Below are positions 1 through 61,578 of a stretch of 61,578 bases of DNA, one piece after another (the stretch's first letter is position 1; every line of letters begins with the position of its first letter). Both the position numbers and the translations under genes were made by a program. Origin of the DNA: an uncultured Clostridia bacterium (lineage in GTDB: Bacteria > Bacillota > Clostridia > TANB77 > CAG-508); contig CALXJU010000004.1 of the NCBI GenBank assembly GCA_944388705.1, positions 1 through 61,578 on the forward strand. Direction: 5' to 3'. Below the pieces are notes generated by a model. That model was not told where the DNA came from. It did no database searches and worked only from the letters and a program-made list of their open reading frames with translations.

Positions 1-5
1 GCGAC

Positions 6-32
6 AAAAAAATCAACCTTTTACAGTTGATT
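6..32 (-). terminator. intrinsic terminator after tRNA-Thr
   Basis: Minus strand: AATCAAC/GTTGATT 7-bp stem, 8-nt loop, then a T-run. Confidence 0.55.
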
Positions 33-69
33 TATCAATACTTTCGTCTGGTGCGACGATTTTACTTAA

Positions 70-145
70 TGGAGCCACTAAGCAGAATCGAACTGCTGGC
101 CTATGGGTTACGAATCCATTGCTCTACCAACTGAGCTATAGTGGC
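70..145 (-). tRNA. tRNA-Thr (anticodon CGT), CCA encoded
   Basis: Reverse complement folds as a cloverleaf: GCCACTA acceptor, GCTC/GAGC D-stem, anticodon loop TTCGTAA, AGCAG/CTGCT T-stem with TTCGATT loop, TAGTGGC-T-CCA 3' end. Confidence 0.85.
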
Positions 146-153
146 ATAAATAT

Positions 154-182
154 ATAATACAAAATTCCTAAAAAAATTTCAA
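154..182 (-). promoter_or_regulatory. sigma-A type promoter for tRNA-Thr
   Basis: Minus strand TTGAAA-17 nt-TATTAT; the -10 ends 8 nt before the tRNA 5' end. Confidence 0.5.
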
Positions 183-225
183 GTATTTAACCAAATTTAC
201 TATATAAATTCTTACATATTTTATC

Positions 226-254
226 TTGAAAAGTACATATATTCATAGTATAAT
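226..254 (+). promoter_or_regulatory. sigma-A type promoter for the CPBP protease gene
   Basis: TTGAAA-17 nt-TATAAT; AGGAAGGAG RBS at 264-272. Confidence 0.55.
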
Positions 255-278
255 ACAAAAATAAGGAAGGAGAAAAAT

Positions 279-1307
279 ATGAAATTAAAAACTAAGAAAA
301 CTCTAATATTATTATTAACAATTATAGTATTATTAATAGATTTATCATATGCTATATGTCTTTATACAGGAATTGTTAATTTAGAAAGTTCTGAAAATTC
401 ATTAATTACAAATAATTCACAAGCATTGTTTTTAACTATATGTGGAGTAGTAAATTTAATTTCTATATTATTTATAATTAAGGATATTTTAAGACACAAA
501 AAAGCAATAATAACATTAAATATAATTCAACTATTTTTTGGAAATTTATTTAATATAATTTCAGGAGTAATTAATATTGTATTATTATCAATGAAAACAA
601 AAGATATAGAAGATGTAAAAAAAGAAAAGAAAGACTTACCAGTTTTAGAAGAAATAAATGAACACAGCAAATTATTATATTTTATTATATTTGTTTTTCT
701 ATTTATAATTTGTTACACCCCTGCAACTGACCTATTACCAATACCTAATACAAAAGTTTCAGCAATAATAACTGTTTCATTATTATATATAATACAAATT
801 TGTAGTTTAGTAATTCCTATGTTAAAAGAACTAAAAAGAGATTTTGTAGCTTTTAAAAATAATTTTAAAATATATATTTCAAATATGTTACCTAGATTTG
901 GAATTATTTTTATTGTATATGCTATCTCTAGTTTAGCATTAGTTTCTTTTGTAGGAAATATATCTACAAATCAAGAAATTATATCACAGTGGCCTATATA
1001 TATTTCCGCATTTTTAGCAATAATTATAGCTCCTTTAACAGAAGAATTAATGTTTAGAGGTTTTATGAAAAAATTTATTAAAAATGACATTTTATTTATT
1101 ATATTGAGTTCACTAATTTTTGGAGGACTTCATATAATGCAATCTGAAAATTTATCACAAATACTATTTATAATACCTTATTCTATATTAGGATTCGCAT
1201 TTTCATTGAATTATGCAAAAACAAAAAATATAGCAAGTAATATATTTTTACATTCTGCTTGGAATTCAATTGCAATTATTGCAATGATTATCACAAAATT
1301 ATTGTAA
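279..1307 (+). CDS. CPBP family intramembrane glutamic endopeptidase (CAAX protease-like)
   Basis: Polytopic membrane protein carrying the EELMFRG and HSAWN motifs typical of the CPBP/Abi family. Confidence 0.8.
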   Translation: MKLKTKKTLILLLTIIVLLIDLSYAICLYTGIVNLESSENSLITNNSQALFLTICGVVNLISILFIIKDILRHKKAIITLNIIQLFFGNLFNIISGVINIVLLSMKTKDIEDVKKEKKDLPVLEEINEHSKLLYFIIFVFLFIICYTPATDLLPIPNTKVSAIITVSLLYIIQICSLVIPMLKELKRDFVAFKNNFKIYISNMLPRFGIIFIVYAISSLALVSFVGNISTNQEIISQWPIYISAFLAIIIAPLTEELMFRGFMKKFIKNDILFIILSSLIFGGLHIMQSENLSQILFIIPYSILGFAFSLNYAKTKNIASNIFLHSAWNSIAIIAMIITKLL

Positions 1308-1319
1308 ATAACATTATAA

Positions 1320-1346
1320 AAAGAGACTACTAAAAGTAATCTCTTT
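1320..1346. terminator. hairpin between convergent genes (bidirectional terminator candidate)
   Basis: AAAGAGACTAC/GTAATCTCTTT, 10 of 11 bp, with T-rich flanks on both strands. Confidence 0.45.
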
Positions 1347-1357
1347 ATAATTTATTT

Positions 1358-2989
1358 TTAAAAATGTTTTCCTCTTCTTTTTGAATATGATTCAAAATAT
1401 TCTTGTGCAATCTCTGCATCTGATTTAACATTTTCTTCTGTTTCAGAAATATCTTTTTCTGCTTCAGAAACTTCATCTTCAATTTCTTGATGTTCTGATA
1501 ATGCTCTATCTAGCTCTTCTCCTCCTGGCAAATCCATATCATCATCATCTCTTCTTGACAATCTAACTTTTATCACAATTGCGACTATTATAATTATTAC
1601 TAGAACTATTATTACTCCTACTATTATTTTTTCTCTTAATCCCCAAGTTGATGGTTTTAACCACTCAACCTTTCCGACTACTGCTTCATCTTGTACATTT
1701 TTATTTACTATAATTTGATATGTCGCATTTTCTCCTGTTTCTGCATTACTTACGAGTATTGTTATTATATTTTCCCCATTTTGTAAGTTTTCATTTCCTG
1801 CGATTTCTATTGTTGCATTTTCATCACTTGCTAATGCCTCTATATCTAATGAACTTAAATCTTCTGTTAATCCTATTGTATACTCATATACATCTTCACT
1901 AAATTTTGGACTTAAATTCTGTCCTTTTACTAGTAATTGTGATAATCCAAAAACTTTTTCTTCATCATCTGTTGGTTCTTCTGGTTCTTCAGTTGCCGTT
2001 GAAGCTATTCGGGTTATTACTAATGTATAAGTTTTCTTCGTTGTACCATCTGGTGCAGTTACTTCTACATTTACTGTATTTTCTCCTTCTTGTAATGTCA
2101 CTTTTCCTGTTCCTGTGATTTTTGCATCTGGATTTACCGCTTCTGCATATACTTCTACTTCTGTTAACTCATTTGGTACTTCTACAGTATATGATGTGTT
2201 ATCTCTCTTAAATCCTGAGAAATCATATTCTGTTGGTCTTATTCCTAAGTTTTTTAACCTTGCTTCTGTTTCATTTTCTGGGTTATCTTCTTCTGCTGTT
2301 AGTCTTGTTATATTCATCGTATATGTTTTTTTAGTAACTCCATCTTCTGCTGTTACTGTTACTTTTACAGTATTTGAGCCTTCTTTAAGATTTACTGTAC
2401 CTGTTCCTGTAACTGTAGCATTTGAATCTACTGGATAAGCATATACTGTTATTCTACTTGTACTATTTGAAACTTCTAAATTATATTCAGTTGTATCTCT
2501 TCTAAATCCTTCAAAATCTTCTGGATTAAATCCTAAATTTTTTAGTCTTGCTTCTGATGATTTAGTCGATGTTGATGGTGGTGTTGTTCCACCTGTATTA
2601 TCAGTAGTACTTGTATTTACACTTACACTTACTGATTGAGGTCCTATGTTTAAATCTTGTCCCGTAGTATCAGCAACAGTTGTTGGAGTTACTGTTATTG
2701 TTGCATTTCCTTCACCTTTTGCTGTACAAGTAACTGTAGCACTTGTATTTTCAATCCAAATTAAATTTTCGCCTGCATCTATATTAGAACTACTTGTTAT
2801 ACTATATTGTCCAATTAATCCTGTTCCATTCACTACAATATTAAATGTTTCTCCAACTGTTACAGAGCTTTTAGAGACTGATACTGAAAAAGATGCTGCT
2901 TCTATATTTGTAGAGAAAATCATTATATTTAATAACATTAATATTATGCACATTAATATAAATTTTGTCTTATTTAATTTCATTAGCAA
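1358..2989 (-). CDS. surface protein: signal peptide, Ig-like domain, three cadherin-like beta-sandwich repeats, C-terminal TM anchor and acidic tail
   Basis: N-terminal signal MLMKLNKTKFILMCIILMLLNIMIF. Three roughly 85-aa repeats run from ARLKNLG to TYT(M/L)xITR. TM segment IIVGVIIVLVIIIIVAIVI lies near the C-terminus. Confidence 0.65.
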   Translation of the reverse strand: MLMKLNKTKFILMCIILMLLNIMIFSTNIEAASFSVSVSKSSVTVGETFNIVVNGTGLIGQYSITSSSNIDAGENLIWIENTSATVTCTAKGEGNATITVTPTTVADTTGQDLNIGPQSVSVSVNTSTTDNTGGTTPPSTSTKSSEARLKNLGFNPEDFEGFRRDTTEYNLEVSNSTSRITVYAYPVDSNATVTGTGTVNLKEGSNTVKVTVTAEDGVTKKTYTMNITRLTAEEDNPENETEARLKNLGIRPTEYDFSGFKRDNTSYTVEVPNELTEVEVYAEAVNPDAKITGTGKVTLQEGENTVNVEVTAPDGTTKKTYTLVITRIASTATEEPEEPTDDEEKVFGLSQLLVKGQNLSPKFSEDVYEYTIGLTEDLSSLDIEALASDENATIEIAGNENLQNGENIITILVSNAETGENATYQIIVNKNVQDEAVVGKVEWLKPSTWGLREKIIVGVIIVLVIIIIVAIVIKVRLSRRDDDDMDLPGGEELDRALSEHQEIEDEVSEAEKDISETEENVKSDAEIAQEYFESYSKRRGKHF

Positions 2990-2996
2990 TTCTCCT

Positions 2997-4718
2997 TTAT
3001 ATTTCTATTGTACTTGTTCCCATTATATAATTTTTTACGGTAACATAATCTCCCGCAGTTATATTTCCGTCTTGATTTACATCTGCACCTGTTCTATAAA
3101 TACCAGTTATATCGGTTGTTCCCATAATATCATTTTTTATATTTACATAATCACCTGCAGTTATATTTCCGTCTCCATTCACATCTCCTAAAACAGAAAC
3201 TACAATTGTGTCATTAATCACACAACCTGTACCAATTTTAGCATCAGCACTTAAAACTTCTCCATTTGCATTTTTTACTACTACACTTTCTCCCATTACT
3301 TTTTTAACTTCTTCTACTGTTGTACTAGGAACTGCTTTAGCTTCATTAGTTGTGTTATCTATTTCTATTTTTTCTTCTGGTGTCATTGGAACTTCTGGTT
3401 CTGTTGGTGTTTCTGGTTGTTCTTGTTCAACTGGAACTAAATACAACTTATATGTACTTTCATAATCATATGTTTCTCTAGCTGCATATCCTCTTGTTCC
3501 ATCTGATTTCATTACTAAATCCCAATATGTACCACCAATTTTTTCTGTACCTTTAGATAATCTAGTTATAATTTCATCTTTATATACCCAGCCAACTGTT
3601 GATGGTCCATTTGGTGCATTTCTTAATCTTAATGAATTTGTAACATTTACTTTTACTAACTCTGTATTTGTTGGATATTCTGTGTCTAATGTTGTTGAAG
3701 GTCTTGGGCTTGCACTAGAAGGCATATTTTTAAATAAAGGTATTATAAATGTATATCCCGCATCTACTGATCCTACTTCTTCAAAAGTTTTTCTTAATGT
3801 TGAACCTTCTGATTGTGCAGCTAAAATATTTGTCATATATTGATGCCAATATAAATTTCCATCTGAATTTTCTACATCAAATTTTTGAAAATATAATGTA
3901 TTTTGACCTTTTGTTATATAACTTGAAGCAATTATTGAAACTCCTCCATCTATTGACTTTTCTAATGTATTCCATCCATTTGCTTCAGCTTTTTTTAATC
4001 CATTTAGTATGACTGCTTCTTTTCCACTTCCACTTGCTCCTATATTAAATACATTATAATATCCAACATATTGTCCATTATATCCTGCTCCAGATGATAA
4101 AGTTGAACCTCCACTTCCTTGTTCTTGTATTATTCTTGCTACTATGTAATATGGATTTACATTATATTTTTGTCCTGCTGATATTATTGCATTTATATAT
4201 GATTCATTGTTTAAAAATGTATTTGCTACCATTGTTCTTATTGTATTAATATCACAATCATAATATGTTAATTCCATAAATTGAAATATGTCTGAATAAT
4301 TTGCAGAATTCCTTGGGTCCATCATATATGCAATTGCTGCCTCTGATGCGCAATGCCAATTTCCACTATCATATGTTTTTCCACCACAAGCCGAACATAT
4401 CCATGCTCCATCATATTTAGCATTATTAGCTGGTACTAAATTTCTTGGTGAACTTCCATGTCCAACATATTCATTTGCTATTGCTTCTGACCATTCTATG
4501 TCAGTATACAATATCTTAAAATTCCAATTTGGATGTTGGCTTTTTAATTGTTGTAATATTTCTTTTATTTGTGGGTATTGATTTGAATCAATTGAATTAA
4601 TATCTGTAGTTGTTGTTTGACTTACCGCAAATACTTTTCCACTCCAGATAAGATTTATTATTATATATGCTACAATTAGTACAAAAATTACTAATATTTT
4701 TCTTATATTTTTCTCCAT
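2997..4718 (-). CDS. secreted peptidoglycan hydrolase: N-acetylglucosaminidase domain + SH3-like domain + C-terminal dockerin repeats
   Basis: Glucosaminidase-like block (YYIVARIIQEQGSGG). SH3b-like segment (LRLRNAPNG...GWVYKDE). Two Ca-loop repeats, DVNGDGNITAGDY and DVNQDGNITAGDY. Start placed at the second ATG (4718) behind the AGAGGTG RBS; the ORF extends to 4754. Confidence 0.75.
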   Translation of the reverse strand: MEKNIRKILVIFVLIVAYIIINLIWSGKVFAVSQTTTTDINSIDSNQYPQIKEILQQLKSQHPNWNFKILYTDIEWSEAIANEYVGHGSSPRNLVPANNAKYDGAWICSACGGKTYDSGNWHCASEAAIAYMMDPRNSANYSDIFQFMELTYYDCDINTIRTMVANTFLNNESYINAIISAGQKYNVNPYYIVARIIQEQGSGGSTLSSGAGYNGQYVGYYNVFNIGASGSGKEAVILNGLKKAEANGWNTLEKSIDGGVSIIASSYITKGQNTLYFQKFDVENSDGNLYWHQYMTNILAAQSEGSTLRKTFEEVGSVDAGYTFIIPLFKNMPSSASPRPSTTLDTEYPTNTELVKVNVTNSLRLRNAPNGPSTVGWVYKDEIITRLSKGTEKIGGTYWDLVMKSDGTRGYAARETYDYESTYKLYLVPVEQEQPETPTEPEVPMTPEEKIEIDNTTNEAKAVPSTTVEEVKKVMGESVVVKNANGEVLSADAKIGTGCVINDTIVVSVLGDVNGDGNITAGDYVNIKNDIMGTTDITGIYRTGADVNQDGNITAGDYVTVKNYIMGTSTIEI

Positions 4719-4858
4719 ATTTACACCTCTTTTGTTTCTTCCAAATTTTATCATGCTTCTTCGACATTAGTATATCATTTTTTACCTTTTTAAGTCAACA
4801 TTAGATGTCAATTTTTTTATTACATTTGTGTTACAATTGTATCATTTGTAACATTTTG

Positions 4859-4887
4859 TTGGAATATATACAAATATGTGATATAAT
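4859..4887 (+). promoter_or_regulatory. sigma-A promoter with extended -10, upstream of the U32 gene
   Basis: TTGGAA-17 nt-TATAAT with TG at -15/-14 (TGaTATAAT). Confidence 0.5.
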
Positions 4888-4903
4888 ATTGTCAAATTTT
4901 GAA

Positions 4904-4998
4904 GGTCTGTCCCCAAATTACCCAAAAGGAAAAAAGAGAACCGTCCCAAAATTGCCAAAAGGGAAAAAACGGGACAGGTCCCAAATTTCCCTGAAAGG
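4904..4998 (+). repeat. family A interspersed repeat, copy A1 (three tandem 32-34 bp units)
   Basis: Units are GGTCTGTCCCC-AAATTACCC-AAAAGG-AAAAAA, GAGAACCGTCCC-AAAATTGCC-AAAAGGG-AAAAAA and CGGGACAGGTCCC-AAATTTCCC-TGAAAGG. The same cores recur at 31698-31832 and 43872-43979. Confidence 0.85.
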
Positions 4999-5005
4999 AG
5001 ATTAT

Positions 5006-7378
5006 ATGATTGAGTTACTTTCACCAGTCGGTGATTTTGAATGTTTAAAAGCTGCCGTACAAAATGGAGCTGATGCAGTATATTTTGGAGCAAATTTATT
5101 TAGTGCAAGAGCATTTGCTTCAAATTTTGATGATAATATTTTAGAAGAAGCGATAAATTATGCAAAAATCCGTGGAGTAAAAACTAATTTGACATTAAAT
5201 ACATTAATAAAAAATAATGAAGTGGCTGATGCAATAAATCTAGCCAAAAAAGCTTATGAATATGGTATTGATGCAATTATTGTTCAAGATTTAGGGCTTG
5301 CACGTTATTTAATTAAAAATTTTCCGGGTTTACATGTACATGGAAGTACTCAAATGTCAGTACATAACCTAAATGGTGTACACAAATTACAAGAACTTGG
5401 ATTTTCAAGAGTAGTACTTTCTCGTGAATTAAGTATTAAAGAAATAGAAGAAATATGTAAAAATTCTGATATAGAAATTGAAGTTTTTGTACATGGTGCA
5501 TTATGTATTTCTTATTCTGGTCAATGCTTATTTTCAAGCATGGTAGGTGGACGTTCTGGAAATCGTGGAAAATGTGCACAGCCTTGTAGATTGCCTTATC
5601 AACTAATAGAAAATAACCAAGCTAATCAAAAAGTTATAGATAATGGTTATTTACTAAGTCCTAGAGATTTATGTGGATTAGAATTTTTACCTCAACTTGT
5701 TAATGCTGGTGTTTCTTGTTTGAAAATTGAAGGTAGAATGAAAACTCCTGAATATGTTGCTACTGTTACTAGAATTTATAGAAAATATTTAGATTTGGCT
5801 ATTTCTGGTCAATCTTTTATAATTGATGAACAAGATAAAAAAGATTTATTACAAGTATTTAATCGTGGTGGTTTTTCTAATGGTCATTTAGGCAATACTC
5901 CTAACAGAAATCTAATTTATAAAGAAAAGCCTAATAATATGGGAATTGAACTTGGTAAAGTTTCTAATTTTAATAATAATAAAGGTCATATTTCTTTCAC
6001 AACTGAATCTACTTTACATATTGGAGATACTATTTCAATTGAAAATAAAAAACACGAAACTTCTTTATATACAATTTCTGAACTTATGATTAAAGACAAA
6101 AATATTAAAGAAGCAAATCCTGGTGATAATATTAAAATTGGTAGAATGAAAGGGTCTATTTATGTTAATGATAAAATATATAAAATTTCAGACAAAAAAC
6201 TTACCTCCTCTGCCCTTGACACTCTTGATAAGGAATTACGAAAAATACCTCTAAATTGTAAATTAGTAGTAAAACACAATTCTCCAATATCAATTAGTTT
6301 ATTAGGTAATAACATAGAAACAACTATAATTTCTGACATTATACCTGTAAATGCAATTAATAATCCTATTACAAAAGAAAGATTGATAGAACAGTTTTCT
6401 AAAACTACTAATACTCCTTTTGAAATATCAAATTTCGAAATTGTTCTAGATGATGGATTATTTATCCAGAGTATTAGTTCTTTAAATGAGTTAAGAAGAC
6501 AAGCTATTTCTGAATATCAACAAAAACTTATTTCTTCTTTTAAAAGAAATAGTATTGAACTTTCTGACTTTTTAGAAAATAGATTTATTAAAACTACTTT
6601 TAATTATAATAAAAAAATTAGTTTATTATTAAATGTTTTAAATACTAATTTTGATTATTCTAATTTACATGATGTTGATAGAATATATATTCCTTTAAAA
6701 TATTTTAGAGCTAAAAAATATGCAAATATTCTAAGTGCTATTACACAAATTTTTGACACTTACATATATATGCCAACTATTGTAAGAAATAATTTAAATA
6801 TTAAAAGTATTGTTAAAAATTACGATATTAAAGGATTTGTACTTTCTAATATTGGAGACTTTGAATTGCTAAAAAACTATTCATCTAAGTATAAATTTAT
6901 CTGTAATTATACTTTTAATATTTACAATGATTTGACTATAAATGAATTAAATGTTGATACAGTAACACTTTCTCCTGAACTTAATAAACTAGATTTACAA
7001 AATATTTATGCAAATAATACTGAACTTATTGTTTATGGAAATACTCCTATTATGAACTCAAATTATTGTTTATTAGGTAAATCTAATAAGTGTTATCCTG
7101 AATGTAAAAAACTTTGCAATTCATCTAATAAATATTTTTTAAAAGATAGACTTGGATTTTTGTTTAGGATTATTCCTGATAATTATGAAACTGTTACTAC
7201 TATTTATAATAGCAAAATCACTTCTATTCCTCATAAGGAAGTTAATATAGATTCAGTTAGAATAGATATTTTAGATGAAAATATTTCAGAAATTAATAAT
7301 ATTATTAGAGTTGTTAAAACAGGAGAAAAATTAGAAGGTAAAAATTATACTAATGGAAATTTTAGCCGAAATGTTTAA
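5006..7378 (+). CDS. U32 family peptidase (collagenase-like)
   Basis: MIELLSPVGDFECLKAAVQNGADAVYFG N-terminus and the U32 signature EVFVHGALCISYSGQC. Start at ATG 5006 behind the AAAGGAG RBS; the upstream part of the ORF track entry is repeat-derived. Confidence 0.85.
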   Translation: MIELLSPVGDFECLKAAVQNGADAVYFGANLFSARAFASNFDDNILEEAINYAKIRGVKTNLTLNTLIKNNEVADAINLAKKAYEYGIDAIIVQDLGLARYLIKNFPGLHVHGSTQMSVHNLNGVHKLQELGFSRVVLSRELSIKEIEEICKNSDIEIEVFVHGALCISYSGQCLFSSMVGGRSGNRGKCAQPCRLPYQLIENNQANQKVIDNGYLLSPRDLCGLEFLPQLVNAGVSCLKIEGRMKTPEYVATVTRIYRKYLDLAISGQSFIIDEQDKKDLLQVFNRGGFSNGHLGNTPNRNLIYKEKPNNMGIELGKVSNFNNNKGHISFTTESTLHIGDTISIENKKHETSLYTISELMIKDKNIKEANPGDNIKIGRMKGSIYVNDKIYKISDKKLTSSALDTLDKELRKIPLNCKLVVKHNSPISISLLGNNIETTIISDIIPVNAINNPITKERLIEQFSKTTNTPFEISNFEIVLDDGLFIQSISSLNELRRQAISEYQQKLISSFKRNSIELSDFLENRFIKTTFNYNKKISLLLNVLNTNFDYSNLHDVDRIYIPLKYFRAKKYANILSAITQIFDTYIYMPTIVRNNLNIKSIVKNYDIKGFVLSNIGDFELLKNYSSKYKFICNYTFNIYNDLTINELNVDTVTLSPELNKLDLQNIYANNTELIVYGNTPIMNSNYCLLGKSNKCYPECKKLCNSSNKYFLKDRLGFLFRIIPDNYETVTTIYNSKITSIPHKEVNIDSVRIDILDENISEINNIIRVVKTGEKLEGKNYTNGNFSRNV

Positions 7379-7462
7379 AAACTTGAATTTCGTAACCTAA
7401 ATTTGACATTTAACGTTTTTTAGAGTATAATAAATTTATTATAATTTTAAAGGAGGATTATT

Positions 7463-7717
7463 ATGCGGGTAACAATCACAGTAGATGTCGACCAAAAATG
7501 CAATTACTTTATAGTGAGAGCTTCACACCTCACTAAAGAAGTAACTGTAAGCACTGCAAAATTTATCAATCGTTTTTTTAAGTATGATTCTGAATTTACA
7601 AACAAATTCATATCTCTTGCTTCTCTTGGTAATAATGAATTAGAAAATATCATTATTACAGACAGAGCTGCACAAGAGATACAAACTCTTCTTGAGTTTA
7701 ACAGGATTGATTCATAA
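7463..7717 (+). CDS. hypothetical small protein (84 aa)
   Basis: ORF with AAGGAGG RBS, followed by a strong terminator; no recognisable motif. Confidence 0.5.
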   Translation: MRVTITVDVDQKCNYFIVRASHLTKEVTVSTAKFINRFFKYDSEFTNKFISLASLGNNELENIIITDRAAQEIQTLLEFNRIDS

Positions 7718-7730
7718 TCCTTCGGTTTCA

Positions 7731-7769
7731 GGGGGCTACAACTTAGGTTGTTAGCCCCTCTTTCTTTTT
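7731..7769 (+). terminator. intrinsic terminator
   Basis: GC-rich stem GGGGCTACAAC/GTTGTTAGCCCC followed by TTTCTTTTT. Confidence 0.75.
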
Positions 7770-8025
7770 ATATTAATAATTTAATCAAAATTAAAAATAC
7801 TGCACCAGGTATTCCCAATATTCCAATTAAAATAGATGTATAAAAATTTAACCCTATATGAAATCCCCATGTTGCACCTATTATATTAATTATATAAATT
7901 AATATTCCACCCAAAATAGAATTAAAAATTAATTTTAAAATCCATTTTATAGGTACAATAAAAATTTTTCCTATAATAAAAAATAAACATATGCAAGATA
8001 TAAATATTAGAATATTTATATTCAT
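7768..8025 (-). CDS. bofA: pro-sigmaK processing inhibitor BofA
   Basis: 85 aa, two TM segments. PIKWILK...GFHIGLNFYTSILIGILGIPGAVFLILIK aligns with recalled B. subtilis BofA (KPLKWIG...GIHVPINLVTTAISGILGIPGIAALVVIK). Confidence 0.88.
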   Translation of the reverse strand: MNINILIFISCICLFFIIGKIFIVPIKWILKLIFNSILGGILIYIINIIGATWGFHIGLNFYTSILIGILGIPGAVFLILIKLLI

Positions 8026-8036
8026 ATTATCACCTC

Positions 8037-8070
8037 AAAAAAATAGTAGTAAATTTTACTACTATTTTTA
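8037..8070 (-). terminator. AT-rich hairpin plus T-run between yaaL and bofA
   Basis: ATAGTAGT/ACTACTAT stem extended by A/T pairs, followed on the minus strand by T-run and the GAGGTG RBS of bofA. Confidence 0.4.
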
Positions 8071-8093
8071 TGTTTTAATTTGGACAAATATTC
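8064..8093 (-). promoter_or_regulatory. candidate sigma-E type (mother cell) promoter for bofA
   Basis: Minus strand GAATATT-14 nt-CATAAAAAT resembles the recalled sigma-E consensus (ATATT-14 nt-CATACA-T). Weak evidence. Confidence 0.25.
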
Positions 8094-8380
8094 TAAACTG
8101 CCATATTATTTTTACTAAATAATCTAAATTTAAATTCATTTACTTTACTTAGCACTAAGCCATTTCTTTTTGCAATTTTTATTAAATAATCTAATTTAGC
8201 TTGATTTGCTTTAATTTGATAAGTATAGTAATCAATTAAATCATCTTCTGCATATTCAAAATTACATCTCGCAACTTTCAATTTTTCTTTTGTATCAATA
8301 ATTGATTGTATAAGTTCTATTCTTTTTTCTTCTTCTGTCTTTCCTTTTAACATCTTTTCTAACAAATACTCTTCTTGCAT
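8093..8380 (-). CDS. yaaL: DUF2508 family protein (YaaL-like)
   Basis: 95 aa helical protein. NFEYAEDDLIDYYTYQIKANQAKLDYLIKIAKRNG fits the DUF2508 pattern, and the position just upstream of bofA matches B. subtilis. Confidence 0.65.
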   Translation of the reverse strand: MQEEYLLEKMLKGKTEEEKRIELIQSIIDTKEKLKVARCNFEYAEDDLIDYYTYQIKANQAKLDYLIKIAKRNGLVLSKVNEFKFRLFSKNNMAV

Positions 8381-8477
8381 ATAGCTCTCCTTTTAATATA
8401 ATTTGTTATTATTTTATGCAAGCGATTTTAATTTTATCCATAAAAAATAGCAAAAATTACAAAATCTTCAAATTTTA

Positions 8478-8506
8478 TTGATATTTACGGATTTTTATTA
8501 TATAAT
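8478..8506 (+). promoter_or_regulatory. sigma-A promoter for serS
   Basis: TTGATA-17 nt-TATAAT. Confidence 0.6.
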
Positions 8507-8541
8507 ATCATTATTATTTTAATAATATCAAGGAGGACAAA

Positions 8542-9828
8542 ATGATAGATATTAGGTTAGTTAGAGATAATCCTGAATTGGTTAAAGAAAATATTAGAAA
8601 AAAATTTCAGGATCACAAACTAGTTTTAGTTGATGAAGTTTTAGAGTTAGACAAAAAAAATAGAGAAGCAAAATTAAATGGTGATAATCTTAGAGCTGAT
8701 AGAAAAAAACTAAGCGAGCAAGTTGGACAACTTATGAAAGCAGGAAAAAAAGAAGAAGCGGAAAAAATCAGACAAGAAGTACAAAAAATTAATGATGCTC
8801 TTGAAGAAAACGAAGAATTAGAAGAAAAATATTCTGAAGAAATTAAATCAAGGATGATGAAGATCCCAAATATTATGGATCCTTTTGTTCCTATTGGAAA
8901 AGATGACAGTGAAAATGTTGAGGTTAAAAGATATGGCGAACCAGTTGTTCCAGATTATGAAATTCCATATCATGCTGATATTTTAAATACATTCAATGGA
9001 TTAGATAAAGAAAGCGCTGGTAGGACAAGTGGTGTAGGATTCTATTACTTAATTGGTGATATTGCTAGATTACATGAAGCAATGCTTGCTTATGCTAGAG
9101 ATTATATGATTGATAATGGATTTACTTATTGTATCCCACCATTTATGATTCGTTCTGATGTTGTTACAGGTGTAATGAGTTTTGAAGAAATGGATGCAAT
9201 GATGTATAAAATTGAAGGAGAAGATTTATTCTTAATTGGTACTTCTGAACATTCTATGATTGGAAAATTTAAAGACCAAATTATAAAAAAAGATGAATTA
9301 CCAATTTGTATGACTTCTTATTCTCCATGTTTTAGAAAAGAAATTGGTTCTCATGGATTAGAAGAAAGAGGTTTATATCGTGTTCATCAATTTGAAAAAC
9401 AAGAAATGATTGTTCTTTGTGAACCAGAAGATTCTATGAATTGGTATAATAAAATGAAAGATTTAAGTATTAAATTATTTAGAAACTTTAATGTTCCAGT
9501 TAGACAATTAGATTGTTGTTCTGGAGATTTAGCAGATTTAAAGGTTAAATCTTGTGATATTGAAGCTTGGAGTCCTAGACAGAAAAAATATTTTGAAGTT
9601 TGTAGTTGTTCTACCTTAGGTGATGCTCAAGCAAGACGTTTAGGGATTCGTGTTAAAGGAGAAAAAGGTAATTACTTTTTACATACTTTAAATAATACTG
9701 TTGTTGCTTCTCCTAGAGGATTAATTGCAGTAATTGAAAATAATTATAATGAAGATGGAAGTATTACTGTACCAGAAGTTTTAAGACCTTATATGGGTGG
9801 AAAAGAAAAGTTAATCCCTACAAAATAA
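8542..9828 (+). CDS. serS: seryl-tRNA synthetase
   Basis: 428 aa with an N-terminal coiled-coil arm and a class II core (FRKEIGSHGLEERGLYRVHQFEKQE; LNNTVVASPR). Confidence 0.93.
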   Translation: MIDIRLVRDNPELVKENIRKKFQDHKLVLVDEVLELDKKNREAKLNGDNLRADRKKLSEQVGQLMKAGKKEEAEKIRQEVQKINDALEENEELEEKYSEEIKSRMMKIPNIMDPFVPIGKDDSENVEVKRYGEPVVPDYEIPYHADILNTFNGLDKESAGRTSGVGFYYLIGDIARLHEAMLAYARDYMIDNGFTYCIPPFMIRSDVVTGVMSFEEMDAMMYKIEGEDLFLIGTSEHSMIGKFKDQIIKKDELPICMTSYSPCFRKEIGSHGLEERGLYRVHQFEKQEMIVLCEPEDSMNWYNKMKDLSIKLFRNFNVPVRQLDCCSGDLADLKVKSCDIEAWSPRQKKYFEVCSCSTLGDAQARRLGIRVKGEKGNYFLHTLNNTVVASPRGLIAVIENNYNEDGSITVPEVLRPYMGGKEKLIPTK

Positions 9829-9837
9829 TCTATAATA

Positions 9838-9862
9838 AAAGTCCTTTTTAAGGGCTTTTTAT
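9838..9862 (+). terminator. intrinsic terminator after serS
   Basis: AAAGTCCTT/AAGGGCTTT stem with one G-U pair, then TTTTT. Confidence 0.55.
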
Positions 9863-9890
9863 TGATTTTGAGCCTTTTTTGTGTTATAAT
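9862..9890 (+). promoter_or_regulatory. sigma-A promoter for purA
   Basis: TTGATT-17 nt-TATAAT. Confidence 0.55.
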
Positions 9891-9959
9891 TTCGGCGTAA
9901 GTTTTTATGGTAACTTGTTTTTTTAAGTAACTATTACATAAAAAAAGAAAGGAGATTTT

Positions 9960-11261
9960 ATGATAACAGCTATTGTTGGTTGTAAATGGGGCGACGAAGG
10001 AAAAGGAAAAGTTGCTTCATATTATGCCAAAGATGCGCAACTTGTATTGCGGACAACAGGAGGAAACAATGCCGGACATACAGTAATCTATAATGGTAAA
10101 ACATTACCATTACATTTAGTACCTGGTGGAATTACTTATCCACAGACTACTTGTATTATTGGTCCTGGTGTAGTAATTGATCCTGCAGTTTTGCTTGATG
10201 AAATTCAGATGCTCAAAGAATACAATATTCCTGATTTTGACGAAAGACTCAAAATCAGCGGAAGGGCTCATGTAATTTTTCCTTATCACAAGGACTTGGA
10301 TGAATTACATGAAAAGTTAAAGAAGCATCCCGTTGGAACTACAAAACGCGGAATAGGTCCAACATATTCTGATAAAGATAACAGAATTGGAATCAGAATA
10401 TATGACCTGCTGTTAGAAGAAACTCAGCTTCGTGAAAAAATCGAAGAAGCTACAATTCTTCACAACCAGAATTTTGCTAACAATGGCATGGCTGACTGTG
10501 TAGTTGACCCAGCTATGTTAGCACATCAATATCATGAATATGGTGAGAGATTAAGGCAGTATATAACAGATATTAATCCCATCATCGCCAATGCTCTTGA
10601 TAATGATGACAAAATTGTTGTAGAAGGTGCTCAGGCATTCAGATTGGATATTGACCATGGAGATTACCCCATGTGTACAAGTTCCAATTGTTCAACATCT
10701 GGTGCACTTTGTGGCGGAGCTTTACCTCCCAATTCTTCAATTGAAGTTATTGGAATTGATAAAGCTTATAACAGCAGAGTAGGAAATGGCCCATTCCCCA
10801 CCAAACAGTCTGGTTCTGTTGCAGATACAATTCGTGAATTAGGTCACGAATATGGTACTACAACCAAACGCCCGCGTGATTGTGGTTGGTACGATTGTTG
10901 TATTAGCAACTCCGCCAAACACATTTTGGGAGTAAATTATCTATGTATCAACCATCTTGATACAATCGGATTAATCGGAAAGAAATTAGGATATATAAAA
11001 ATTTGTGTATCCTACAATTATCAGGGTAAAGTTATAGATTATTATCCTGATGATATCTCTCTTACCGGTGAAGTACCAACTCCTATATATGAGGTTTTAT
11101 CTGGCGGATGGGAAATTGATTCATCATGTAAAACATATGAACAACTTCCCGAATTGGCCAAAAAGTTCATCAGAATTATTGAGAAAAGCTCTCATATTCC
11201 GGTGAAATTCTTAGGAACTGGACCAGCAAATGATGATCTTATCATAAGAGAAGACATCTAA
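9960..11261 (+). CDS. purA: adenylosuccinate synthetase
   Basis: 433 aa with GCKWGDEGKGK P-loop, GGNNAGHTV and GTTKRGIGPTYSDK motifs. GC content is clearly higher than in the neighbouring genes. Confidence 0.9.
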   Translation: MITAIVGCKWGDEGKGKVASYYAKDAQLVLRTTGGNNAGHTVIYNGKTLPLHLVPGGITYPQTTCIIGPGVVIDPAVLLDEIQMLKEYNIPDFDERLKISGRAHVIFPYHKDLDELHEKLKKHPVGTTKRGIGPTYSDKDNRIGIRIYDLLLEETQLREKIEEATILHNQNFANNGMADCVVDPAMLAHQYHEYGERLRQYITDINPIIANALDNDDKIVVEGAQAFRLDIDHGDYPMCTSSNCSTSGALCGGALPPNSSIEVIGIDKAYNSRVGNGPFPTKQSGSVADTIRELGHEYGTTTKRPRDCGWYDCCISNSAKHILGVNYLCINHLDTIGLIGKKLGYIKICVSYNYQGKVIDYYPDDISLTGEVPTPIYEVLSGGWEIDSSCKTYEQLPELAKKFIRIIEKSSHIPVKFLGTGPANDDLIIREDI

Positions 11262-11309
11262 AAATTTTGCAACTATAGTTGTTACCATCAATAAACTTAC
11301 AAGTTACAC

Positions 11310-11352
11310 AAGGAAAGCTTTTCTAATTTTAATATTAGAAATAGCTTTCCTT
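11310..11352 (+). terminator. long hairpin after purA
   Basis: AAGGAAAGCTTTTCTAAT/ATTAGAAATAGCTTTCCTT with one bulge; weak T-tail. Confidence 0.5.
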
Positions 11353-11416
11353 TAATATTGATAATTTTATTTTTTTATAGTATAATATTAACATAATTTA
11401 TATAAAGGAGAATTTT

Positions 11417-12001
11417 ATGATAGTTAAAAACCCTATTTTCGAAGTTTCAGCAGTTAGAGAAAATCAATATCCAAAAAATGGTTTACCAGAAATCGTTTTA
11501 GTTGGAAAATCTAATGTTGGAAAATCAAGTTTTATAAATACAATGCTCAATAGAAAAAAATTAGCAAGAACTAGTAGTGAACCAGGCAAAACTCGTCAAC
11601 TTAATTTTTATAATATTGACAACTTATTTTATTTTGTAGACTTACCTGGTTATGGTTATAGTAAAATGTCTAAACAAGAACAACTTAAGGTTGGAAATTT
11701 TATAGAATATTATTTAAAAAATAGACAAGAAATTTGCTTAATTATCTTTTTAGTTGATATTAGACATGACCCTACTTCAAATGATTTTTTAATGTATGAT
11801 TATGTTATTAGAAGTGGTCTGCCTTGTATGATTTTAGCTAATAAGGCTGATAAAATTGCTAAAACTAAGGTAGATGATTATGTTAAAAATATTCAAAAAC
11901 AACTTAACCCAATTGGAGATATAACTACTCTTCCATTTTCTTCTGAAAGAAAAGTTTATAGTGACGAAGTCTGGAAAATAATTGAAAAACATATTATATA
12001 A
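11417..12001 (+). CDS. engB: ribosome biogenesis GTPase YsxC/EngB
   Basis: G1 GKSNVGKSS, G3 DLPGYG, G4 NKADK; 194 aa. Confidence 0.9.
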   Translation: MIVKNPIFEVSAVRENQYPKNGLPEIVLVGKSNVGKSSFINTMLNRKKLARTSSEPGKTRQLNFYNIDNLFYFVDLPGYGYSKMSKQEQLKVGNFIEYYLKNRQEICLIIFLVDIRHDPTSNDFLMYDYVIRSGLPCMILANKADKIAKTKVDDYVKNIQKQLNPIGDITTLPFSSERKVYSDEVWKIIEKHII

Positions 12002-12196
12002 GCTTAGAGATAAATATATAAAAAACATTACAACATTTTGGATAAGCTAAGATTTTCGAAGAAATTATAAATAAAAACGATGAGCCGCTTTCAATATGAA
12101 ATTGAACATCCCTCATCGTTTTTAATTAATAATTTCTATCTCAAACCTTAGATATACAAAATGTTTTCATTTATTTTATATATTTATCACTAAGCT
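12001..12196. repeat. 196-bp imperfect palindrome filling the whole engB/DUF951 convergent intergenic region
   Basis: Left arm AGCTTAGAGATAAATATATAAAA... and the reverse complement of the right arm, AGCTTAGTGATAAATATATAAAA..., match at 22 of 23 outer positions and at roughly 70-75% over 84/85 nt. Confidence 0.8.
12073..12123. terminator. bidirectional terminator at the palindrome centre
   Basis: AAAAACGATGAG/CTCATCGTTTTT 12-bp stem with an inner TTCAAT/ATTGAA stem and A/T runs on both sides. Confidence 0.65.
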
Positions 12197-12373
12197 TTAT
12201 CTAATTTTTTTTGTAATTATTTTCAATGCCTTAGGTCTTTCTAGAACAACAATATGTCCACAACCTTGGCATTTTAATTTAAAATCAACACCAATTCTAG
12301 TAATTTCCCATAAGTTACTTCCACAAGGATGGGCTTTCTTTGTTTTTACTATATCACCTATTTGATAATCCAT
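12197..12373 (-). CDS. DUF951 family small protein (YyzM-like), 58 aa; absent from the ORF track
   Basis: Hand translation: MDYQIGDIVKTKKAHPCGSNLWEITRIGVDFKLKCQGCGHIVVLERPKALKIITKKIR. The HPCG...C-x2-C-x-H pattern is typical of DUF951. The ATG lies 1 nt after the gltX stop. Confidence 0.8.
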   Translation of the reverse strand: MDYQIGDIVKTKKAHPCGSNLWEITRIGVDFKLKCQGCGHIVVLERPKALKIITKKIR

Positions 12374-12374
12374 A

Positions 12375-14024
12375 CTATTTCTCCATTTCTTTTATGGCTT
12401 TTTGAAATCTATTAATTACATTTTCTTTTCCTAAAACTTTCATAATTTCATACATATCTGGTGTATTTGTTCTTCCTGTTAAAGCAACTCTAAGAACTGT
12501 GCTTACATCTCCGACATGTGCTTTATACATGTCTGGATTTGCTTTAAATTCTTTTACTTCTTTTGCATATCCCATTTCTCCAGCAAGTTCTTTAATTTTG
12601 TCAAACCATGTTTGCTTGTCATCATTTTCATCATAATATTTTTCTATATATAAATTTAATATTTTTTCTATACTTTCTTTATCTGAAATTACTTGATATG
12701 GATATTCTTCGAAATTGTCATCATACATATATTTTATATTTTGTTTTACTTCTGACCATTTTGAAATATCTTTTCTAGGTTTTTTATTTCCTCTTTCAAT
12801 TCCAAGAACTTTTAGTGAATATTCTTTATCTTTTAACATATCTACTAATTCTTTATCATATTTTTGAGCCCATTCTAAAGATTTTTCATAAACTTCTTCT
12901 GCTGTCATTTTTGATATTACTGTTTTTCCTATATCAAGTAATTTTACCATATCAAACAATGCTCCACTTACACTCATTTTATTTAATTGAAAATCAAATT
13001 CTTCGATTGGTTTATCTGGATTTGCTCTTCTCCAATTTTCAAATGTTGAATTAGCTATATTTAATAAATATTCTTTTACAGCATTTACCGGTATTCCTTC
13101 TTCTTTATAATATGATACTGCCGCTTCTGGGTCTTTTCTTTTACTTAATTTACGTTTGTTTCCATTATCATTTTTCATGATTGGTGATATATGTGCATAT
13201 TTTGGTGCCTTAAATCCTAATTCATGGAATAATTGTAAATGTAATGGTACAGACGATAACCATTCATCACTTCTTATTACATGTGTTGTTCTCATCAAAT
13301 GGTCATCAACAGCATGTGCGAAATGATATGTAGGCAATCCATCAGCTTTTATTATTACTATATCTTGGTCATTTTCTGGAAAATCTACATTTCCTTTTAT
13401 TACATCTTTATGTTTTATTTTTCTATCTTCTCTTCCTGGTGATTTAAATCTAATTATATAGTTTTCACCATTTTTTATTTTTTCTGCCATTTCTTCTACT
13501 GTTAAATTTCTACATTTTGCCCATACTCCATAATATCCTGGTCTTATTTTAGCATTTTCTTGTTTTACTCTTCTTTCTTCATCATCTTCTGGAGTACAGA
13601 AACATGGATATGCTTTTCCTTGTTCTAATAAATATTTTGCATATGCCTGATATATTTCTTTTCTTAATGATTGTTTATATGGTCCATATTTTCCTATTTC
13701 CTCTGTATCTGATATCATTCCTTCATCTGGTGCCATATCGAAATCTTTTAATGAGTTTACAATATCTGTTACTCCATTTTCTATTTCTCTTTTTTGATCT
13801 GTATCTTCTATTCTTAAGAAAAATACTCCTCCTGTTTTTCTTGAAGCTTCTATTGCTACTAATGCTTGATATAAGCCTCCTATATGTACAAATCCAGTAG
13901 GACTTGGAGCAAATCTTGATACGATTGCTCCCTCTGGTAAGTTTCTCTCTGGATATTTTTCTTCATAATATGATATTTCCTTTGCATCTGGAAATATTAA
14001 ATCAGCCAACTCTTTATAATTCAT
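12375..14024 (-). CDS. gltX: glutamyl-tRNA synthetase
   Basis: Class I motifs PSPTGFVHIGG (HIGH) and KLSKRK (KMSKS), plus RIEDTD. Confidence 0.9.
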   Translation of the reverse strand: MNYKELADLIFPDAKEISYYEEKYPERNLPEGAIVSRFAPSPTGFVHIGGLYQALVAIEASRKTGGVFFLRIEDTDQKREIENGVTDIVNSLKDFDMAPDEGMISDTEEIGKYGPYKQSLRKEIYQAYAKYLLEQGKAYPCFCTPEDDEERRVKQENAKIRPGYYGVWAKCRNLTVEEMAEKIKNGENYIIRFKSPGREDRKIKHKDVIKGNVDFPENDQDIVIIKADGLPTYHFAHAVDDHLMRTTHVIRSDEWLSSVPLHLQLFHELGFKAPKYAHISPIMKNDNGNKRKLSKRKDPEAAVSYYKEEGIPVNAVKEYLLNIANSTFENWRRANPDKPIEEFDFQLNKMSVSGALFDMVKLLDIGKTVISKMTAEEVYEKSLEWAQKYDKELVDMLKDKEYSLKVLGIERGNKKPRKDISKWSEVKQNIKYMYDDNFEEYPYQVISDKESIEKILNLYIEKYYDENDDKQTWFDKIKELAGEMGYAKEVKEFKANPDMYKAHVGDVSTVLRVALTGRTNTPDMYEIMKVLGKENVINRFQKAIKEMEK

Positions 14025-14054
14025 ATTTTATCCCTCTCTATCTTCTATTATTTT

Positions 14055-15848
14055 TTATACTTCCATTATAATTGGTATAATCATAGGATTTCTCTTTGTT
14101 TTAATAAATAAGTAATCTCTTAGGTTTTCTTTTACTGCTGATTTTATTGTTGCCCAATCACGAACTCCTCTTTCTTCACAAAGTGATATTTCATGTCTTA
14201 CAACACTTTTTACATCATCCATTAGATTTTCTGATTCTCTAACATATACAAAACCTCTTGATATTACGTCTGGTCCTGCTACTACTTCCCCTGTTTGTGA
14301 ATCCATTGTTAATACAATTATTATTAATCCATCTTGTGCTAAATGTTGTCTGTCTCTTAATACAATGTTTCCTACATCTCCAACTCCAAGACCATCTACT
14401 AATACTTTTCCACTTGGTACTGTTGTTGTGAATTTAGCTTCATATTCATTCATTTCTAGTACTCTTCCATTTGTTAGCATAAATATATTATCTGGATTTA
14501 TTCCCATTGATTGAGCTGTCTCACTGTGTGCTCTTAATTGTCTATATTCACCATGTACTGGTATAAAGTATTTTGGTTTTGCTAATGCTAATATTAATTT
14601 TTGGTCTTCTTGACAAGCATGTCCTGATACATGTATATCAGCTAATGCACTATATACTACTTCTGCTCCTAATTGCATTAAATCATCTATTACTTTTGAT
14701 ACATATTTTTCATTTCCTGGTATTGGTGTTGCTGATATTATTATTAAGTCATTTGGTGTTATTTTTACTTTTCTATGGTCTCCTGCAGCCATTCTTGTTA
14801 ATGCTGACATTGGTTCTCCTTGACTTCCTGTTGTTATTATTACTAATTGTTCATCAGTATAACTTCCTATCATATCTATATCTATAAATATATTTTCTGG
14901 ACATTTTATATATCCTAGTTCAACTGATGTTTCAATTATGTTTATCATGCTTCTTCCACATACCGCTATTTTTCTTCCATATTTTACTGCTGAATTTACT
15001 ATTTGTTGAATTCTGTGTACATTTGATGCAAATGTTGCAACTACTATTCTTTTTTTACAATTTAAAAATAGTTTATCAAATACTTCTCCTACAGAACTTT
15101 CTGACATTGTAGAACCTTTTCTTTCAGAGTTTGTACTATCTGACATTAATGCCATTATTCCTTGTTTTCCTAATTCTGCTATTCTTGTAAAATCCATTAG
15201 TTGTCCATCTATTGGTGTATAATCTACTTTGAAGTCTCCTGTGTGTAATATTGTTCCTGCTGGTGTTGTTATTGCTAGCATAACTGAATCAGGTATACTA
15301 TGTGAACTTCTTATAAATTCAATTTTAAAGTTATTTCCTAGTTGTATTGTTTCCCCTTGAGTTACTATATGCATTTCTGTACTTCTTAAAATTTTATGTT
15401 CTTCTAGTTTGTTGCTTATTAATCCTGCTGCTAATCTTGTTGCATATATTGGTGTATTTACTTGCTTTAAGAAATATGGTATTCCCCCTATATGATCTTC
15501 ATGTCCATGTGTTATTACTAATCCTTTTAATTTTTCCTGATTTTTTAATATATATGTTATGTCAGGTATTACTAAATCTATTCCTAACATGTCATCTTCT
15601 GGGAAAGATATACCACAATCTACTACTATCATTTCATCTTCATATTCAAATACTGTTATGTTTTTTCCTATTTCATGTAATCCTCCTAATGGGATTATTT
15701 TTACATTTGATTTTTTGAATATACTTCCTTCTGTTTTTTTACGATTTCTTTTTCTTCCTTGATTTTCTCCTTCTTTTTTGTGATTTCTTTTGTTTTGTGT
15801 TCTTTTTTCTTTTTTTACTTCTTCTTGATTTTTATTTTCCTCTGTCAT
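14055..15848 (-). CDS. rnj: ribonuclease J
   Basis: Metallo-beta-lactamase/beta-CASP protein with HGHEDHIGG; 597 aa with a Lys/Arg-rich N-terminal extension. Confidence 0.9.
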   Translation of the reverse strand: MTEENKNQEEVKKEKRTQNKRNHKKEGENQGRKRNRKKTEGSIFKKSNVKIIPLGGLHEIGKNITVFEYEDEMIVVDCGISFPEDDMLGIDLVIPDITYILKNQEKLKGLVITHGHEDHIGGIPYFLKQVNTPIYATRLAAGLISNKLEEHKILRSTEMHIVTQGETIQLGNNFKIEFIRSSHSIPDSVMLAITTPAGTILHTGDFKVDYTPIDGQLMDFTRIAELGKQGIMALMSDSTNSERKGSTMSESSVGEVFDKLFLNCKKRIVVATFASNVHRIQQIVNSAVKYGRKIAVCGRSMINIIETSVELGYIKCPENIFIDIDMIGSYTDEQLVIITTGSQGEPMSALTRMAAGDHRKVKITPNDLIIISATPIPGNEKYVSKVIDDLMQLGAEVVYSALADIHVSGHACQEDQKLILALAKPKYFIPVHGEYRQLRAHSETAQSMGINPDNIFMLTNGRVLEMNEYEAKFTTTVPSGKVLVDGLGVGDVGNIVLRDRQHLAQDGLIIIVLTMDSQTGEVVAGPDVISRGFVYVRESENLMDDVKSVVRHEISLCEERGVRDWATIKSAVKENLRDYLFIKTKRNPMIIPIIMEV

Positions 15849-16051
15849 TTTATATTTTCTCCTCTCTCTTTCTTTTTGTAAAATGTAATATTGTAATAAT
15901 TTTTTGTAAGGTTAAATAAACATGAACCACCGCTCTTTCATGTTTTTTATTTTTTATTTCGTTTTCCGCTCTTTTTATTATTAACTTTTTTTATCTCTTT
16001 AATACATTTTAACAAAATCTCATTTTTTGCCCTCTTGGCAATCTGTTAATT

Positions 16052-16080
16052 ATTATACCAATTTTTGTTTGATTTGTCAA
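16052..16080 (-). promoter_or_regulatory. sigma-A promoter for the rnj-gltX operon (about 200-nt leader)
   Basis: Minus strand TTGACA-17 nt-TATAAT. Confidence 0.6.
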
Positions 16081-16106
16081 TATTTCTTATTTCACTGCCT
16101 TTTTCA

Positions 16107-16135
16107 TTTACTATTTATGTAAATTATGTTATAAT
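16107..16135 (+). promoter_or_regulatory. candidate sigma-A promoter for purB
   Basis: TTTACT-17 nt-TATAAT. Confidence 0.4.
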
Positions 16136-16228
16136 ATTTCTGTCTCATTAACAAACTATTAAATTTCTAAAGATTTATCAACATGGAAAGGCAATAGTTA
16201 AATAACTTTTAGAAAGGGGAAATTATCA

Positions 16229-17455
16229 ATGGCAAGAGACAACAAAATTGACGCAACAACAACATTAAAGGAGGGATTGGCACTTTGTCCATTAGATGGG
16301 CGGTATTCTCAAATCAGTAAGGATCTTTCTCCGTACTTCTCTGAATATGCTCTGGTAAAAAACAGAGTAAGAGTTGAAGTACTGTGGTTATGCTTCTTGT
16401 TAAAGAATGTCAAAGGTTCTGAAATTTTGGATTCTTTTGACATCAAACGACTTCCGGAGATTATGACTATCTATGAGAATTTTTCTGGAGACTCTTATGT
16501 AAGAGTTAAAGAAATCGAGGCAGACACTAATCATGATGTAAAAGCGGTGGAACTGTTTGTTGCCGAAAAACTTAAAGAAATGGGGTTTGATAATCTTGTT
16601 AGTTTTGTGCATATTGGTTGCACATCAGAGGACATTTCAAATGTTTCTTATGCAACAATGATTTCAGGTGCACTTTTTGCTGTATGGATTCCTGCAGCTG
16701 AAAAACTGATTAATGAATTATCGACAATTGCTGTTTTTCATGCTCACACACCTATGCTTGCACACACTCATGGTCAGCCTGCAACACCAACTACTGTTGG
16801 AAAAGAACTTATGGTATATATATACCGCATGCGTAAATCTTTAGAAAACATTAAATCTATTAAGATTTATGCTAAGTTCAATGGTGCAACTGGTAACTAT
16901 GCAGCAATTTCTGTTGCATTTCCTAATGACAATTGGCAGGTACTTTCAAAGACTTTTATCCAAGATTATTTAGGATTGAATTTTAATCCTATTACAACTC
17001 AAATTGAAAGTCATGACTACATCTGTCACATTGCAGATGGTATTCGCCACTTTAACAATGTCCTTTTGGATTTTGATGTTGATATGTGGCTGTATATCAG
17101 TATGGAGTACTTTAAACAGTTGGTTGTCAGTACAGAGGTTGGTAGTAGCACCATGCCACACAAAGTCAATCCAATTAGATTCGAGAATAGCGAATCTAAT
17201 ATTGACATGTCTAATGCTATTTTTACAGCATTATCCAACAAGTTGCCGCGTTCTCGTATGCAACGTGATTTGTCTGATTCCTCTTCTCAGAGAAACAGAG
17301 GTAAAAACATCTCTAAAGAGGCAATTCATGATTTTATCAAATCTCTTGATATGCTTTCTGATGAAGATAAGTCTACACTTCTTAATTTGACTCCTTCAGA
17401 CTATGTAGGTCTTGCCAGCAAAATTATAGCTGACAATAGCAAAATTTTATTCTAA
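16229..17455 (+). CDS. purB: adenylosuccinate lyase (E. coli-type PurB) with an internal in-frame deletion of about 64 codons; possibly non-functional
   Basis: Aligns along recalled E. coli PurB (PLDGRYS, TNHDVKAVE, HTHGQPATPTT, GSSTMPHKVNPI, MQRDLSDS). It then jumps from ...QRN directly to RGKNISKEAIHDF..., skipping the LGVGIGY...KLKELT segment. Confidence 0.8.
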   Translation: MARDNKIDATTTLKEGLALCPLDGRYSQISKDLSPYFSEYALVKNRVRVEVLWLCFLLKNVKGSEILDSFDIKRLPEIMTIYENFSGDSYVRVKEIEADTNHDVKAVELFVAEKLKEMGFDNLVSFVHIGCTSEDISNVSYATMISGALFAVWIPAAEKLINELSTIAVFHAHTPMLAHTHGQPATPTTVGKELMVYIYRMRKSLENIKSIKIYAKFNGATGNYAAISVAFPNDNWQVLSKTFIQDYLGLNFNPITTQIESHDYICHIADGIRHFNNVLLDFDVDMWLYISMEYFKQLVVSTEVGSSTMPHKVNPIRFENSESNIDMSNAIFTALSNKLPRSRMQRDLSDSSSQRNRGKNISKEAIHDFIKSLDMLSDEDKSTLLNLTPSDYVGLASKIIADNSKILF

Positions 17456-17464
17456 TTAGAAAAT

Positions 17465-17505
17465 AGAGCTGTTTTCGTCATGGAAACAGCTCTTCCCCTT
17501 TATTT
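17465..17505 (+). terminator. intrinsic terminator after purB
   Basis: AGAGCTGTTT/AAACAGCTCT perfect 10-bp stem followed by a T-rich tail. Confidence 0.75.
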
Positions 17506-17559
17506 TATACAGATTTTATGCTATAATATATTATATATTATACCTAAGGAGGTTTTTGT

Positions 17560-17748
17560 ATGAAGTTTACAGTGACAATTCGGTATCCAAATGGAAAGAT
17601 AACAACTTATGAGAATGTTCCTGGATCATTACTAGAATATGGTGCTAGAACTAATTATTGCCGTTTTACAGATAAAGATGGCAAATCACATATTATTATT
17701 GGTGCCATCATAACTTGTGATGAGGAAACTTCAGAAGATGCATTTTGA
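17560..17748 (+). CDS. hypothetical small protein (62 aa)
   Basis: ORF with AAGGAGG RBS and its own GC-rich terminator. Confidence 0.5.
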   Translation: MKFTVTIRYPNGKITTYENVPGSLLEYGARTNYCRFTDKDGKSHIIIGAIITCDEETSEDAF

Positions 17749-17753
17749 TTGCA

Positions 17754-17791
17754 AAAACTGGTGTGCGTGGAAACACGCGCACCAGTTTTTT
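17754..17791 (+). terminator. intrinsic terminator
   Basis: CTGGTGTGCGTG/CACGCGCACCAG stem followed by TTTTTT. Confidence 0.8.
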
Positions 17792-17865
17792 ATTATAAAA
17801 ATCCACTAAGTGGTTGACGAATAAGATTTTAAAATAAACCAATTTACATGCCAAAGCAGTGTAGC

Positions 17866-18243
17866 TTACTTTTTATATATTTTATATTTATCACATAAAT
17901 TTAATGTACTTCTATTAGATATTATTTCTTTTGGTATCATATACATATCAGTTTCTTTTGTTACTACAAATAAATAATCAACATTTGTATCTATAACAGT
18001 TTTATATGTATTTCCTTTAGTTCCTCCACAACTTTTTAATGCTACTTGATAATTTCCATATTTAGTTTTACAAGATGTATATTTTACTTGTACACTCTCT
18101 ATTTTATTATCTTTATCTATTAATAAATCATAATCTTGGGTATCATTAAGTGGAATTGATACTATATATCCATTTGTAGTAAAATACGCTATTGCAATTC
18201 CTAATCCACAGTTTCCTTTTTGTTTATTTGTATAATCTATCAT
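17866..18243 (-). CDS. PD-(D/E)XK endonuclease of the group I intron-associated type (I-Ssp6803I-like family), free-standing
   Basis: 125 aa. KQKGNCGLGIAIAYFTTNGYIVSIPLNDTQDYDLLIDKDNKIESVQVKY fits the family pattern (KG...GY.V..P..D...YDL..D....VQVKY), giving a D-x(n)-(E/Q)-x-K core. Confidence 0.6.
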   Translation of the reverse strand: MIDYTNKQKGNCGLGIAIAYFTTNGYIVSIPLNDTQDYDLLIDKDNKIESVQVKYTSCKTKYGNYQVALKSCGGTKGNTYKTVIDTNVDYLFVVTKETDMYMIPKEIISNRSTLNLCDKYKIYKK

Positions 18244-18259
18244 TTCTTCATCTCCCCAT

Positions 18260-18296
18260 AAAAAAAATAAACTTAGAAGAGTATTCTTCTAAGTTT
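18260..18296 (-). terminator. strong intrinsic terminator immediately after tRNA-Tyr
   Basis: AAACTTAGAAGA/TCTTCTAAGTTT perfect 12-bp stem, 4-nt loop, then A-TTTTTTTT on the minus strand. Confidence 0.8.
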
Positions 18297-18299
18297 GGG

Positions 18300-18600
18300 T
18301 GGTGGACAGGGATGGATTCGAACCATCGTACTCGTATGAGAACAGATTTCTTACTACTATAGTTTTCACTACCATATACATGTTTGTAGTCTGGACTTTC
18401 TCTTCATCTCTTTTAGATGCCTGGTATAAAGTCTCTACACTCGAAATTTCTTTCTAGCTCGGGATTATCATCAGCATTATCTGTTAAGACTTCCCCGAAT
18501 TAGCCAAGTTTTCACTATACAATTCCTTGTATAGGCTGCAATTTCTGCTTGTTCAGCAAAGCATACAGTCTGCCGCCTTTAGCCACTCGGCCACCTGTCC
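18300..18600 (-). tRNA. tRNA-Tyr (anticodon GTA), class II, interrupted by a 215-nt intron in the anticodon loop
   Basis: Exon 1 (18565-18600) is GGACAGGTGGCCGAGTGGCTAAAGGCGGCAGACTGT. Exon 2 (18300-18349) is AAATCTGTTCTCATACGAGTACGATGGTTCGAATCCATCCCTGTCCACCA. Joined, they give an 86-nt tRNA with loop CTGTAAA, a long variable arm and an encoded CCA. Confidence 0.85.
18350..18564 (-). ncRNA. group I intron (IC3-like) inserted between U35 and A36 of tRNA-Tyr
   Basis: The intron follows a U and ends in G. Hairpins fit P2 (CTATACAA/TTGTATAG), P3 (CTTGG/CCAGG), P8 (CATCT/AGATG) and P9 (ACTAC/GTAGT). Core strings AATTCGGGGAAGTCTTAA and GTGTAGAGACT resemble the recalled Azoarcus tRNA-Ile intron. Confidence 0.75.
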
Positions 18601-18633
18601 AAATTTTTTTATTATAAAACTATAATAAAAAAA

Positions 18634-18710
18634 TGGTGCTCCCGCTAGGACTTGAACCTAGGACCCACCGGTTATGAGCCGGTTGCTCTGACCAACTGAG
18701 CTACGGGAGC
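18634..18710 (-). tRNA. tRNA with CAT anticodon: tRNA-Ile2 (lysidine type) or elongator tRNA-Met; not an initiator
   Basis: Cloverleaf GCTCCCG...CGGGAGC-A-CCA with anticodon loop CTCATAA. The paired 1:72 position excludes fMet. The overall sequence resembles recalled B. subtilis tRNA-Ile(CAU). Confidence 0.8.
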
Positions 18711-18751
18711 ATTTCATTTTGTGTTAAGCTTTATTACTTAACGCAAGTCTA

Positions 18752-18780
18752 AGTATAATCTATTTTTGTATCTTTGTCAA
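18752..18780 (-). promoter_or_regulatory. sigma-A promoter of the tRNA operon
   Basis: Minus strand TTGACA-17 nt-TATACT. Confidence 0.6.
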
Positions 18781-18860
18781 TAGTTTTTTCAAAAAAAATC
18801 AAAAATTTTTAATAAAATTGTAAATTAAATAAAAAGAGCATATTATCTATGCCCTTCATT

Positions 18861-19169
18861 TTATAAATTTTCTTTTTTCTTTCCAAAAGTAACTTCTTGG
18901 AATAAGAAATCTTTAACTTTAGTCCAAGTAACTTCTTGATATAAGAAATCATTTATTTCATCTTCAATTTTTTGTTGATATGGTGTAAGTTCAACTTTAA
19001 TTGGATAGAATAGAACTGATTTTAATTTGTTCCAAAATCCTACTTTTGCTGGTAAATTTGCACCAACATTTGCAACATTAGAAACATTTTCATTATTTCC
19101 GTTTACTACTCCAACATCTTCTGTTTTTACTCCTCCAAATACTCCTGGAACTTCTTCTATATTTGCCAT
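18861..19169 (-). CDS. hypothetical protein (102 aa) with an internal DFL(Y/F)QEVT(W/F) duplication
   Basis: ORF with AAAGGAGG RBS; upstream TTGATA-17 nt-TATAAA. Confidence 0.5.
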   Translation of the reverse strand: MANIEEVPGVFGGVKTEDVGVVNGNNENVSNVANVGANLPAKVGFWNKLKSVLFYPIKVELTPYQQKIEDEINDFLYQEVTWTKVKDFLFQEVTFGKKKENL

Positions 19170-19297
19170 AATAAATTCCTCCTTTGTAGTAATAATTCTC
19201 TTCTAACATATTTATATAATAATCTCCCAAAATTATCAAGTATTTTTGGAAATTTTTATATTAAATTTATATTACAATAATATTACAATTGTAACAT

Positions 19298-20587
19298 TTA
19301 TGCTAGGACAAAATCAATATCAGCATTAATAACTTCAACTTCTCTTAATATATTGTCTAAATTTTCATTAGTTTTATATTTCACTAATATATAATTTTGA
19401 GTATGACCTTTATAATATTCTTCATCTCTATCTTCAAATAAAACTTCAACTTTTTTCCCCATTAGACTTGCATTATATTCTTTTTGATTTTTATTAGATA
19501 AATCAATTAATATCTTACTACGTTGTTCTTTAATATTTCCATCAACTTGTTCTTTCATTTCTGCAGCTCTAGTTCCTTTTCTCTTTGAATATGGAAAAAC
19601 ATGCATTTTATAAAATTTAATTTCTTTTAAAAATTCAAAAGTTTTATTAAATTCCTCTTCTGTCTCTCCAGGAAATCCTACGATTACATCAGTAGTAAGA
19701 ATCACATCATCATAATACTTACGTAATCTTTGAACAATTTCTCTAAATTCTTGAGTAGTGTATTTTCTATTCATTCTTTTTAAAGTTTCATCACAACCAC
19801 TTTGTAATGATAGATGAAAATGGTGACACATCTTATCTAATTTTGTCAATCTTTGTACAAATTCTTCTGTTATAATTTTAGGCTCTAATGAACCTAATCT
19901 TATTCTTTGTATTCCATCTATATCATTTAAATTTTCCAAAAGTTCTATTAAGCCATTTTCATTGTTAAAATCTCTACCATATGATGAAATATGTATTCCT
20001 GTTATTACAACCTCTTTAATTCCTTTTTGAGCGATTTTTTTGATTTCTTTTATTATCTCTTCAGGTCGTCTACTTCTTACTCTACCTCTTGCATATGGAA
20101 TTATACAATATGAACAAAATTGATTACATCCATCTTGAATTTTTATAACTGCTCTAGTCTTTTCTGTATAAGTAATTTGACCCATCTCAGAAAATTCTTT
20201 TTGCATTCCAATATCATCTATTTCTACTATTTTTTCTTTATTGTTTATGAATTCTTCCACATATTTGACTATATCTTTTTTTTCTGTATTACCTAATACT
20301 ATATCTATTTCTGGCATTTCTTCCAATTCTTCTTTTGATACTTGTGCATAACAGCCTGTTGCAACAATTATAGCATTCTTATTTTTGTCTTTTACTTTTC
20401 TTAATTCATGTCTTGATTTTCTATCAGATATATTTGTTACTGTACATGTATTTACTACACATATATCTGATATATCATTATTCATATCTACTATTTCATA
20501 TCCTGCTTCTTTAAATTTTTGTATCATTGCATTTGTTTCATATTGATTTACTTTACACCCTAATGTATAAAAACTTACTTTTTTCAT
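19298..20587 (-). CDS. mtaB: tRNA t6A37 methylthiotransferase MtaB (radical SAM)
   Basis: MKKVSFYTLGCKVNQYE N-terminus, CNQFCSYC radical-SAM cluster motif and a C-terminal TRAM-like region. Confidence 0.85.
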   Translation of the reverse strand: MKKVSFYTLGCKVNQYETNAMIQKFKEAGYEIVDMNNDISDICVVNTCTVTNISDRKSRHELRKVKDKNKNAIIVATGCYAQVSKEELEEMPEIDIVLGNTEKKDIVKYVEEFINNKEKIVEIDDIGMQKEFSEMGQITYTEKTRAVIKIQDGCNQFCSYCIIPYARGRVRSRRPEEIIKEIKKIAQKGIKEVVITGIHISSYGRDFNNENGLIELLENLNDIDGIQRIRLGSLEPKIITEEFVQRLTKLDKMCHHFHLSLQSGCDETLKRMNRKYTTQEFREIVQRLRKYYDDVILTTDVIVGFPGETEEEFNKTFEFLKEIKFYKMHVFPYSKRKGTRAAEMKEQVDGNIKEQRSKILIDLSNKNQKEYNASLMGKKVEVLFEDRDEEYYKGHTQNYILVKYKTNENLDNILREVEVINADIDFVLA

Positions 20588-20600
20588 TCATATCCCTTCT

Positions 20601-21482
20601 TTATAATGTTGCTCCTATTATTCCTGCATCATTTTTAAATTTTGCATGTTTAATTATTATATCATCTCTTTTATTAAATAGCAAGTTTCCACTTAATAAG
20701 GCTTTTTTTAGAGGCTCTTTTAATATATCTTCATATTCTGCAAAACTTCCTCCTATACATATTGCTTCTGGTTCAAATATATTTATTATATTTGAAATTC
20801 CTATACTTAAATCTTCTATATAATTATTGATTATATATTTTAATCTTGGTTCTTCACTGTTTTCCTTTAAAAAACTTTTTATTGTATTTCCATCTATTGT
20901 TCCTAAATTGAATTCTTTTGCAATTTTTTCTTTAAATCTTTTAAAACTTGCATATGTTTCAAAACAACCTCTTTTTCCACAATTACACATTATTCCGTTT
21001 TTTTGTATTATTGTATGGCTAAATTCAAATCCTGGAACGTTTTGTGCTTCTAAGAGTTTACCATCAAATATTACTGCTCCACCAATTCCTGTTCCTATAC
21101 ATAAAAATATACTATTTTTATATTCTGCCAATTCTCCATATTTTTGTTCTGCAAGTGCTGCACATTTGGCATCATTTCTCAATCTCATTGGTAATTTAAG
21201 AATACCTTCAAGTTTTGACACAATATCATAATTTTCTATTCCTAAATTTACTGCTTTAATTATTTTATTATTAGAAATTGTACCAGGTACTGCCATTCCA
21301 ATTTCATCTACTTCATTTGTTAATTGCATCTGCATTACTTTTTCTATTACAAATTCTTCTATCTGTTTTTCTATATTAGTTTTTTCTACTATATATTTTT
21401 CTTCTTTACATATGATATTTCCTTTTTCATCTACTACACCAATTCCTATATGACTTCCACCTAAGTCAATTCCTATTTTCAT
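20601..21482 (-). CDS. glcK: ROK family sugar kinase (glucokinase-like)
   Basis: MKIGIDLGGSHIGIGVVD N-terminus and the zinc motif CNCGKRGCFETYAS. Confidence 0.8.
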   Translation of the reverse strand: MKIGIDLGGSHIGIGVVDEKGNIICKEEKYIVEKTNIEKQIEEFVIEKVMQMQLTNEVDEIGMAVPGTISNNKIIKAVNLGIENYDIVSKLEGILKLPMRLRNDAKCAALAEQKYGELAEYKNSIFLCIGTGIGGAVIFDGKLLEAQNVPGFEFSHTIIQKNGIMCNCGKRGCFETYASFKRFKEKIAKEFNLGTIDGNTIKSFLKENSEEPRLKYIINNYIEDLSIGISNIINIFEPEAICIGGSFAEYEDILKEPLKKALLSGNLLFNKRDDIIIKHAKFKNDAGIIGATL

Positions 21483-21496
21483 TTTTTCCCTCCTAA

Positions 21497-21600
21497 TTTT
21501 AAAAGATTTTATATATTACTATGTAATAAGGTCAAGACCCCCGACGAAGACCCAGAATATGTTTTGACCATGGAATAGTAATATATAAAATATTTTAAAA
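21497..21600. repeat. family B palindromic element, copy B1
   Basis: Outer arms of 26 nt (TTTTAAAAGATTTTATATATTACTAT and its complement) pair at 25 of 26. Inner stem is GGTCAA/TTGACC. Loop is GACCCCCGACGAAGACCCAGAATATGTT. Confidence 0.85.
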
Positions 21601-21612
21601 ATACTATGCAAA

Positions 21613-21645
21613 AAGGTATATAACTTTCTTGCAGTCATATACCTT
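21613..21645 (-). terminator. terminator after pilC
   Basis: AAGGTATAT/ATATACCTT stem with T-runs on both strands. Confidence 0.6.
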
Positions 21646-21659
21646 CTTTTTTGCTTTTA

Positions 21660-23003
21660 TTAATTTAGATATGCATCGAATAAGAAACTTCCCATGTATA
21701 CTTGAATTACTGGTACTAATACTACACATACGAAGAATATCAATACTATACCAACAATCGAGTATGCAATCTCTGGCATTACTTTCATAATTCTTTGAAT
21801 TGAATTATCTATATCCATATCCATATATTCTAATAATTTTCCTAACATTTCTGTTAAATCTGTCTGCATTCCTATTTTTAACATCTCTGTTGTCATAGGT
21901 GAGCATAATCCTGATTTTTCAAATGGGTCAATCCATGAATAACCTGTAAGCATATTATTTATTGAAGTTTCTACTATTGATAGCATAACATAATTATTTA
22001 CAACATTTTTACTTACTTCAAGAGCATCTTGAATTCTCATACCATTTTCCATATTTAAATGCATTGCTTTCATTAATCTTGAAAAATCTAGTGAAAATAT
22101 CAATTTTCCAAATATAGGCATTGTATATTTAAAATAATGGAAATTATATTTTCCTTTTGGAGTATTAATATAGAATAATATTCCTCCAACTATTCCAATG
22201 ATGACTAATGTAGGTATATACCAATATTTCATTGCCAATTTTACAAATTCTTGGAACCATAGTGTAATAGCTGGTAACTGTGTTTCTGTACCTAATTCAT
22301 CAAATAGATTTTGAATTTGTGGTATTGCAAATAATGTTCCTCCTATTAATAATATAAATATTATTACAAATTGCAAAACATTTGGTATAATAATACCTTT
22401 TATTCTTTTAGTTATTTTATCATTATCTTCAAGATATGTTACTGCTTGGCCTAATGCATTTGTTAAAGAACCTGATAATTCTCCTACTTTTATCATATTT
22501 ATGTATATATATGGAAATATATCAGCATAATATTCCATTGTTGTATACATATATTCTCCGGCTTCAACTCCTGCTAGTATATCTTCTAAAACTCCTTTTA
22601 GTGTAATATTTTCAGTGCTTTGTATGATTGTACTTAATGCATGAATATTATTGAAATTTGCCTTTTTTAGTAAATAGAAATTTTCTGTAAATATTATTAT
22701 ATCTCTAACTTTTACTTTCTCGGTTGCTGCTAAATATAAATTAATTTTTTCTATTCCTGATAATTGCTTTACATTCTGTCTTGTATTTACTTGTGTTGTA
22801 TTTACATTTTTTAATACATCTTGTATATTTGTAATATTTTTCTTCTTTTTTACTTGTCCTTTATATGCAACCTGAATTACTTCTATTGGAGTTATTCCAT
22901 TATTTTTTAGTTTTTTTACTAGTGTCTGTTTATTAGCTTCTTCTACTTTATTTTTTACAATCAAGCCCTTATCAGTTACTGCTCTATAAACATATACTGG
23001 CAT
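21660..23003 (-). CDS. pilC: type IV pilus platform protein PilC (GspF family)
   Basis: 447 aa, two GspF-like repeats and three TM segments. Confidence 0.85.
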   Translation of the reverse strand: MPVYVYRAVTDKGLIVKNKVEEANKQTLVKKLKNNGITPIEVIQVAYKGQVKKKKNITNIQDVLKNVNTTQVNTRQNVKQLSGIEKINLYLAATEKVKVRDIIIFTENFYLLKKANFNNIHALSTIIQSTENITLKGVLEDILAGVEAGEYMYTTMEYYADIFPYIYINMIKVGELSGSLTNALGQAVTYLEDNDKITKRIKGIIIPNVLQFVIIFILLIGGTLFAIPQIQNLFDELGTETQLPAITLWFQEFVKLAMKYWYIPTLVIIGIVGGILFYINTPKGKYNFHYFKYTMPIFGKLIFSLDFSRLMKAMHLNMENGMRIQDALEVSKNVVNNYVMLSIVETSINNMLTGYSWIDPFEKSGLCSPMTTEMLKIGMQTDLTEMLGKLLEYMDMDIDNSIQRIMKVMPEIAYSIVGIVLIFFVCVVLVPVIQVYMGSFLFDAYLN

Positions 23004-23027
23004 TTTTTTCTCCTTTCATTCTGTTTT

Positions 23028-24140
23028 TTAATTCTTTTGCTCATTTCCCATTTTTATACGTAATTGCATTATTGTTCTATTTAATGTCTCTATATTTTTT
23101 TCTTCTACTTGTATTTTTGCTTGTTCAAGTGTTATTTTATTTTCTACAAATAATTTTGCAATTGAATTTATTAAACTTATACTTCCTTTATCTTGTCCAC
23201 TTTGTATAGCATCTTCAATCTCTGATACACTTATTTTTTCTTTTCTCATAACACCTGCTACTACATTATCAACTACCATTACTTCTGGTACTAATTCTAG
23301 CTTTCCTGAAGTTCCAACTAATAATCTTTGTGATATTACAAGTTTTAATAATGCTGATAATAAATATTTTATTTGCATTTGGTCTCTTACATCATAGAAG
23401 TTTATCATTCTGTCTATTGTTTCTGCACATGATTTTGTATGTAATGTTCCTATTACTAAATGTCCTGATTCTGCCATTTCTATTGCTGCTTCCATTGTAA
23501 CTTTATCTCTAATCTCTCCTATTACTAGTATGTCACAGTCTTCTCTTAATGCATTTTTTACACCATCATGATATGTTAAACAATCCATTCCTTCTCCTAC
23601 TTCTTTTTGTACTATTATCGAATTATGTGATGTATGTTTATATTCTATTGGGCTTTCTAGTGATAATATCTTTTTGTTTTGTGTTTCATTTATATGATTT
23701 ACTAATGCATTTAATGTTGTTGATTTACCAGAGTTTGTTTTTCCTGTTACTAATATTAATCCTTGTGGCTGATAAGTCATTCTTCTTACTATATCAGGAA
23801 CTCCTAAGTCTTCATATTTAGGTAATTCATTTTTTATAATTCTCATTGTACATACTGGCACTCCACCTGAATATGATATATTTACCCTTAAACGAATTCC
23901 ATTATACTCATATGAAGTATCCAATTTTTTTGTTTCATTAAATACATGATCTTTATCTACATTTCCTTTTATAACTGTATCATATAAATCATACATGTCT
24001 TCATCTTTTAGTACTTGTGAACCTTCTAATTCTACTAAAGATCTTGTAATTCTAAGCATTGGTTTTAATCCTGATATCCAATGTATATCTGATGCATCTT
24101 TTTCTATTGCTTTTTCTATGACTTGGTCTATATTAATCAT
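23028..24140 (-). CDS. pilT: type IV pilus retraction ATPase PilT
   Basis: 370 aa with Walker A GKTNSGKST and the GEIRD and GHLVIGTLHT motifs. Confidence 0.85.
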   Translation of the reverse strand: MINIDQVIEKAIEKDASDIHWISGLKPMLRITRSLVELEGSQVLKDEDMYDLYDTVIKGNVDKDHVFNETKKLDTSYEYNGIRLRVNISYSGGVPVCTMRIIKNELPKYEDLGVPDIVRRMTYQPQGLILVTGKTNSGKSTTLNALVNHINETQNKKILSLESPIEYKHTSHNSIIVQKEVGEGMDCLTYHDGVKNALREDCDILVIGEIRDKVTMEAAIEMAESGHLVIGTLHTKSCAETIDRMINFYDVRDQMQIKYLLSALLKLVISQRLLVGTSGKLELVPEVMVVDNVVAGVMRKEKISVSEIEDAIQSGQDKGSISLINSIAKLFVENKITLEQAKIQVEEKNIETLNRTIMQLRIKMGNEQKN

Positions 24141-24161
24141 ATTTTTTCCTCCTTCAAATGA

Positions 24162-25799
24162 CTAAAACAATAATATTTTTCTATTTAATTCATCTAGATT
24201 TGTTATTCCTTCTAGTACTTTATTTATTCCATCTACACATAGTGGTTTATATTTTCCTAATAATGCTTGTTTTTTTATTTCAATACTTGAAGCTCCATTC
24301 ATTATTAATTCTTTTATATCATCATCTATATCTAATATTTCAAATATTCCTATTCTGTCATAATATCCTGTATTATTACAATAATCACATCCGATTGCTT
24401 CATATGTTTTTATGCCTTTTAAGTCAAATTCTGTATTATACCTTTTTCCTATTTTTTCTATTATATTTTTTTCTTCTTGTGTAAATTCTCTTTCTCTTCT
24501 ACATTTTGGACATAATTTTCTTACTAACCTTTGTGATATACTTGTTGCTAATGTACTTGCTATATCATAATCTGGTAATCCTATTTTTCTTAATCTTGTT
24601 ATTACTTCTACTGCATCAATTGTATGTATTGTAGATAATACATAATGTCCTGTTTGTCCAGATTGTATTGCTATTTCTGCTGTTTCTTTATCACGAATTT
24701 CTCCTACTAGTATTATATCTGGATCTTGTCTTAATACTGTTCTTAATGCATCAGAAAATGTTGTCTTTACATCAACTTCTATTTGATTTAACCCATCTAT
24801 ACGAATTTCTACCGGATCTTCTATTGTTGTTATATTTATTTCTGGTCTATTTAAATAATCTATAAAACTATATAATGTTGTTGTTTTACCTTCTCCTGTT
24901 GGTGCTGCTATTACTGTTATACTATTTCTTTTATTTATACTTTTATTTAATTCTGCTTCTGTTCCAGGATATCCTAATTCAAATATATTTCTTATATTTG
25001 AATTTTTCTTTAATAATCTTAATACAAATTTTTCTCCATATACATTTTTCTGTGAAGATACACGTATGTTATAATCGTCATACATCAATATTCTACCATC
25101 TTGTGATTCTTGTTTTTCTTGATGCATATTTGATATTGCTTTCAATCTTCCTATTATTTGTGGTTGTTTATCTTTTGGTAAAGATGTTGCTGTAAATAAT
25201 TCTCCATCTATTCTATATCTTACTCTTACTTCATCTTTTTCTGGTTCTATATGTATATCACTTGCTCTTTTTTCCATAGCTGTTCTTATTACTGAATCTA
25301 CTATTTGTGTAATATTATCATCTTGTCCAAGTCTTCTCATATCTTTATCAGCTGTTCCACCTAGATTTCTTAGAGCTACTTCTATTAGATTTCCAAATGT
25401 TATATATGGTTCTATTACTAACCCTTTATTTAACATTAATAATCTAATTGTATCTATATTTCTTGCATTTGTAGTATCTGCAAAACATACTTTTATCTTA
25501 CCATTTTCTATATCAAAAGGTATTGCTTTATTTCTTCTTGCTATTTCTAATGAAATATAATTAAGTACATCTATTCTTATTTTTTCTGGTGATAATATTA
25601 TACCTTTTACTCCTATAATTTCTCCTATTGCTTCTATTAATACTGTTGAATCACATACATTTAATTCATTTAGTATTTCTCCTATTTTTTTGCTTGAGTC
25701 TCTTTTTTGTTCCTGTAAAGCCATTTCTATATCTGCTTCTGTAACTATTCCTCTTTTTACTAGTTCAATTCCTATTGGTTGACGTTTTCTTACATCCAT
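24162..25799 (-). CDS. pilB: type IV pilus assembly ATPase PilB (GspE family) with N-terminal T2SSE_N/MshEN-like domain
   Basis: Walker A PTGEGKTTT, plus GEIRD and tetracysteine CPKC...CDYC motifs. Start placed at the second ATG (25799), 7 nt after GGAGG; the ORF extends to 25805. Confidence 0.85.
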   Translation of the reverse strand: MDVRKRQPIGIELVKRGIVTEADIEMALQEQKRDSSKKIGEILNELNVCDSTVLIEAIGEIIGVKGIILSPEKIRIDVLNYISLEIARRNKAIPFDIENGKIKVCFADTTNARNIDTIRLLMLNKGLVIEPYITFGNLIEVALRNLGGTADKDMRRLGQDDNITQIVDSVIRTAMEKRASDIHIEPEKDEVRVRYRIDGELFTATSLPKDKQPQIIGRLKAISNMHQEKQESQDGRILMYDDYNIRVSSQKNVYGEKFVLRLLKKNSNIRNIFELGYPGTEAELNKSINKRNSITVIAAPTGEGKTTTLYSFIDYLNRPEINITTIEDPVEIRIDGLNQIEVDVKTTFSDALRTVLRQDPDIILVGEIRDKETAEIAIQSGQTGHYVLSTIHTIDAVEVITRLRKIGLPDYDIASTLATSISQRLVRKLCPKCRREREFTQEEKNIIEKIGKRYNTEFDLKGIKTYEAIGCDYCNNTGYYDRIGIFEILDIDDDIKELIMNGASSIEIKKQALLGKYKPLCVDGINKVLEGITNLDELNRKILLF

Positions 25800-25815
25800 T
25801 TTCATTCCTCCAATC

Positions 25816-26226
25816 TTATTTAGCTACAGTAAATGTAGAACTATAATATTTATCTTGTATTTTCATATTGACATATATTTCTTTCGTATCTTCATTATAG
25901 TAAAATTCACAAAATTCTATATCTTTTGCTATTTTTACTTTCCCTCTATATATGCTTCCATTTTGATAGGTATATTGATTTTGTGTTTGCGAAAATATTA
26001 TATAATTACTTTCACATGTTTCTACTTCATTTCCTTCTATATTTATTTCATCAGTAAAATAACTATTAAATTTTAAGTATTCTGCATTAGCAGCTGTATT
26101 TTCTTCGGCATTGTTTACATTTCTATAAAAGTAAGTTATTATTCTACCTATAAGAAGAACTACAACTGTTAGTGCAATTACATATATCATTATAGATGTT
26201 AGTGTTACACCTTTTTCTGACTTCAT
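25816..26226 (-). CDS. pilin-like protein (minor pilin candidate), Ser at +5
   Basis: MKSEKG/VTLTSIMIYVIALTVVVLLIG prepilin-like leader. Start at the second ATG behind GGAGG; the ORF extends to 26238. Confidence 0.6.
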   Translation of the reverse strand: MKSEKGVTLTSIMIYVIALTVVVLLIGRIITYFYRNVNNAEENTAANAEYLKFNSYFTDEINIEGNEVETCESNYIIFSQTQNQYTYQNGSIYRGKVKIAKDIEFCEFYYNEDTKEIYVNMKIQDKYYSSTFTVAK

Positions 26227-26239
26227 ATTTGCCTCCATG

Positions 26240-26650
26240 CTATATATTTTTTACTAGTGTTTCAATCATTACATTTTCATTATTTTTTCCTTGTTTATAT
26301 GTTATTTCTACTTTTAATGTTTTTACAACTCCTCCATTTTGATAATCTTCAATTAATATTTTATAAGAATATCCATTTGGAATACTTATTTCTTTAGATG
26401 CTAAATTATTTAATTCTTCTATTGTCATTTGATTCTCTTCTGTTGATACTAAGTCATTAAAATTAGTTACTTTTAATGCTTCTATTATTTCTATTGCTAA
26501 ATTAGTTGCTCTAGTTTTCCTTTCTACTCTTGCTGATGTGGATGCCAAATTATAAAATAATCCTGTTATTAATCCAAGAAATACTATTATTACTACTGTT
26601 GCTATTGCTACATCTACACCTGTAAAGCCTCTTTCATCTTTTATTTTCAT
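26240..26650 (-). CDS. pilin-like protein (minor pilin candidate), Asp at +5
   Basis: MKIKDERG/FTGVDVAIATVVIIVFLGLI leader followed by a hydrophobic helix. Confidence 0.6.
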   Translation of the reverse strand: MKIKDERGFTGVDVAIATVVIIVFLGLITGLFYNLASTSARVERKTRATNLAIEIIEALKVTNFNDLVSTEENQMTIEELNNLASKEISIPNGYSYKILIEDYQNGGVVKTLKVEITYKQGKNNENVMIETLVKNI

Positions 26651-26664
26651 TTTAGTCTCCTTTT

Positions 26665-27474
26665 CTAAAATACAAAGTAATAAGTTATAAATGTTTTTAT
26701 AAAAAGTATTATAATATTACTTGCCCCTATATAAAATCCAAATGGTATTTCTGAAATCTTTAATTTTTTATTTCCTGTTTTCTTTTGATTTATTTTTCTA
26801 ATTAATGCATATATCAATATTGCAATTGTTGCCATTATTATTGTTAATATAAATATTTCTGTTTCTGTAAATACAAATATCACATTTAAATACATTAATA
26901 AATTTATTATATAACTATCTTTTGCATAATTTCTTAATAGTATTGTATCAATTGTTAATAATATTACATATATTGCTAGATATATAGCATATCTATATAT
27001 ACTAGTTTCTCCTATTGTATATAGATATATCATATATAATATTGATATGATTATTCCATATGCAAGGACTGATTTATTTATCTTTATATATTCTTTATCT
27101 ATTCCTGATATTAATATTACTGCTGTTATATATAGTGTTGTCAATGTAAATAGTATTAAAGATTGTATATTTAAGTTTTCTATATTGATTCTTAGAGCTA
27201 ATGCTAATACAACAAATATTATTCCACCTAATATCTCTAATATCAAATATCTTATTCTTATTTTTTGTTTACAATTTTTACATTTACCACCTAAAAATAT
27301 ATAACTTAATACTGGAATCAGTTCAAAAAATCCTAATTTATGATTACAATTAGGACAATATGAGTGTTTTTTTATTATATCTATATTTTTTGGAATTCTA
27401 TATACAGCTAATGTGTAAAAACTCCCAAATAATGTTCCAATTATAAATATTATTGCATATAAAAATATGTTCAT
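26665..27474 (-). CDS. pilD: prepilin peptidase (A24 family) PilD
   Basis: CPNCNHKL...GKCKNCKQKI zinc motif, then a polytopic membrane domain. Confidence 0.85.
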   Translation of the reverse strand: MNIFLYAIIFIIGTLFGSFYTLAVYRIPKNIDIIKKHSYCPNCNHKLGFFELIPVLSYIFLGGKCKNCKQKIRIRYLILEILGGIIFVVLALALRINIENLNIQSLILFTLTTLYITAVILISGIDKEYIKINKSVLAYGIIISILYMIYLYTIGETSIYRYAIYLAIYVILLTIDTILLRNYAKDSYIINLLMYLNVIFVFTETEIFILTIIMATIAILIYALIRKINQKKTGNKKLKISEIPFGFYIGASNIIILFIKTFITYYFVF

Positions 27475-27509
27475 TTCCTTGCCCTTCTTTAGTTTAGTTT
27501 TATATTATT

Positions 27510-27539
27510 ACAGGCATATACTTTATTGTATATGCCTGT
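27510..27539 (-). terminator. 12-bp hairpin after the major pilin gene (attenuator or RNA-stabiliser candidate)
   Basis: ACAGGCATATAC/GTATATGCCTGT perfect stem with a 6-nt loop; no strong T-run. Confidence 0.45.
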
Positions 27540-27552
27540 TGTAGTTTTATAG

Positions 27553-28074
27553 TTATTTCATTAGTCTATCTCCGCCATTATATGTATATTCAAATGTAAC
27601 ATCATTTGCACTTATTGTAATTTCAGCAGTTATTGGTGACATAGTTACACCTGCTACTGTTTTACCACTTTGGAATTGTGAATCAGAATATGTTATTGTA
27701 ATAACATGAGATGCTAATTCTACAGTATAACAATCTTCATCATCAATTAATGTTGAATCTGTTATTGTTCCTGGTGCTGTAAGTCCTAAGTCTGTAATTA
27801 TTCTTTTTACAATTTCTGCTTCAGAAGTTGCTGATGTTGAATCATATTCTGGATCTATAGTTGATTTTGATAAAACGATAGTTTTGGCTGAATTAACTGC
27901 CATTTCAATATCTGTTCTTACATCTCCTTCTGTATTTGCAGCTGTTGACTTTTGTGCATTTGTTATAATACCATTTTCACCTGTTAACATTGCTATTGAT
28001 GTTCCTGCTAAGATTAATAAAACTACGATTGTAACAACTAATGCGATTAGTGTTATACCTTTTTGATTTTTCAT
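27553..28074 (-). CDS. major pilin candidate (PilA-like), Ala at +5
   Basis: MKNQKG/ITLIALVVTIVVLLILAG leader. The gene is set apart by a 178-nt upstream gap and a downstream hairpin. Confidence 0.65.
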   Translation of the reverse strand: MKNQKGITLIALVVTIVVLLILAGTSIAMLTGENGIITNAQKSTAANTEGDVRTDIEMAVNSAKTIVLSKSTIDPEYDSTSATSEAEIVKRIITDLGLTAPGTITDSTLIDDEDCYTVELASHVITITYSDSQFQSGKTVAGVTMSPITAEITISANDVTFEYTYNGGDRLMK

Positions 28075-28252
28075 AATAAAATATCTCCCTTCTTTTTCTT
28101 CTGTTTTAACAGAATATTTTTATTTAAATATAAAATTTTAATAACTTAATTTTAGTAAGATAAATTATGAATTTATCTTGAGTATTTTTTAGAAAGTTTC
28201 CCCCCTTTTCTTTTGAATTTCTTTTGTATATATTTAAAATTTAAATATAACC

Positions 28253-28675
28253 TTATTTACTTGATGGATTTTCAAATAATGAACCTCCTGTACCATTGTT
28301 AGATGTTCCTCCATTTGAGTTTCCACTACCTCCTGTATTTCCTGTGTTGTCTCCATTTCCTGGTTCAGTAGGTTCTGATGATACTATAGAAAATGGATTT
28401 GCCTTTCCTGGATTATATTCATTTGTTCTTTCAAAATTGTCTAAGTCTGATGCTGTTATTTCATATGTCATAAGTATTTCTGAAGAATTGTCTTCTACTT
28501 CTGAATTTAATTGTGTTTTTATATCTGCACTCGGAGTATATTCTACACTTTCTGGCACTACTTTATTTGCTGGAATATAATTATATAATGCTACACTCAA
28601 TATTAATAATACCGCTAAACATACTAAAAGTGATATTATTGTTTCTCTAATTATTACTTTTGCCATACTTTTCAT
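28253..28675 (-). CDS. single-pass membrane protein of the pilus cluster with a G/N/S/T-rich tail
   Basis: N-terminal TM segment IISLLVCLAVLLILSVALY; C-terminal GNGDNTGNTGGSGNSNGGTSNNGTGGS. Confidence 0.5.
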   Translation of the reverse strand: MKSMAKVIIRETIISLLVCLAVLLILSVALYNYIPANKVVPESVEYTPSADIKTQLNSEVEDNSSEILMTYEITASDLDNFERTNEYNPGKANPFSIVSSEPTEPGNGDNTGNTGGSGNSNGGTSNNGTGGSLFENPSSK

Positions 28676-28684
28676 TACTCCTTT

Positions 28685-29446
28685 CTATTGTGTATTTGTA
28701 TTACTTGTATTTGAGGTATTTGTATTTCTTGCATTTGTATTAGTGTTTGAATTTGAATTTGTGTTTGTATTTGTACTAGTATTTGAATTTGTGTTAGTGT
28801 TTGTATTACCTGTACTAGAATCTGTATTGTTTCCTATACTTGTAGAATTTGAACTTGTTACATCTGTTATATTAATTTTTATATCTTTACATGTAAATGT
28901 TCCTACTAATACATCTGTTGTTTCACCTGCTACAAGCTTAAAGTTTTCAATTTTAAATACTAAAGTAGAGTCTCTTTCAACATCATATAAGAAATCAACT
29001 ATTTGTATGTATCCTCCTGTAACTGTAAATTTTAAATCATATGTTTTACTAACAGAATTATTTAGTGTTACATCCATTTTTAAGTCTACACCTTGTGCTT
29101 TAGCATGATTTCCCATTGCTACCCATATTTTTTCCATTTCGTATTCTTGTATTTTATTTATAGGTTGACCATTTTCGTCTACACCTAAAGCTAATATTTG
29201 CTCATAATTTTCTTTTTCTGCAACTAATTTTTTATACGCCCCTTCTAATGTTGTAATTTCAGAAGGATATTGTGTAGTTCGCAATTTTGAAGCTTTGTCT
29301 ATTTTTGATTCTAAAATTTCATTTTCCTCTTTAATTGCAGGAATACTATTAATTTTTAATCCTCCTAATTCAATTCCATATACTGCTGTATATACAGCAA
29401 GTGCTAATAATAATATTACTAATAATCCTAATAAAATCTTTCTCAT
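28685..29446 (-). CDS. PilO-like pilus assembly protein with an (N/T/S)-repeat tail
   Basis: N-terminal TM segment plus coiled coil, in the position after pilMN; C-terminal NTNTNTNSNTSTNTNTNSNSNTNTN. Confidence 0.5.
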   Translation of the reverse strand: MRKILLGLLVILLLALAVYTAVYGIELGGLKINSIPAIKEENEILESKIDKASKLRTTQYPSEITTLEGAYKKLVAEKENYEQILALGVDENGQPINKIQEYEMEKIWVAMGNHAKAQGVDLKMDVTLNNSVSKTYDLKFTVTGGYIQIVDFLYDVERDSTLVFKIENFKLVAGETTDVLVGTFTCKDIKINITDVTSSNSTSIGNNTDSSTGNTNTNTNSNTSTNTNTNSNSNTNTNARNTNTSNTSNTNTQ

Positions 29447-31056
29447 GGTAAATCACCTTCTATCGTAACAATTATCATACCACCTTGTTTCATACTGCTT
29501 CCTGAAACAACATTTTGAAGTATATTTTCTGTTTTTAATCTTGTTTTAAAATATCCTAATCCTGGATAGGTTGGAGATTGTGCCACTATTACAATATGTT
29601 TTCCAGTAGTATTTTCTATTGATGTAAGTTGTACACTTTCATCTATTACCTGCATTATCTGATTTAATAAATTTGGTATTAGATTTTTACTTGCATTCAT
29701 ATCACTTATTTTATTATTTACTTCTTCAAGGTCTGAAATTAATGTACTATATTCTGTTGTTTTATTATTTAATGTAGTAGTATCTTTTTGAACTCTTGAT
29801 ATCTGTGCATTAATTTTATTTGTTACACTATCTACTTCTTCTTTTTTATCTTGTATCTGACCTGTTAATAAAATTGAAAATCCACTAAAAATTACAATAA
29901 ATATAACTAGTGATATTATCCCTCTTACTAGCCCCATTTCTTGTTTAGATAATCTATCTCCAAAATCATTAAAATTAAAACTTGAGCCTGAAGACTTTTT
30001 AACTGGTTTTCCACTTTCTTTGGAACCTTTTGTAAATAATCCTTCACTAAATGAAGCTTTTTTAAAATTAATTCCTTTTATTCCCTCTCCTAGCCCTGAT
30101 AATGCTAATGATATAGCTGAATTTACTTCAACATATTCTTTTATATTAACTTCTTTTACAAGCCCTTGTACAAAATATGGTTTTAATATTTCACATTTTA
30201 CTTTTCCTAAATATTCTTGGAAATATAAATCTATATTATTTACACATGAAAGTGTTCCTGTAATATATACCTTATTTATTGTATCTGTACTTTCATTTAT
30301 AATCTTTTGTACTTGTCCAACTATATTGTATAATGTTGGCATTATATCTTCTAAATATCTGCTTTGTTCTTCGACAAAATCTTGTACCTCTGCTGTATAT
30401 ATTGTAGTGTTTTGACATATCTCATACGCTTTTGAATAAGAATTTTCTTTTAAATTTATTTTTTCAAGAATTTCTTTACTTCCTTCATCTAATGTTGTAA
30501 TTTCATATACGTTTCCATCTATAACTGTTGTTATTGTTGTTTTGCCCTCTATATTAACAATCAGTGCATTTTCTTTAGGTGGAAAATTGATTAGATTTGG
30601 TATAGACATTGATACTGGTGCAATTGTCCCAACACGATACCCATCTAATCTTTGCTGGATTTTATTTAGTTCAATTTTATTCTCACTTATATTTATTACT
30701 TTTAACTTTTCTTTATCATCAGCATTATTAACTATTGCATATCTTGTTTCTAATGAATTTGGATTATATCCTTTTTCGTTACAATATGTTTCAAATTCTA
30801 ATCTAATAGCTTTTTCCAAATCTTTTTTATTTAGTAGTGAGAACATGTTAAAATATTGATAAGTCTCTTCTGATAAATTAACACTTATCGGGGTTTTATA
30901 ACTATAAGTTTCTTCAACAATCTGTTTAATTGCTTGAGATATATTAGAATAAAACTTAACACCAAAAGAATCGATTTTTATATTTTCTTTTTCTTTTGAA
31001 ACTTTTGCGTATTTAATTAAATTGTCTTCTATATACAATCCTAAATAACTTGGCAT
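29443..31056 (-). CDS. PilM-PilN fusion protein
   Basis: The N-terminal 340 aa or so are actin-like PilM (MPSYLGLYIEDNLIKYAKV). A TM segment (GIISLVIFIVIFSGFSILL) and a coiled-coil PilN-like region follow. ATGA overlap with the next gene. Confidence 0.65.
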   Translation of the reverse strand: MPSYLGLYIEDNLIKYAKVSKEKENIKIDSFGVKFYSNISQAIKQIVEETYSYKTPISVNLSEETYQYFNMFSLLNKKDLEKAIRLEFETYCNEKGYNPNSLETRYAIVNNADDKEKLKVINISENKIELNKIQQRLDGYRVGTIAPVSMSIPNLINFPPKENALIVNIEGKTTITTVIDGNVYEITTLDEGSKEILEKINLKENSYSKAYEICQNTTIYTAEVQDFVEEQSRYLEDIMPTLYNIVGQVQKIINESTDTINKVYITGTLSCVNNIDLYFQEYLGKVKCEILKPYFVQGLVKEVNIKEYVEVNSAISLALSGLGEGIKGINFKKASFSEGLFTKGSKESGKPVKKSSGSSFNFNDFGDRLSKQEMGLVRGIISLVIFIVIFSGFSILLTGQIQDKKEEVDSVTNKINAQISRVQKDTTTLNNKTTEYSTLISDLEEVNNKISDMNASKNLIPNLLNQIMQVIDESVQLTSIENTTGKHIVIVAQSPTYPGLGYFKTRLKTENILQNVVSGSSMKQGGMIIVTIEGDLP

Positions 31057-31097
31057 TTTGTCCCCCTCGTTCTAAAAAATAAATTACACTTACTTTT

Positions 31098-31125
31098 ATT
31101 TTATCTTTTTTAGACAAAAAGTCAA
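31098..31125 (-). promoter_or_regulatory. sigma-A promoter for the pilus operon
   Basis: Minus strand TTGACT-16 nt-TAAAAT. Confidence 0.5.
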
Positions 31126-31140
31126 TACTTTTGATTAAAA

Positions 31141-31234
31141 TGTAATCTAATTGTATTTTTTGTAATATTTTTGTAATATAATTGTAATATATTTTTGTAT
31201 ATTTATTCATTTTCTGGGAAATACTGTTTGTAAT
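31141..31234. promoter_or_regulatory. phased array of TTGTAAT(AT) direct repeats in the pilM/spoVAC divergent region
   Basis: TGTAAT at 31141, 31161, 31172, 31183 and 31229, with variants at 31152 (TGTATT) and 31196 (TGTATA). Spacing in the core is mostly 9-13 bp. Confidence 0.5.
31197..31225 (+). promoter_or_regulatory. candidate forespore (sigma-F/G type) promoter for spoVA
   Basis: GTATA-15 nt-GGAAATACT fits the recalled sigma-F pattern GywTA-15-GGnrAnAnTw. Confidence 0.3.
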
Positions 31235-31254
31235 ATAATCTTTAGGAGGTAATT

Positions 31255-31698
31255 ATGAAACCATTAGATTCAAAAAAAGAGTATCAGAATTATGTGGAAC
31301 AAAAGTCTCCAAATTCTCCTATATGGAAGAATTGTTTTAATGCTTTTTGGGTTGGAGGTCTTATCTGTTCTATCGGCCAAATTATAATGAGTATATGTAA
31401 ATCTAAAGGATTTTCTGTAGAAATTTCTGGAACTATAGTTTCCATAACTTTAATTGCTCTTAGCGCTTTTCTTACTGGACTTAATATTTTCAATAAAATC
31501 GGAAAATTTGCAGGTGCTGGTTCTTTAATTCCTATAACTGGTTTTGCAAATTCGATTGTTTCTCCTGCTATGGAATATAAATCAGAAGGATATGTCATGG
31601 GTGTTGGTGGAAAAATGTTTACTGTTGCTGGTCCTGTTCTTGTTTTTGGTATTTCTGCTTCAATTATTGTGGGACTTATTTATTTTATATTCATTTAG
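31255..31698 (+). CDS. spoVAC: stage V sporulation protein AC
   Basis: 147 aa membrane protein (NAFWVGGLICSIGQ); adjacent to spoVAD and spoVAEb. Confidence 0.88.
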   Translation: MKPLDSKKEYQNYVEQKSPNSPIWKNCFNAFWVGGLICSIGQIIMSICKSKGFSVEISGTIVSITLIALSAFLTGLNIFNKIGKFAGAGSLIPITGFANSIVSPAMEYKSEGYVMGVGGKMFTVAGPVLVFGISASIIVGLIYFIFI

Positions 31699-31832
31699 GG
31701 AAATTTGGGGACGGTTCTCTTTTTTCCAAAAGGGAAATTTGGGGACGGTTCTTAAATTGCCAAAAAGGAAAAAAGAGAACCGTCCCCATTTTACCCAAAA
31801 GGAAAAATTGGGACAGACATTAAATTTGAAAG
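31698..31832 (+). repeat. family A repeat, copy A2 (two inverted plus two forward units) between spoVAC and spoVAD
   Basis: GGGAAATTTGGGGACGGTTCTC occurs twice, followed by GAGAACCGTCCCC and then TTGGGACAGAC...GAAAGG. The GGGGACGGTTCT/GAGAACCGTCCCC pair can form a hairpin. Confidence 0.85.
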
Positions 31833-31843
31833 GTAGGTAATCT

Positions 31844-32845
31844 ATGAAAAAGTTAGGAAAACAAACTATAAAATTTGATAATCCTCCATGTATAACAGAA
31901 GTTGCTTCTATTGTTGGTCCAAAAGAGGCAAATGGCCCTCTTGCAAAATATTTTGACCAATGCTTAGAAGATGAATTTTGGGGAGAAAAAACATGGGAGA
32001 AATCAGAAAGTAAAATTATAAAAGAAACTGTTAATATGGTAATTGCAAAATCAGGAATTCCAGTAAGTGATATTGAATATTGTTTTGCTGGTGATTTATT
32101 AAATCAGTGTATTTCTTCAAGTTTTGGATTAAGAGAACTTAATATGCCATTTTTAGGTATATTTGGTGCATGTTCTACTTTTGTAGAAGGCTTAAGTTTA
32201 GGTGCAATTATGATAGAAGCTTGTTCTCAAAATGTTTTATGTGCTGCTTCTAGTCATTTTTGTAGTGCTGAAAAACAATTTAGATTTCCTCTTGAATTAG
32301 GAAATCAACGTCCTCAAACATCACAATGGACTGTTACTGGTGCAGGTAGTGCTGTTTTATCAAAAAATGGTTCAGGCCCATATATAACTCATATTACTAG
32401 TGGAAAAATTGTTGATATGGGAATAAAAGATGCTAACAATATGGGTGCTGCTATGGCTCCTGCTGCTTTAGATACTTTAATTTGTCATTTTAAAGATACT
32501 GGTCGCAGTCCGAATTATTATGATGCAATTATTACTGGAGATCTTGGTCATGTTGGAAAAGAAATTTTAATTGAACTTGCTCAATCTCAAGGATATAATA
32601 TAAAATCTAATTATAATGATTGTGGGGTACTAATTTTTGATAGAGAAAAACAAGATACTCACTCTGGTGGAAGTGGTTGTGGTTGTTGTGCCACAGTTTT
32701 TTCTGGGTATTTCTTTAAACAATTGAAAGATAAAAAAATTAAAAGATTATTATTGATTGCTACTGGTGCATTAACTAATTCAACTTCTACACAACAAGGT
32801 GAGTCTATTCCGGGTATTGCACATGCAGTTAGTATTGAGATTTAA
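31844..32845 (+). CDS. spoVAD: stage V sporulation protein AD
   Basis: 333 aa thiolase-like fold (GIFGACSTF) with a typical SpoVAD N-terminus. Confidence 0.9.
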   Translation: MKKLGKQTIKFDNPPCITEVASIVGPKEANGPLAKYFDQCLEDEFWGEKTWEKSESKIIKETVNMVIAKSGIPVSDIEYCFAGDLLNQCISSSFGLRELNMPFLGIFGACSTFVEGLSLGAIMIEACSQNVLCAASSHFCSAEKQFRFPLELGNQRPQTSQWTVTGAGSAVLSKNGSGPYITHITSGKIVDMGIKDANNMGAAMAPAALDTLICHFKDTGRSPNYYDAIITGDLGHVGKEILIELAQSQGYNIKSNYNDCGVLIFDREKQDTHSGGSGCGCCATVFSGYFFKQLKDKKIKRLLLIATGALTNSTSTQQGESIPGIAHAVSIEI

Positions 32846-32862
32846 TTTTAGGAGGTGGTCTT

Positions 32863-33249
32863 ATGGATTGGTTACAAAATATTGATTGGTTTTCTATTTT
32901 AAAATGTTTTGTTACAGGTGGTTTAATTTGTGTTATTGGTCAAATTTTGATTGACAAAACAAAACTTACTCCTGCTAGAATTTTAGTTATTTTTGTTACA
33001 ACAGGTGTTATTCTAGGTGCTCTTGGAATATATCAATATATTGTTGATTTTGCTGGTGCAGGTGCTACAGTTCCTCTTACTGGTTTTGGATATAATTTAG
33101 CAAAAGGTGCTATTAAAGCTGTAAAAGAAGTTGGTATTCTTGGTGCTTTTACTGGTGGTGTTACTGCTGCTGCAGGAGGTATTGCTGCTGCTATCTTTTT
33201 TGGATACATCGCTTCTTTAATCTCCAAACCTAAAATGAAAAAAGAATAG
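32863..33249 (+). CDS. spoVAEb: stage V sporulation protein AEb
   Basis: 128 aa membrane protein (GGLICVIGQILID, GAGATVPLTGFG). Confidence 0.85.
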   Translation: MDWLQNIDWFSILKCFVTGGLICVIGQILIDKTKLTPARILVIFVTTGVILGALGIYQYIVDFAGAGATVPLTGFGYNLAKGAIKAVKEVGILGAFTGGVTAAAGGIAAAIFFGYIASLISKPKMKKE

Positions 33250-33250
33250 C

Positions 33251-33278
33251 TCTTATGGCAAAATAATTTGCCATAAGA
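33251..33278. terminator. bidirectional terminator between spoVA and guaB
   Basis: TCTTATGGCAAA/TTTGCCATAAGA perfect 12-bp stem with T-runs on both strands. Confidence 0.75.
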
Positions 33279-33292
33279 ACTATTTTTTTCAT

Positions 33293-34777
33293 TTACTTAA
33301 GTATAACATCATGTGCTCCGCCTTCTGTAATGCTAACACTTGATACATATGTTAATCTTGCTTTTTCATGTAATTCTGGTATTGTTATCGCACCACAGTT
33401 ACACATTGTAGATTTTATTTTAGCAACTGTTAATTGTAAATTATCTTTTAAAGAACCTGCATATGGAATATAAGAATCAACTCCTTCTTCAAATGAAAGT
33501 TTTTTATCTCCTCCCATATCATATCTTTGCCAATTTCTTGCTCTATTTGAACCTTCTCCCCAATATTCTTTTACATATGTTCCATCTATTTTTAGAACTC
33601 TTGTTGGACTTTCATCAAATCTAGCAAAATAACGTCCCATCATTACAAAATCTGCCCCTAATGCTAAAGCTATTGTAATATGATGGTCATGAACAATTCC
33701 CCCATCTGAGCATATTGGAATATAAATTCCTGTTTCTTTAAAATATTCATCACGTGCTTCTACTACATCTATTAAAGCACTTGCTTGTCCTCTACCAATT
33801 CCTTTTGTTTCTCTAGTTATACATATAGAGCCTCCACCAACTCCAACTTTAATGAAATCTGCTCCTGCTTCTGCAAGATATCTAAATCCTTCTTTATCTA
33901 CAACGTTTCCTGCTCCTATTTTTACATTATCTCCATATTTTTCTCTAACAAACTGAATTGTATTTTTTTGCCATACAGAAAATCCATCTGATGAATCTAT
34001 ACATAATATATCAACACCTGCTTCTACTAATGCTGGTATTCTTTGTTCATAATCTCTTGTGTTAATTCCTGCCCCTACTATATATCTTTTATTGTCATCT
34101 AATAATGAATTTGGATTATGTTTTCTTTCTTCATAGTCTTTTCTAAATACTAGATATCTTAAATTTCCTTCTTTTGTTAATATTGGTAAACATTCTTTTT
34201 TATTTTCCCAAATTATATCATTTGCTTCTGCTAATGTTGTTCCTTCTGGTGCCCATACTATTTTTTCAATTGGTGTCATAAAATTATCTATTGGAGCTTC
34301 CATATCATCTCTTGATATTCTATAGTCTTTATCTGTTACTAGTCCTAATAATTTTCCATTTTCTGTTCCATCTTCTGTTATCATTACTGTTGAATGCCCT
34401 GTTTTTTGAACTAATTCTCTTACTTCTCTTAATGTTGTTCCACTTTTTACATTTGAGTCACTTATTACAAATCCTGCTTTATGTTTTTTTACATTATGTA
34501 CCATTTTTGCTTGCGATTCTATTGATTGCGAACCATATATAAATGCAACTCCTCCTTCTCTTGCAAGTGCAATTCCCATTTCTTCTCCTGATACTGATTG
34601 CATTATTGCTGAAACCATTGGAACATTTGCTGAATATTTTGGTTCTTCTCCTTTTTTATATTTTACTAGTGGTGTTTTTAATGATACATTTGATGGTATA
34701 CATCTTTCATCTGTTAAATTAGGCAATAACAATAACTCATTAAATGTTCTTGATACATCTTCTAATATTTTTGCCAT
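33293..34777 (-). CDS. guaB: IMP dehydrogenase
   Basis: 494 aa with a CBS pair and the catalytic loop [12 protein letters not shown]. Confidence 0.85.
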
Positions 34778-34779
34778 TT

Positions 34780-35376
34780 TTATTCTCCTTTCATTTTTTT
34801 ATTTATTATATCATATATTTGATACCAACTATATGTTCTTATAATGTTTTTTCCTAAAATATTTTCATTATAACTACAATTATATTTTATGACTGGGATT
34901 TTTTCTGATATATTTTTTATATTTGTTGGACTATCTTCAATCATTATTTCTACATTATTTTTTAAACATTGTTCTAATTTTTCTGAATCTGGTGTAAATA
35001 TTAATTTATCATATTCTATATTATTCTCATTTAACCATGTTTTTGTGATTTCTTGTGATTTACCATATTCTTCTTGTGGTAATCCTTCTTCATTTCTTGC
35101 TGTTATTATATATATTTTATTTCCTTCTTTTTTTAGTTTTTTTATTATTTCTGATGCAAATTCTCTTGGTGGATATTGTTTGAAATATTTTATTATATAT
35201 TTATTCCAGAATTTATTTTCTTGTTCTTCTGTCCAACTGAATTTTAATTTTTCCCAATATTCTTGTATATTTATTTTTAGATTTAAATTTTCTTCGATAC
35301 AAAATTTTGTACCATAATCTATTGCAAATCTTTCTAAATCTAGTAAAACTCCATCTATATCTATTCCTATGTTCAT
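34780..35376 (-). CDS. HAD-superfamily 5'(3')-deoxyribonucleotidase-like hydrolase
   Basis: [13 protein letters not shown] (DxDxV motif). Start at the second ATG behind GGAGG; the ORF extends to 35388. Confidence 0.6.
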
Positions 35377-35403
35377 ATTTGCCTCCATTTTTGTAACATA
35401 AAA

Positions 35404-35436
35404 AGGCCTTATTTTAATTTATTAAAATAAAGACCT
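35404..35436 (-). terminator. imperfect hairpin after rplT
   Basis: AGGTCTTTATTTTA/TAAAATAAGGCCT with a short T-run. Confidence 0.4.
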
Positions 35437-35448
35437 CCTTTTCTTTTT

Positions 35449-35799
35449 CTATGCATTTTTTGCTACTTTTGCTATTTCTTCAAATGCTTTTGGATCACTT
35501 ACAGCTATTTCTGCTAACATTTTTCTGTTTATTGTTACATTAGCTTTTTTTAATCCTGCTATTAATTTGCTATATGTTGTTCCATTCATTCTTGCTGCAG
35601 CATTTATTCTTGCTATCCATAATTTTCTGAAATTACTTTTTTTATCTTTTCTTCCAACATATGCATATGCTAATGATTTTAATACTGCTTGATTAGCATT
35701 TCTAAATCTATAGTGTTTTGCTCCATAATATCCTTTTGCTTGTTTTAATACTTTTTTATGTCTTCTTCTTGTTGTCATTGCTGATTTTACTCTTGCCAT
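35449..35799 (-). CDS. rplT: 50S ribosomal protein L20
   Basis: [26 protein letters not shown]. Confidence 0.95.
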
Positions 35800-35823
35800 T
35801 ATTTTTCCCTCCTCATTCTACTA

Positions 35824-36027
35824 TTAGTTACCATATGGTAATAATTTTTTTATTGTATTTTCACATGATTTATCTGCATATGCTCCTGGGCGTCTGCTTG
35901 ATAATTTTTGTCTTTTTGTTTTATTTGCTAATAAGTGTCTTCTATTAGCTGTTGTTCTTTTTACTTTTCCTGTTGCTGTTAATGAATATCTTTTTTTTGC
36001 TGCTTTGTTTGTTTTTAATTTTGGCAT
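35824..36027 (-). CDS. rpmI: 50S ribosomal protein L35
   Basis: [14 protein letters not shown]. Confidence 0.95.
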
Positions 36028-36063
36028 AGCTTTTCGCTCCTTTCAATTGTTTTTTATATATTA

Positions 36064-36582
36064 TTAAGCTTTTTTAGCTAGTATAATAAACATATTTTTA
36101 CCTTCTAGTTTTGGCTTTTTCTCAACTACTGATATATCTTCTAGAGTTGTTATGAATTTATTTAATACATTCTCACCCATTTTTGTATTATTTAATTCTC
36201 TTCCTCTAAATCTTACAGTAATTTTTACTTTATTTCCATCCTCTAGAAATTTTCTTGCATTTTTTGCTTTAAATCCAAAGTCATGTTCTTCAATATTAGG
36301 TGTTATTCTTAGTTCTTTTGTTTCTTGAACTTTTTGTTTTTTCTTAGCTTCTTTTTCTTTTTTTGCTTGTTCAAATTTGTATTTTCCATAATTCATTATT
36401 TTACATACTGGTACTGTTGAATTTGGAGATACTAATACTAAGTCTAATTTTTTGTCACCTGCTAATTCTAGTGCTCTTGATAATGGTACTATTCCCATTT
36501 TTTGTCCATCATCACTTATTAATTGAACTTCTTTGGCTCTTATTTGACCATTTATTGGTAATTCTTGTTTTATATAAAACAC
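36064..36582 (-). CDS. infC: translation initiation factor IF-3
   Basis: INGQIRAKEVQLISDDGQ...PVCKIMNYGKYKFE. The track start is a GTG directly abutting AGGAGG, so the real start is probably the non-canonical ATA at 36573. Confidence 0.9.
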   Translation of the reverse strand: MFYIKQELPINGQIRAKEVQLISDDGQKMGIVPLSRALELAGDKKLDLVLVSPNSTVPVCKIMNYGKYKFEQAKKEKEAKKKQKVQETKELRITPNIEEHDFGFKAKNARKFLEDGNKVKITVRFRGRELNNTKMGENVLNKFITTLEDISVVEKKPKLEGKNMFIILAKKA

Positions 36583-36744
36583 CTCCTGATTTTTTGCTTC
36601 GCTTTTAACGAAAAAAATTGACTTTGTTACAAGTCAATTCCACACAATTATAGATATACATTTTTCATATAAATCTAATTTTTTCTAACCTTTTTCCACA
36701 TAGATAAGGTGAGAAGTGGATAACTTCTTCTTGTAACAGTATTT
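36583..36744 (-). promoter_or_regulatory. infC-rpmI-rplT leader (L20-leader-like) with an attenuator terminator at 36611-36638
   Basis: Leader of about 160 nt after the promoter. ATTGACTT/AAGTCAAT stem plus T7 lies about 30 nt before infC, matching the L20-controlled attenuation known in Bacillus. Confidence 0.45.
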
Positions 36745-36773
36745 ATTATACATTTTTTTCCTAACTTTGTCAA
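36745..36773 (-). promoter_or_regulatory. sigma-A promoter of the infC operon
   Basis: Minus strand TTGACA-17 nt-TATAAT. Confidence 0.65.
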
Positions 36774-36804
36774 TAGTTTTTTGAAATATTGAATAAATTT
36801 TATT

Positions 36805-36846
36805 ATTAACAAAAGCACTCCAAAGAGGACTATCCCCTTTAGAGTG
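36805..36846 (-). terminator. terminator at the end of the glycan locus (overlaps the glf stop)
   Basis: CACTCTAAAG/CTTTGGAGTG, 9 of 10 bp, then CTTTTGTT. Confidence 0.5.
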
Positions 36847-37939
36847 TTTTTGTTAAGTCTAATGCTGCTCTGATAACCTTATCCATATCATAATATTTAT
36901 AATTTCCAAGTCTGCCACCAAAAATAACATTAGGTTCTTTATCAGCTAATTCTCTATATTTTTCAAATAAAGAGTTATTTTTTTCGTCATTGACTGGATA
37001 ATAAGCTTCATCTCCCATTTTCCAATCCATTGGATATTCTTTAGTAATTATTGTACCTTTACATTTATTAAATTCAAAATGTTTATGTTCAATAATTCTA
37101 GTATATTTTTCATTATGGCTTGTATAATTAACAACTGCATTACCTTGATAATCATCAATATCTTCATATATCTCATTTTCGAATTTTAACGAACGCCATT
37201 CTAAGTTTCCAAATTTATAATCAAAATATTCATCTATCATACCAGTATATAGAATTTTATCAGCTAGGCTATTATATTTATCTTTTTCTTTTAAATAATC
37301 AACACCAAGTTCTACATCAGCATCTGCTAATAATTTTTCAATTATAACATTATATCCGCCTTCTGGAATTCCTTGATATCTGTCATTAAAATAATTGTTA
37401 TCATATATAAATCTAACAGGTAATCTTTTTATGATAAATGCTGGTAGTTCTTTACAATCTCTTCCCCATTGTTTTTCTGTATATTCTTTTACTAGTTTCA
37501 TATAAATATCTTTTCCAACTAGAGATATTGCTTGCTCTTCTAAATTTTTAGGTTCTGTTATATTATATTCAGCTTTTTGTTTTTCAATAATTTCTTTTGC
37601 TTGTGCTGGAGTTGCAATTCCCCATAATTTTGAAAATGTATTCATATTAAATGGTAAATTGTAGATTTCTCCTTTATAATTTGCAATTGGAGAATTTATG
37701 TAGTTATTAAATTCTGCAAATTGATTTACATATTCCCATACTTCTTTATCACTTGTATGGAATATATGTGCTCCATATTTGTGAACATTGATTCCATTTA
37801 TTTTTTCACAATAAATATTTCCACCTATATGATTTCTTCTATCTATTACAAGACATTTTTTCCCTTTTTTATTCATTTCATATGCAAATACTGCTCCAAA
37901 TAGACCTGCACCAACTATTAAATAATCATATTTTTTCAT
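36839..37939 (-). CDS. glf: UDP-galactopyranose mutase
   Basis: MKKYDYLIVGAGLFGAVFA FAD-binding fold; 366 aa. Confidence 0.9.
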   Translation of the reverse strand: MKKYDYLIVGAGLFGAVFAYEMNKKGKKCLVIDRRNHIGGNIYCEKINGINVHKYGAHIFHTSDKEVWEYVNQFAEFNNYINSPIANYKGEIYNLPFNMNTFSKLWGIATPAQAKEIIEKQKAEYNITEPKNLEEQAISLVGKDIYMKLVKEYTEKQWGRDCKELPAFIIKRLPVRFIYDNNYFNDRYQGIPEGGYNVIIEKLLADADVELGVDYLKEKDKYNSLADKILYTGMIDEYFDYKFGNLEWRSLKFENEIYEDIDDYQGNAVVNYTSHNEKYTRIIEHKHFEFNKCKGTIITKEYPMDWKMGDEAYYPVNDEKNNSLFEKYRELADKEPNVIFGGRLGNYKYYDMDKVIRAALDLTKTL

Positions 37940-37942
37940 AAC

Positions 37943-38905
37943 TTATACCTCTTTTAACTCAAATATTTTTCTATTTTTCTTGTAGAATTCTTCCATTGCT
38001 TTTGTTTGTGGTCCATATGAGAAATGTCCAGCAATTGTATTTTCTGAAACTACTATTGCTCTACTTTCTATCATGCAATATTCACATATTTGTGCTTCAT
38101 CTCTTCCCATATTAGTTCCTTTTTCAACTACAAACCTTCCCATTGCTTCCCATAAATCTCTTGAGAATAATATTGCTCCTATACTAAATCTTATTGGACA
38201 TATTGAATATGCGAATTCTTCTTGGTCAAATTTTTTAGATAATTCATCTATTTGTCCTATTTCTTTCCACATGAATTTTGCTATTTCTGGATTTTTAATT
38301 ATTTTTTCTTCTCCTCCGCCATCATGATATGGTTTTCCAAATTTCTTTTCAAATTTAGCTATTGTATTTGTCTTTTTTAATACATTAACATTTGAATATC
38401 CATTTATAGGCAATAATGGTGCTACAAATCCTACTCTATAATTACTTTCTTCTTCAACTTTTTTATATGTTTCCATTAATTTTGAGAAAAAGTTCTTTGT
38501 TATAAATATGTCTTCATCTATCTTATATATCATTTTAGCTTTTGGATGTAAATTTATTGCTATATTTTGTACTAATGTTACTTTATTTTGTTTTAAACTT
38601 AAATATGACCATTTATTTTTTTCTGCTATTTTATCTAATTCTTCATTATACAAACCTGATGATACTATACATACATCCATATCTTTTGGCATAAATTTTT
38701 CAAGTCTTACGAATACATCTTCCCATAATATTTTTTTATAGCCAGCTATTATTATACATAAGTTTTTCTTGTCTTTTTTTCTGTCAACAAATTTATATGT
38801 TCCCTTTACTCTCCTTTTAATTTCTTTTTCTTGTTTTTTCTTTTTTAATTTGTTATACTTCTCCATGAATTTCTTGTTTTTTTCTAATTTCACAAATATA
38901 TCCAT
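37943..38905 (-). CDS. hypothetical protein, possible GT-A-like glycosyltransferase
   Basis: Lys-rich N-terminus followed by CIIIAGYK...KIDEDIF (DxD-like). No firm family assignment. Confidence 0.35.
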   Translation of the reverse strand: MDIFVKLEKNKKFMEKYNKLKKKKQEKEIKRRVKGTYKFVDRKKDKKNLCIIIAGYKKILWEDVFVRLEKFMPKDMDVCIVSSGLYNEELDKIAEKNKWSYLSLKQNKVTLVQNIAINLHPKAKMIYKIDEDIFITKNFFSKLMETYKKVEEESNYRVGFVAPLLPINGYSNVNVLKKTNTIAKFEKKFGKPYHDGGGEEKIIKNPEIAKFMWKEIGQIDELSKKFDQEEFAYSICPIRFSIGAILFSRDLWEAMGRFVVEKGTNMGRDEAQICEYCMIESRAIVVSENTIAGHFSYGPQTKAMEEFYKKNRKIFELKEV

Positions 38906-38915
38906 ATTTTACCTC

Positions 38916-39653
38916 TCATATCTTGCAAATTTTTGCATTTATTTTTACATTTTTTATTTCTTTCAGGAAATTTTCCATATCGTCATATGTAACTTCTTTA
39001 AATTCTATCAGATTTTTTTTCAGTGTTTTATATTTTGATTCTGCAAGTCTATGTAGTTTGAATATTTCAACTTGTTGTGGCTTGTACTTTTCAAGTAAGT
39101 CTAATATCCTTTTTTTATTATGTTCTTGCAACGTATATTCTTTTGTAACTGGTATTCTGAAAGTAATATTATGTTTTTGTTCAAAAAGTTTTTTAATATT
39201 TTTATAATATAATTCAATATCACCATTTAATACTTTTTTCGCTTCAGAATTATCTAAAATTTTAATATCAACTATAAATTCATCAACATATTTTAAAGCA
39301 ATTTCTAGTAAACTAGTTGGTACAAATAAAGCGGTTTCTATACAAATATTAATATTTTGCTGTTTAAGTCTTTTTAATAATGGTTCTAATTTGTCAAATT
39401 GTAATAACGGCTCTCCTCCAGAAAAAGTAACTCCTCCTCCTGATTTATAAAACTTTTCATCTTTTAAAATTTCTTTTTCTAACTCATCTAGTTCTATATC
39501 ATAACCAAATTCACCTTGAATTTCATATTTTATATTTTCAGGATTTGCACACCATGGACAGCAAATACTACAACCTTTTAAAAATACAGTAGTTCTTATT
39601 CCAGGACCATCTTGAAGCGAAAATCTTTGAATATTAGTAACTCTTACCTTCAT
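38916..39653 (-). CDS. glycyl-radical enzyme activating protein (radical SAM)
   Basis: CSICCPWCANPE (CX3CX2C) near the N-terminus; 245 aa; 20-nt overlap with the upstream GRE gene. Confidence 0.85.
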   Translation of the reverse strand: MKVRVTNIQRFSLQDGPGIRTTVFLKGCSICCPWCANPENIKYEIQGEFGYDIELDELEKEILKDEKFYKSGGGVTFSGGEPLLQFDKLEPLLKRLKQQNINICIETALFVPTSLLEIALKYVDEFIVDIKILDNSEAKKVLNGDIELYYKNIKKLFEQKHNITFRIPVTKEYTLQEHNKKRILDLLEKYKPQQVEIFKLHRLAESKYKTLKKNLIEFKEVTYDDMENFLKEIKNVKINAKICKI

Positions 39654-41655
39654 TTTTTAAAGCCCTTTCTATTAACACATTTTTATATTCTTCTGGCAAG
39701 TCATTAAAGTATGCGCTAAATCCCCAAACTCTTACTATTAAATTAGGAAATTCTTCTGGATGTTCTTTTGCTTTTATTAATGTTTCACTACTTACTACAT
39801 TCATCTGCATTTGAAAAAATCCAACATCTATACTTAATATTAAAAAATCTGTAAATTTTTCAAAATTATTTTCCATAAAACTTGGTGTTACCATGAAGTC
39901 TATAACATTACCATTAAATCTATTTCCACTATAATCTATTTTTGACGCAAATTGAATTAACTCAGTATATGGGTTTGATGTTATATCTGATGAAATGTGT
40001 ACAATAAATGCATCACCTTTTTTTCTTCCATCTAATGAAGCTTCAAAATCTTTTGATTCATCTATATATGATGGTGCACTTAGTCCAAACTTTAATTTTC
40101 CACCTATCCTATTTGTTTTATTTTCTAGCATTTCGTCTACCCATTTAGTTATCATATTTGTAATTTCTAATACTTTATCATCATCTTTTCCATATCTAAT
40201 TCCTTGGTCTTTTAGTTGAATATTTTCATTGTTTTCAAAATTATTTTTTCTCAACTCATTTAATTCACTTAATGTATATTTTTTGTCTTGAAATACAAAT
40301 TTGTTTATATTTATAATTGAATTTACTGTATTTGCAAGTGATACAGAAGTAGCCCCATAATTATTATATATTGCTCCCCCTTCTGTAACATCTATTTCGA
40401 CTTGATTACAGTGTGGTATAAATAAAGACATTACTGGATCTGTTTCAAATTTTCTTGCATCTAATTCAGCAAAAAATTCATCTATATATTTTTCTAAATA
40501 AGTTTTGTATTTTTCCATTAATTGTTCTTGATTTTTAATCTCTTCTAAGTTTTCTTTATTAAGCATTTCAGTAAATGGTTTCAAAAATACTATTGTTTTC
40601 ATATTATTTTGGTCAAATGATTTTCCTGTAATTAATGGCTCCCAACATGCTGCTGTAACATAACTATATGCATCTTTTTCATCATATCCGAAATTTATTA
40701 ATTGTGGAATTACTACTTCATCATTTGAAAATAGTGGACATCCTATTCCTGTTTTTATACATTTTACTGATGTTTCCATCAATTCTCTTGGCATATTTTT
40801 TGCAACTCTTAATAATACTTTTGGGTCTGGTAGTTGAAGTTTTTCTGTTTCTTCTATAAACATATATGTTAAATCATTGCAAAAGTATTCTCCATTAGGT
40901 TCTTTTCCTCCTAATATGATTACTTGTCCTGTGTCACCTAACAATGCATTACTTTTAAACCAAAAGTTCTCATGCAATAATTTCATAAATTCATTTATTA
41001 AGCTTCGTGCTTCTTCTTTTGTAATCTTATTTTCTTTTATATCTTTTTTATAATATTTATCTAAAATTTTGTCAAGTCTTCCTAATCCATTTAAATGATG
41101 TCCAGTCTGCCATACAATTTGATTATAAAATAATATTCTTTGTAATGCTTCTTGAAATCCATCAGCTTTTTTATTTTTTATATTTTCTAAATTATTAGCA
41201 ACTTGCTCATTTGGAGCTATTTTTTTCTCTTTTTCTATTAATTCTTCTATTCCTAATAATAGTTGTTTTTGATTTTCTTTATATTCCCCATCCTTCATGT
41301 TTTCATTTTCTTTTTGCATTTCTTCTAAACTTTTTTCTAATCCAATTTCATAATCAATTGTAGTGTTCTCAATTTCAAAATTTTTGATGTTTAAAATTTT
41401 TAATGGGTCAAGATAATATATAAATCTGTCACTATTTCTTTTTATTTTTAACTTTTGAAATATTTTTCTAATTTGCATTCCCTTTGATAGTTTTGTACTT
41501 GGCATATAAAATTTAAATATTCCTTTTAATGCAAATAAAATAGTTTTGGTCATATTTCTATATTTTCTATTATATTTATAAACTATTACTGTAAAATTTG
41601 ATAATTTCTCGCTTTTATTAATTATCTTATTAATTAATTCTATAATTTTATTCAT
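39634..41655 (-). CDS. glycyl radical enzyme (PFL-like superfamily), short form, Cys-x-Glu type active site
   Basis: C-terminal glycyl radical motif IVRVWGFSAYFNDL. Cys loop VTAACWEPLITGK resembles GCVEP of GRE eliminases. Also ILGGKEPNGEYFCNDLTY and CPLFSNDEVVIP blocks. Confidence 0.8.
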   Translation of the reverse strand: MNKIIELINKIINKSEKLSNFTVIVYKYNRKYRNMTKTILFALKGIFKFYMPSTKLSKGMQIRKIFQKLKIKRNSDRFIYYLDPLKILNIKNFEIENTTIDYEIGLEKSLEEMQKENENMKDGEYKENQKQLLLGIEELIEKEKKIAPNEQVANNLENIKNKKADGFQEALQRILFYNQIVWQTGHHLNGLGRLDKILDKYYKKDIKENKITKEEARSLINEFMKLLHENFWFKSNALLGDTGQVIILGGKEPNGEYFCNDLTYMFIEETEKLQLPDPKVLLRVAKNMPRELMETSVKCIKTGIGCPLFSNDEVVIPQLINFGYDEKDAYSYVTAACWEPLITGKSFDQNNMKTIVFLKPFTEMLNKENLEEIKNQEQLMEKYKTYLEKYIDEFFAELDARKFETDPVMSLFIPHCNQVEIDVTEGGAIYNNYGATSVSLANTVNSIININKFVFQDKKYTLSELNELRKNNFENNENIQLKDQGIRYGKDDDKVLEITNMITKWVDEMLENKTNRIGGKLKFGLSAPSYIDESKDFEASLDGRKKGDAFIVHISSDITSNPYTELIQFASKIDYSGNRFNGNVIDFMVTPSFMENNFEKFTDFLILSIDVGFFQMQMNVVSSETLIKAKEHPEEFPNLIVRVWGFSAYFNDLPEEYKNVLIERALKNEGKSY

Positions 41656-43111
41656 TCACAGTTCCCTTTCCTAGTTTATTTTTTACTGTTACGACAACTT
41701 GATTTATTATGTCATTTAAGAATTTATCTTTCAATATTAATAATATTACAAAATAAATGATTGCTCCTATTGCAATTAAAATAAATGTATTTAATATACT
41801 TGGTGATATTAGTTTAGAAATATTTAATACTATTACATACATTATTAATCCACTTATTAGATATTTTATTGATAATTTTAATACATCTAAAATTTTTATG
41901 TCTTTTCTCATATATATAAAATGTACACCTAATATTGTAAATTCTGCTAATACTGATGAAATTGCTGCTCCAACTGTTCCTATTAAATTTATTAATATAA
42001 AATTAAATATTACATTTACAATTGCACCTATTGTTACTGATATTGTGTAATTTTTTTGTTGTTTTGTTTGTATTAAATATTGAATTCCTGTTACATTATT
42101 TAGTCCTATAGCTAATAATATTGGGCTTGTTGCAATTAATAATTGTATAACTGGTTCATATCCCTCTCCATAAAACCATGGTACTAAATTGCTTGATACA
42201 GCCATTATACCTAGAGTTATAGGTATTCCTAACATCCACACTATATTAAATGCTTGCATTAAATATTTTTTTACATCTTCTTTTTTATTTTCTGCAAATG
42301 CATTTGCTATTCTTGAATTCATTACTGTTCCTAATGCCGTTACTACTAACATTGCTGTTTTTACTATTTTTTGAGCTTGCTCATAAAACCCTACATCTGA
42401 CATATTATTAGTAATGTTTCCTATCATAGTTTTATCTAATACTACATATATTTGTGTTGCAATTTGTGGTACAAATAATGATAATACTGGTTTTATATGT
42501 TTTTTAAATTCTAATGTTTTTAATGATATTTTTTGCAACATTTTTGGTAAATATAACCACATTGTTGCATTTCCTAATGCATTTGCTAATACATATATCA
42601 ACATGTATTTCCATAAATCTGCTTGTGTTTTTACAAATACAAATATACATACTAAACTTAAGATTTTTACTACTAAGTTTCTTATTACAGTTTTGCCAAA
42701 ATCTTCAATTCCTTGATAATACCAACTTATATCAAGTGCATTTGCTAATAATTCTAATAATAAGATTGTATAATATGTTGTATATTGTCCTCTTATACAA
42801 AATGTTATATAAAATGTTACTGATGCTATAGTTAGTGTTATAAATCTTGTTATTACAATCTCCCAAAATGTTTTACTTTGTTTTGTTTGATTATTTTGAA
42901 CATATGCTATTTCTCTTTGTCCATACATTGCAATCCCTAGTGTTCCAAATAAAACAAAATATGTTACTATTGATAATGTATAACCATATATCCCAATGTT
43001 TTCTGCTCCTAATACTCTTGATAAATATGGTGTTGTTATTAATGGTAATACAATTGTTAACATCTGATATATTAAGTTATATATGTAATTTTTTGCTATG
43101 CTTTTTTTCAC
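41648..43111 (-). CDS. wzx: Wzx-type oligosaccharide flippase (MOP superfamily)
   Basis: 487 aa with about 12-14 TM segments and a typical polysaccharide-biosynthesis-protein N-terminus; GTG start. Confidence 0.75.
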   Translation of the reverse strand: MKKSIAKNYIYNLIYQMLTIVLPLITTPYLSRVLGAENIGIYGYTLSIVTYFVLFGTLGIAMYGQREIAYVQNNQTKQSKTFWEIVITRFITLTIASVTFYITFCIRGQYTTYYTILLLELLANALDISWYYQGIEDFGKTVIRNLVVKILSLVCIFVFVKTQADLWKYMLIYVLANALGNATMWLYLPKMLQKISLKTLEFKKHIKPVLSLFVPQIATQIYVVLDKTMIGNITNNMSDVGFYEQAQKIVKTAMLVVTALGTVMNSRIANAFAENKKEDVKKYLMQAFNIVWMLGIPITLGIMAVSSNLVPWFYGEGYEPVIQLLIATSPILLAIGLNNVTGIQYLIQTKQQKNYTISVTIGAIVNVIFNFILINLIGTVGAAISSVLAEFTILGVHFIYMRKDIKILDVLKLSIKYLISGLIMYVIVLNISKLISPSILNTFILIAIGAIIYFVILLILKDKFLNDIINQVVVTVKNKLGKGTVNE

Positions 43112-43133
43112 TTTTGTTACATTCCTTTCTGCT

Positions 43134-45158
43134 TTATCTTACAAGTACTTTTTGTATTGTTCTAATTGCAATTTGTGGTAATACTTTTTGTTCTGTATTA
43201 TATACTGGCATTTCTTTTATTTTTAAATGATTATTTTTTTCAAGCCATACACTTAATAATCTTTCTGATAAAAATCCAAATATTCTTTTATCATAATCTG
43301 TATATTTTGAAATATCTACTCTTTTTTCTAATTCAAATAAAATGTCAAATAACCATTTATAGTATTCATCAAATATTTCTTTTCGAGAAATAAACATATT
43401 GTATAAATATAATTTTCTTCCATTTGCAATTTTATCAAATGCTTCTATATATTCTGGATGTTTTTCTTGTATAATTTCTCTACATTTTTCAAAATCTTCT
43501 ATATGATGAAATTTCCCATATGCATTTTTTACAGTATATTTCACAATTCTTTCTTTTTCTGGTAGTATTATATCATATTTTTCTAATATTTCTTCTATAT
43601 CTTTTTTATTTAATATATTTTCTTTGCTATTATTGTTTTTCTTTTTAAAGAAATATCTTCTATAATGTGTAAGCCCTGTAATATCTGATTTGTCATTTTT
43701 CCATATCCAATATGCTGCTGTTAATTCACAAAAGTTTGGATTTTTTTCTGCTATATTGTCACCTGTGTTATCACGTACTTTTGTGAAACTTTCTTTTTTC
43801 CCTACTTGTATTGGTGTATATATTTCTTCTTTTGGAAATTCTGCTTCTTTGTGTGATACTATGTAAACTTTGGAAAAAAAGGGGACGGTTCTCTTTTTTC
43901 CCTTTTGGCAAATTGGGGACGGTTCTCTTTTTTCCTTTTGGGCAAAAAGAGAACCGTCCCCTTTTTTCCCTTTTTGCTCATATAGTTTTATATATTCTTG
44001 AAATTTTAATCTTTTATCATATTTTTTAGATGCTTGCAAACATTGTTCTGTTTTTTTAGGTTTGCCTTTTAAATCTTTAACAATTTTTAACACAGAGTCT
44101 ACATCTCCTTGTTCTACAACAAATCCCCATTCTTTATCAACACTTTCTACACTTCCACCTGTTTTATATGTAATTATTGGTGTTCCACATGCTATTGATT
44201 CTAAATTTGTTGTTGGAAAGTTTTCTTCATATGTAGGATTGAAAAATATATCTGCAGTTGTATAAAGTTCTGCTAATTGTTCAATATTTTCTGTTCTTGA
44301 TATTCCTATTATATTTTTAGGTAATTTTTTTAATTGTCTTTTATTCAAACCTACTAATACTATTTGGAAATCATCACTTAGTTTTTCTGATAATCTTATA
44401 AATGATTCTAATCCTTTTCTTTTTTCCCAAACACTTGCAACTCCAAGTATTATAAATTTATTTTCAATATTATGTTTTTTTCTGAAATCTCCTTTTGTTG
44501 GTTTGAAGTTTTGAAGATTTATTCCATTGTTTATTACAACTACTTCTTTATCTTTTAAATATGATTGTTTTACTAAATCTGCTAACCATTGTGATGGTGT
44601 TACTAATGTTAAGTTTTTTATATTATTAAATAATCTTTTTTTCTTTTCATAATTTATTTTTGAGTTATCAAATATTAAACTTGGTGGATATGTTGTTTTT
44701 TGTGGACATTTTTCACATCCTGTTTTCCATTTATCACATTTTGCATAATCAAAATATGTGCAATGTCCTGTTATTGCCCAACAATTATGCATTGTGTAAA
44801 TTACAGGTTTATCTATTTTTGCTAAATATTCTAATAGTACTTCTATATTTATATAATATCCTAATAAACTATGTAATTGTATTATATCTGGGTCATATTC
44901 TTCTATTTTTTTGATTAGTTTTTTTGTTGCATGTGTTGATAAAAAAGCACTATTATCAAATATCATAGATATTCCTATGTGAAATAAGTTATTTATTTTT
45001 CCACATATTTTTATTGTTTTTACACCTTCTGGTGCTCCTCTTCTTCCATATGCAATTATTCCTTCATGTCCATTTTCTTCTAATACATTATATAAGTCTA
45101 CTGCTATTTTTCCAGTACTACAATTTCCACATACTGCATTTATTTGTAAAACTTTCAT
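43134..45158 (-). CDS. bifunctional glycosyltransferase: GT4 domain fused to a DUF4422 domain through a repeat-encoded linker
   Basis: MKVLQINAV... GT4 (about 400 aa, ENFPTTNLESIACGTPIITY), linker KGKKGDGSLFAQKEKREPSPICQKGKKRTVPFFS, then a DUF4422-like domain (VYIVSHKEAEFPKEEIYTPIQVG). Start at ATG 45158 behind AAAGGAGAAG. Confidence 0.75.
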   Translation of the reverse strand: MKVLQINAVCGNCSTGKIAVDLYNVLEENGHEGIIAYGRRGAPEGVKTIKICGKINNLFHIGISMIFDNSAFLSTHATKKLIKKIEEYDPDIIQLHSLLGYYINIEVLLEYLAKIDKPVIYTMHNCWAITGHCTYFDYAKCDKWKTGCEKCPQKTTYPPSLIFDNSKINYEKKKRLFNNIKNLTLVTPSQWLADLVKQSYLKDKEVVVINNGINLQNFKPTKGDFRKKHNIENKFIILGVASVWEKRKGLESFIRLSEKLSDDFQIVLVGLNKRQLKKLPKNIIGISRTENIEQLAELYTTADIFFNPTYEENFPTTNLESIACGTPIITYKTGGSVESVDKEWGFVVEQGDVDSVLKIVKDLKGKPKKTEQCLQASKKYDKRLKFQEYIKLYEQKGKKGDGSLFAQKEKREPSPICQKGKKRTVPFFSKVYIVSHKEAEFPKEEIYTPIQVGKKESFTKVRDNTGDNIAEKNPNFCELTAAYWIWKNDKSDITGLTHYRRYFFKKKNNNSKENILNKKDIEEILEKYDIILPEKERIVKYTVKNAYGKFHHIEDFEKCREIIQEKHPEYIEAFDKIANGRKLYLYNMFISRKEIFDEYYKWLFDILFELEKRVDISKYTDYDKRIFGFLSERLLSVWLEKNNHLKIKEMPVYNTEQKVLPQIAIRTIQKVLVR
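43872..43979 (-). repeat. family A repeat, copy A3, lying inside the coding sequence
   Basis: GGGGACGGTTCTCTTTTTTCC occurs twice, followed by GAGAACCGTCCCC on the plus strand. The units match A1 and A2. Confidence 0.85.
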
Positions 45159-45186
45159 ATCTTCTCCTTTTTTTATGTTTATACTT

Positions 45187-45277
45187 GTATTTATATATAT
45201 TACTATTGAATAAGCAAAGACCCCCGACGAAGACCCCAAATATGTTTTTGCTATGAAATAGTAATATATATAAATAC
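45187..45277. repeat. family B palindromic element, copy B2
   Basis: Perfect 20-bp arms GTATTTATATATATTACTAT/ATAGTAATATATATAAATAC. Inner stem AGCAAA/TTTGCT. Loop GACCCCCGACGAAGACCCCAAATATGTT. Confidence 0.85.
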
Positions 45278-45290
45278 ATAAAAATATAAA

Positions 45291-47150
45291 TTATATATTA
45301 ATTTTTATTTCACACTGTTCTGAAAATAAATCTAAGTTTGGATTAAAATATGGGTCTCCTTTTTCTAATTCATCTTTCCATTTACTTTCGAACAATTTAA
45401 TTTCTCCATTAAATCTCTCTAATTTTTCTGGTGTATCTTCATAACCTCTTGACTTAGATTCATAATGAAATAATCTAGCAAAAGGTGTATAAACAACTAA
45501 CTTTTGAAGTTTACGTATTTTCATACAGAAATCCACATCATTAAATGCTACTTTAAATTTTTCGTCAAGTCCTTCTACTTTTTCATATAGTTCTTTTTTG
45601 GTCATAAGGCAAGCTGCTGTAACTGCTGAATAGTTATTAATTACTGCCACTCTTCCAAAATAGCCTGGATTTTTATCAGCAATTAATCTGTTTACATGTC
45701 CTGCAATTCCACCCATTCCAACTACAACACCTGCATGTTGAACTGTTTTATCACTATAAAGTAGTTTTGCTCCTACTATTCCAACATCTTCTCTTTGACA
45801 TATTGATAGCATTTCTTCAAGCCAATCTTTTGTTATTACTTTTATATCATTATTTAGTAGCAATAAATATTCACCATTTGCATATGTAACTCCAAAATTG
45901 TTTATTTTTGAATAATTAAATTCTCCTTCATATTTTATAATTTTTGCAAATGACTTTATTTTCTCATAATATTTAAATGTACTTTTTTTGGTACTATTAT
46001 TTTCTACAATTATAATTTCATAATTTTTATATGTTGATTTTAATATTGAATTTATTGCTCTTTTTAAGTATTTTACAGAGTCTTTATTTGGTATTATTAT
46101 TGATATTAATGGTTCTCCTATTACTTTATATTTAATTCTATATGAACCTAATGGTTTTATACTTTCTACTTTTTCAATAGGAAGTTCTAACCTTTTACAA
46201 TGTTCTTCTATTGCTCTTCTTCCTGCTTCTATTGCATAATTTTTTGTTTCCATATTTTGAGCAGTTGAAGTAGAGTGTATTCTCCAATGATATAATATAT
46301 CTGGAATATGTTCTATTTTATTAGTGTTTTCTGTAATTCTTAATATTAAATCATAATCTTGTGCACCATCAAATTCTTTTCTAAAGCCTCCAATTTTTTC
46401 AACTAATGTTTTTCTTATTACACTAAGATGACAAATATAGTTATTGCTTCTTAAAAAATCTGGTGAAAAGTCTGGTTTGAAAAATGGATAAAATCTATTT
46501 TCTACATTTCCTTCAAATTTATCTTCATCACTATATATAAAGTCTGTTTCTGGTTTTTCATTTAATTTTTTCACAACTTCATTTAATGCATTTGGTGCAA
46601 TTATATCATCATGGTCAACTAATGCTAGAAATTCTCCTGAAGCCATTTGTATTGCTTCATTTGAATTTTCTGATATTCCTTTATTTTCTTCTAGTCTTTT
46701 ATATTTTAATCTTTTATCATTTATATTTTTCACATATTCTAATTGTGTTTCACTAGCATCTACAAGGCAAACTTCCCAATTTGTATAAGTTTGCTCTTGT
46801 AGACTTTTTATATAATCTATGAAAAATTCTTTTGGTGTATTATATAATGGTGTTATTATACTTATTAATGGCTCATATTTAAATTCTTTATTTTCTTTTA
46901 TTGTAGCTTTTTCAGAAATCCATCTATTATATTTTTCTTCTTGATATTCTTTACTTTCAGGTACTACTAATTTATAAAATGAATATTTAAAACCTTTTAA
47001 AAATCCTATTTCTTTTACTTTTTTGATAAACATTTTTCTGTTTTCTTTGTTTTTTAACATTCTATAAATATATTGTATTGCTCTTCTTCTAATACTTCCT
47101 ATTGGCATTAAAAAATTTATAATAGAATTTTTTATGTTTGTTATTTTCAT
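45291..47150 (-). CDS. two-domain GT2 glycosyltransferase
   Basis: Two GT-A modules (ISIITPLYNTPKEF...DHDD and ISIIIPNKDSVKYL...NNDI). Confidence 0.75.
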   Translation of the reverse strand: MKITNIKNSIINFLMPIGSIRRRAIQYIYRMLKNKENRKMFIKKVKEIGFLKGFKYSFYKLVVPESKEYQEEKYNRWISEKATIKENKEFKYEPLISIITPLYNTPKEFFIDYIKSLQEQTYTNWEVCLVDASETQLEYVKNINDKRLKYKRLEENKGISENSNEAIQMASGEFLALVDHDDIIAPNALNEVVKKLNEKPETDFIYSDEDKFEGNVENRFYPFFKPDFSPDFLRSNNYICHLSVIRKTLVEKIGGFRKEFDGAQDYDLILRITENTNKIEHIPDILYHWRIHSTSTAQNMETKNYAIEAGRRAIEEHCKRLELPIEKVESIKPLGSYRIKYKVIGEPLISIIIPNKDSVKYLKRAINSILKSTYKNYEIIIVENNSTKKSTFKYYEKIKSFAKIIKYEGEFNYSKINNFGVTYANGEYLLLLNNDIKVITKDWLEEMLSICQREDVGIVGAKLLYSDKTVQHAGVVVGMGGIAGHVNRLIADKNPGYFGRVAVINNYSAVTAACLMTKKELYEKVEGLDEKFKVAFNDVDFCMKIRKLQKLVVYTPFARLFHYESKSRGYEDTPEKLERFNGEIKLFESKWKDELEKGDPYFNPNLDLFSEQCEIKINI

Positions 47151-47177
47151 TTTATCCCTTCTCTCGCTACAAATAAA

Positions 47178-48704
47178 TTATATGAAAAATGTTGTCATCA
47201 TTGCTAGATATACACCAAAATTGGCAATTAGTGATACATTTGTTAATTCATGTTCTTGTATATTAATTCGTTTTTTATTTATAAATAATATTGCAAGTAA
47301 CAATAATGGTACAAAATATCTTCCTTGTACTCCAACTATTACTCCATTTTTGAAGCTTGTATTATATACATACATTGCTGTACTTATTAATACATATGAT
47401 AATACGATTATTCCTGCTGGAATAAATTTTTGCATAAATGTTGTTTTTTCTTTATTTTCATCACTTAATAATGAGATTATTGTAATTATTATATATGCAA
47501 GTGGTATTATTGTATATGGTGATACTTGATTATGACATAAGAAATGTCCTGCAAACATATTTGTTGCATAATCAAAACATGAATCTATTGTTGTTCTAAA
47601 TAGTACAAATAAATATCCTATTGGATTTGTATATATCCATGTGTTTGTATTTGTTGCTTCTCCTACATCTACACTTATATCTGCTGTTTTCATCCACCAT
47701 ATTGCTGATATTATACCTAATATTATAAATATTGCTAAAAATCCATATTTTCTTTTTGTGTTTTTGAAGCATTCTTTAGGTATTAATAGTAATAGTCCTA
47801 TTACAGGTAAATATGCCATTTTTGATATTGCTATTATAAATGTAAGAATTGCAAATATGACATAATCTAATTTTTTTATTTTTTCTTTTGTATGTCTATA
47901 ATACATTACATAACTTAACATTAAAAATGTAGACACAAGTACTATATTATCTGCTGAAAAACTTGCTGAATATGATATTACAACTGGCGAAAGTAATACT
48001 ATTGTTGCAAATAATTTGTGTGATGGTAATTTTTTTATTCCCCATCCTAATAGTAATACTGTAATTACCAATCCTGTAAGTCGTCCTAACATTGCTGTTA
48101 TATATGGTCTTAAATTAAAGAGCATTCCTATTTTTACTCCAAGTGCTTGTGGGAAATAGCTTGTACCATGATATGTTCCAACTGTATTTATAATAGTTGT
48201 TTTTTCTGGTTCTAATTCAATTTGCATCATTTCTCTTACATCATAGTATTTTTTATATTCTCTTCTTTTTGTTTCACTATTTAATTGTACCATATCAACA
48301 AATGATTGTGGTATTTCTGTTGTATACCCCATCTCTGTTACTGGAGAGATTATTTCTCCTTTTGCTACTTGATATGTTCTATAAAAATGTGCAGGTTCAT
48401 CACTTTGTGCAAATAATGGTATTACAAATATGTATATTCCACCAATTATAAGTGCAAGTATAATATACGCAATATGCATTTCTACTTTTTTAAATAATTT
48501 TTTTGAAACAATTGTTAATGCTATTATTACTATTCCTATTAGTACTGAAGCTATTAAAAAATATTTTAAATGATTTCCTCCTAATAATCCTTGATTTTCT
48601 AGATTTACTTTTAAGTCTAAATAATATGTTCCTATAAATAATAAGATTGCTATTACATAATATAAAATTCTACAACTTACTATTTTCTTTAATATTTTTT
48701 CCAT
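47178..48704 (-). CDS. DUF2142 family polytopic membrane protein (GT-C-like)
   Basis: AQSDEPAHFYR motif in the first external loop and many TM segments. Start at ATG 48704 behind GAGGA; the ORF extends to 48716. Confidence 0.65.
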   Translation of the reverse strand: MEKILKKIVSCRILYYVIAILLFIGTYYLDLKVNLENQGLLGGNHLKYFLIASVLIGIVIIALTIVSKKLFKKVEMHIAYIILALIIGGIYIFVIPLFAQSDEPAHFYRTYQVAKGEIISPVTEMGYTTEIPQSFVDMVQLNSETKRREYKKYYDVREMMQIELEPEKTTIINTVGTYHGTSYFPQALGVKIGMLFNLRPYITAMLGRLTGLVITVLLLGWGIKKLPSHKLFATIVLLSPVVISYSASFSADNIVLVSTFLMLSYVMYYRHTKEKIKKLDYVIFAILTFIIAISKMAYLPVIGLLLLIPKECFKNTKRKYGFLAIFIILGIISAIWWMKTADISVDVGEATNTNTWIYTNPIGYLFVLFRTTIDSCFDYATNMFAGHFLCHNQVSPYTIIPLAYIIITIISLLSDENKEKTTFMQKFIPAGIIVLSYVLISTAMYVYNTSFKNGVIVGVQGRYFVPLLLLAILFINKKRINIQEHELTNVSLIANFGVYLAMMTTFFI

Positions 48705-48705
48705 T

Positions 48706-49632
48706 TTAATCCTCATTTCTCTTGAATTGATTTAAAATTAATTCATATTGTTGTTTGTGTTTTTTTACTATTACATCTAATATTACACCACATATAAATG
48801 ATAATATTGCTGATAACATTATAAATCCTCCAACTATTAATGTTGGAAATCTTAATACAAGTCCTGTTTTAAAATAATCATTAAATACTGGTATTACAAA
48901 TATTAATGCTATTATTGTAAGTATTATTGCAACTATATTAAAGAAGAAAAATGGTTTATATTCTTTAAATAGTGTTGCTATCATTTTTAATACTTTAAAT
49001 CCATCTTTATATGTGTTTAATTTTGATACACTTCCTTCTGGTCTATCTCTATATGTTACTGGCACTTCTTGTATTAGAAAATTCTTATCTACTGCATGTA
49101 TTGTCATTTCTGTTTCTATTTCAAATCCTTTTGATAATACTGGATATGTTTTTACAAATTCATAACTAAATGCTCTATATCCTGTCATTATATCTTTTAT
49201 TTTGTTTTTAAATAATTTGTTTATTAAAAATCTTACTATTCTATTTCCAAAATTGTGGAATGGTCTTTTATTTTCTGTAAAATATGTTGATGATAGTCTA
49301 TCTCCTACTACCATATCTGCTTTTCCTTCTAATACTAGAGCACACATTTTTCTAGCATCTTCTGCTGGATATGTGTCATCTCCATCTACCATTAAATAGC
49401 AGTCTGCGTCTATTTGTCTGAACATACTGCGAATTACATTTCCTTTTCCTTGTCTATATTCATATTTAACTATTGCTCCTGCTTTTCTTGCTATTTCATC
49501 ACTTCCATCTGTTGAGTTATTGTCATATACATATATATCTGCTTCTGGCAATTCTTTTTTGAAGTCTTTTACTACTTTTTCTATTGTTTTACTTTCATTA
49601 TAACATGGTATTAATACTGCTATTTTTGACAT
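48706..49632 (-). CDS. GtrB/CsbB-like polyprenyl-phosphate glycosyltransferase (GT2 with two C-terminal TM segments)
   Basis: IAVLIPCYNES...MVDGDDTY followed by two C-terminal TM helices. Confidence 0.75.
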   Translation of the reverse strand: MSKIAVLIPCYNESKTIEKVVKDFKKELPEADIYVYDNNSTDGSDEIARKAGAIVKYEYRQGKGNVIRSMFRQIDADCYLMVDGDDTYPAEDARKMCALVLEGKADMVVGDRLSSTYFTENKRPFHNFGNRIVRFLINKLFKNKIKDIMTGYRAFSYEFVKTYPVLSKGFEIETEMTIHAVDKNFLIQEVPVTYRDRPEGSVSKLNTYKDGFKVLKMIATLFKEYKPFFFFNIVAIILTIIALIFVIPVFNDYFKTGLVLRFPTLIVGGFIMLSAILSFICGVILDVIVKKHKQQYELILNQFKRNED

Positions 49633-49672
49633 CTTTTCCTCCTTAAATTACTTCAATTTTAAATATTTTCTA

Positions 49673-49765
49673 TTTGAAGAAATATATAACTATTCCATAG
49701 CCGAAACATAGCTGGGGTTTTCGTACCAGGGTCGGCTTTATTACATAGTTATATATTTCTTCAAA
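49673..49765. repeat. family B palindromic element, copy B3 (inverted relative to B1 and B2)
   Basis: Perfect 21-bp arms TTTGAAGAAATATATAACTAT/ATAGTTATATATTTCTTCAAA. Inner stem AGCCGA/TCGGCT. Loop (reverse complement) CCCTGGTACGAAAACCCCAGCTATGTT. Confidence 0.85.
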
Positions 49766-49821
49766 TTAGAAGTATTATTTAAAATGTAACTATATAATAA
49801 TGAATGTTCACTTAGTATTTT

Positions 49822-51930
49822 TTATCTAAAAATTGTAATACTATGGTTTTGGGTCCTTAATTTTAACTCTTCTGGTACTAATTTAATTTTTACTGTATCA
49901 TAATCTATTCCATCTAGTTTTTTCTCATAATTAATTGCTTTTCCATCTGATTTAAGATGTAATGTATCAATTATCTGTTCTTGTCCATTTTTAGAAGCTA
50001 CTACATTAACTGTAACAGTATCTTGTAGGTCTTTATTTAAATATCTTCCATTTATCGTAACGTTAAAATTTATTTTGCCCTCTTGAGGTGTTAATGTTAG
50101 TTCATTTTCATCATATGTTAACATTTCTAAAGTATTATGTGCATTTTCATCATATTTTACTTTTACTATATAAATATAATCAACATTATCTAAAAAGCTA
50201 ACATTTGTAAGAGTATCTACCACTTCAGTAATTTGGAAATGATATCTATTTAAATAATCTAATGTATCTTTTAATTTAAATTCATATATTGGCATATAAA
50301 TATCATTATTTAATACTAAATCCCAATACATTTTGTAAGTTTTTTCTGTTTTTCCCATTTTAGTTCCTATTTGCAGTTCAACTAGTCTATCATCTACATT
50401 AAGTAATGATGTTACACCACTATCATCTGCTAATACTCCCCAAACTCCATCTATATCATATTTTTCATTTGTTCTATCTTTTAATAATATTGTTTTCTTT
50501 ACATTTTGTTTCCAATTTGCAATAGCTGATTCTGAATTATTAAAAAATATTTGTATATAATTTCCTCCGCTTCTACTATATACTACATATTTATATAATC
50601 CGGCGAATGAGCTTCCACATATTATTGCTGACATTAATACTGTTATTACTAATTTACTATTTTTAAATGCATTTATTAATATATAAATACATGCTATACT
50701 TGCAAATATAGGTATTATTCCTGCATATCTTGTATAACCTATTATAAATAGTTCCCAAACAAAATATAAATACATTAATAAAATATAAAATGTTAAATAT
50801 TTTTTATTTATTTGTTGTTTTTTTATTAATTTTTTATATACAACTTCATATATTATTCCAATTATTATTATTGCATATCCTATAGCAAACATTAAATCAG
50901 TATTTGCTGTTTCATATGCATTTCTTGGCCTTTTTATAATGTAAAATGGCCATAATAAAAATTCTAATATATTTTTTGGTCCATATCTGTCATCAGCCCA
51001 ATTTTCTTGCATGAAATATTCTGATTTAAATATTGCATTATAATATGGAAATACTGGACTTCCTGTTTGTATAATTGCATCTACTGCATATGGTAATAAT
51101 GGTATTACAAATGTTATTACTAATAGCAAATAATCATATATTTTTATATTTTTTATATCTTTTATATTTATTATTAATAAATATACTAATGGTCCTAATA
51201 TATAGATTGCATTTGTTAGTTTAGTACATACTGCTAGTCCTACTACATATGCTAATATATATAATCTCGTTTTTTCTTTGAATATATCTTTTCCTTCAAA
51301 AAAGATTACATACATTACTTCTAATAATAATGCTAATGAAAAATTATCTATGTAATATGTACCTAATTGTTCTAATATTATAAATACTCCTAGTGGTAGT
51401 ATTGATAATAATGATATATATTTTTCGTCAATTTTATTTTCTAATATTTTCATTAAATATTTTTTTATTTGATAATATATTATAACAATTAGAAAATATC
51501 CAGGTAAAGTTCCTAATCTAAATCCTAATAATGCTCTAAACATATAAAATACTCTATCTGCAATAGGATATACAAATGATGTTAATGTTCTTCCTGGGAA
51601 AAAGTTTTCATTTATTTTATCTGCAAATGGATTTTCTTGCAAATATAAATGATAACTATAGGTATCCCAAAATGTATCTGGATATATTATTGTTAATCCT
51701 GTTATTACTAGTATTATTGCTAAAAACACTAAATCAAATTTATGAAAATTAGTTTCTACTTTTATTTTTTTCTTTTTTATTAATAATGTTACAATTGTTG
51801 CATTTATAATTAATGCTATTATATTTCCTACAATATAATTTGCTTTAAAAAAATATATTAAATTATCACATATTACTACTTGTGTTAATAATATTATTAA
51901 TATCAATAAGTATAAATTAATTTTTTTCAT
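49822..51930 (-). CDS. large polytopic membrane protein with a C-terminal extracytoplasmic domain (GT-C-like candidate)
   Basis: About 14 TM segments then a soluble region of about 240 aa. Start at ATG 51930, 8 nt after AGGAGA; the ORF extends to 51936. Confidence 0.5.
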   Translation of the reverse strand: MKKINLYLLILIILLTQVVICDNLIYFFKANYIVGNIIALIINATIVTLLIKKKKIKVETNFHKFDLVFLAIILVITGLTIIYPDTFWDTYSYHLYLQENPFADKINENFFPGRTLTSFVYPIADRVFYMFRALLGFRLGTLPGYFLIVIIYYQIKKYLMKILENKIDEKYISLLSILPLGVFIILEQLGTYYIDNFSLALLLEVMYVIFFEGKDIFKEKTRLYILAYVVGLAVCTKLTNAIYILGPLVYLLIINIKDIKNIKIYDYLLLVITFVIPLLPYAVDAIIQTGSPVFPYYNAIFKSEYFMQENWADDRYGPKNILEFLLWPFYIIKRPRNAYETANTDLMFAIGYAIIIIGIIYEVVYKKLIKKQQINKKYLTFYILLMYLYFVWELFIIGYTRYAGIIPIFASIACIYILINAFKNSKLVITVLMSAIICGSSFAGLYKYVVYSRSGGNYIQIFFNNSESAIANWKQNVKKTILLKDRTNEKYDIDGVWGVLADDSGVTSLLNVDDRLVELQIGTKMGKTEKTYKMYWDLVLNNDIYMPIYEFKLKDTLDYLNRYHFQITEVVDTLTNVSFLDNVDYIYIVKVKYDENAHNTLEMLTYDENELTLTPQEGKINFNVTINGRYLNKDLQDTVTVNVVASKNGQEQIIDTLHLKSDGKAINYEKKLDGIDYDTVKIKLVPEELKLRTQNHSITIFR

Positions 51931-53878
51931 CCTCATTTTCTCCTAAGTTCCATACTCTTTTTAAGAATTCATATCTTTTTTGAATTTCTTCCTCATGCCA
52001 TTCTGTCATTTCAAACATTTTTCTGATTTCTCCATGAATTCTTACAATTTCATCAAAATGTTTTTGTTTTTTTGTTACACTTGTTACATTATTTCCATGT
52101 AATCTGTAGTAATTTAATGGTTTATTACAAAATGCTATATCACCTTTTGCCATTACACTTACATAAAATAACCAGTCTCCTGCTTGTTTATATTCAATTA
52201 TTTTTCCAAATATATCATCATAATTGTCCTTTTTAATTAAACATGATGATACATTTGCAATTATACAATTTAAAAATGTATAATTTTTAATTTCTTCCAT
52301 TCCATTATCAACAAAATCACTATCCCAATGACCTGTTTTTCTTATATCTATTTCTGGTTTTATTGTTGGTAATATTATTTTATCCCATGCATTTATAAAT
52401 GCTGTATCTGCATATGATATGTATATATTTTTATTTTGTTTTATTGGTCTTATTATGTTTTCTAATAGTGTTTTGTCACAACAATCGTCTGCTTCTGCTA
52501 TCCATACATAATCTCCTTCTGCTAATGCAAAACCTTTTTTCCATTGTTTAAATGCACATCCTGAGTTTTCTTCATTATATATTTTTTGAACTTTTATATA
52601 TGGTGATATTTTATCTACAATTTGGTCTATTAGATTTCTACTATTGTCTTTTGAGCAGTCATCTAATATTATTAATTCATGGATTTTTTCTGTTTGTGCT
52701 AATATACTATATATACGTGGTAACATGAAATTTTCATAATTATAATTTGGTATTATTACTGATACTTTGATTTCTCCATCTTTTTTCTTTGATTGTTTTT
52801 TTGCTAATTTTTCTAAATCTTTTATTTCTATATATCTTCTTATTACTGTTCTTTTTGTAATTTTTCTGATTACATCTTTTACTTTTTCTTTTGTCTTGTC
52901 CATTCCATTTCTATGTTCAATTGTTTCATTTGCAAGTGTTGCATTTGCTCTTTTTAAACATGACACCATATCTTTATAAAATTTTCTTTCTTGTTTTGGT
53001 TGTTCTTTTATAAATTTTTTGATATATGGATTTTTATATAATTCATATTTTTTCTGTTTTTCCATAAATCTAACTAATAATTTTTGTCTCTTTTTATAGT
53101 TTTTTTGTTTTGGAATTACTACTAAATACAATAACAATACTTGTTGATATAATATTGCATCTATATATTTTTTATCATATTCTATTCTTTGAAAACATGT
53201 TGCAATAGAATCAAACATTTCTAGCCTTTTTATTGATACTTCTTCATTTTGTACTGAATTTTCTCTTTGCATATAAAAATATTTAATTCCTTCTACATAT
53301 GCTACTTTTTTAGCATTTATTATTGCAGGTAATATTGATGCAACATCTTCATTTATTTTTCCTTCTAAAAAAGGATATTTTTTTAATAATTCTTTTTTAA
53401 ATATTTTGTTACATGGAGAGGCAGCTAGTCCATTATTTACTAAATTGAACTTGTTAACTTCTCCAATACATGCTTTTGAAAGTATTGCTGGTTGTGCATT
53501 TTTTTCATATGTTATCTCTATATCTGTTGCTACTAAATCAGCATCTTCTTCTTGTGCTTTTTGCATAAGTTTTTCATAATAATCTTTTACAATATAATCA
53601 TCAGAATCTATAAATCCTATATATTCTCCTTTTGATTTTCTTATTGCTAAATTTCTTGCATATGCTGCACCTTTGTTTTTATCATTTTTGAAAACTTTTA
53701 GATTAGAATATTTATTTTGTAGTTTTTCTAATATTTGTACAGTATTGTCTTTTGAACCATCATCTACTGCAATTATTTCAATGTTTTTGTATGTTTGCTC
53801 TTCTACTGATTGTATACATCTTTCTATATATTTTTCTATATTATAACATGGTATTATTACTGTAATTAATTTATCCAT
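51917..53878 (-). CDS. two-domain GT2 glycosyltransferase
   Basis: MDKLITVIIPCYN...DSDD and VSVIIPNYNYENF...EADD modules. Start at the second ATG; the ORF extends to 53887. Confidence 0.75.
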   Translation of the reverse strand: MDKLITVIIPCYNIEKYIERCIQSVEEQTYKNIEIIAVDDGSKDNTVQILEKLQNKYSNLKVFKNDKNKGAAYARNLAIRKSKGEYIGFIDSDDYIVKDYYEKLMQKAQEEDADLVATDIEITYEKNAQPAILSKACIGEVNKFNLVNNGLAASPCNKIFKKELLKKYPFLEGKINEDVASILPAIINAKKVAYVEGIKYFYMQRENSVQNEEVSIKRLEMFDSIATCFQRIEYDKKYIDAILYQQVLLLYLVVIPKQKNYKKRQKLLVRFMEKQKKYELYKNPYIKKFIKEQPKQERKFYKDMVSCLKRANATLANETIEHRNGMDKTKEKVKDVIRKITKRTVIRRYIEIKDLEKLAKKQSKKKDGEIKVSVIIPNYNYENFMLPRIYSILAQTEKIHELIILDDCSKDNSRNLIDQIVDKISPYIKVQKIYNEENSGCAFKQWKKGFALAEGDYVWIAEADDCCDKTLLENIIRPIKQNKNIYISYADTAFINAWDKIILPTIKPEIDIRKTGHWDSDFVDNGMEEIKNYTFLNCIIANVSSCLIKKDNYDDIFGKIIEYKQAGDWLFYVSVMAKGDIAFCNKPLNYYRLHGNNVTSVTKKQKHFDEIVRIHGEIRKMFEMTEWHEEEIQKRYEFLKRVWNLGENEDEKN

Positions 53879-53935
53879 TTTTTTCATTCCTTTCTTAAGG
53901 CTCCAACCCAGGTTGGAAAAGAATTAAATTTATAA

Positions 53936-55591
53936 TTATTTTTCAACCTTCTTTCTCCTTAAAAATCTTGTCCATTTATAAAATCTACTATTTTTTAATT
54001 TTTTTATTTCTTCTACTAATCTTTCGTTTTCTTCTGAAATTTTATCTTTTTCATTTGAAATTTCTTGTATTTGCAAATATGCTTGTTCTAGCTGTTTTTT
54101 ATATTTCATTTTTATATCTTCTATACTTGTTATTGCATTCCATTTTTCTGAATAGAATTTTAAAATTTTAGGGTCTACAATCTCTTCTTGTAATTTAATT
54201 TCTTCTTTTTCAAATTGTTCTATTTTTTCTTGTGTAATATTATATTTTTTATACAATTCTTCTATTGTAATCTTATTTTTCAAATAATTATGTTGGAAAA
54301 ACAAACTTTTTATTGACCTATACATTATTTGTTCTATTGATGCCTCTTCTTTATACCATTCTTGGTCAAATACAATATATTCATTTCCATCGTAAAATAC
54401 ATTTTGAAATACTAAGTCTATAAATCCTTGTTTTAAGTTTTTATACCACTTGTCCAACTCTTGAATGAATTCTTCTTTTTTATCTTGTTCTAATAGTCGT
54501 GCTAGATATTCATCCATTGTAGGTTTATTTATAAATTGACTTAATATTTTACCATCTTGAAATTTTTCACATGTAGTATATCCTAATTGTTGTAATTTTT
54601 CTATATTTTTTTGGATATTCTCTATATGTTTTTTCCCTTGTTCTCCATATGCTTCTTTTGTTACCTTTTCTGATGTAATTTTTGTTATTATTTTATATTG
54701 TTTTTGCCTCATATTACTGAAATTTACATACCACACATTTGATGTATCTGTTTTTGAAATTTCTATAAGGTAACTATTTGTAAAAAAGTCAAATTTTGAA
54801 TTTTTTATAGCATATTCCATAAAATCTGTTTCATTAAATAATATTTCTTCATCTTCTCTATAATATATATTATATCTGCTTCTTTTTGGCAAGTATTCAT
54901 CAGTATAAATCATATTTGTCAAATTATAATTTGGTACTGGATAATAAAATTTATATTTTGGAAATTGTTTTAGCATATTTTCTAATTCTGTTTTTCCATA
55001 TAATTTATAATCTTTTTCCACATAATTTTTGTAATTTGCAAAAGGTACTTCTTTATTATTTCTTGTTGAACCTGCTAAATATTTTACTCCAAATTTATTA
55101 TCTATTGCAACTAGCATTTTTCCTTCTTCTGATAATTGCATATATGACCATTCTAGCATTTCTTTTAAATTCTTAAATCCTAATTTTTTTGCATATTCTC
55201 CTGTTCCAATTATTATTATATAGTCATATTTTTCTGGTAACTTTAATTCTTTTAGATTATCACATAAAATTAATTTTACATTTTCTTTTATTCTTTTTTT
55301 TATACATTCTATTTTTTCTTTTGTAAATTCTATAGAAGTCACTTCTGGTGTGATTTTTACTAATTCTTGTGTTATTTCTCCATAATTTGCTCCAATTTCT
55401 AATATTTTTTTATTAGGTTCAAAAGGATACCATTTTATAATATTAGTTCTCATTTCTGAAAATATATTTACTATATTTGTTCTTGTGTCTTTTTCAATTA
55501 TTTTTTCATATTGTTCAGGTTTATATTTCTCTATATAGTTTTTTATGTCTTTTTCATAGTCACCATATATATCTTTATTATAATCTATCAT
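53936..55591 (-). CDS. SAM methyltransferase + kinase-like middle domain + C-terminal coiled coil (WbdD-like chain terminator candidate)
   Basis: Motif I ILEIGANYGEIT. The middle region ends IDLVFQNVFYDGNEYIVFDQEW. The coiled coil is about 100 aa, ending in the basic amphipathic RFYKWTRFLRRKK. Confidence 0.55.
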   Translation of the reverse strand: MIDYNKDIYGDYEKDIKNYIEKYKPEQYEKIIEKDTRTNIVNIFSEMRTNIIKWYPFEPNKKILEIGANYGEITQELVKITPEVTSIEFTKEKIECIKKRIKENVKLILCDNLKELKLPEKYDYIIIIGTGEYAKKLGFKNLKEMLEWSYMQLSEEGKMLVAIDNKFGVKYLAGSTRNNKEVPFANYKNYVEKDYKLYGKTELENMLKQFPKYKFYYPVPNYNLTNMIYTDEYLPKRSRYNIYYREDEEILFNETDFMEYAIKNSKFDFFTNSYLIEISKTDTSNVWYVNFSNMRQKQYKIITKITSEKVTKEAYGEQGKKHIENIQKNIEKLQQLGYTTCEKFQDGKILSQFINKPTMDEYLARLLEQDKKEEFIQELDKWYKNLKQGFIDLVFQNVFYDGNEYIVFDQEWYKEEASIEQIMYRSIKSLFFQHNYLKNKITIEELYKKYNITQEKIEQFEKEEIKLQEEIVDPKILKFYSEKWNAITSIEDIKMKYKKQLEQAYLQIQEISNEKDKISEENERLVEEIKKLKNSRFYKWTRFLRRKKVEK

Positions 55592-55602
55592 TTTCATCCC
55601 TT

Positions 55603-56583
55603 CTATCTTTTTCCTAATATTTTTAATATTAGATGTCTAATTTTAAATGGTATATTTGTAATTAGCGGTAAATTCAATATCATAAAATTTTCTATATAAT
55701 AACTGAATTTTTCAGTTTTATATAATTTATGAAATATTGTCCAACCTTTAAAATTTAAGTATTTTTTTGTTTTTAACATTTCAAAATATTGTAAAGCTTT
55801 TTTGTTTTGCTCTTTTAGTTCCTCTGTAAAGATTTTGTCATGTTTTACATATGTTGTAAATAATCCTAATTTTACTTCTATAAATAAATTTCTTACATCT
55901 TCTAACTTAGTAAATTTATGTGATATTTTATCTGTCCCTACTTGATTATTCCCATGTTGTCTATATTTTATAGTTTTTTCATCTAAATATGCAACTTTTC
56001 CTTTGTTTGCCATAACACATGCTATCCATGTATCATGTATTACATATTTTGAATCTGTTGGTAAAGGTAATATGTATTCAAAATATTTATTTTTTGCCAT
56101 TAATGTACAACCTGTTACACAATTATATAAATATTGCATTCTATAATCATTATACTTTTTTATTTTTCTTGATAATAACATATAATCATTAAATGATGGG
56201 TAAATTTGTTCAAGTTTTTCATTAACTACTTCTAAGTCTGTAAATACTAAGTCTGCATCAGTTTCTTTTAACTTGTTATATGTATGCTCTACTTTTGTTG
56301 GTAACCAATAATCATCTTGGTCTGCAAACATATATACCTTATTTTCTACTTTTGATAATAAAAATTCAAAGTTTTTTACATATCCTAAATTATTTTCTTG
56401 AAAATATGTTATTATTCTTTTATCATTATATTTTTTTAATATTTCTCTAGTTTTATCTTTTGAACAGTCATCTGATATGATTAGTCTAAAATTTGTATAT
56501 GTCTGATTTAATATACTATCAATCTGTTCTTTTAGATATTTTTCACCATTGTATGTTGCAAGTAATATATCTATTTGTTCCAT
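55603..56583 (-). CDS. GT2 family glycosyltransferase
   Basis: IDILLATYNGEKYLKEQIDSILNQTY...SDDCS...DQDD. Confidence 0.75.
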   Translation of the reverse strand: MEQIDILLATYNGEKYLKEQIDSILNQTYTNFRLIISDDCSKDKTREILKKYNDKRIITYFQENNLGYVKNFEFLLSKVENKVYMFADQDDYWLPTKVEHTYNKLKETDADLVFTDLEVVNEKLEQIYPSFNDYMLLSRKIKKYNDYRMQYLYNCVTGCTLMAKNKYFEYILPLPTDSKYVIHDTWIACVMANKGKVAYLDEKTIKYRQHGNNQVGTDKISHKFTKLEDVRNLFIEVKLGLFTTYVKHDKIFTEELKEQNKKALQYFEMLKTKKYLNFKGWTIFHKLYKTEKFSYYIENFMILNLPLITNIPFKIRHLILKILGKR

Positions 56584-56594
56584 ATTTTACCTCT

Positions 56595-57464
56595 TTATTC
56601 CACAGTTATTGTTATGTCTCCATCTTTTGCTACATAATTTGTTTTTACACCTAGGTTTTCCATCCATTTTCTAGTTTCTAATGTTTTAAATGTTCCTGTT
56701 ACATTGTCCCACAACCATTGTGGTGATTGCCATAAACAAATTTCTGGTTCTACTAATTTATAAAATTCTTCTGTTGCTCCTGATTGTCCATGATGTGACA
56801 TTTGTACTATATCACTTTTTAAATTTTTTCCATATTTTTTTATTAATTTTTCTGAAGCTTCTGGACCTATATCTCCTAACATTAATATAGTTTTATCATT
56901 TACATGTATTTTAAATACCATACTTGAATTATTTATAGCATTATATGTTATTTCTGGATTTGCAGTTTGCAAAATCTCTACATATATATTTTTTCCTATT
57001 TTTATTTTATCACCAATTTGTGGCGTTTTTGCTTTTTCTTTTATTTTTTCATTTTGTATTGCCCTATAAAATTCTTCTGCTTCATATGCTCTATTAGGTT
57101 CATTTTCATTATACCATTCTTGAGAATTTATACTATAATATATGTTTTCTATTTTTATATCACTATTTTCTACTATATCTATAAATGCTCCTACATGGTC
57201 TTTATGTGGATGAGTTATAAACCAATAGTCTACTTTATTTCCATATTTTTGAATATACTGTTTTAAAGTTTCTGCTTCTATCTTTAAGCCTCCATCTATT
57301 ACAATTGTTTTATTATTACTTGTTTTGATTATATAACTCATCATGCTATTATCACTTCTCGCAGAAATTTGTGTTAATTCTATATGTGCTTTTTTATTTA
57401 GCATTATTATTGATACTATTGTTAGAATTATTAGAAATACTATTATTATTTTTTTCTTTTTCAT
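56595..57464 (-). CDS. membrane-anchored MBL-fold hydrolase (ComEC C-terminal-domain-like)
   Basis: N-terminal anchor KKKKIIIVFLIILTIVSIIML, plus HPHKDHVG and MSHHGQ motifs. Confidence 0.65.
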   Translation of the reverse strand: MKKKKIIIVFLIILTIVSIIMLNKKAHIELTQISARSDNSMMSYIIKTSNNKTIVIDGGLKIEAETLKQYIQKYGNKVDYWFITHPHKDHVGAFIDIVENSDIKIENIYYSINSQEWYNENEPNRAYEAEEFYRAIQNEKIKEKAKTPQIGDKIKIGKNIYVEILQTANPEITYNAINNSSMVFKIHVNDKTILMLGDIGPEASEKLIKKYGKNLKSDIVQMSHHGQSGATEEFYKLVEPEICLWQSPQWLWDNVTGTFKTLETRKWMENLGVKTNYVAKDGDITITVE

Positions 57465-58746
57465 TTTTTTCCTCTTTTTTTATTGTGATTTTTGTATCTA
57501 ATTTTGCCATTCCTACACATTCTTTATTTGATATTATTTCTATTAATAAAGCTTCATATTTTCTATTTAATACCTCTAAATCTCCATTTGCATTTATATG
57601 TGTACAACTAAATGATAGTGTATATTTATTTGGTGCAAGTGGTAATTTTTGTTCAAATTCTACTTCTACTACATCACCTTTTTTGAATTTGCCTGGATAG
57701 ATTTTTTCTATCATTGTATTTGTTCCAGCTACTTCTATTCCATTAAAATCTTTTATTGTCATTGTAAATATTGGGTTATCGACTTCTTCGTTAAATTTTA
57801 TTTTTGATTTTAATATTACTGGTTTTTCATTATCTATTATATTTAAGAAATTATGTTTTTCATCAAATATTCCATAATCTATTACTTCTGCTTTTAAATT
57901 TCCATATTCAATTATATTTGGATTTTCATTAAAATGAGATTTCCAAGTATCTTTTTCTTTACCTTTCACAAAATCTTTTGCTTGTGTTTCTCCTTTTTTT
58001 GGTGCATTTCCTGTTATTATTTTTTTATATAGTTCTACACCTTCTTTTACTTCTCCGTCAAAAGTTTTTGTTCCATTTTCTAATATTATTACTCTTGTAC
58101 AATTTTTTAATATATCTGCAACACTATGTGTTACAAATAATATTGTTTTTCCTTTTTCTTTAAATTCCTGGAATTTTTTGAAACATTTTAATTGAAATGC
58201 CATATCTCCTACTGATAATACTTCATCTACTATTAAAATATCTGGGTCTACATTTATTGCACAAGCAAATGCTAATCTTGCAAACATTCCTGATGAATAT
58301 GTTTTTACTGGTTGGTATAAGTGTTCTCCTATGTCTGCAAAATTTATTACATCTTGTTTTGTTGCCTCAATTTGTTCTTTTGTTAACCCCATTACTTGTC
58401 CATGTTGATATATGTTTTCTTCTCCTGTTAATTCTGAATTAAATGCTGCTCCTAATTCTAATAGTGAACTTATTTTTCCATTTACTTTTAATGTTCCTGA
58501 TGTTGGTACTACTACTCCTGTTATTATTTTTAATAATGTTGATTTTCCTGCACCATTTTTTCCAAGTATTCCTAATACTTCTCCTTTTTGTACGTTTAAG
58601 TCTAAATCATTTAATGCTCTAAATGTGTCATGTTTTTGGTAAAATGGAAATATTGTTTCTATAAGTCTTGCTTTTTTGTTTTTATACATTTTATATTCTT
58701 TTCTTAATTTATTTATTTCGATTACATTTTCTGTTTTTTTACTCAT
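57394..58746 (-). CDS. wzt: ABC transporter ATP-binding protein Wzt/TagH type with a C-terminal glycan-binding (Wzt_C-like) domain
   Basis: Walker A GKNGAGKST, signature YSSGM, Walker B ILIVDE, then a beta-rich extension of about 190 aa and an N/S-rich tail. Confidence 0.8.
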   Translation of the reverse strand: MSKKTENVIEINKLRKEYKMYKNKKARLIETIFPFYQKHDTFRALNDLDLNVQKGEVLGILGKNGAGKSTLLKIITGVVVPTSGTLKVNGKISSLLELGAAFNSELTGEENIYQHGQVMGLTKEQIEATKQDVINFADIGEHLYQPVKTYSSGMFARLAFACAINVDPDILIVDEVLSVGDMAFQLKCFKKFQEFKEKGKTILFVTHSVADILKNCTRVIILENGTKTFDGEVKEGVELYKKIITGNAPKKGETQAKDFVKGKEKDTWKSHFNENPNIIEYGNLKAEVIDYGIFDEKHNFLNIIDNEKPVILKSKIKFNEEVDNPIFTMTIKDFNGIEVAGTNTMIEKIYPGKFKKGDVVEVEFEQKLPLAPNKYTLSFSCTHINANGDLEVLNRKYEALLIEIISNKECVGMAKLDTKITIKKEEKNEKEKNNNSISNNSNNSINNNAK

Positions 58747-58774
58747 TTTAAGCTCAATGTTCTCCTCTCATCTT

Positions 58775-60598
58775 TTATATTCTTTTTAAAATATAATCTT
58801 TTTCATTTTCTAATTCTAATTTAAATTTACATGTTTCATCTATTTTTATTGTTTTTGTTTTAGGTAATATAATATATTGTACATCACATTTTTCAATCAT
58901 TTCATTTATTTTATCTGTATCATAATTTGGTTCTTCACTATTGTATATTGAAAGATATAGTTGTTTATATTCACTCTCTGGATTATTTATTATTGCTCTT
59001 GAATGCATTAATATTATTTTACTCGTATATTGTCTCATCATACATGAATGCCATGGTTCATCAGGTGCTACTACTTTTACTTTTTCTTCTGAATTTATTT
59101 TTATATATTCTGCTTCATTTAATATGTATTGTGGTATTTTTTTGAATGTTTCAAATTTTGCAAATCCCGCTTCTTCTCTATAAAAGTATTTTCCGCTTAC
59201 AATTATTATTAATACTATTGAAGCTGTATATATAATTTTATTTTTCTTTCCTTCTAGTGTGCCATAAATTAATGTTGAAGCTACTACTATTGAAAGTTCC
59301 ATTGGGAACAATAAAAATAGTCTCCAATATGTTACTGTTGTTACAACTTTTACATAAATATTTTGTAATAGTGGATTAACAACTAATAAACATATTAATA
59401 TTGGTAAATATACACATAAATTTTTTTGTTCTTTTGTTCCTTTTAAATATATAACCAAAATACTTATTAAGTATAAACTTAATACAATTTTTCCGTCACC
59501 TAAAAATGAGTTAAATGAGTTTAATTGGTTAAATGTTTCTGTTTGTGTTATAGCTTCTAATCCCATTTCTTTTGTCATTGCAAGTATTATATATAATACA
59601 CTTATTACCAATATTGGTATTAATAATAATAAACTTTTTTTGAATTGTTTAAAATCTTTATTTATTAATATTATTAGCATAAATAATCCATATACTAATG
59701 ACATAAACCATACTGTTATTGGATTACATGCTATTGATGTTATATATGAAAGTGTTAATATTATATAATCTTCTTTTGTAAAATTTTTATAGTCTAAAAA
59801 TTTATATATTACAAATGGCATTATTATATTTATTAATATTGATTTTCCTTGATATATTCTTTCTAATAAATATGTTCCTTTAAATCTTGCTGATGTTCCA
59901 CTAAATAAGAATAATATTGCTAATATTAATAATGCTATTGGTACATTTTCTTTTTTTAATAATTTCTTTAGCACTAAATAATATGCCATATATGAAATTG
60001 TTATATATATTATTAAATATGCTGTATGAAATAATGTAGGCGTACTTAATCCAAATGTTCTTGCAGTAAATCCTCCCCATATTTCCCATGTATTTAATAT
60101 ATATTTATTATCAAATGTTGATTCTTCTCTTCCTGTTGATGGGTCTGTTTCATACATTGTTTCTAATTCTCTTGCTTCATTTGCCCAGGTTATGTAAAAT
60201 GCATCATCTGCATTTTCTTTAAACACAAATGTTGAACTAAATAGTTGAAATCCTATTACTAGTATTGGTAATATCCAAAGAACTGTTGTTAGATTTTTTT
60301 CTATCTTTATTTTTGCATTATATCTTGTTTCTTTTCTTTTTATAATAAATGATAATATTATATTTGCTATATTTAATACTATAAAAATATAATATAAAAT
60401 TTTTGTATGTCCTTTTGCAAATATTATAAATGGTAGATTTATTATTTCAAATATTGCAAAATTTAATATAAATCCATATATGATTGTACTACTTATTTCT
60501 GTTTCTTTACTCTTTATGAACTTTTTTATTAATATACCACTTCTATAATATAGAAACATTGTATATATTACTACTAATATGATTTTTACTATTTCCAT
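58775..60598 (-). CDS. large polytopic membrane protein (GT-C-like or polymerase candidate)
   Basis: 607 aa, about 13 TM segments then a soluble C-terminal domain; GGAGG RBS. Confidence 0.45.
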   Translation of the reverse strand: MEIVKIILVVIYTMFLYYRSGILIKKFIKSKETEISSTIIYGFILNFAIFEIINLPFIIFAKGHTKILYYIFIVLNIANIILSFIIKRKETRYNAKIKIEKNLTTVLWILPILVIGFQLFSSTFVFKENADDAFYITWANEARELETMYETDPSTGREESTFDNKYILNTWEIWGGFTARTFGLSTPTLFHTAYLIIYITISYMAYYLVLKKLLKKENVPIALLILAILFLFSGTSARFKGTYLLERIYQGKSILINIIMPFVIYKFLDYKNFTKEDYIILTLSYITSIACNPITVWFMSLVYGLFMLIILINKDFKQFKKSLLLLIPILVISVLYIILAMTKEMGLEAITQTETFNQLNSFNSFLGDGKIVLSLYLISILVIYLKGTKEQKNLCVYLPILICLLVVNPLLQNIYVKVVTTVTYWRLFLLFPMELSIVVASTLIYGTLEGKKNKIIYTASIVLIIIVSGKYFYREEAGFAKFETFKKIPQYILNEAEYIKINSEEKVKVVAPDEPWHSCMMRQYTSKIILMHSRAIINNPESEYKQLYLSIYNSEEPNYDTDKINEMIEKCDVQYIILPKTKTIKIDETCKFKLELENEKDYILKRI

Positions 60599-60619
60599 TT
60601 TTCCTCCATTTTGTTGGTT

Positions 60620-61411
60620 TTATAGTACATCTGCGAAATCTTTTTTTGTTCTTTTAAATACTGAATTTCCCCATATAAACATTAATATTGTTATTATCCA
60701 AAATGCTATTGTAAACATTCCATGGTTTGCAAATATTATATCTTCTGACATAAATACTTGTCTAAATGTTGTTACTAAATATGTAAATGGCGTACATTTC
60801 ATTATTGTTAATATTATTTCATGTTCTGCAAGCATATCTAAGTTCCAAATTACTGGTGTGAACCAGAAAAATAGTTGCATTACTATTCCTAATAAGTTTC
60901 CAAAATCTGGTACTACTGTTGTTACTGCTGATGTAAATCTCGTAAATGCTATTATAAAACAATATGCTGATATTATTACATATATTAATGTTAATACATT
61001 TGGTAAATATCCATATATTAAACATATTACTACTGCTAGTACTATTAAAAATAGCCCTACAAAACTTGATGCTACTATTGATATTGTTGGTATTATATCT
61101 ACTGGAAATACTACTTTTTTTACTAGATAACTATATGTTCTTATTGAGTTACTTGCTGTTAATATACTGTCATTCATCCATTGCCACATTGCCATTCCTG
61201 GGAAAAACCATACTGCATATGGATATTGTCCACTACTCCCTGTTTTTAATATAAATTGAAATACTATCGCATATGTTATCATAAATACAAATGGTTGCAA
61301 AAATCCCCATATTGCTCCTAAACTTGTATTTGCAAATCTATTTTTAAAGTCATTTCTTCCTAATTGCCATATTAGTTTTCTATTTTTTATTACTGTTTTT
61401 ATAAATTCCAT
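60620..61411 (-). CDS. wzm: ABC-2 type polysaccharide/teichoic acid export permease (Wzm/TagG)
   Basis: 263 aa, six TM segments, FKNRFANTSLGAIWGFLQP N-terminal motif; paired with wzt. Confidence 0.8.
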   Translation of the reverse strand: MEFIKTVIKNRKLIWQLGRNDFKNRFANTSLGAIWGFLQPFVFMITYAIVFQFILKTGSSGQYPYAVWFFPGMAMWQWMNDSILTASNSIRTYSYLVKKVVFPVDIIPTISIVASSFVGLFLIVLAVVICLIYGYLPNVLTLIYVIISAYCFIIAFTRFTSAVTTVVPDFGNLLGIVMQLFFWFTPVIWNLDMLAEHEIILTIMKCTPFTYLVTTFRQVFMSEDIIFANHGMFTIAFWIITILMFIWGNSVFKRTKKDFADVL

Positions 61412-61446
61412 TTTTCTCTCCTATTTTTGGTTTAAAAGTCACATAT

Positions 61447-61475
61447 ATTTTATATATTTTTTACCTATTTGTCAA
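61447..61475 (-). promoter_or_regulatory. sigma-A promoter at the head of the glycan locus
   Basis: Minus strand TTGACA-17 nt-TAAAAT. Confidence 0.55.
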
Positions 61476-61578
61476 TTGTTTTTGGGCTTTTAATTGATTT
61501 CATATGATTCATTTATGATAATGTCTTAATAAATCATTTAGGAAAATGTCTTAATTTTAAAATTTATGATATAAGTAT

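Follow-up and report, generated by a model that had tools for sequence, protein, structure and literature searches.

Introduction

Read-through of a short in-frame spacer between two adjacent genes is a general route to bacterial multidomain enzymes. Among polysaccharide glycosyltransferases, WbbM of Klebsiella pneumoniae O2a is bifunctional (PDB 6U4B; Clarke et al. 2020, cited in PMC12269835). REP, BIME and REPIN sequences, known together with their RAYT transposases from Escherichia coli and Pseudomonas (PMC3116915, PMC3337134, PMC5581495), are extragenic by definition. Palindromic repeats within genes include the Rickettsia palindromic elements (RPEs) and other intragenic MITEs (ERIC, BOX; reviewed in PMC10969869); RPEs, a separate family of ~150-bp elements for which no transposase is known, mostly lie within single-domain proteins.

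Here, we analyze a 61,578-nt stretch of DNA from an uncultured low-GC gut Clostridia bacterium (hereafter, the window), in which a REP array lies in frame between two glycosyltransferase domains. A reading of the window made from the letters alone (the sequence-only reading) had proposed that an intergenic repeat, inserted at a gene junction, had created this bifunctional enzyme. We compared the junction with its orthologs and the repeat with its relatives elsewhere.

Results

A GT4 domain is joined in frame to a DUF4422 domain that has no start codon of its own

The fusion ORF begins with an ATG at 45158 and is open throughout its 674 codons (674 aa; Table 1). Its first part carries the N- and C-terminal GT4 domains, PF13439 at residues 18-216 (41.7 bits, cut-off 28.5) and PF00534 at residues 224-379 (76.1 bits, cut-off 26.4), both of which exceed their Pfam gathering scores. 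It ends with a C-terminal helix (...EYIKLYEQ; residues 382-399 in the AlphaFold2 model), at the same point where stand-alone GT4 homologs of ~400 aa stop. The second part matches PF14393 over residues 430-642 (288 bits, E = 6e-86, profile positions 1-219 of 220) and aligns with residues 30-280 of WbbM 6U4B (E = 1.1e-38). The DUF4422 part was modeled with a pLDDT of 94-98, and the GT4 half, over which the AlphaFold2 input alignment was shallow, with moderate confidence.

Table 1. Features of the window, with positions counted from its first letter
Feature	Position	Strand	Basis or context
GT4-linker-DUF4422 (GT111-like) fusion glycosyltransferase ORF	43134..45158	minus	ORF list, sequence, Pfam
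GT4 (GT-B fold) domain, residues 1-395	43974..45158	minus	Pfam, homolog ends, AlphaFold2
REP array forming the interdomain linker, residues 396-429	43872..43973	minus	Repeat and inverted-repeat detection
DUF4422 / GT111-like domain, residues 430-674, plus stop codon	43134..43871	minus	Pfam, WbbM match, selection
Wzx-type polysaccharide flippase, directly downstream of the fusion gene	41648..43111	minus	PF01943
glf (UDP-galactopyranose mutase)	36839..37939	minus	PF03275, E = 7e-82
Intergenic REP cluster: two direct, one inverted and one degenerate unit	31700..31820		Between ORFs ending at 31698 and starting at 31844
Intergenic REP cluster with variant cores GAGAACCGTCCC, GGGACAGGTCCC and GTCTGTCCCC	4900..4990		Upstream of a gene starting at 5007

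Stand-alone DUF4422 homologs have their own Met 1-7 codons ahead of the conserved I-Y-V-x-x-H-K strand, and in the fusion ORF there is no in-frame ATG, GTG or TTG from codon 375 to 520; on both points the sequence-only reading was right. Because this start-less domain is under purifying selection (dN/dS ~0.1; 0.09-0.19 at dS 0.14-0.30 in the REP-bearing clade), the repeat that precedes it is very probably translated. From its family match and the presence of glf in the locus, the DUF4422 domain is a putative GT111-type UDP-Galf transferase; glf would presumably supply the UDP-Galf donor expected for such a domain. The flippase synteny is kept at both fused and unfused orthologous loci, and the host locus is likely to be a Galf-containing surface-polysaccharide locus. 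Independent assemblies contain this very protein and 48 others at ≥90% identity (a 49-member cluster whose listed full-length members have 663, 667, 670 or 674 aa). Hence, the window does not owe its fusion ORF to misassembly.

The linker is encoded by a REP array of the RAYT-associated class

The ORF and the Pfam boundaries uphold the placement of the repeat as an in-frame interdomain linker, a 34-residue peptide of sequence KGKKGDGSLFAQKEKREPSPICQKGKKRTVPFFSK. The array consists of three units with a 34-nt period (copies at 43869-43909, 43903-43943, and 43937-43977), each an imperfect palindrome of ~31 nt, GGGAAAAAAGGGGAC-N-GTYCYCWWWTTKCCC. On the plus strand, GGGGACGGTTCTC occurs in two of the units and the other one is inverted. 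On the coding strand, the units read GGGGACGGTTCTC, GAGAACCGTCCCC, and GAGAACCGTCCCC, each in a different reading frame (GDGSL, REPSP, and KRTVP, respectively), and no stop codon is present in any of the six frames of the array. The encoded Lys/Gly/Pro-rich segment, between the last GT4 helix and the first DUF4422 strand, is predicted to be disordered: residues 401-424 are coil with a pLDDT below 50 in the AlphaFold2 model, flanked by confident domains.

As RNA, the array folds into a hairpin of -51.5 kcal/mol (z = -8.2), and a U-run follows it on the sense strand; the REP hairpins that we folded are strong (z = -6 to -9). The array was not flagged by a simple terminator scan, whose 3-8 nt limit on loop length excludes it. 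All Rfam matches, to miRNA and other hairpin models, were sub-threshold, which we regard as generic hairpin likeness and not as family membership. Between the window and a second allele (L214), compensatory changes in the hairpin arms keep the hairpin and alter the peptide.

The 13-mer core GGGGACGGTTCTC (≤2 mismatches) occurs seven times in the window, versus 0.07 expected by chance. The window holds three REP clusters, two of which are intergenic (Table 1). Copies of the core are found across many phyla and on many contigs of related MAGs, frequently as inverted pairs; 2 of 98 REP sites surveyed lie credibly within ORFs. An exact 10-mer, GGGACGGTTC, is found in 52 of 80 RAYT loci, against ~0.5 occurrences expected over all loci, typically ~70 nt upstream of the RAYT gene with its reverse complement downstream, and the proteins so flanked match PF01797 and NF047646. 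RAYTs also adjoin the same REP in low-GC Clostridia MAG contigs of 25-28% GC: at two loci (L337 and L357) on both sides, and at a third (L322) upstream, this locus ending before the downstream side. REPs and a RAYT can be found together in one MAG, for example in PHEV01 (REP loci L067, L079, and L084; RAYT locus L294). Against the assignment to this class, no RAYT gene was found within the 61-kb window. A literature search for the core sequence gave only unrelated C. elegans papers. On these sequence grounds, the repeat is a REP array of the class mobilized by RAYT-type Y1/HUH tyrosine transposases.

Orthologous junctions range from separate genes to fusions with three REP units

We observed several junction states: separate genes, fusion without a repeat, fusion with REP units numbering one, two, or three, and a one-unit allele with a frameshift. 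At two loci (L057 and L212), the genes are unfused: GT4 ends with a stop codon, a spacer of 24-33 nt follows, and DUF4422 begins with its ATG, in the same synteny as in the window. The ancestral state is thus two adjacent genes, as had been supposed. Neither of these two unfused junctions, for which DNA was read, has a REP in its spacer. Two further orthologs (L003 and L005, from a cluster of 15 proteins) are fused via a repeat-free linker, EDKMKEKQEKNENVT, whose DNA aligns to the spacer and ATG region of L057; relative to the ancestral junction, TAA is replaced by CAA, together with a small deletion. An unrelated GT4-DUF4422 fusion from Bacilli (L009) is also repeat-free. A scan of metagenome contigs with the DUF4422 part gave no match above 62% identity and no further junction states. 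Two candidates were rejected. First, a 96%-identical stand-alone DUF4422 (P0157/L299) lies on a 1.5-kb scaffold whose upstream composition differs and which looks chimeric. Second, the linker of L002 (ENV...) is not homologous to that of L003 (ENVT); alignment with L213 and L212 assigns the stretch to the GT4 tail.

In both REP-bearing lineages, the REP begins where the stop of the ancestral GT4 gene stood, with 0-3 codons left between its end and the first strand of DUF4422. We recognized no spacer-derived remnant in REP-bearing linkers, and no fused REP-free allele was found within cluster 1. A comparison of occupied and empty junctions revealed no target-site duplication, as a classical MITE would leave, at the array borders, but deletions have reshaped these borders. 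The fused junctions that were read come in seven lengths, 81-147 nt, each a multiple of 3.

The array itself differs between close relatives. In GT4 DNA, the window and L215 share 99.6% identity, yet the former has three GGGGACGGTTCTC-type units and the latter two GGGGACTGTCCC-type units, and the three-unit allele is present in both cluster 1 subclades. Near-identical genes with different arrays indicate that turnover is far faster in the array than in the fusion. Alleles that differ in unit number also differ at their borders. Reading frame and absence of stops, which the sequence-only reading had relied on, are intact in independent assemblies, except in a one-unit allele in two separate assembly records (L297 and L298) that equals L215 minus exactly one unit. 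A unit of 34 nt is 1 mod 3, so a single-unit gain or loss would break the fusion, as in this allele: it is frameshifted, and its DUF4422 keeps only a GTG without a Shine-Dalgarno sequence. It is represented by 3 sequences versus 49 in the fused cluster.

In a GT4 tree, the unfused L212 groups with a fused one-REP pair (L213/L002) at 95% bootstrap, with support taken as counts of unrooted splits, and at no point do the fused alleles form a monophyletic group. Deep branching is star-like (dS 0.5-0.75). Measured against L213, the halves of L212 give unlike dS values (0.55 and 0.86), which suggests recombination near the junction. Outside this family, an Omnitrophota MAG has a REP doublet that likewise joins two GT9 domains.

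The fusion probably arose independently of the repeat

We favor, as the probable though by no means settled explanation, that the fusion is independent of the REP, which an unconstrained junction carries as a passenger that is tolerated and evolves fast. A short in-frame spacer between two adjacent genes would have been read through, fusing them, as in the repeat-free orthologs. A REP array would then have colonized the junction, erasing what remained of the spacer, and later turned over rapidly to give one, two, or three units of two core types. The ribosome would read through the REP hairpin to make one polypeptide of ~78 kDa. A lack of constraint on the amino-acid sequence of the junction may be why the REP is tolerated there, in which case selection would act on the reading frame alone, and the palindrome would be maintained as DNA or RNA. 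The claim that repeat insertion created the fusion is not supported as stated. It was to be abandoned if fused orthologs without the repeat existed, and L003 and L005 are such orthologs; L009 is fused and repeat-free as well. Since relatives show the domains fused without a REP, the REP is probably not the creator of the fusion. Moreover, the present copy cannot be the founding event because arrays have been swapped between 99.6%-identical genes.

Some observations sit uneasily with a passenger. The grouping of L212, together with the non-monophyly of the fused alleles, fits several independent fusions, two of them with a REP at the junction, and REP-bearing linkers without a spacer remnant, alongside the lack of any fused REP-free allele found in cluster 1, would also speak against it. 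These observations leave some room for an unlikely but serious contender, in which a REP or REPIN inserted into the GT4-DUF4422 spacer, border deletions removed the stop, the ribosome-binding site, and the start, and the stop-free repeat welded the genes in the ancestor of the lineage. The ancestral pair had the same order and synteny; the REP occupies the exact place of the former stop, spacer, and start in both REP-bearing lineages; it is free of stops in six frames and absent from the spacers of the two unfused junctions read; and the GT9 pair of Omnitrophota offers a parallel. The repeat-free fusion of L009 and the spacer-like linker of L003/L005 count against a founding insertion, as does the swapping of arrays noted above, and such an event requires at least two further frame-preserving deletions beside the insertion. 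The star-like deep phylogeny and the dS mismatch of L212, with the recombination that it suggests, also count against it. A broader form of the idea, which we regard as distinctly doubtful, is that stop-free RAYT-type REPs serve as ready-made linkers that repeatedly weld adjacent genes, independently in two GT4-DUF4422 lineages and in the Omnitrophota GT9-GT9 protein, with the 34-nt unit as an on/off switch.

It is quite improbable that the array is a contingency (phase-variation-like) switch, in which gain or loss of a 34-nt unit couples and uncouples the Galf-transferase domain and GT4 and so alters the surface polysaccharide. The unit length, the setting in a surface-polysaccharide locus, and the frameshifted derivative of L215 with its lone GTG speak for such a switch, but only a single such allele was found, L297/L298 could result from a perfect tandem repeat collapsing in assemblies of low coverage (~5x), and the border differences among unit-number alleles indicate that these are not simple slippage products. 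Least credible of all is that the ORF does not make one protein, the very stable hairpin with its U-run terminating transcription or blocking ribosomes and DUF4422 being silent or using a non-canonical start, given the strong purifying selection on DUF4422 in the REP-bearing clade, its lack of an in-frame start, the frame kept in all seven fused junction lengths, and a site that the simple terminator scan, within its loop range, does not flag.

Discussion

For a single gene junction, the locus provides a natural series of unusual completeness: genes kept apart, a repeat-free fusion, one, two, and three REP units, and a frameshift. It indicates that REPs of the RAYT class can sit, and very probably be translated, in an essential frame at an unconstrained interdomain junction, and that REP arrays evolve much faster than their host gene. 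The creation of new bifunctional enzymes by repeats is not established. There are two warnings for annotation. First, Lys/Gly/Pro-rich linkers of the KGKKGDGSL, EKREPSP, or KRTVP type are repeat-derived. Second, collapse of a repeat unit in assembly can mimic gene fission. The pairing of a REP core with RAYTs across distant phyla also gives a handle on REP-RAYT recognition outside Proteobacteria.

The repeat shares with REP/BIME/REPIN sequences its short, imperfectly palindromic units, which occur alone, as inverted doublets, or clustered, and its scattered, largely intergenic distribution; in both cases, inverted copies of the sequence also lie on either side of a single Y1/HUH transposase gene. 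It differs from the E. coli and Pseudomonas REPs in its core, GGGGACGGTTCTC, which is common to many phyla, and in its hosts, low-GC gut Clostridia and candidate phyla. Its cognate RAYT was not seen in the 61-kb window. Whereas REPs are extragenic, the copy here lies inside a coding region and is probably translated.

As in WbbM, one polypeptide combines a DUF4422/GT111 UDP-Galf transferase domain with another glycosyltransferase domain, and the pathway includes a UDP-Galp mutase, the activity of the window enzyme being predicted. The order in WbbM is N-terminal GT111 then GT8, whereas the window protein has N-terminal GT4 then GT111, and the WbbM linker is not known to be repeat-derived, unlike that of the window. 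L003 and L005 look like fusions by read-through, with linker DNA that can be aligned to the spacer and start of the ancestral junction; the window allele departs from this in having a REP array in place of a recognizable spacer remnant.

Like RPEs and other intragenic MITEs, the array is a dispersed palindromic repeat that lies in frame in an ORF and adds a peptide segment that the fold tolerates. Unlike RPEs, it is a REP array of 34-nt period at the junction of two catalytic domains, with zero to three units among alleles. Its Clostridia host and its unit size, 34 nt versus ~150 bp, also set it apart from RPEs. The resemblance is one of outcome only.

Organization and translation of the fusion gene

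Pfam places GT4 families at residues 18-379 of the fusion protein and a full-length DUF4422 domain at residues 430-642. Codons 375-520 contain no in-frame ATG, GTG, or TTG; stand-alone DUF4422 homologues have their own Met, one to seven codons ahead of a conserved I-Y-V-x-x-H-K strand. The sequence-only reading had described an uninterrupted fusion ORF with the repeat as linker and a DUF4422 domain without its own start, and had stated that DUF4422 proteins usually start with a Met near that point; these observations hold. The linker DNA coincides with a three-unit array (period 34 nt) that carries GGGGACGGTTCTC on the plus strand in two units and has the third unit inverted. The units are imperfect palindromes of ~31 nt each, no stop codon occurs in any of the six frames of the array, and its sense-strand RNA has a fold of -51.5 kcal/mol (z = -8.2). 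The core occurs seven times in the window (≤2 mismatches) versus 0.07 expected by chance, the remaining copies lying in intergenic clusters.

Is the array translated? The exact protein is one of 49 sequences, drawn from independent assemblies, that cluster at 90% identity; the full-length members listed have 663, 667, 670, or 674 aa. Within the repeat-bearing clade, dN/dS is 0.05-0.07 for the GT4 part and 0.09-0.19 (at dS 0.14-0.30) for the DUF4422 part. Since the DUF4422 part lacks a start codon of its own, such purifying selection implies that translation runs through the array. In the AlphaFold2 model, the DUF4422 domain is confident (pLDDT 94-98), GT4 closes with a C-terminal helix at 382-399, and residues 401-424 form a coil with pLDDT <50; confidence in the GT4 half is no more than moderate, its alignment being shallow.

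The window comes from an uncultured Clostridia bacterium of the gut (~26% GC). Its same-strand polysaccharide locus also encodes Glf, a Wzx flippase, GT2 and DUF2142 proteins, and a glycyl-radical enzyme accompanied by its activase. The DUF4422 domain of WbbM (Klebsiella pneumoniae O2a; PDB 6U4B), the closest characterised match, is presented in PMC12269835 as the founding GT111 UDP-galactofuranosyltransferase. The glycyl-radical enzyme and its activase are kept in those fused and unfused orthologous loci that reach that far (L001, L057, L213, L214, L215, and L216, from other assemblies). A second palindromic element, unrelated to the linker repeat, lies in the 133-nt spacer directly upstream of the fusion-gene start; its 27-nt arms are 93% complementary around the core AAGACCCCCGACGAAGACCCC, and a related copy lies at ~21534. 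This spacer is comparably long in L215 and L216 but shrinks to 9 nt in L214, which makes the element an insertion polymorphism.

Coordinates of features in the window and in compared loci (L-handles)
Feature	Position	Strand	Remark
GT4-DUF4422 fusion ORF	43134-45158	minus	uninterrupted, 674 codons
Interdomain linker, 34 residues, KGKKGDGSLFAQKEKREPSPICQKGKKRTVPFFSK	43872-43973	minus	encoded by the repeat array
Intergenic repeat clusters	~4900-4990; 31700-31820		remaining core copies
Second palindromic element	45186-45278
glf	36839-37939	same as fusion gene	part of locus
Glycyl-radical enzyme (PFL-like, 673 aa) and radical-SAM activase	38916-41655		between flippase and glf
Array compared with the window's	L214 11180-11290
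One-unit-short allele	L298 100-200; L297 1-90		two independent assemblies
GT4-DUF4422 fusion, Bacilli MAG	L009 5419-7290		short non-repeat linker
Wzy_C-DUF4422 fusion, another MAG	L018 5041-6741
Probable chimera	L299 1-240		1.5-kb scaffold
GT9-GT9 protein, 690 aa	L146 4881-6953 (Candidatus Omnitrophota MAG JAUYDL010000052)	minus	REP doublet between domains
Example REP/RAYT loci (from L063-L179, L300 onwards)	L071 4950-5104; L074 370-1101; L156 5102-5853; L337 748-1708

The repeat is associated with RAYT transposase genes

When one genome per species was scanned, the extended core AAAAGAGAACCGTCCCC turned up in Clostridia, Omnitrophota, Aminicenantes, Saccharibacteria and other CPR lineages, Actinobacteria, and one archaeal MAG, frequently as close inverted pairs. 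At several loci, inverted core copies bound ~740-nt elements encoding a ~210-aa Y1/HUH protein that matches PF01797 and NCBIfam NF047646, the tyrosine transposase (RAYT) associated with repetitive extragenic palindromes (REPs). Among 80 RAYT loci fetched by a profile of these proteins, 52 contain the exact 10-mer GGGACGGTTC (~0.5 occurrences expected by chance over all loci), typically ~70 nt upstream of the RAYT gene, with the reverse complement downstream. RAYT genes adjoining this REP also occur on MAG contigs of 25-28% GC, with the REP on both sides in L337 and L357 and upstream in L322, whose locus then ends. The core flanking RAYT genes, low-GC MAGs included, identifies the linker repeat, on sequence grounds, as a REP array of a RAYT system, a concept described for Proteobacteria (PMC3116915, PMC3337134, and PMC5581495). 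The window itself holds no RAYT gene, no Rfam family covers the element, and the core was not found in the literature searched. As a separate observation, GGGGACGGTTCTC is identical to the base across very different bacterial phyla and at least one archaeal MAG, and travels with a RAYT-type gene, lying on both sides of it in inverted orientation.

The REP probably followed the fusion

Across orthologous loci of shared synteny, the junction takes a series of states. First, unfused loci (L057 and L212) have a GT4 stop, a spacer of 24 or 33 nt, and an ATG-initiated DUF4422 gene, all in a single frame. Second, L003 and L005, in a cluster of 15, are fused without a REP through EDKMKEKQEKNENVT; this linker DNA can be aligned with the spacer and start region of L057, the alignment showing CAA in place of TAA and a small deletion. 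Third, fused loci carry one REP unit (L213, and degenerate in L002; one REP half, GAACCGTCCCC), two units (L215, L216, L001, and L004; core GGGGACWGTCCC(C)), or three (the window and L214; core GGGGACGGTTCTC). Lastly, L297 and L298 equal L215 less exactly one 34-nt unit and are consequently frameshifted, GT4 and DUF4422 being called as separate ORFs; they could represent a genuine gene fission or off state, or tandem-repeat collapse in low-coverage assemblies. The DUF4422 part of this one-unit-short allele is 99% identical to that of the window. In L299, a 96%-identical DUF4422 gene follows sequence of different composition, the join falling near codon 10 of the gene call; this is probably an assembly chimera. 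An independent repeat-free GT4-DUF4422 fusion occurs in an unrelated Bacilli MAG, and a Wzy_C-DUF4422 fusion in another.

Five lineages radiate nearly as a star (dS 0.5-0.75), and fused alleles are never monophyletic in NJ/JC trees (300 bootstraps) built separately from the GT4 and DUF4422 halves. The GT4 half places unfused L212 with the fused one-REP pair (95% bootstrap); the DUF4422 half disagrees. The unequal dS between L212 and L213 (0.55 and 0.86 for the two halves) suggests recombination near the junction. Had there been a single fusion, its ancestor would have carried an L003-like, spacer-derived linker and the REP would be secondary, the order of events that we regard as reasonably probable. 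Had there been several, the REP exactly replaces the former stop, spacer, and start in two of three and could be causal in the REP-bearing lineages; the repeat-free orthologues L003 and L005, fused by a spacer-like linker, speak against this, and we consider it rather unlikely. We looked for repeat-free orthologues fused by an unrelated linker, and formally L003 and L005 are such. The earlier proposal that repeat insertion created the fusion thus does not stand as put: repeat exonisation is an unproven origin for a bifunctional enzyme, and more likely wrong than right where the fusion as such is concerned.

The present array, moreover, is not the original one. In GT4 DNA the window matches L215 at 99.6% identity, yet it carries three GGGGACGGTTCTC-type units where L215 has two GGGGACTGTCCC-type units, and the three-unit allele is found in both subclades of the window's cluster (cluster 1). 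Given this array swap between near-identical genes, together with that distribution, the copy now in place cannot have founded the fusion under either polarity. Between the window and L214, compensatory double changes in the outer hairpin arms (AAAAAA/TTTTTT versus AAAATT/AATTTT) keep the palindrome and alter the peptide (KKGD to KIGD, PFFSK to PNFPK). We suggest that the constraint is on palindrome and reading frame, not on linker amino acids.

In-frame palindromic repeats in other proteins

Only two of 98 surveyed sites place a REP credibly inside a long ORF: the window site and an Omnitrophota protein (L146), in which an in-frame doublet, KGDGSL...EKRTVP (…ANKGDGSLYQGIEHEKRTVPGIL…), joins two GT9 (heptosyltransferase) domains. 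L146 is a second case of the same REP family between two glycosyltransferase modules. The best reading of the window feature is a tolerated REP array whose translation yields a disordered linker between the two domains, and the locus is an unusually well-documented case of an in-frame palindromic repeat within an ORF. The phenomenon is known from the Rickettsia RPEs, palindromic repeats that lie in frame within ORFs (PMC10969869), and the window array is alike in kind.
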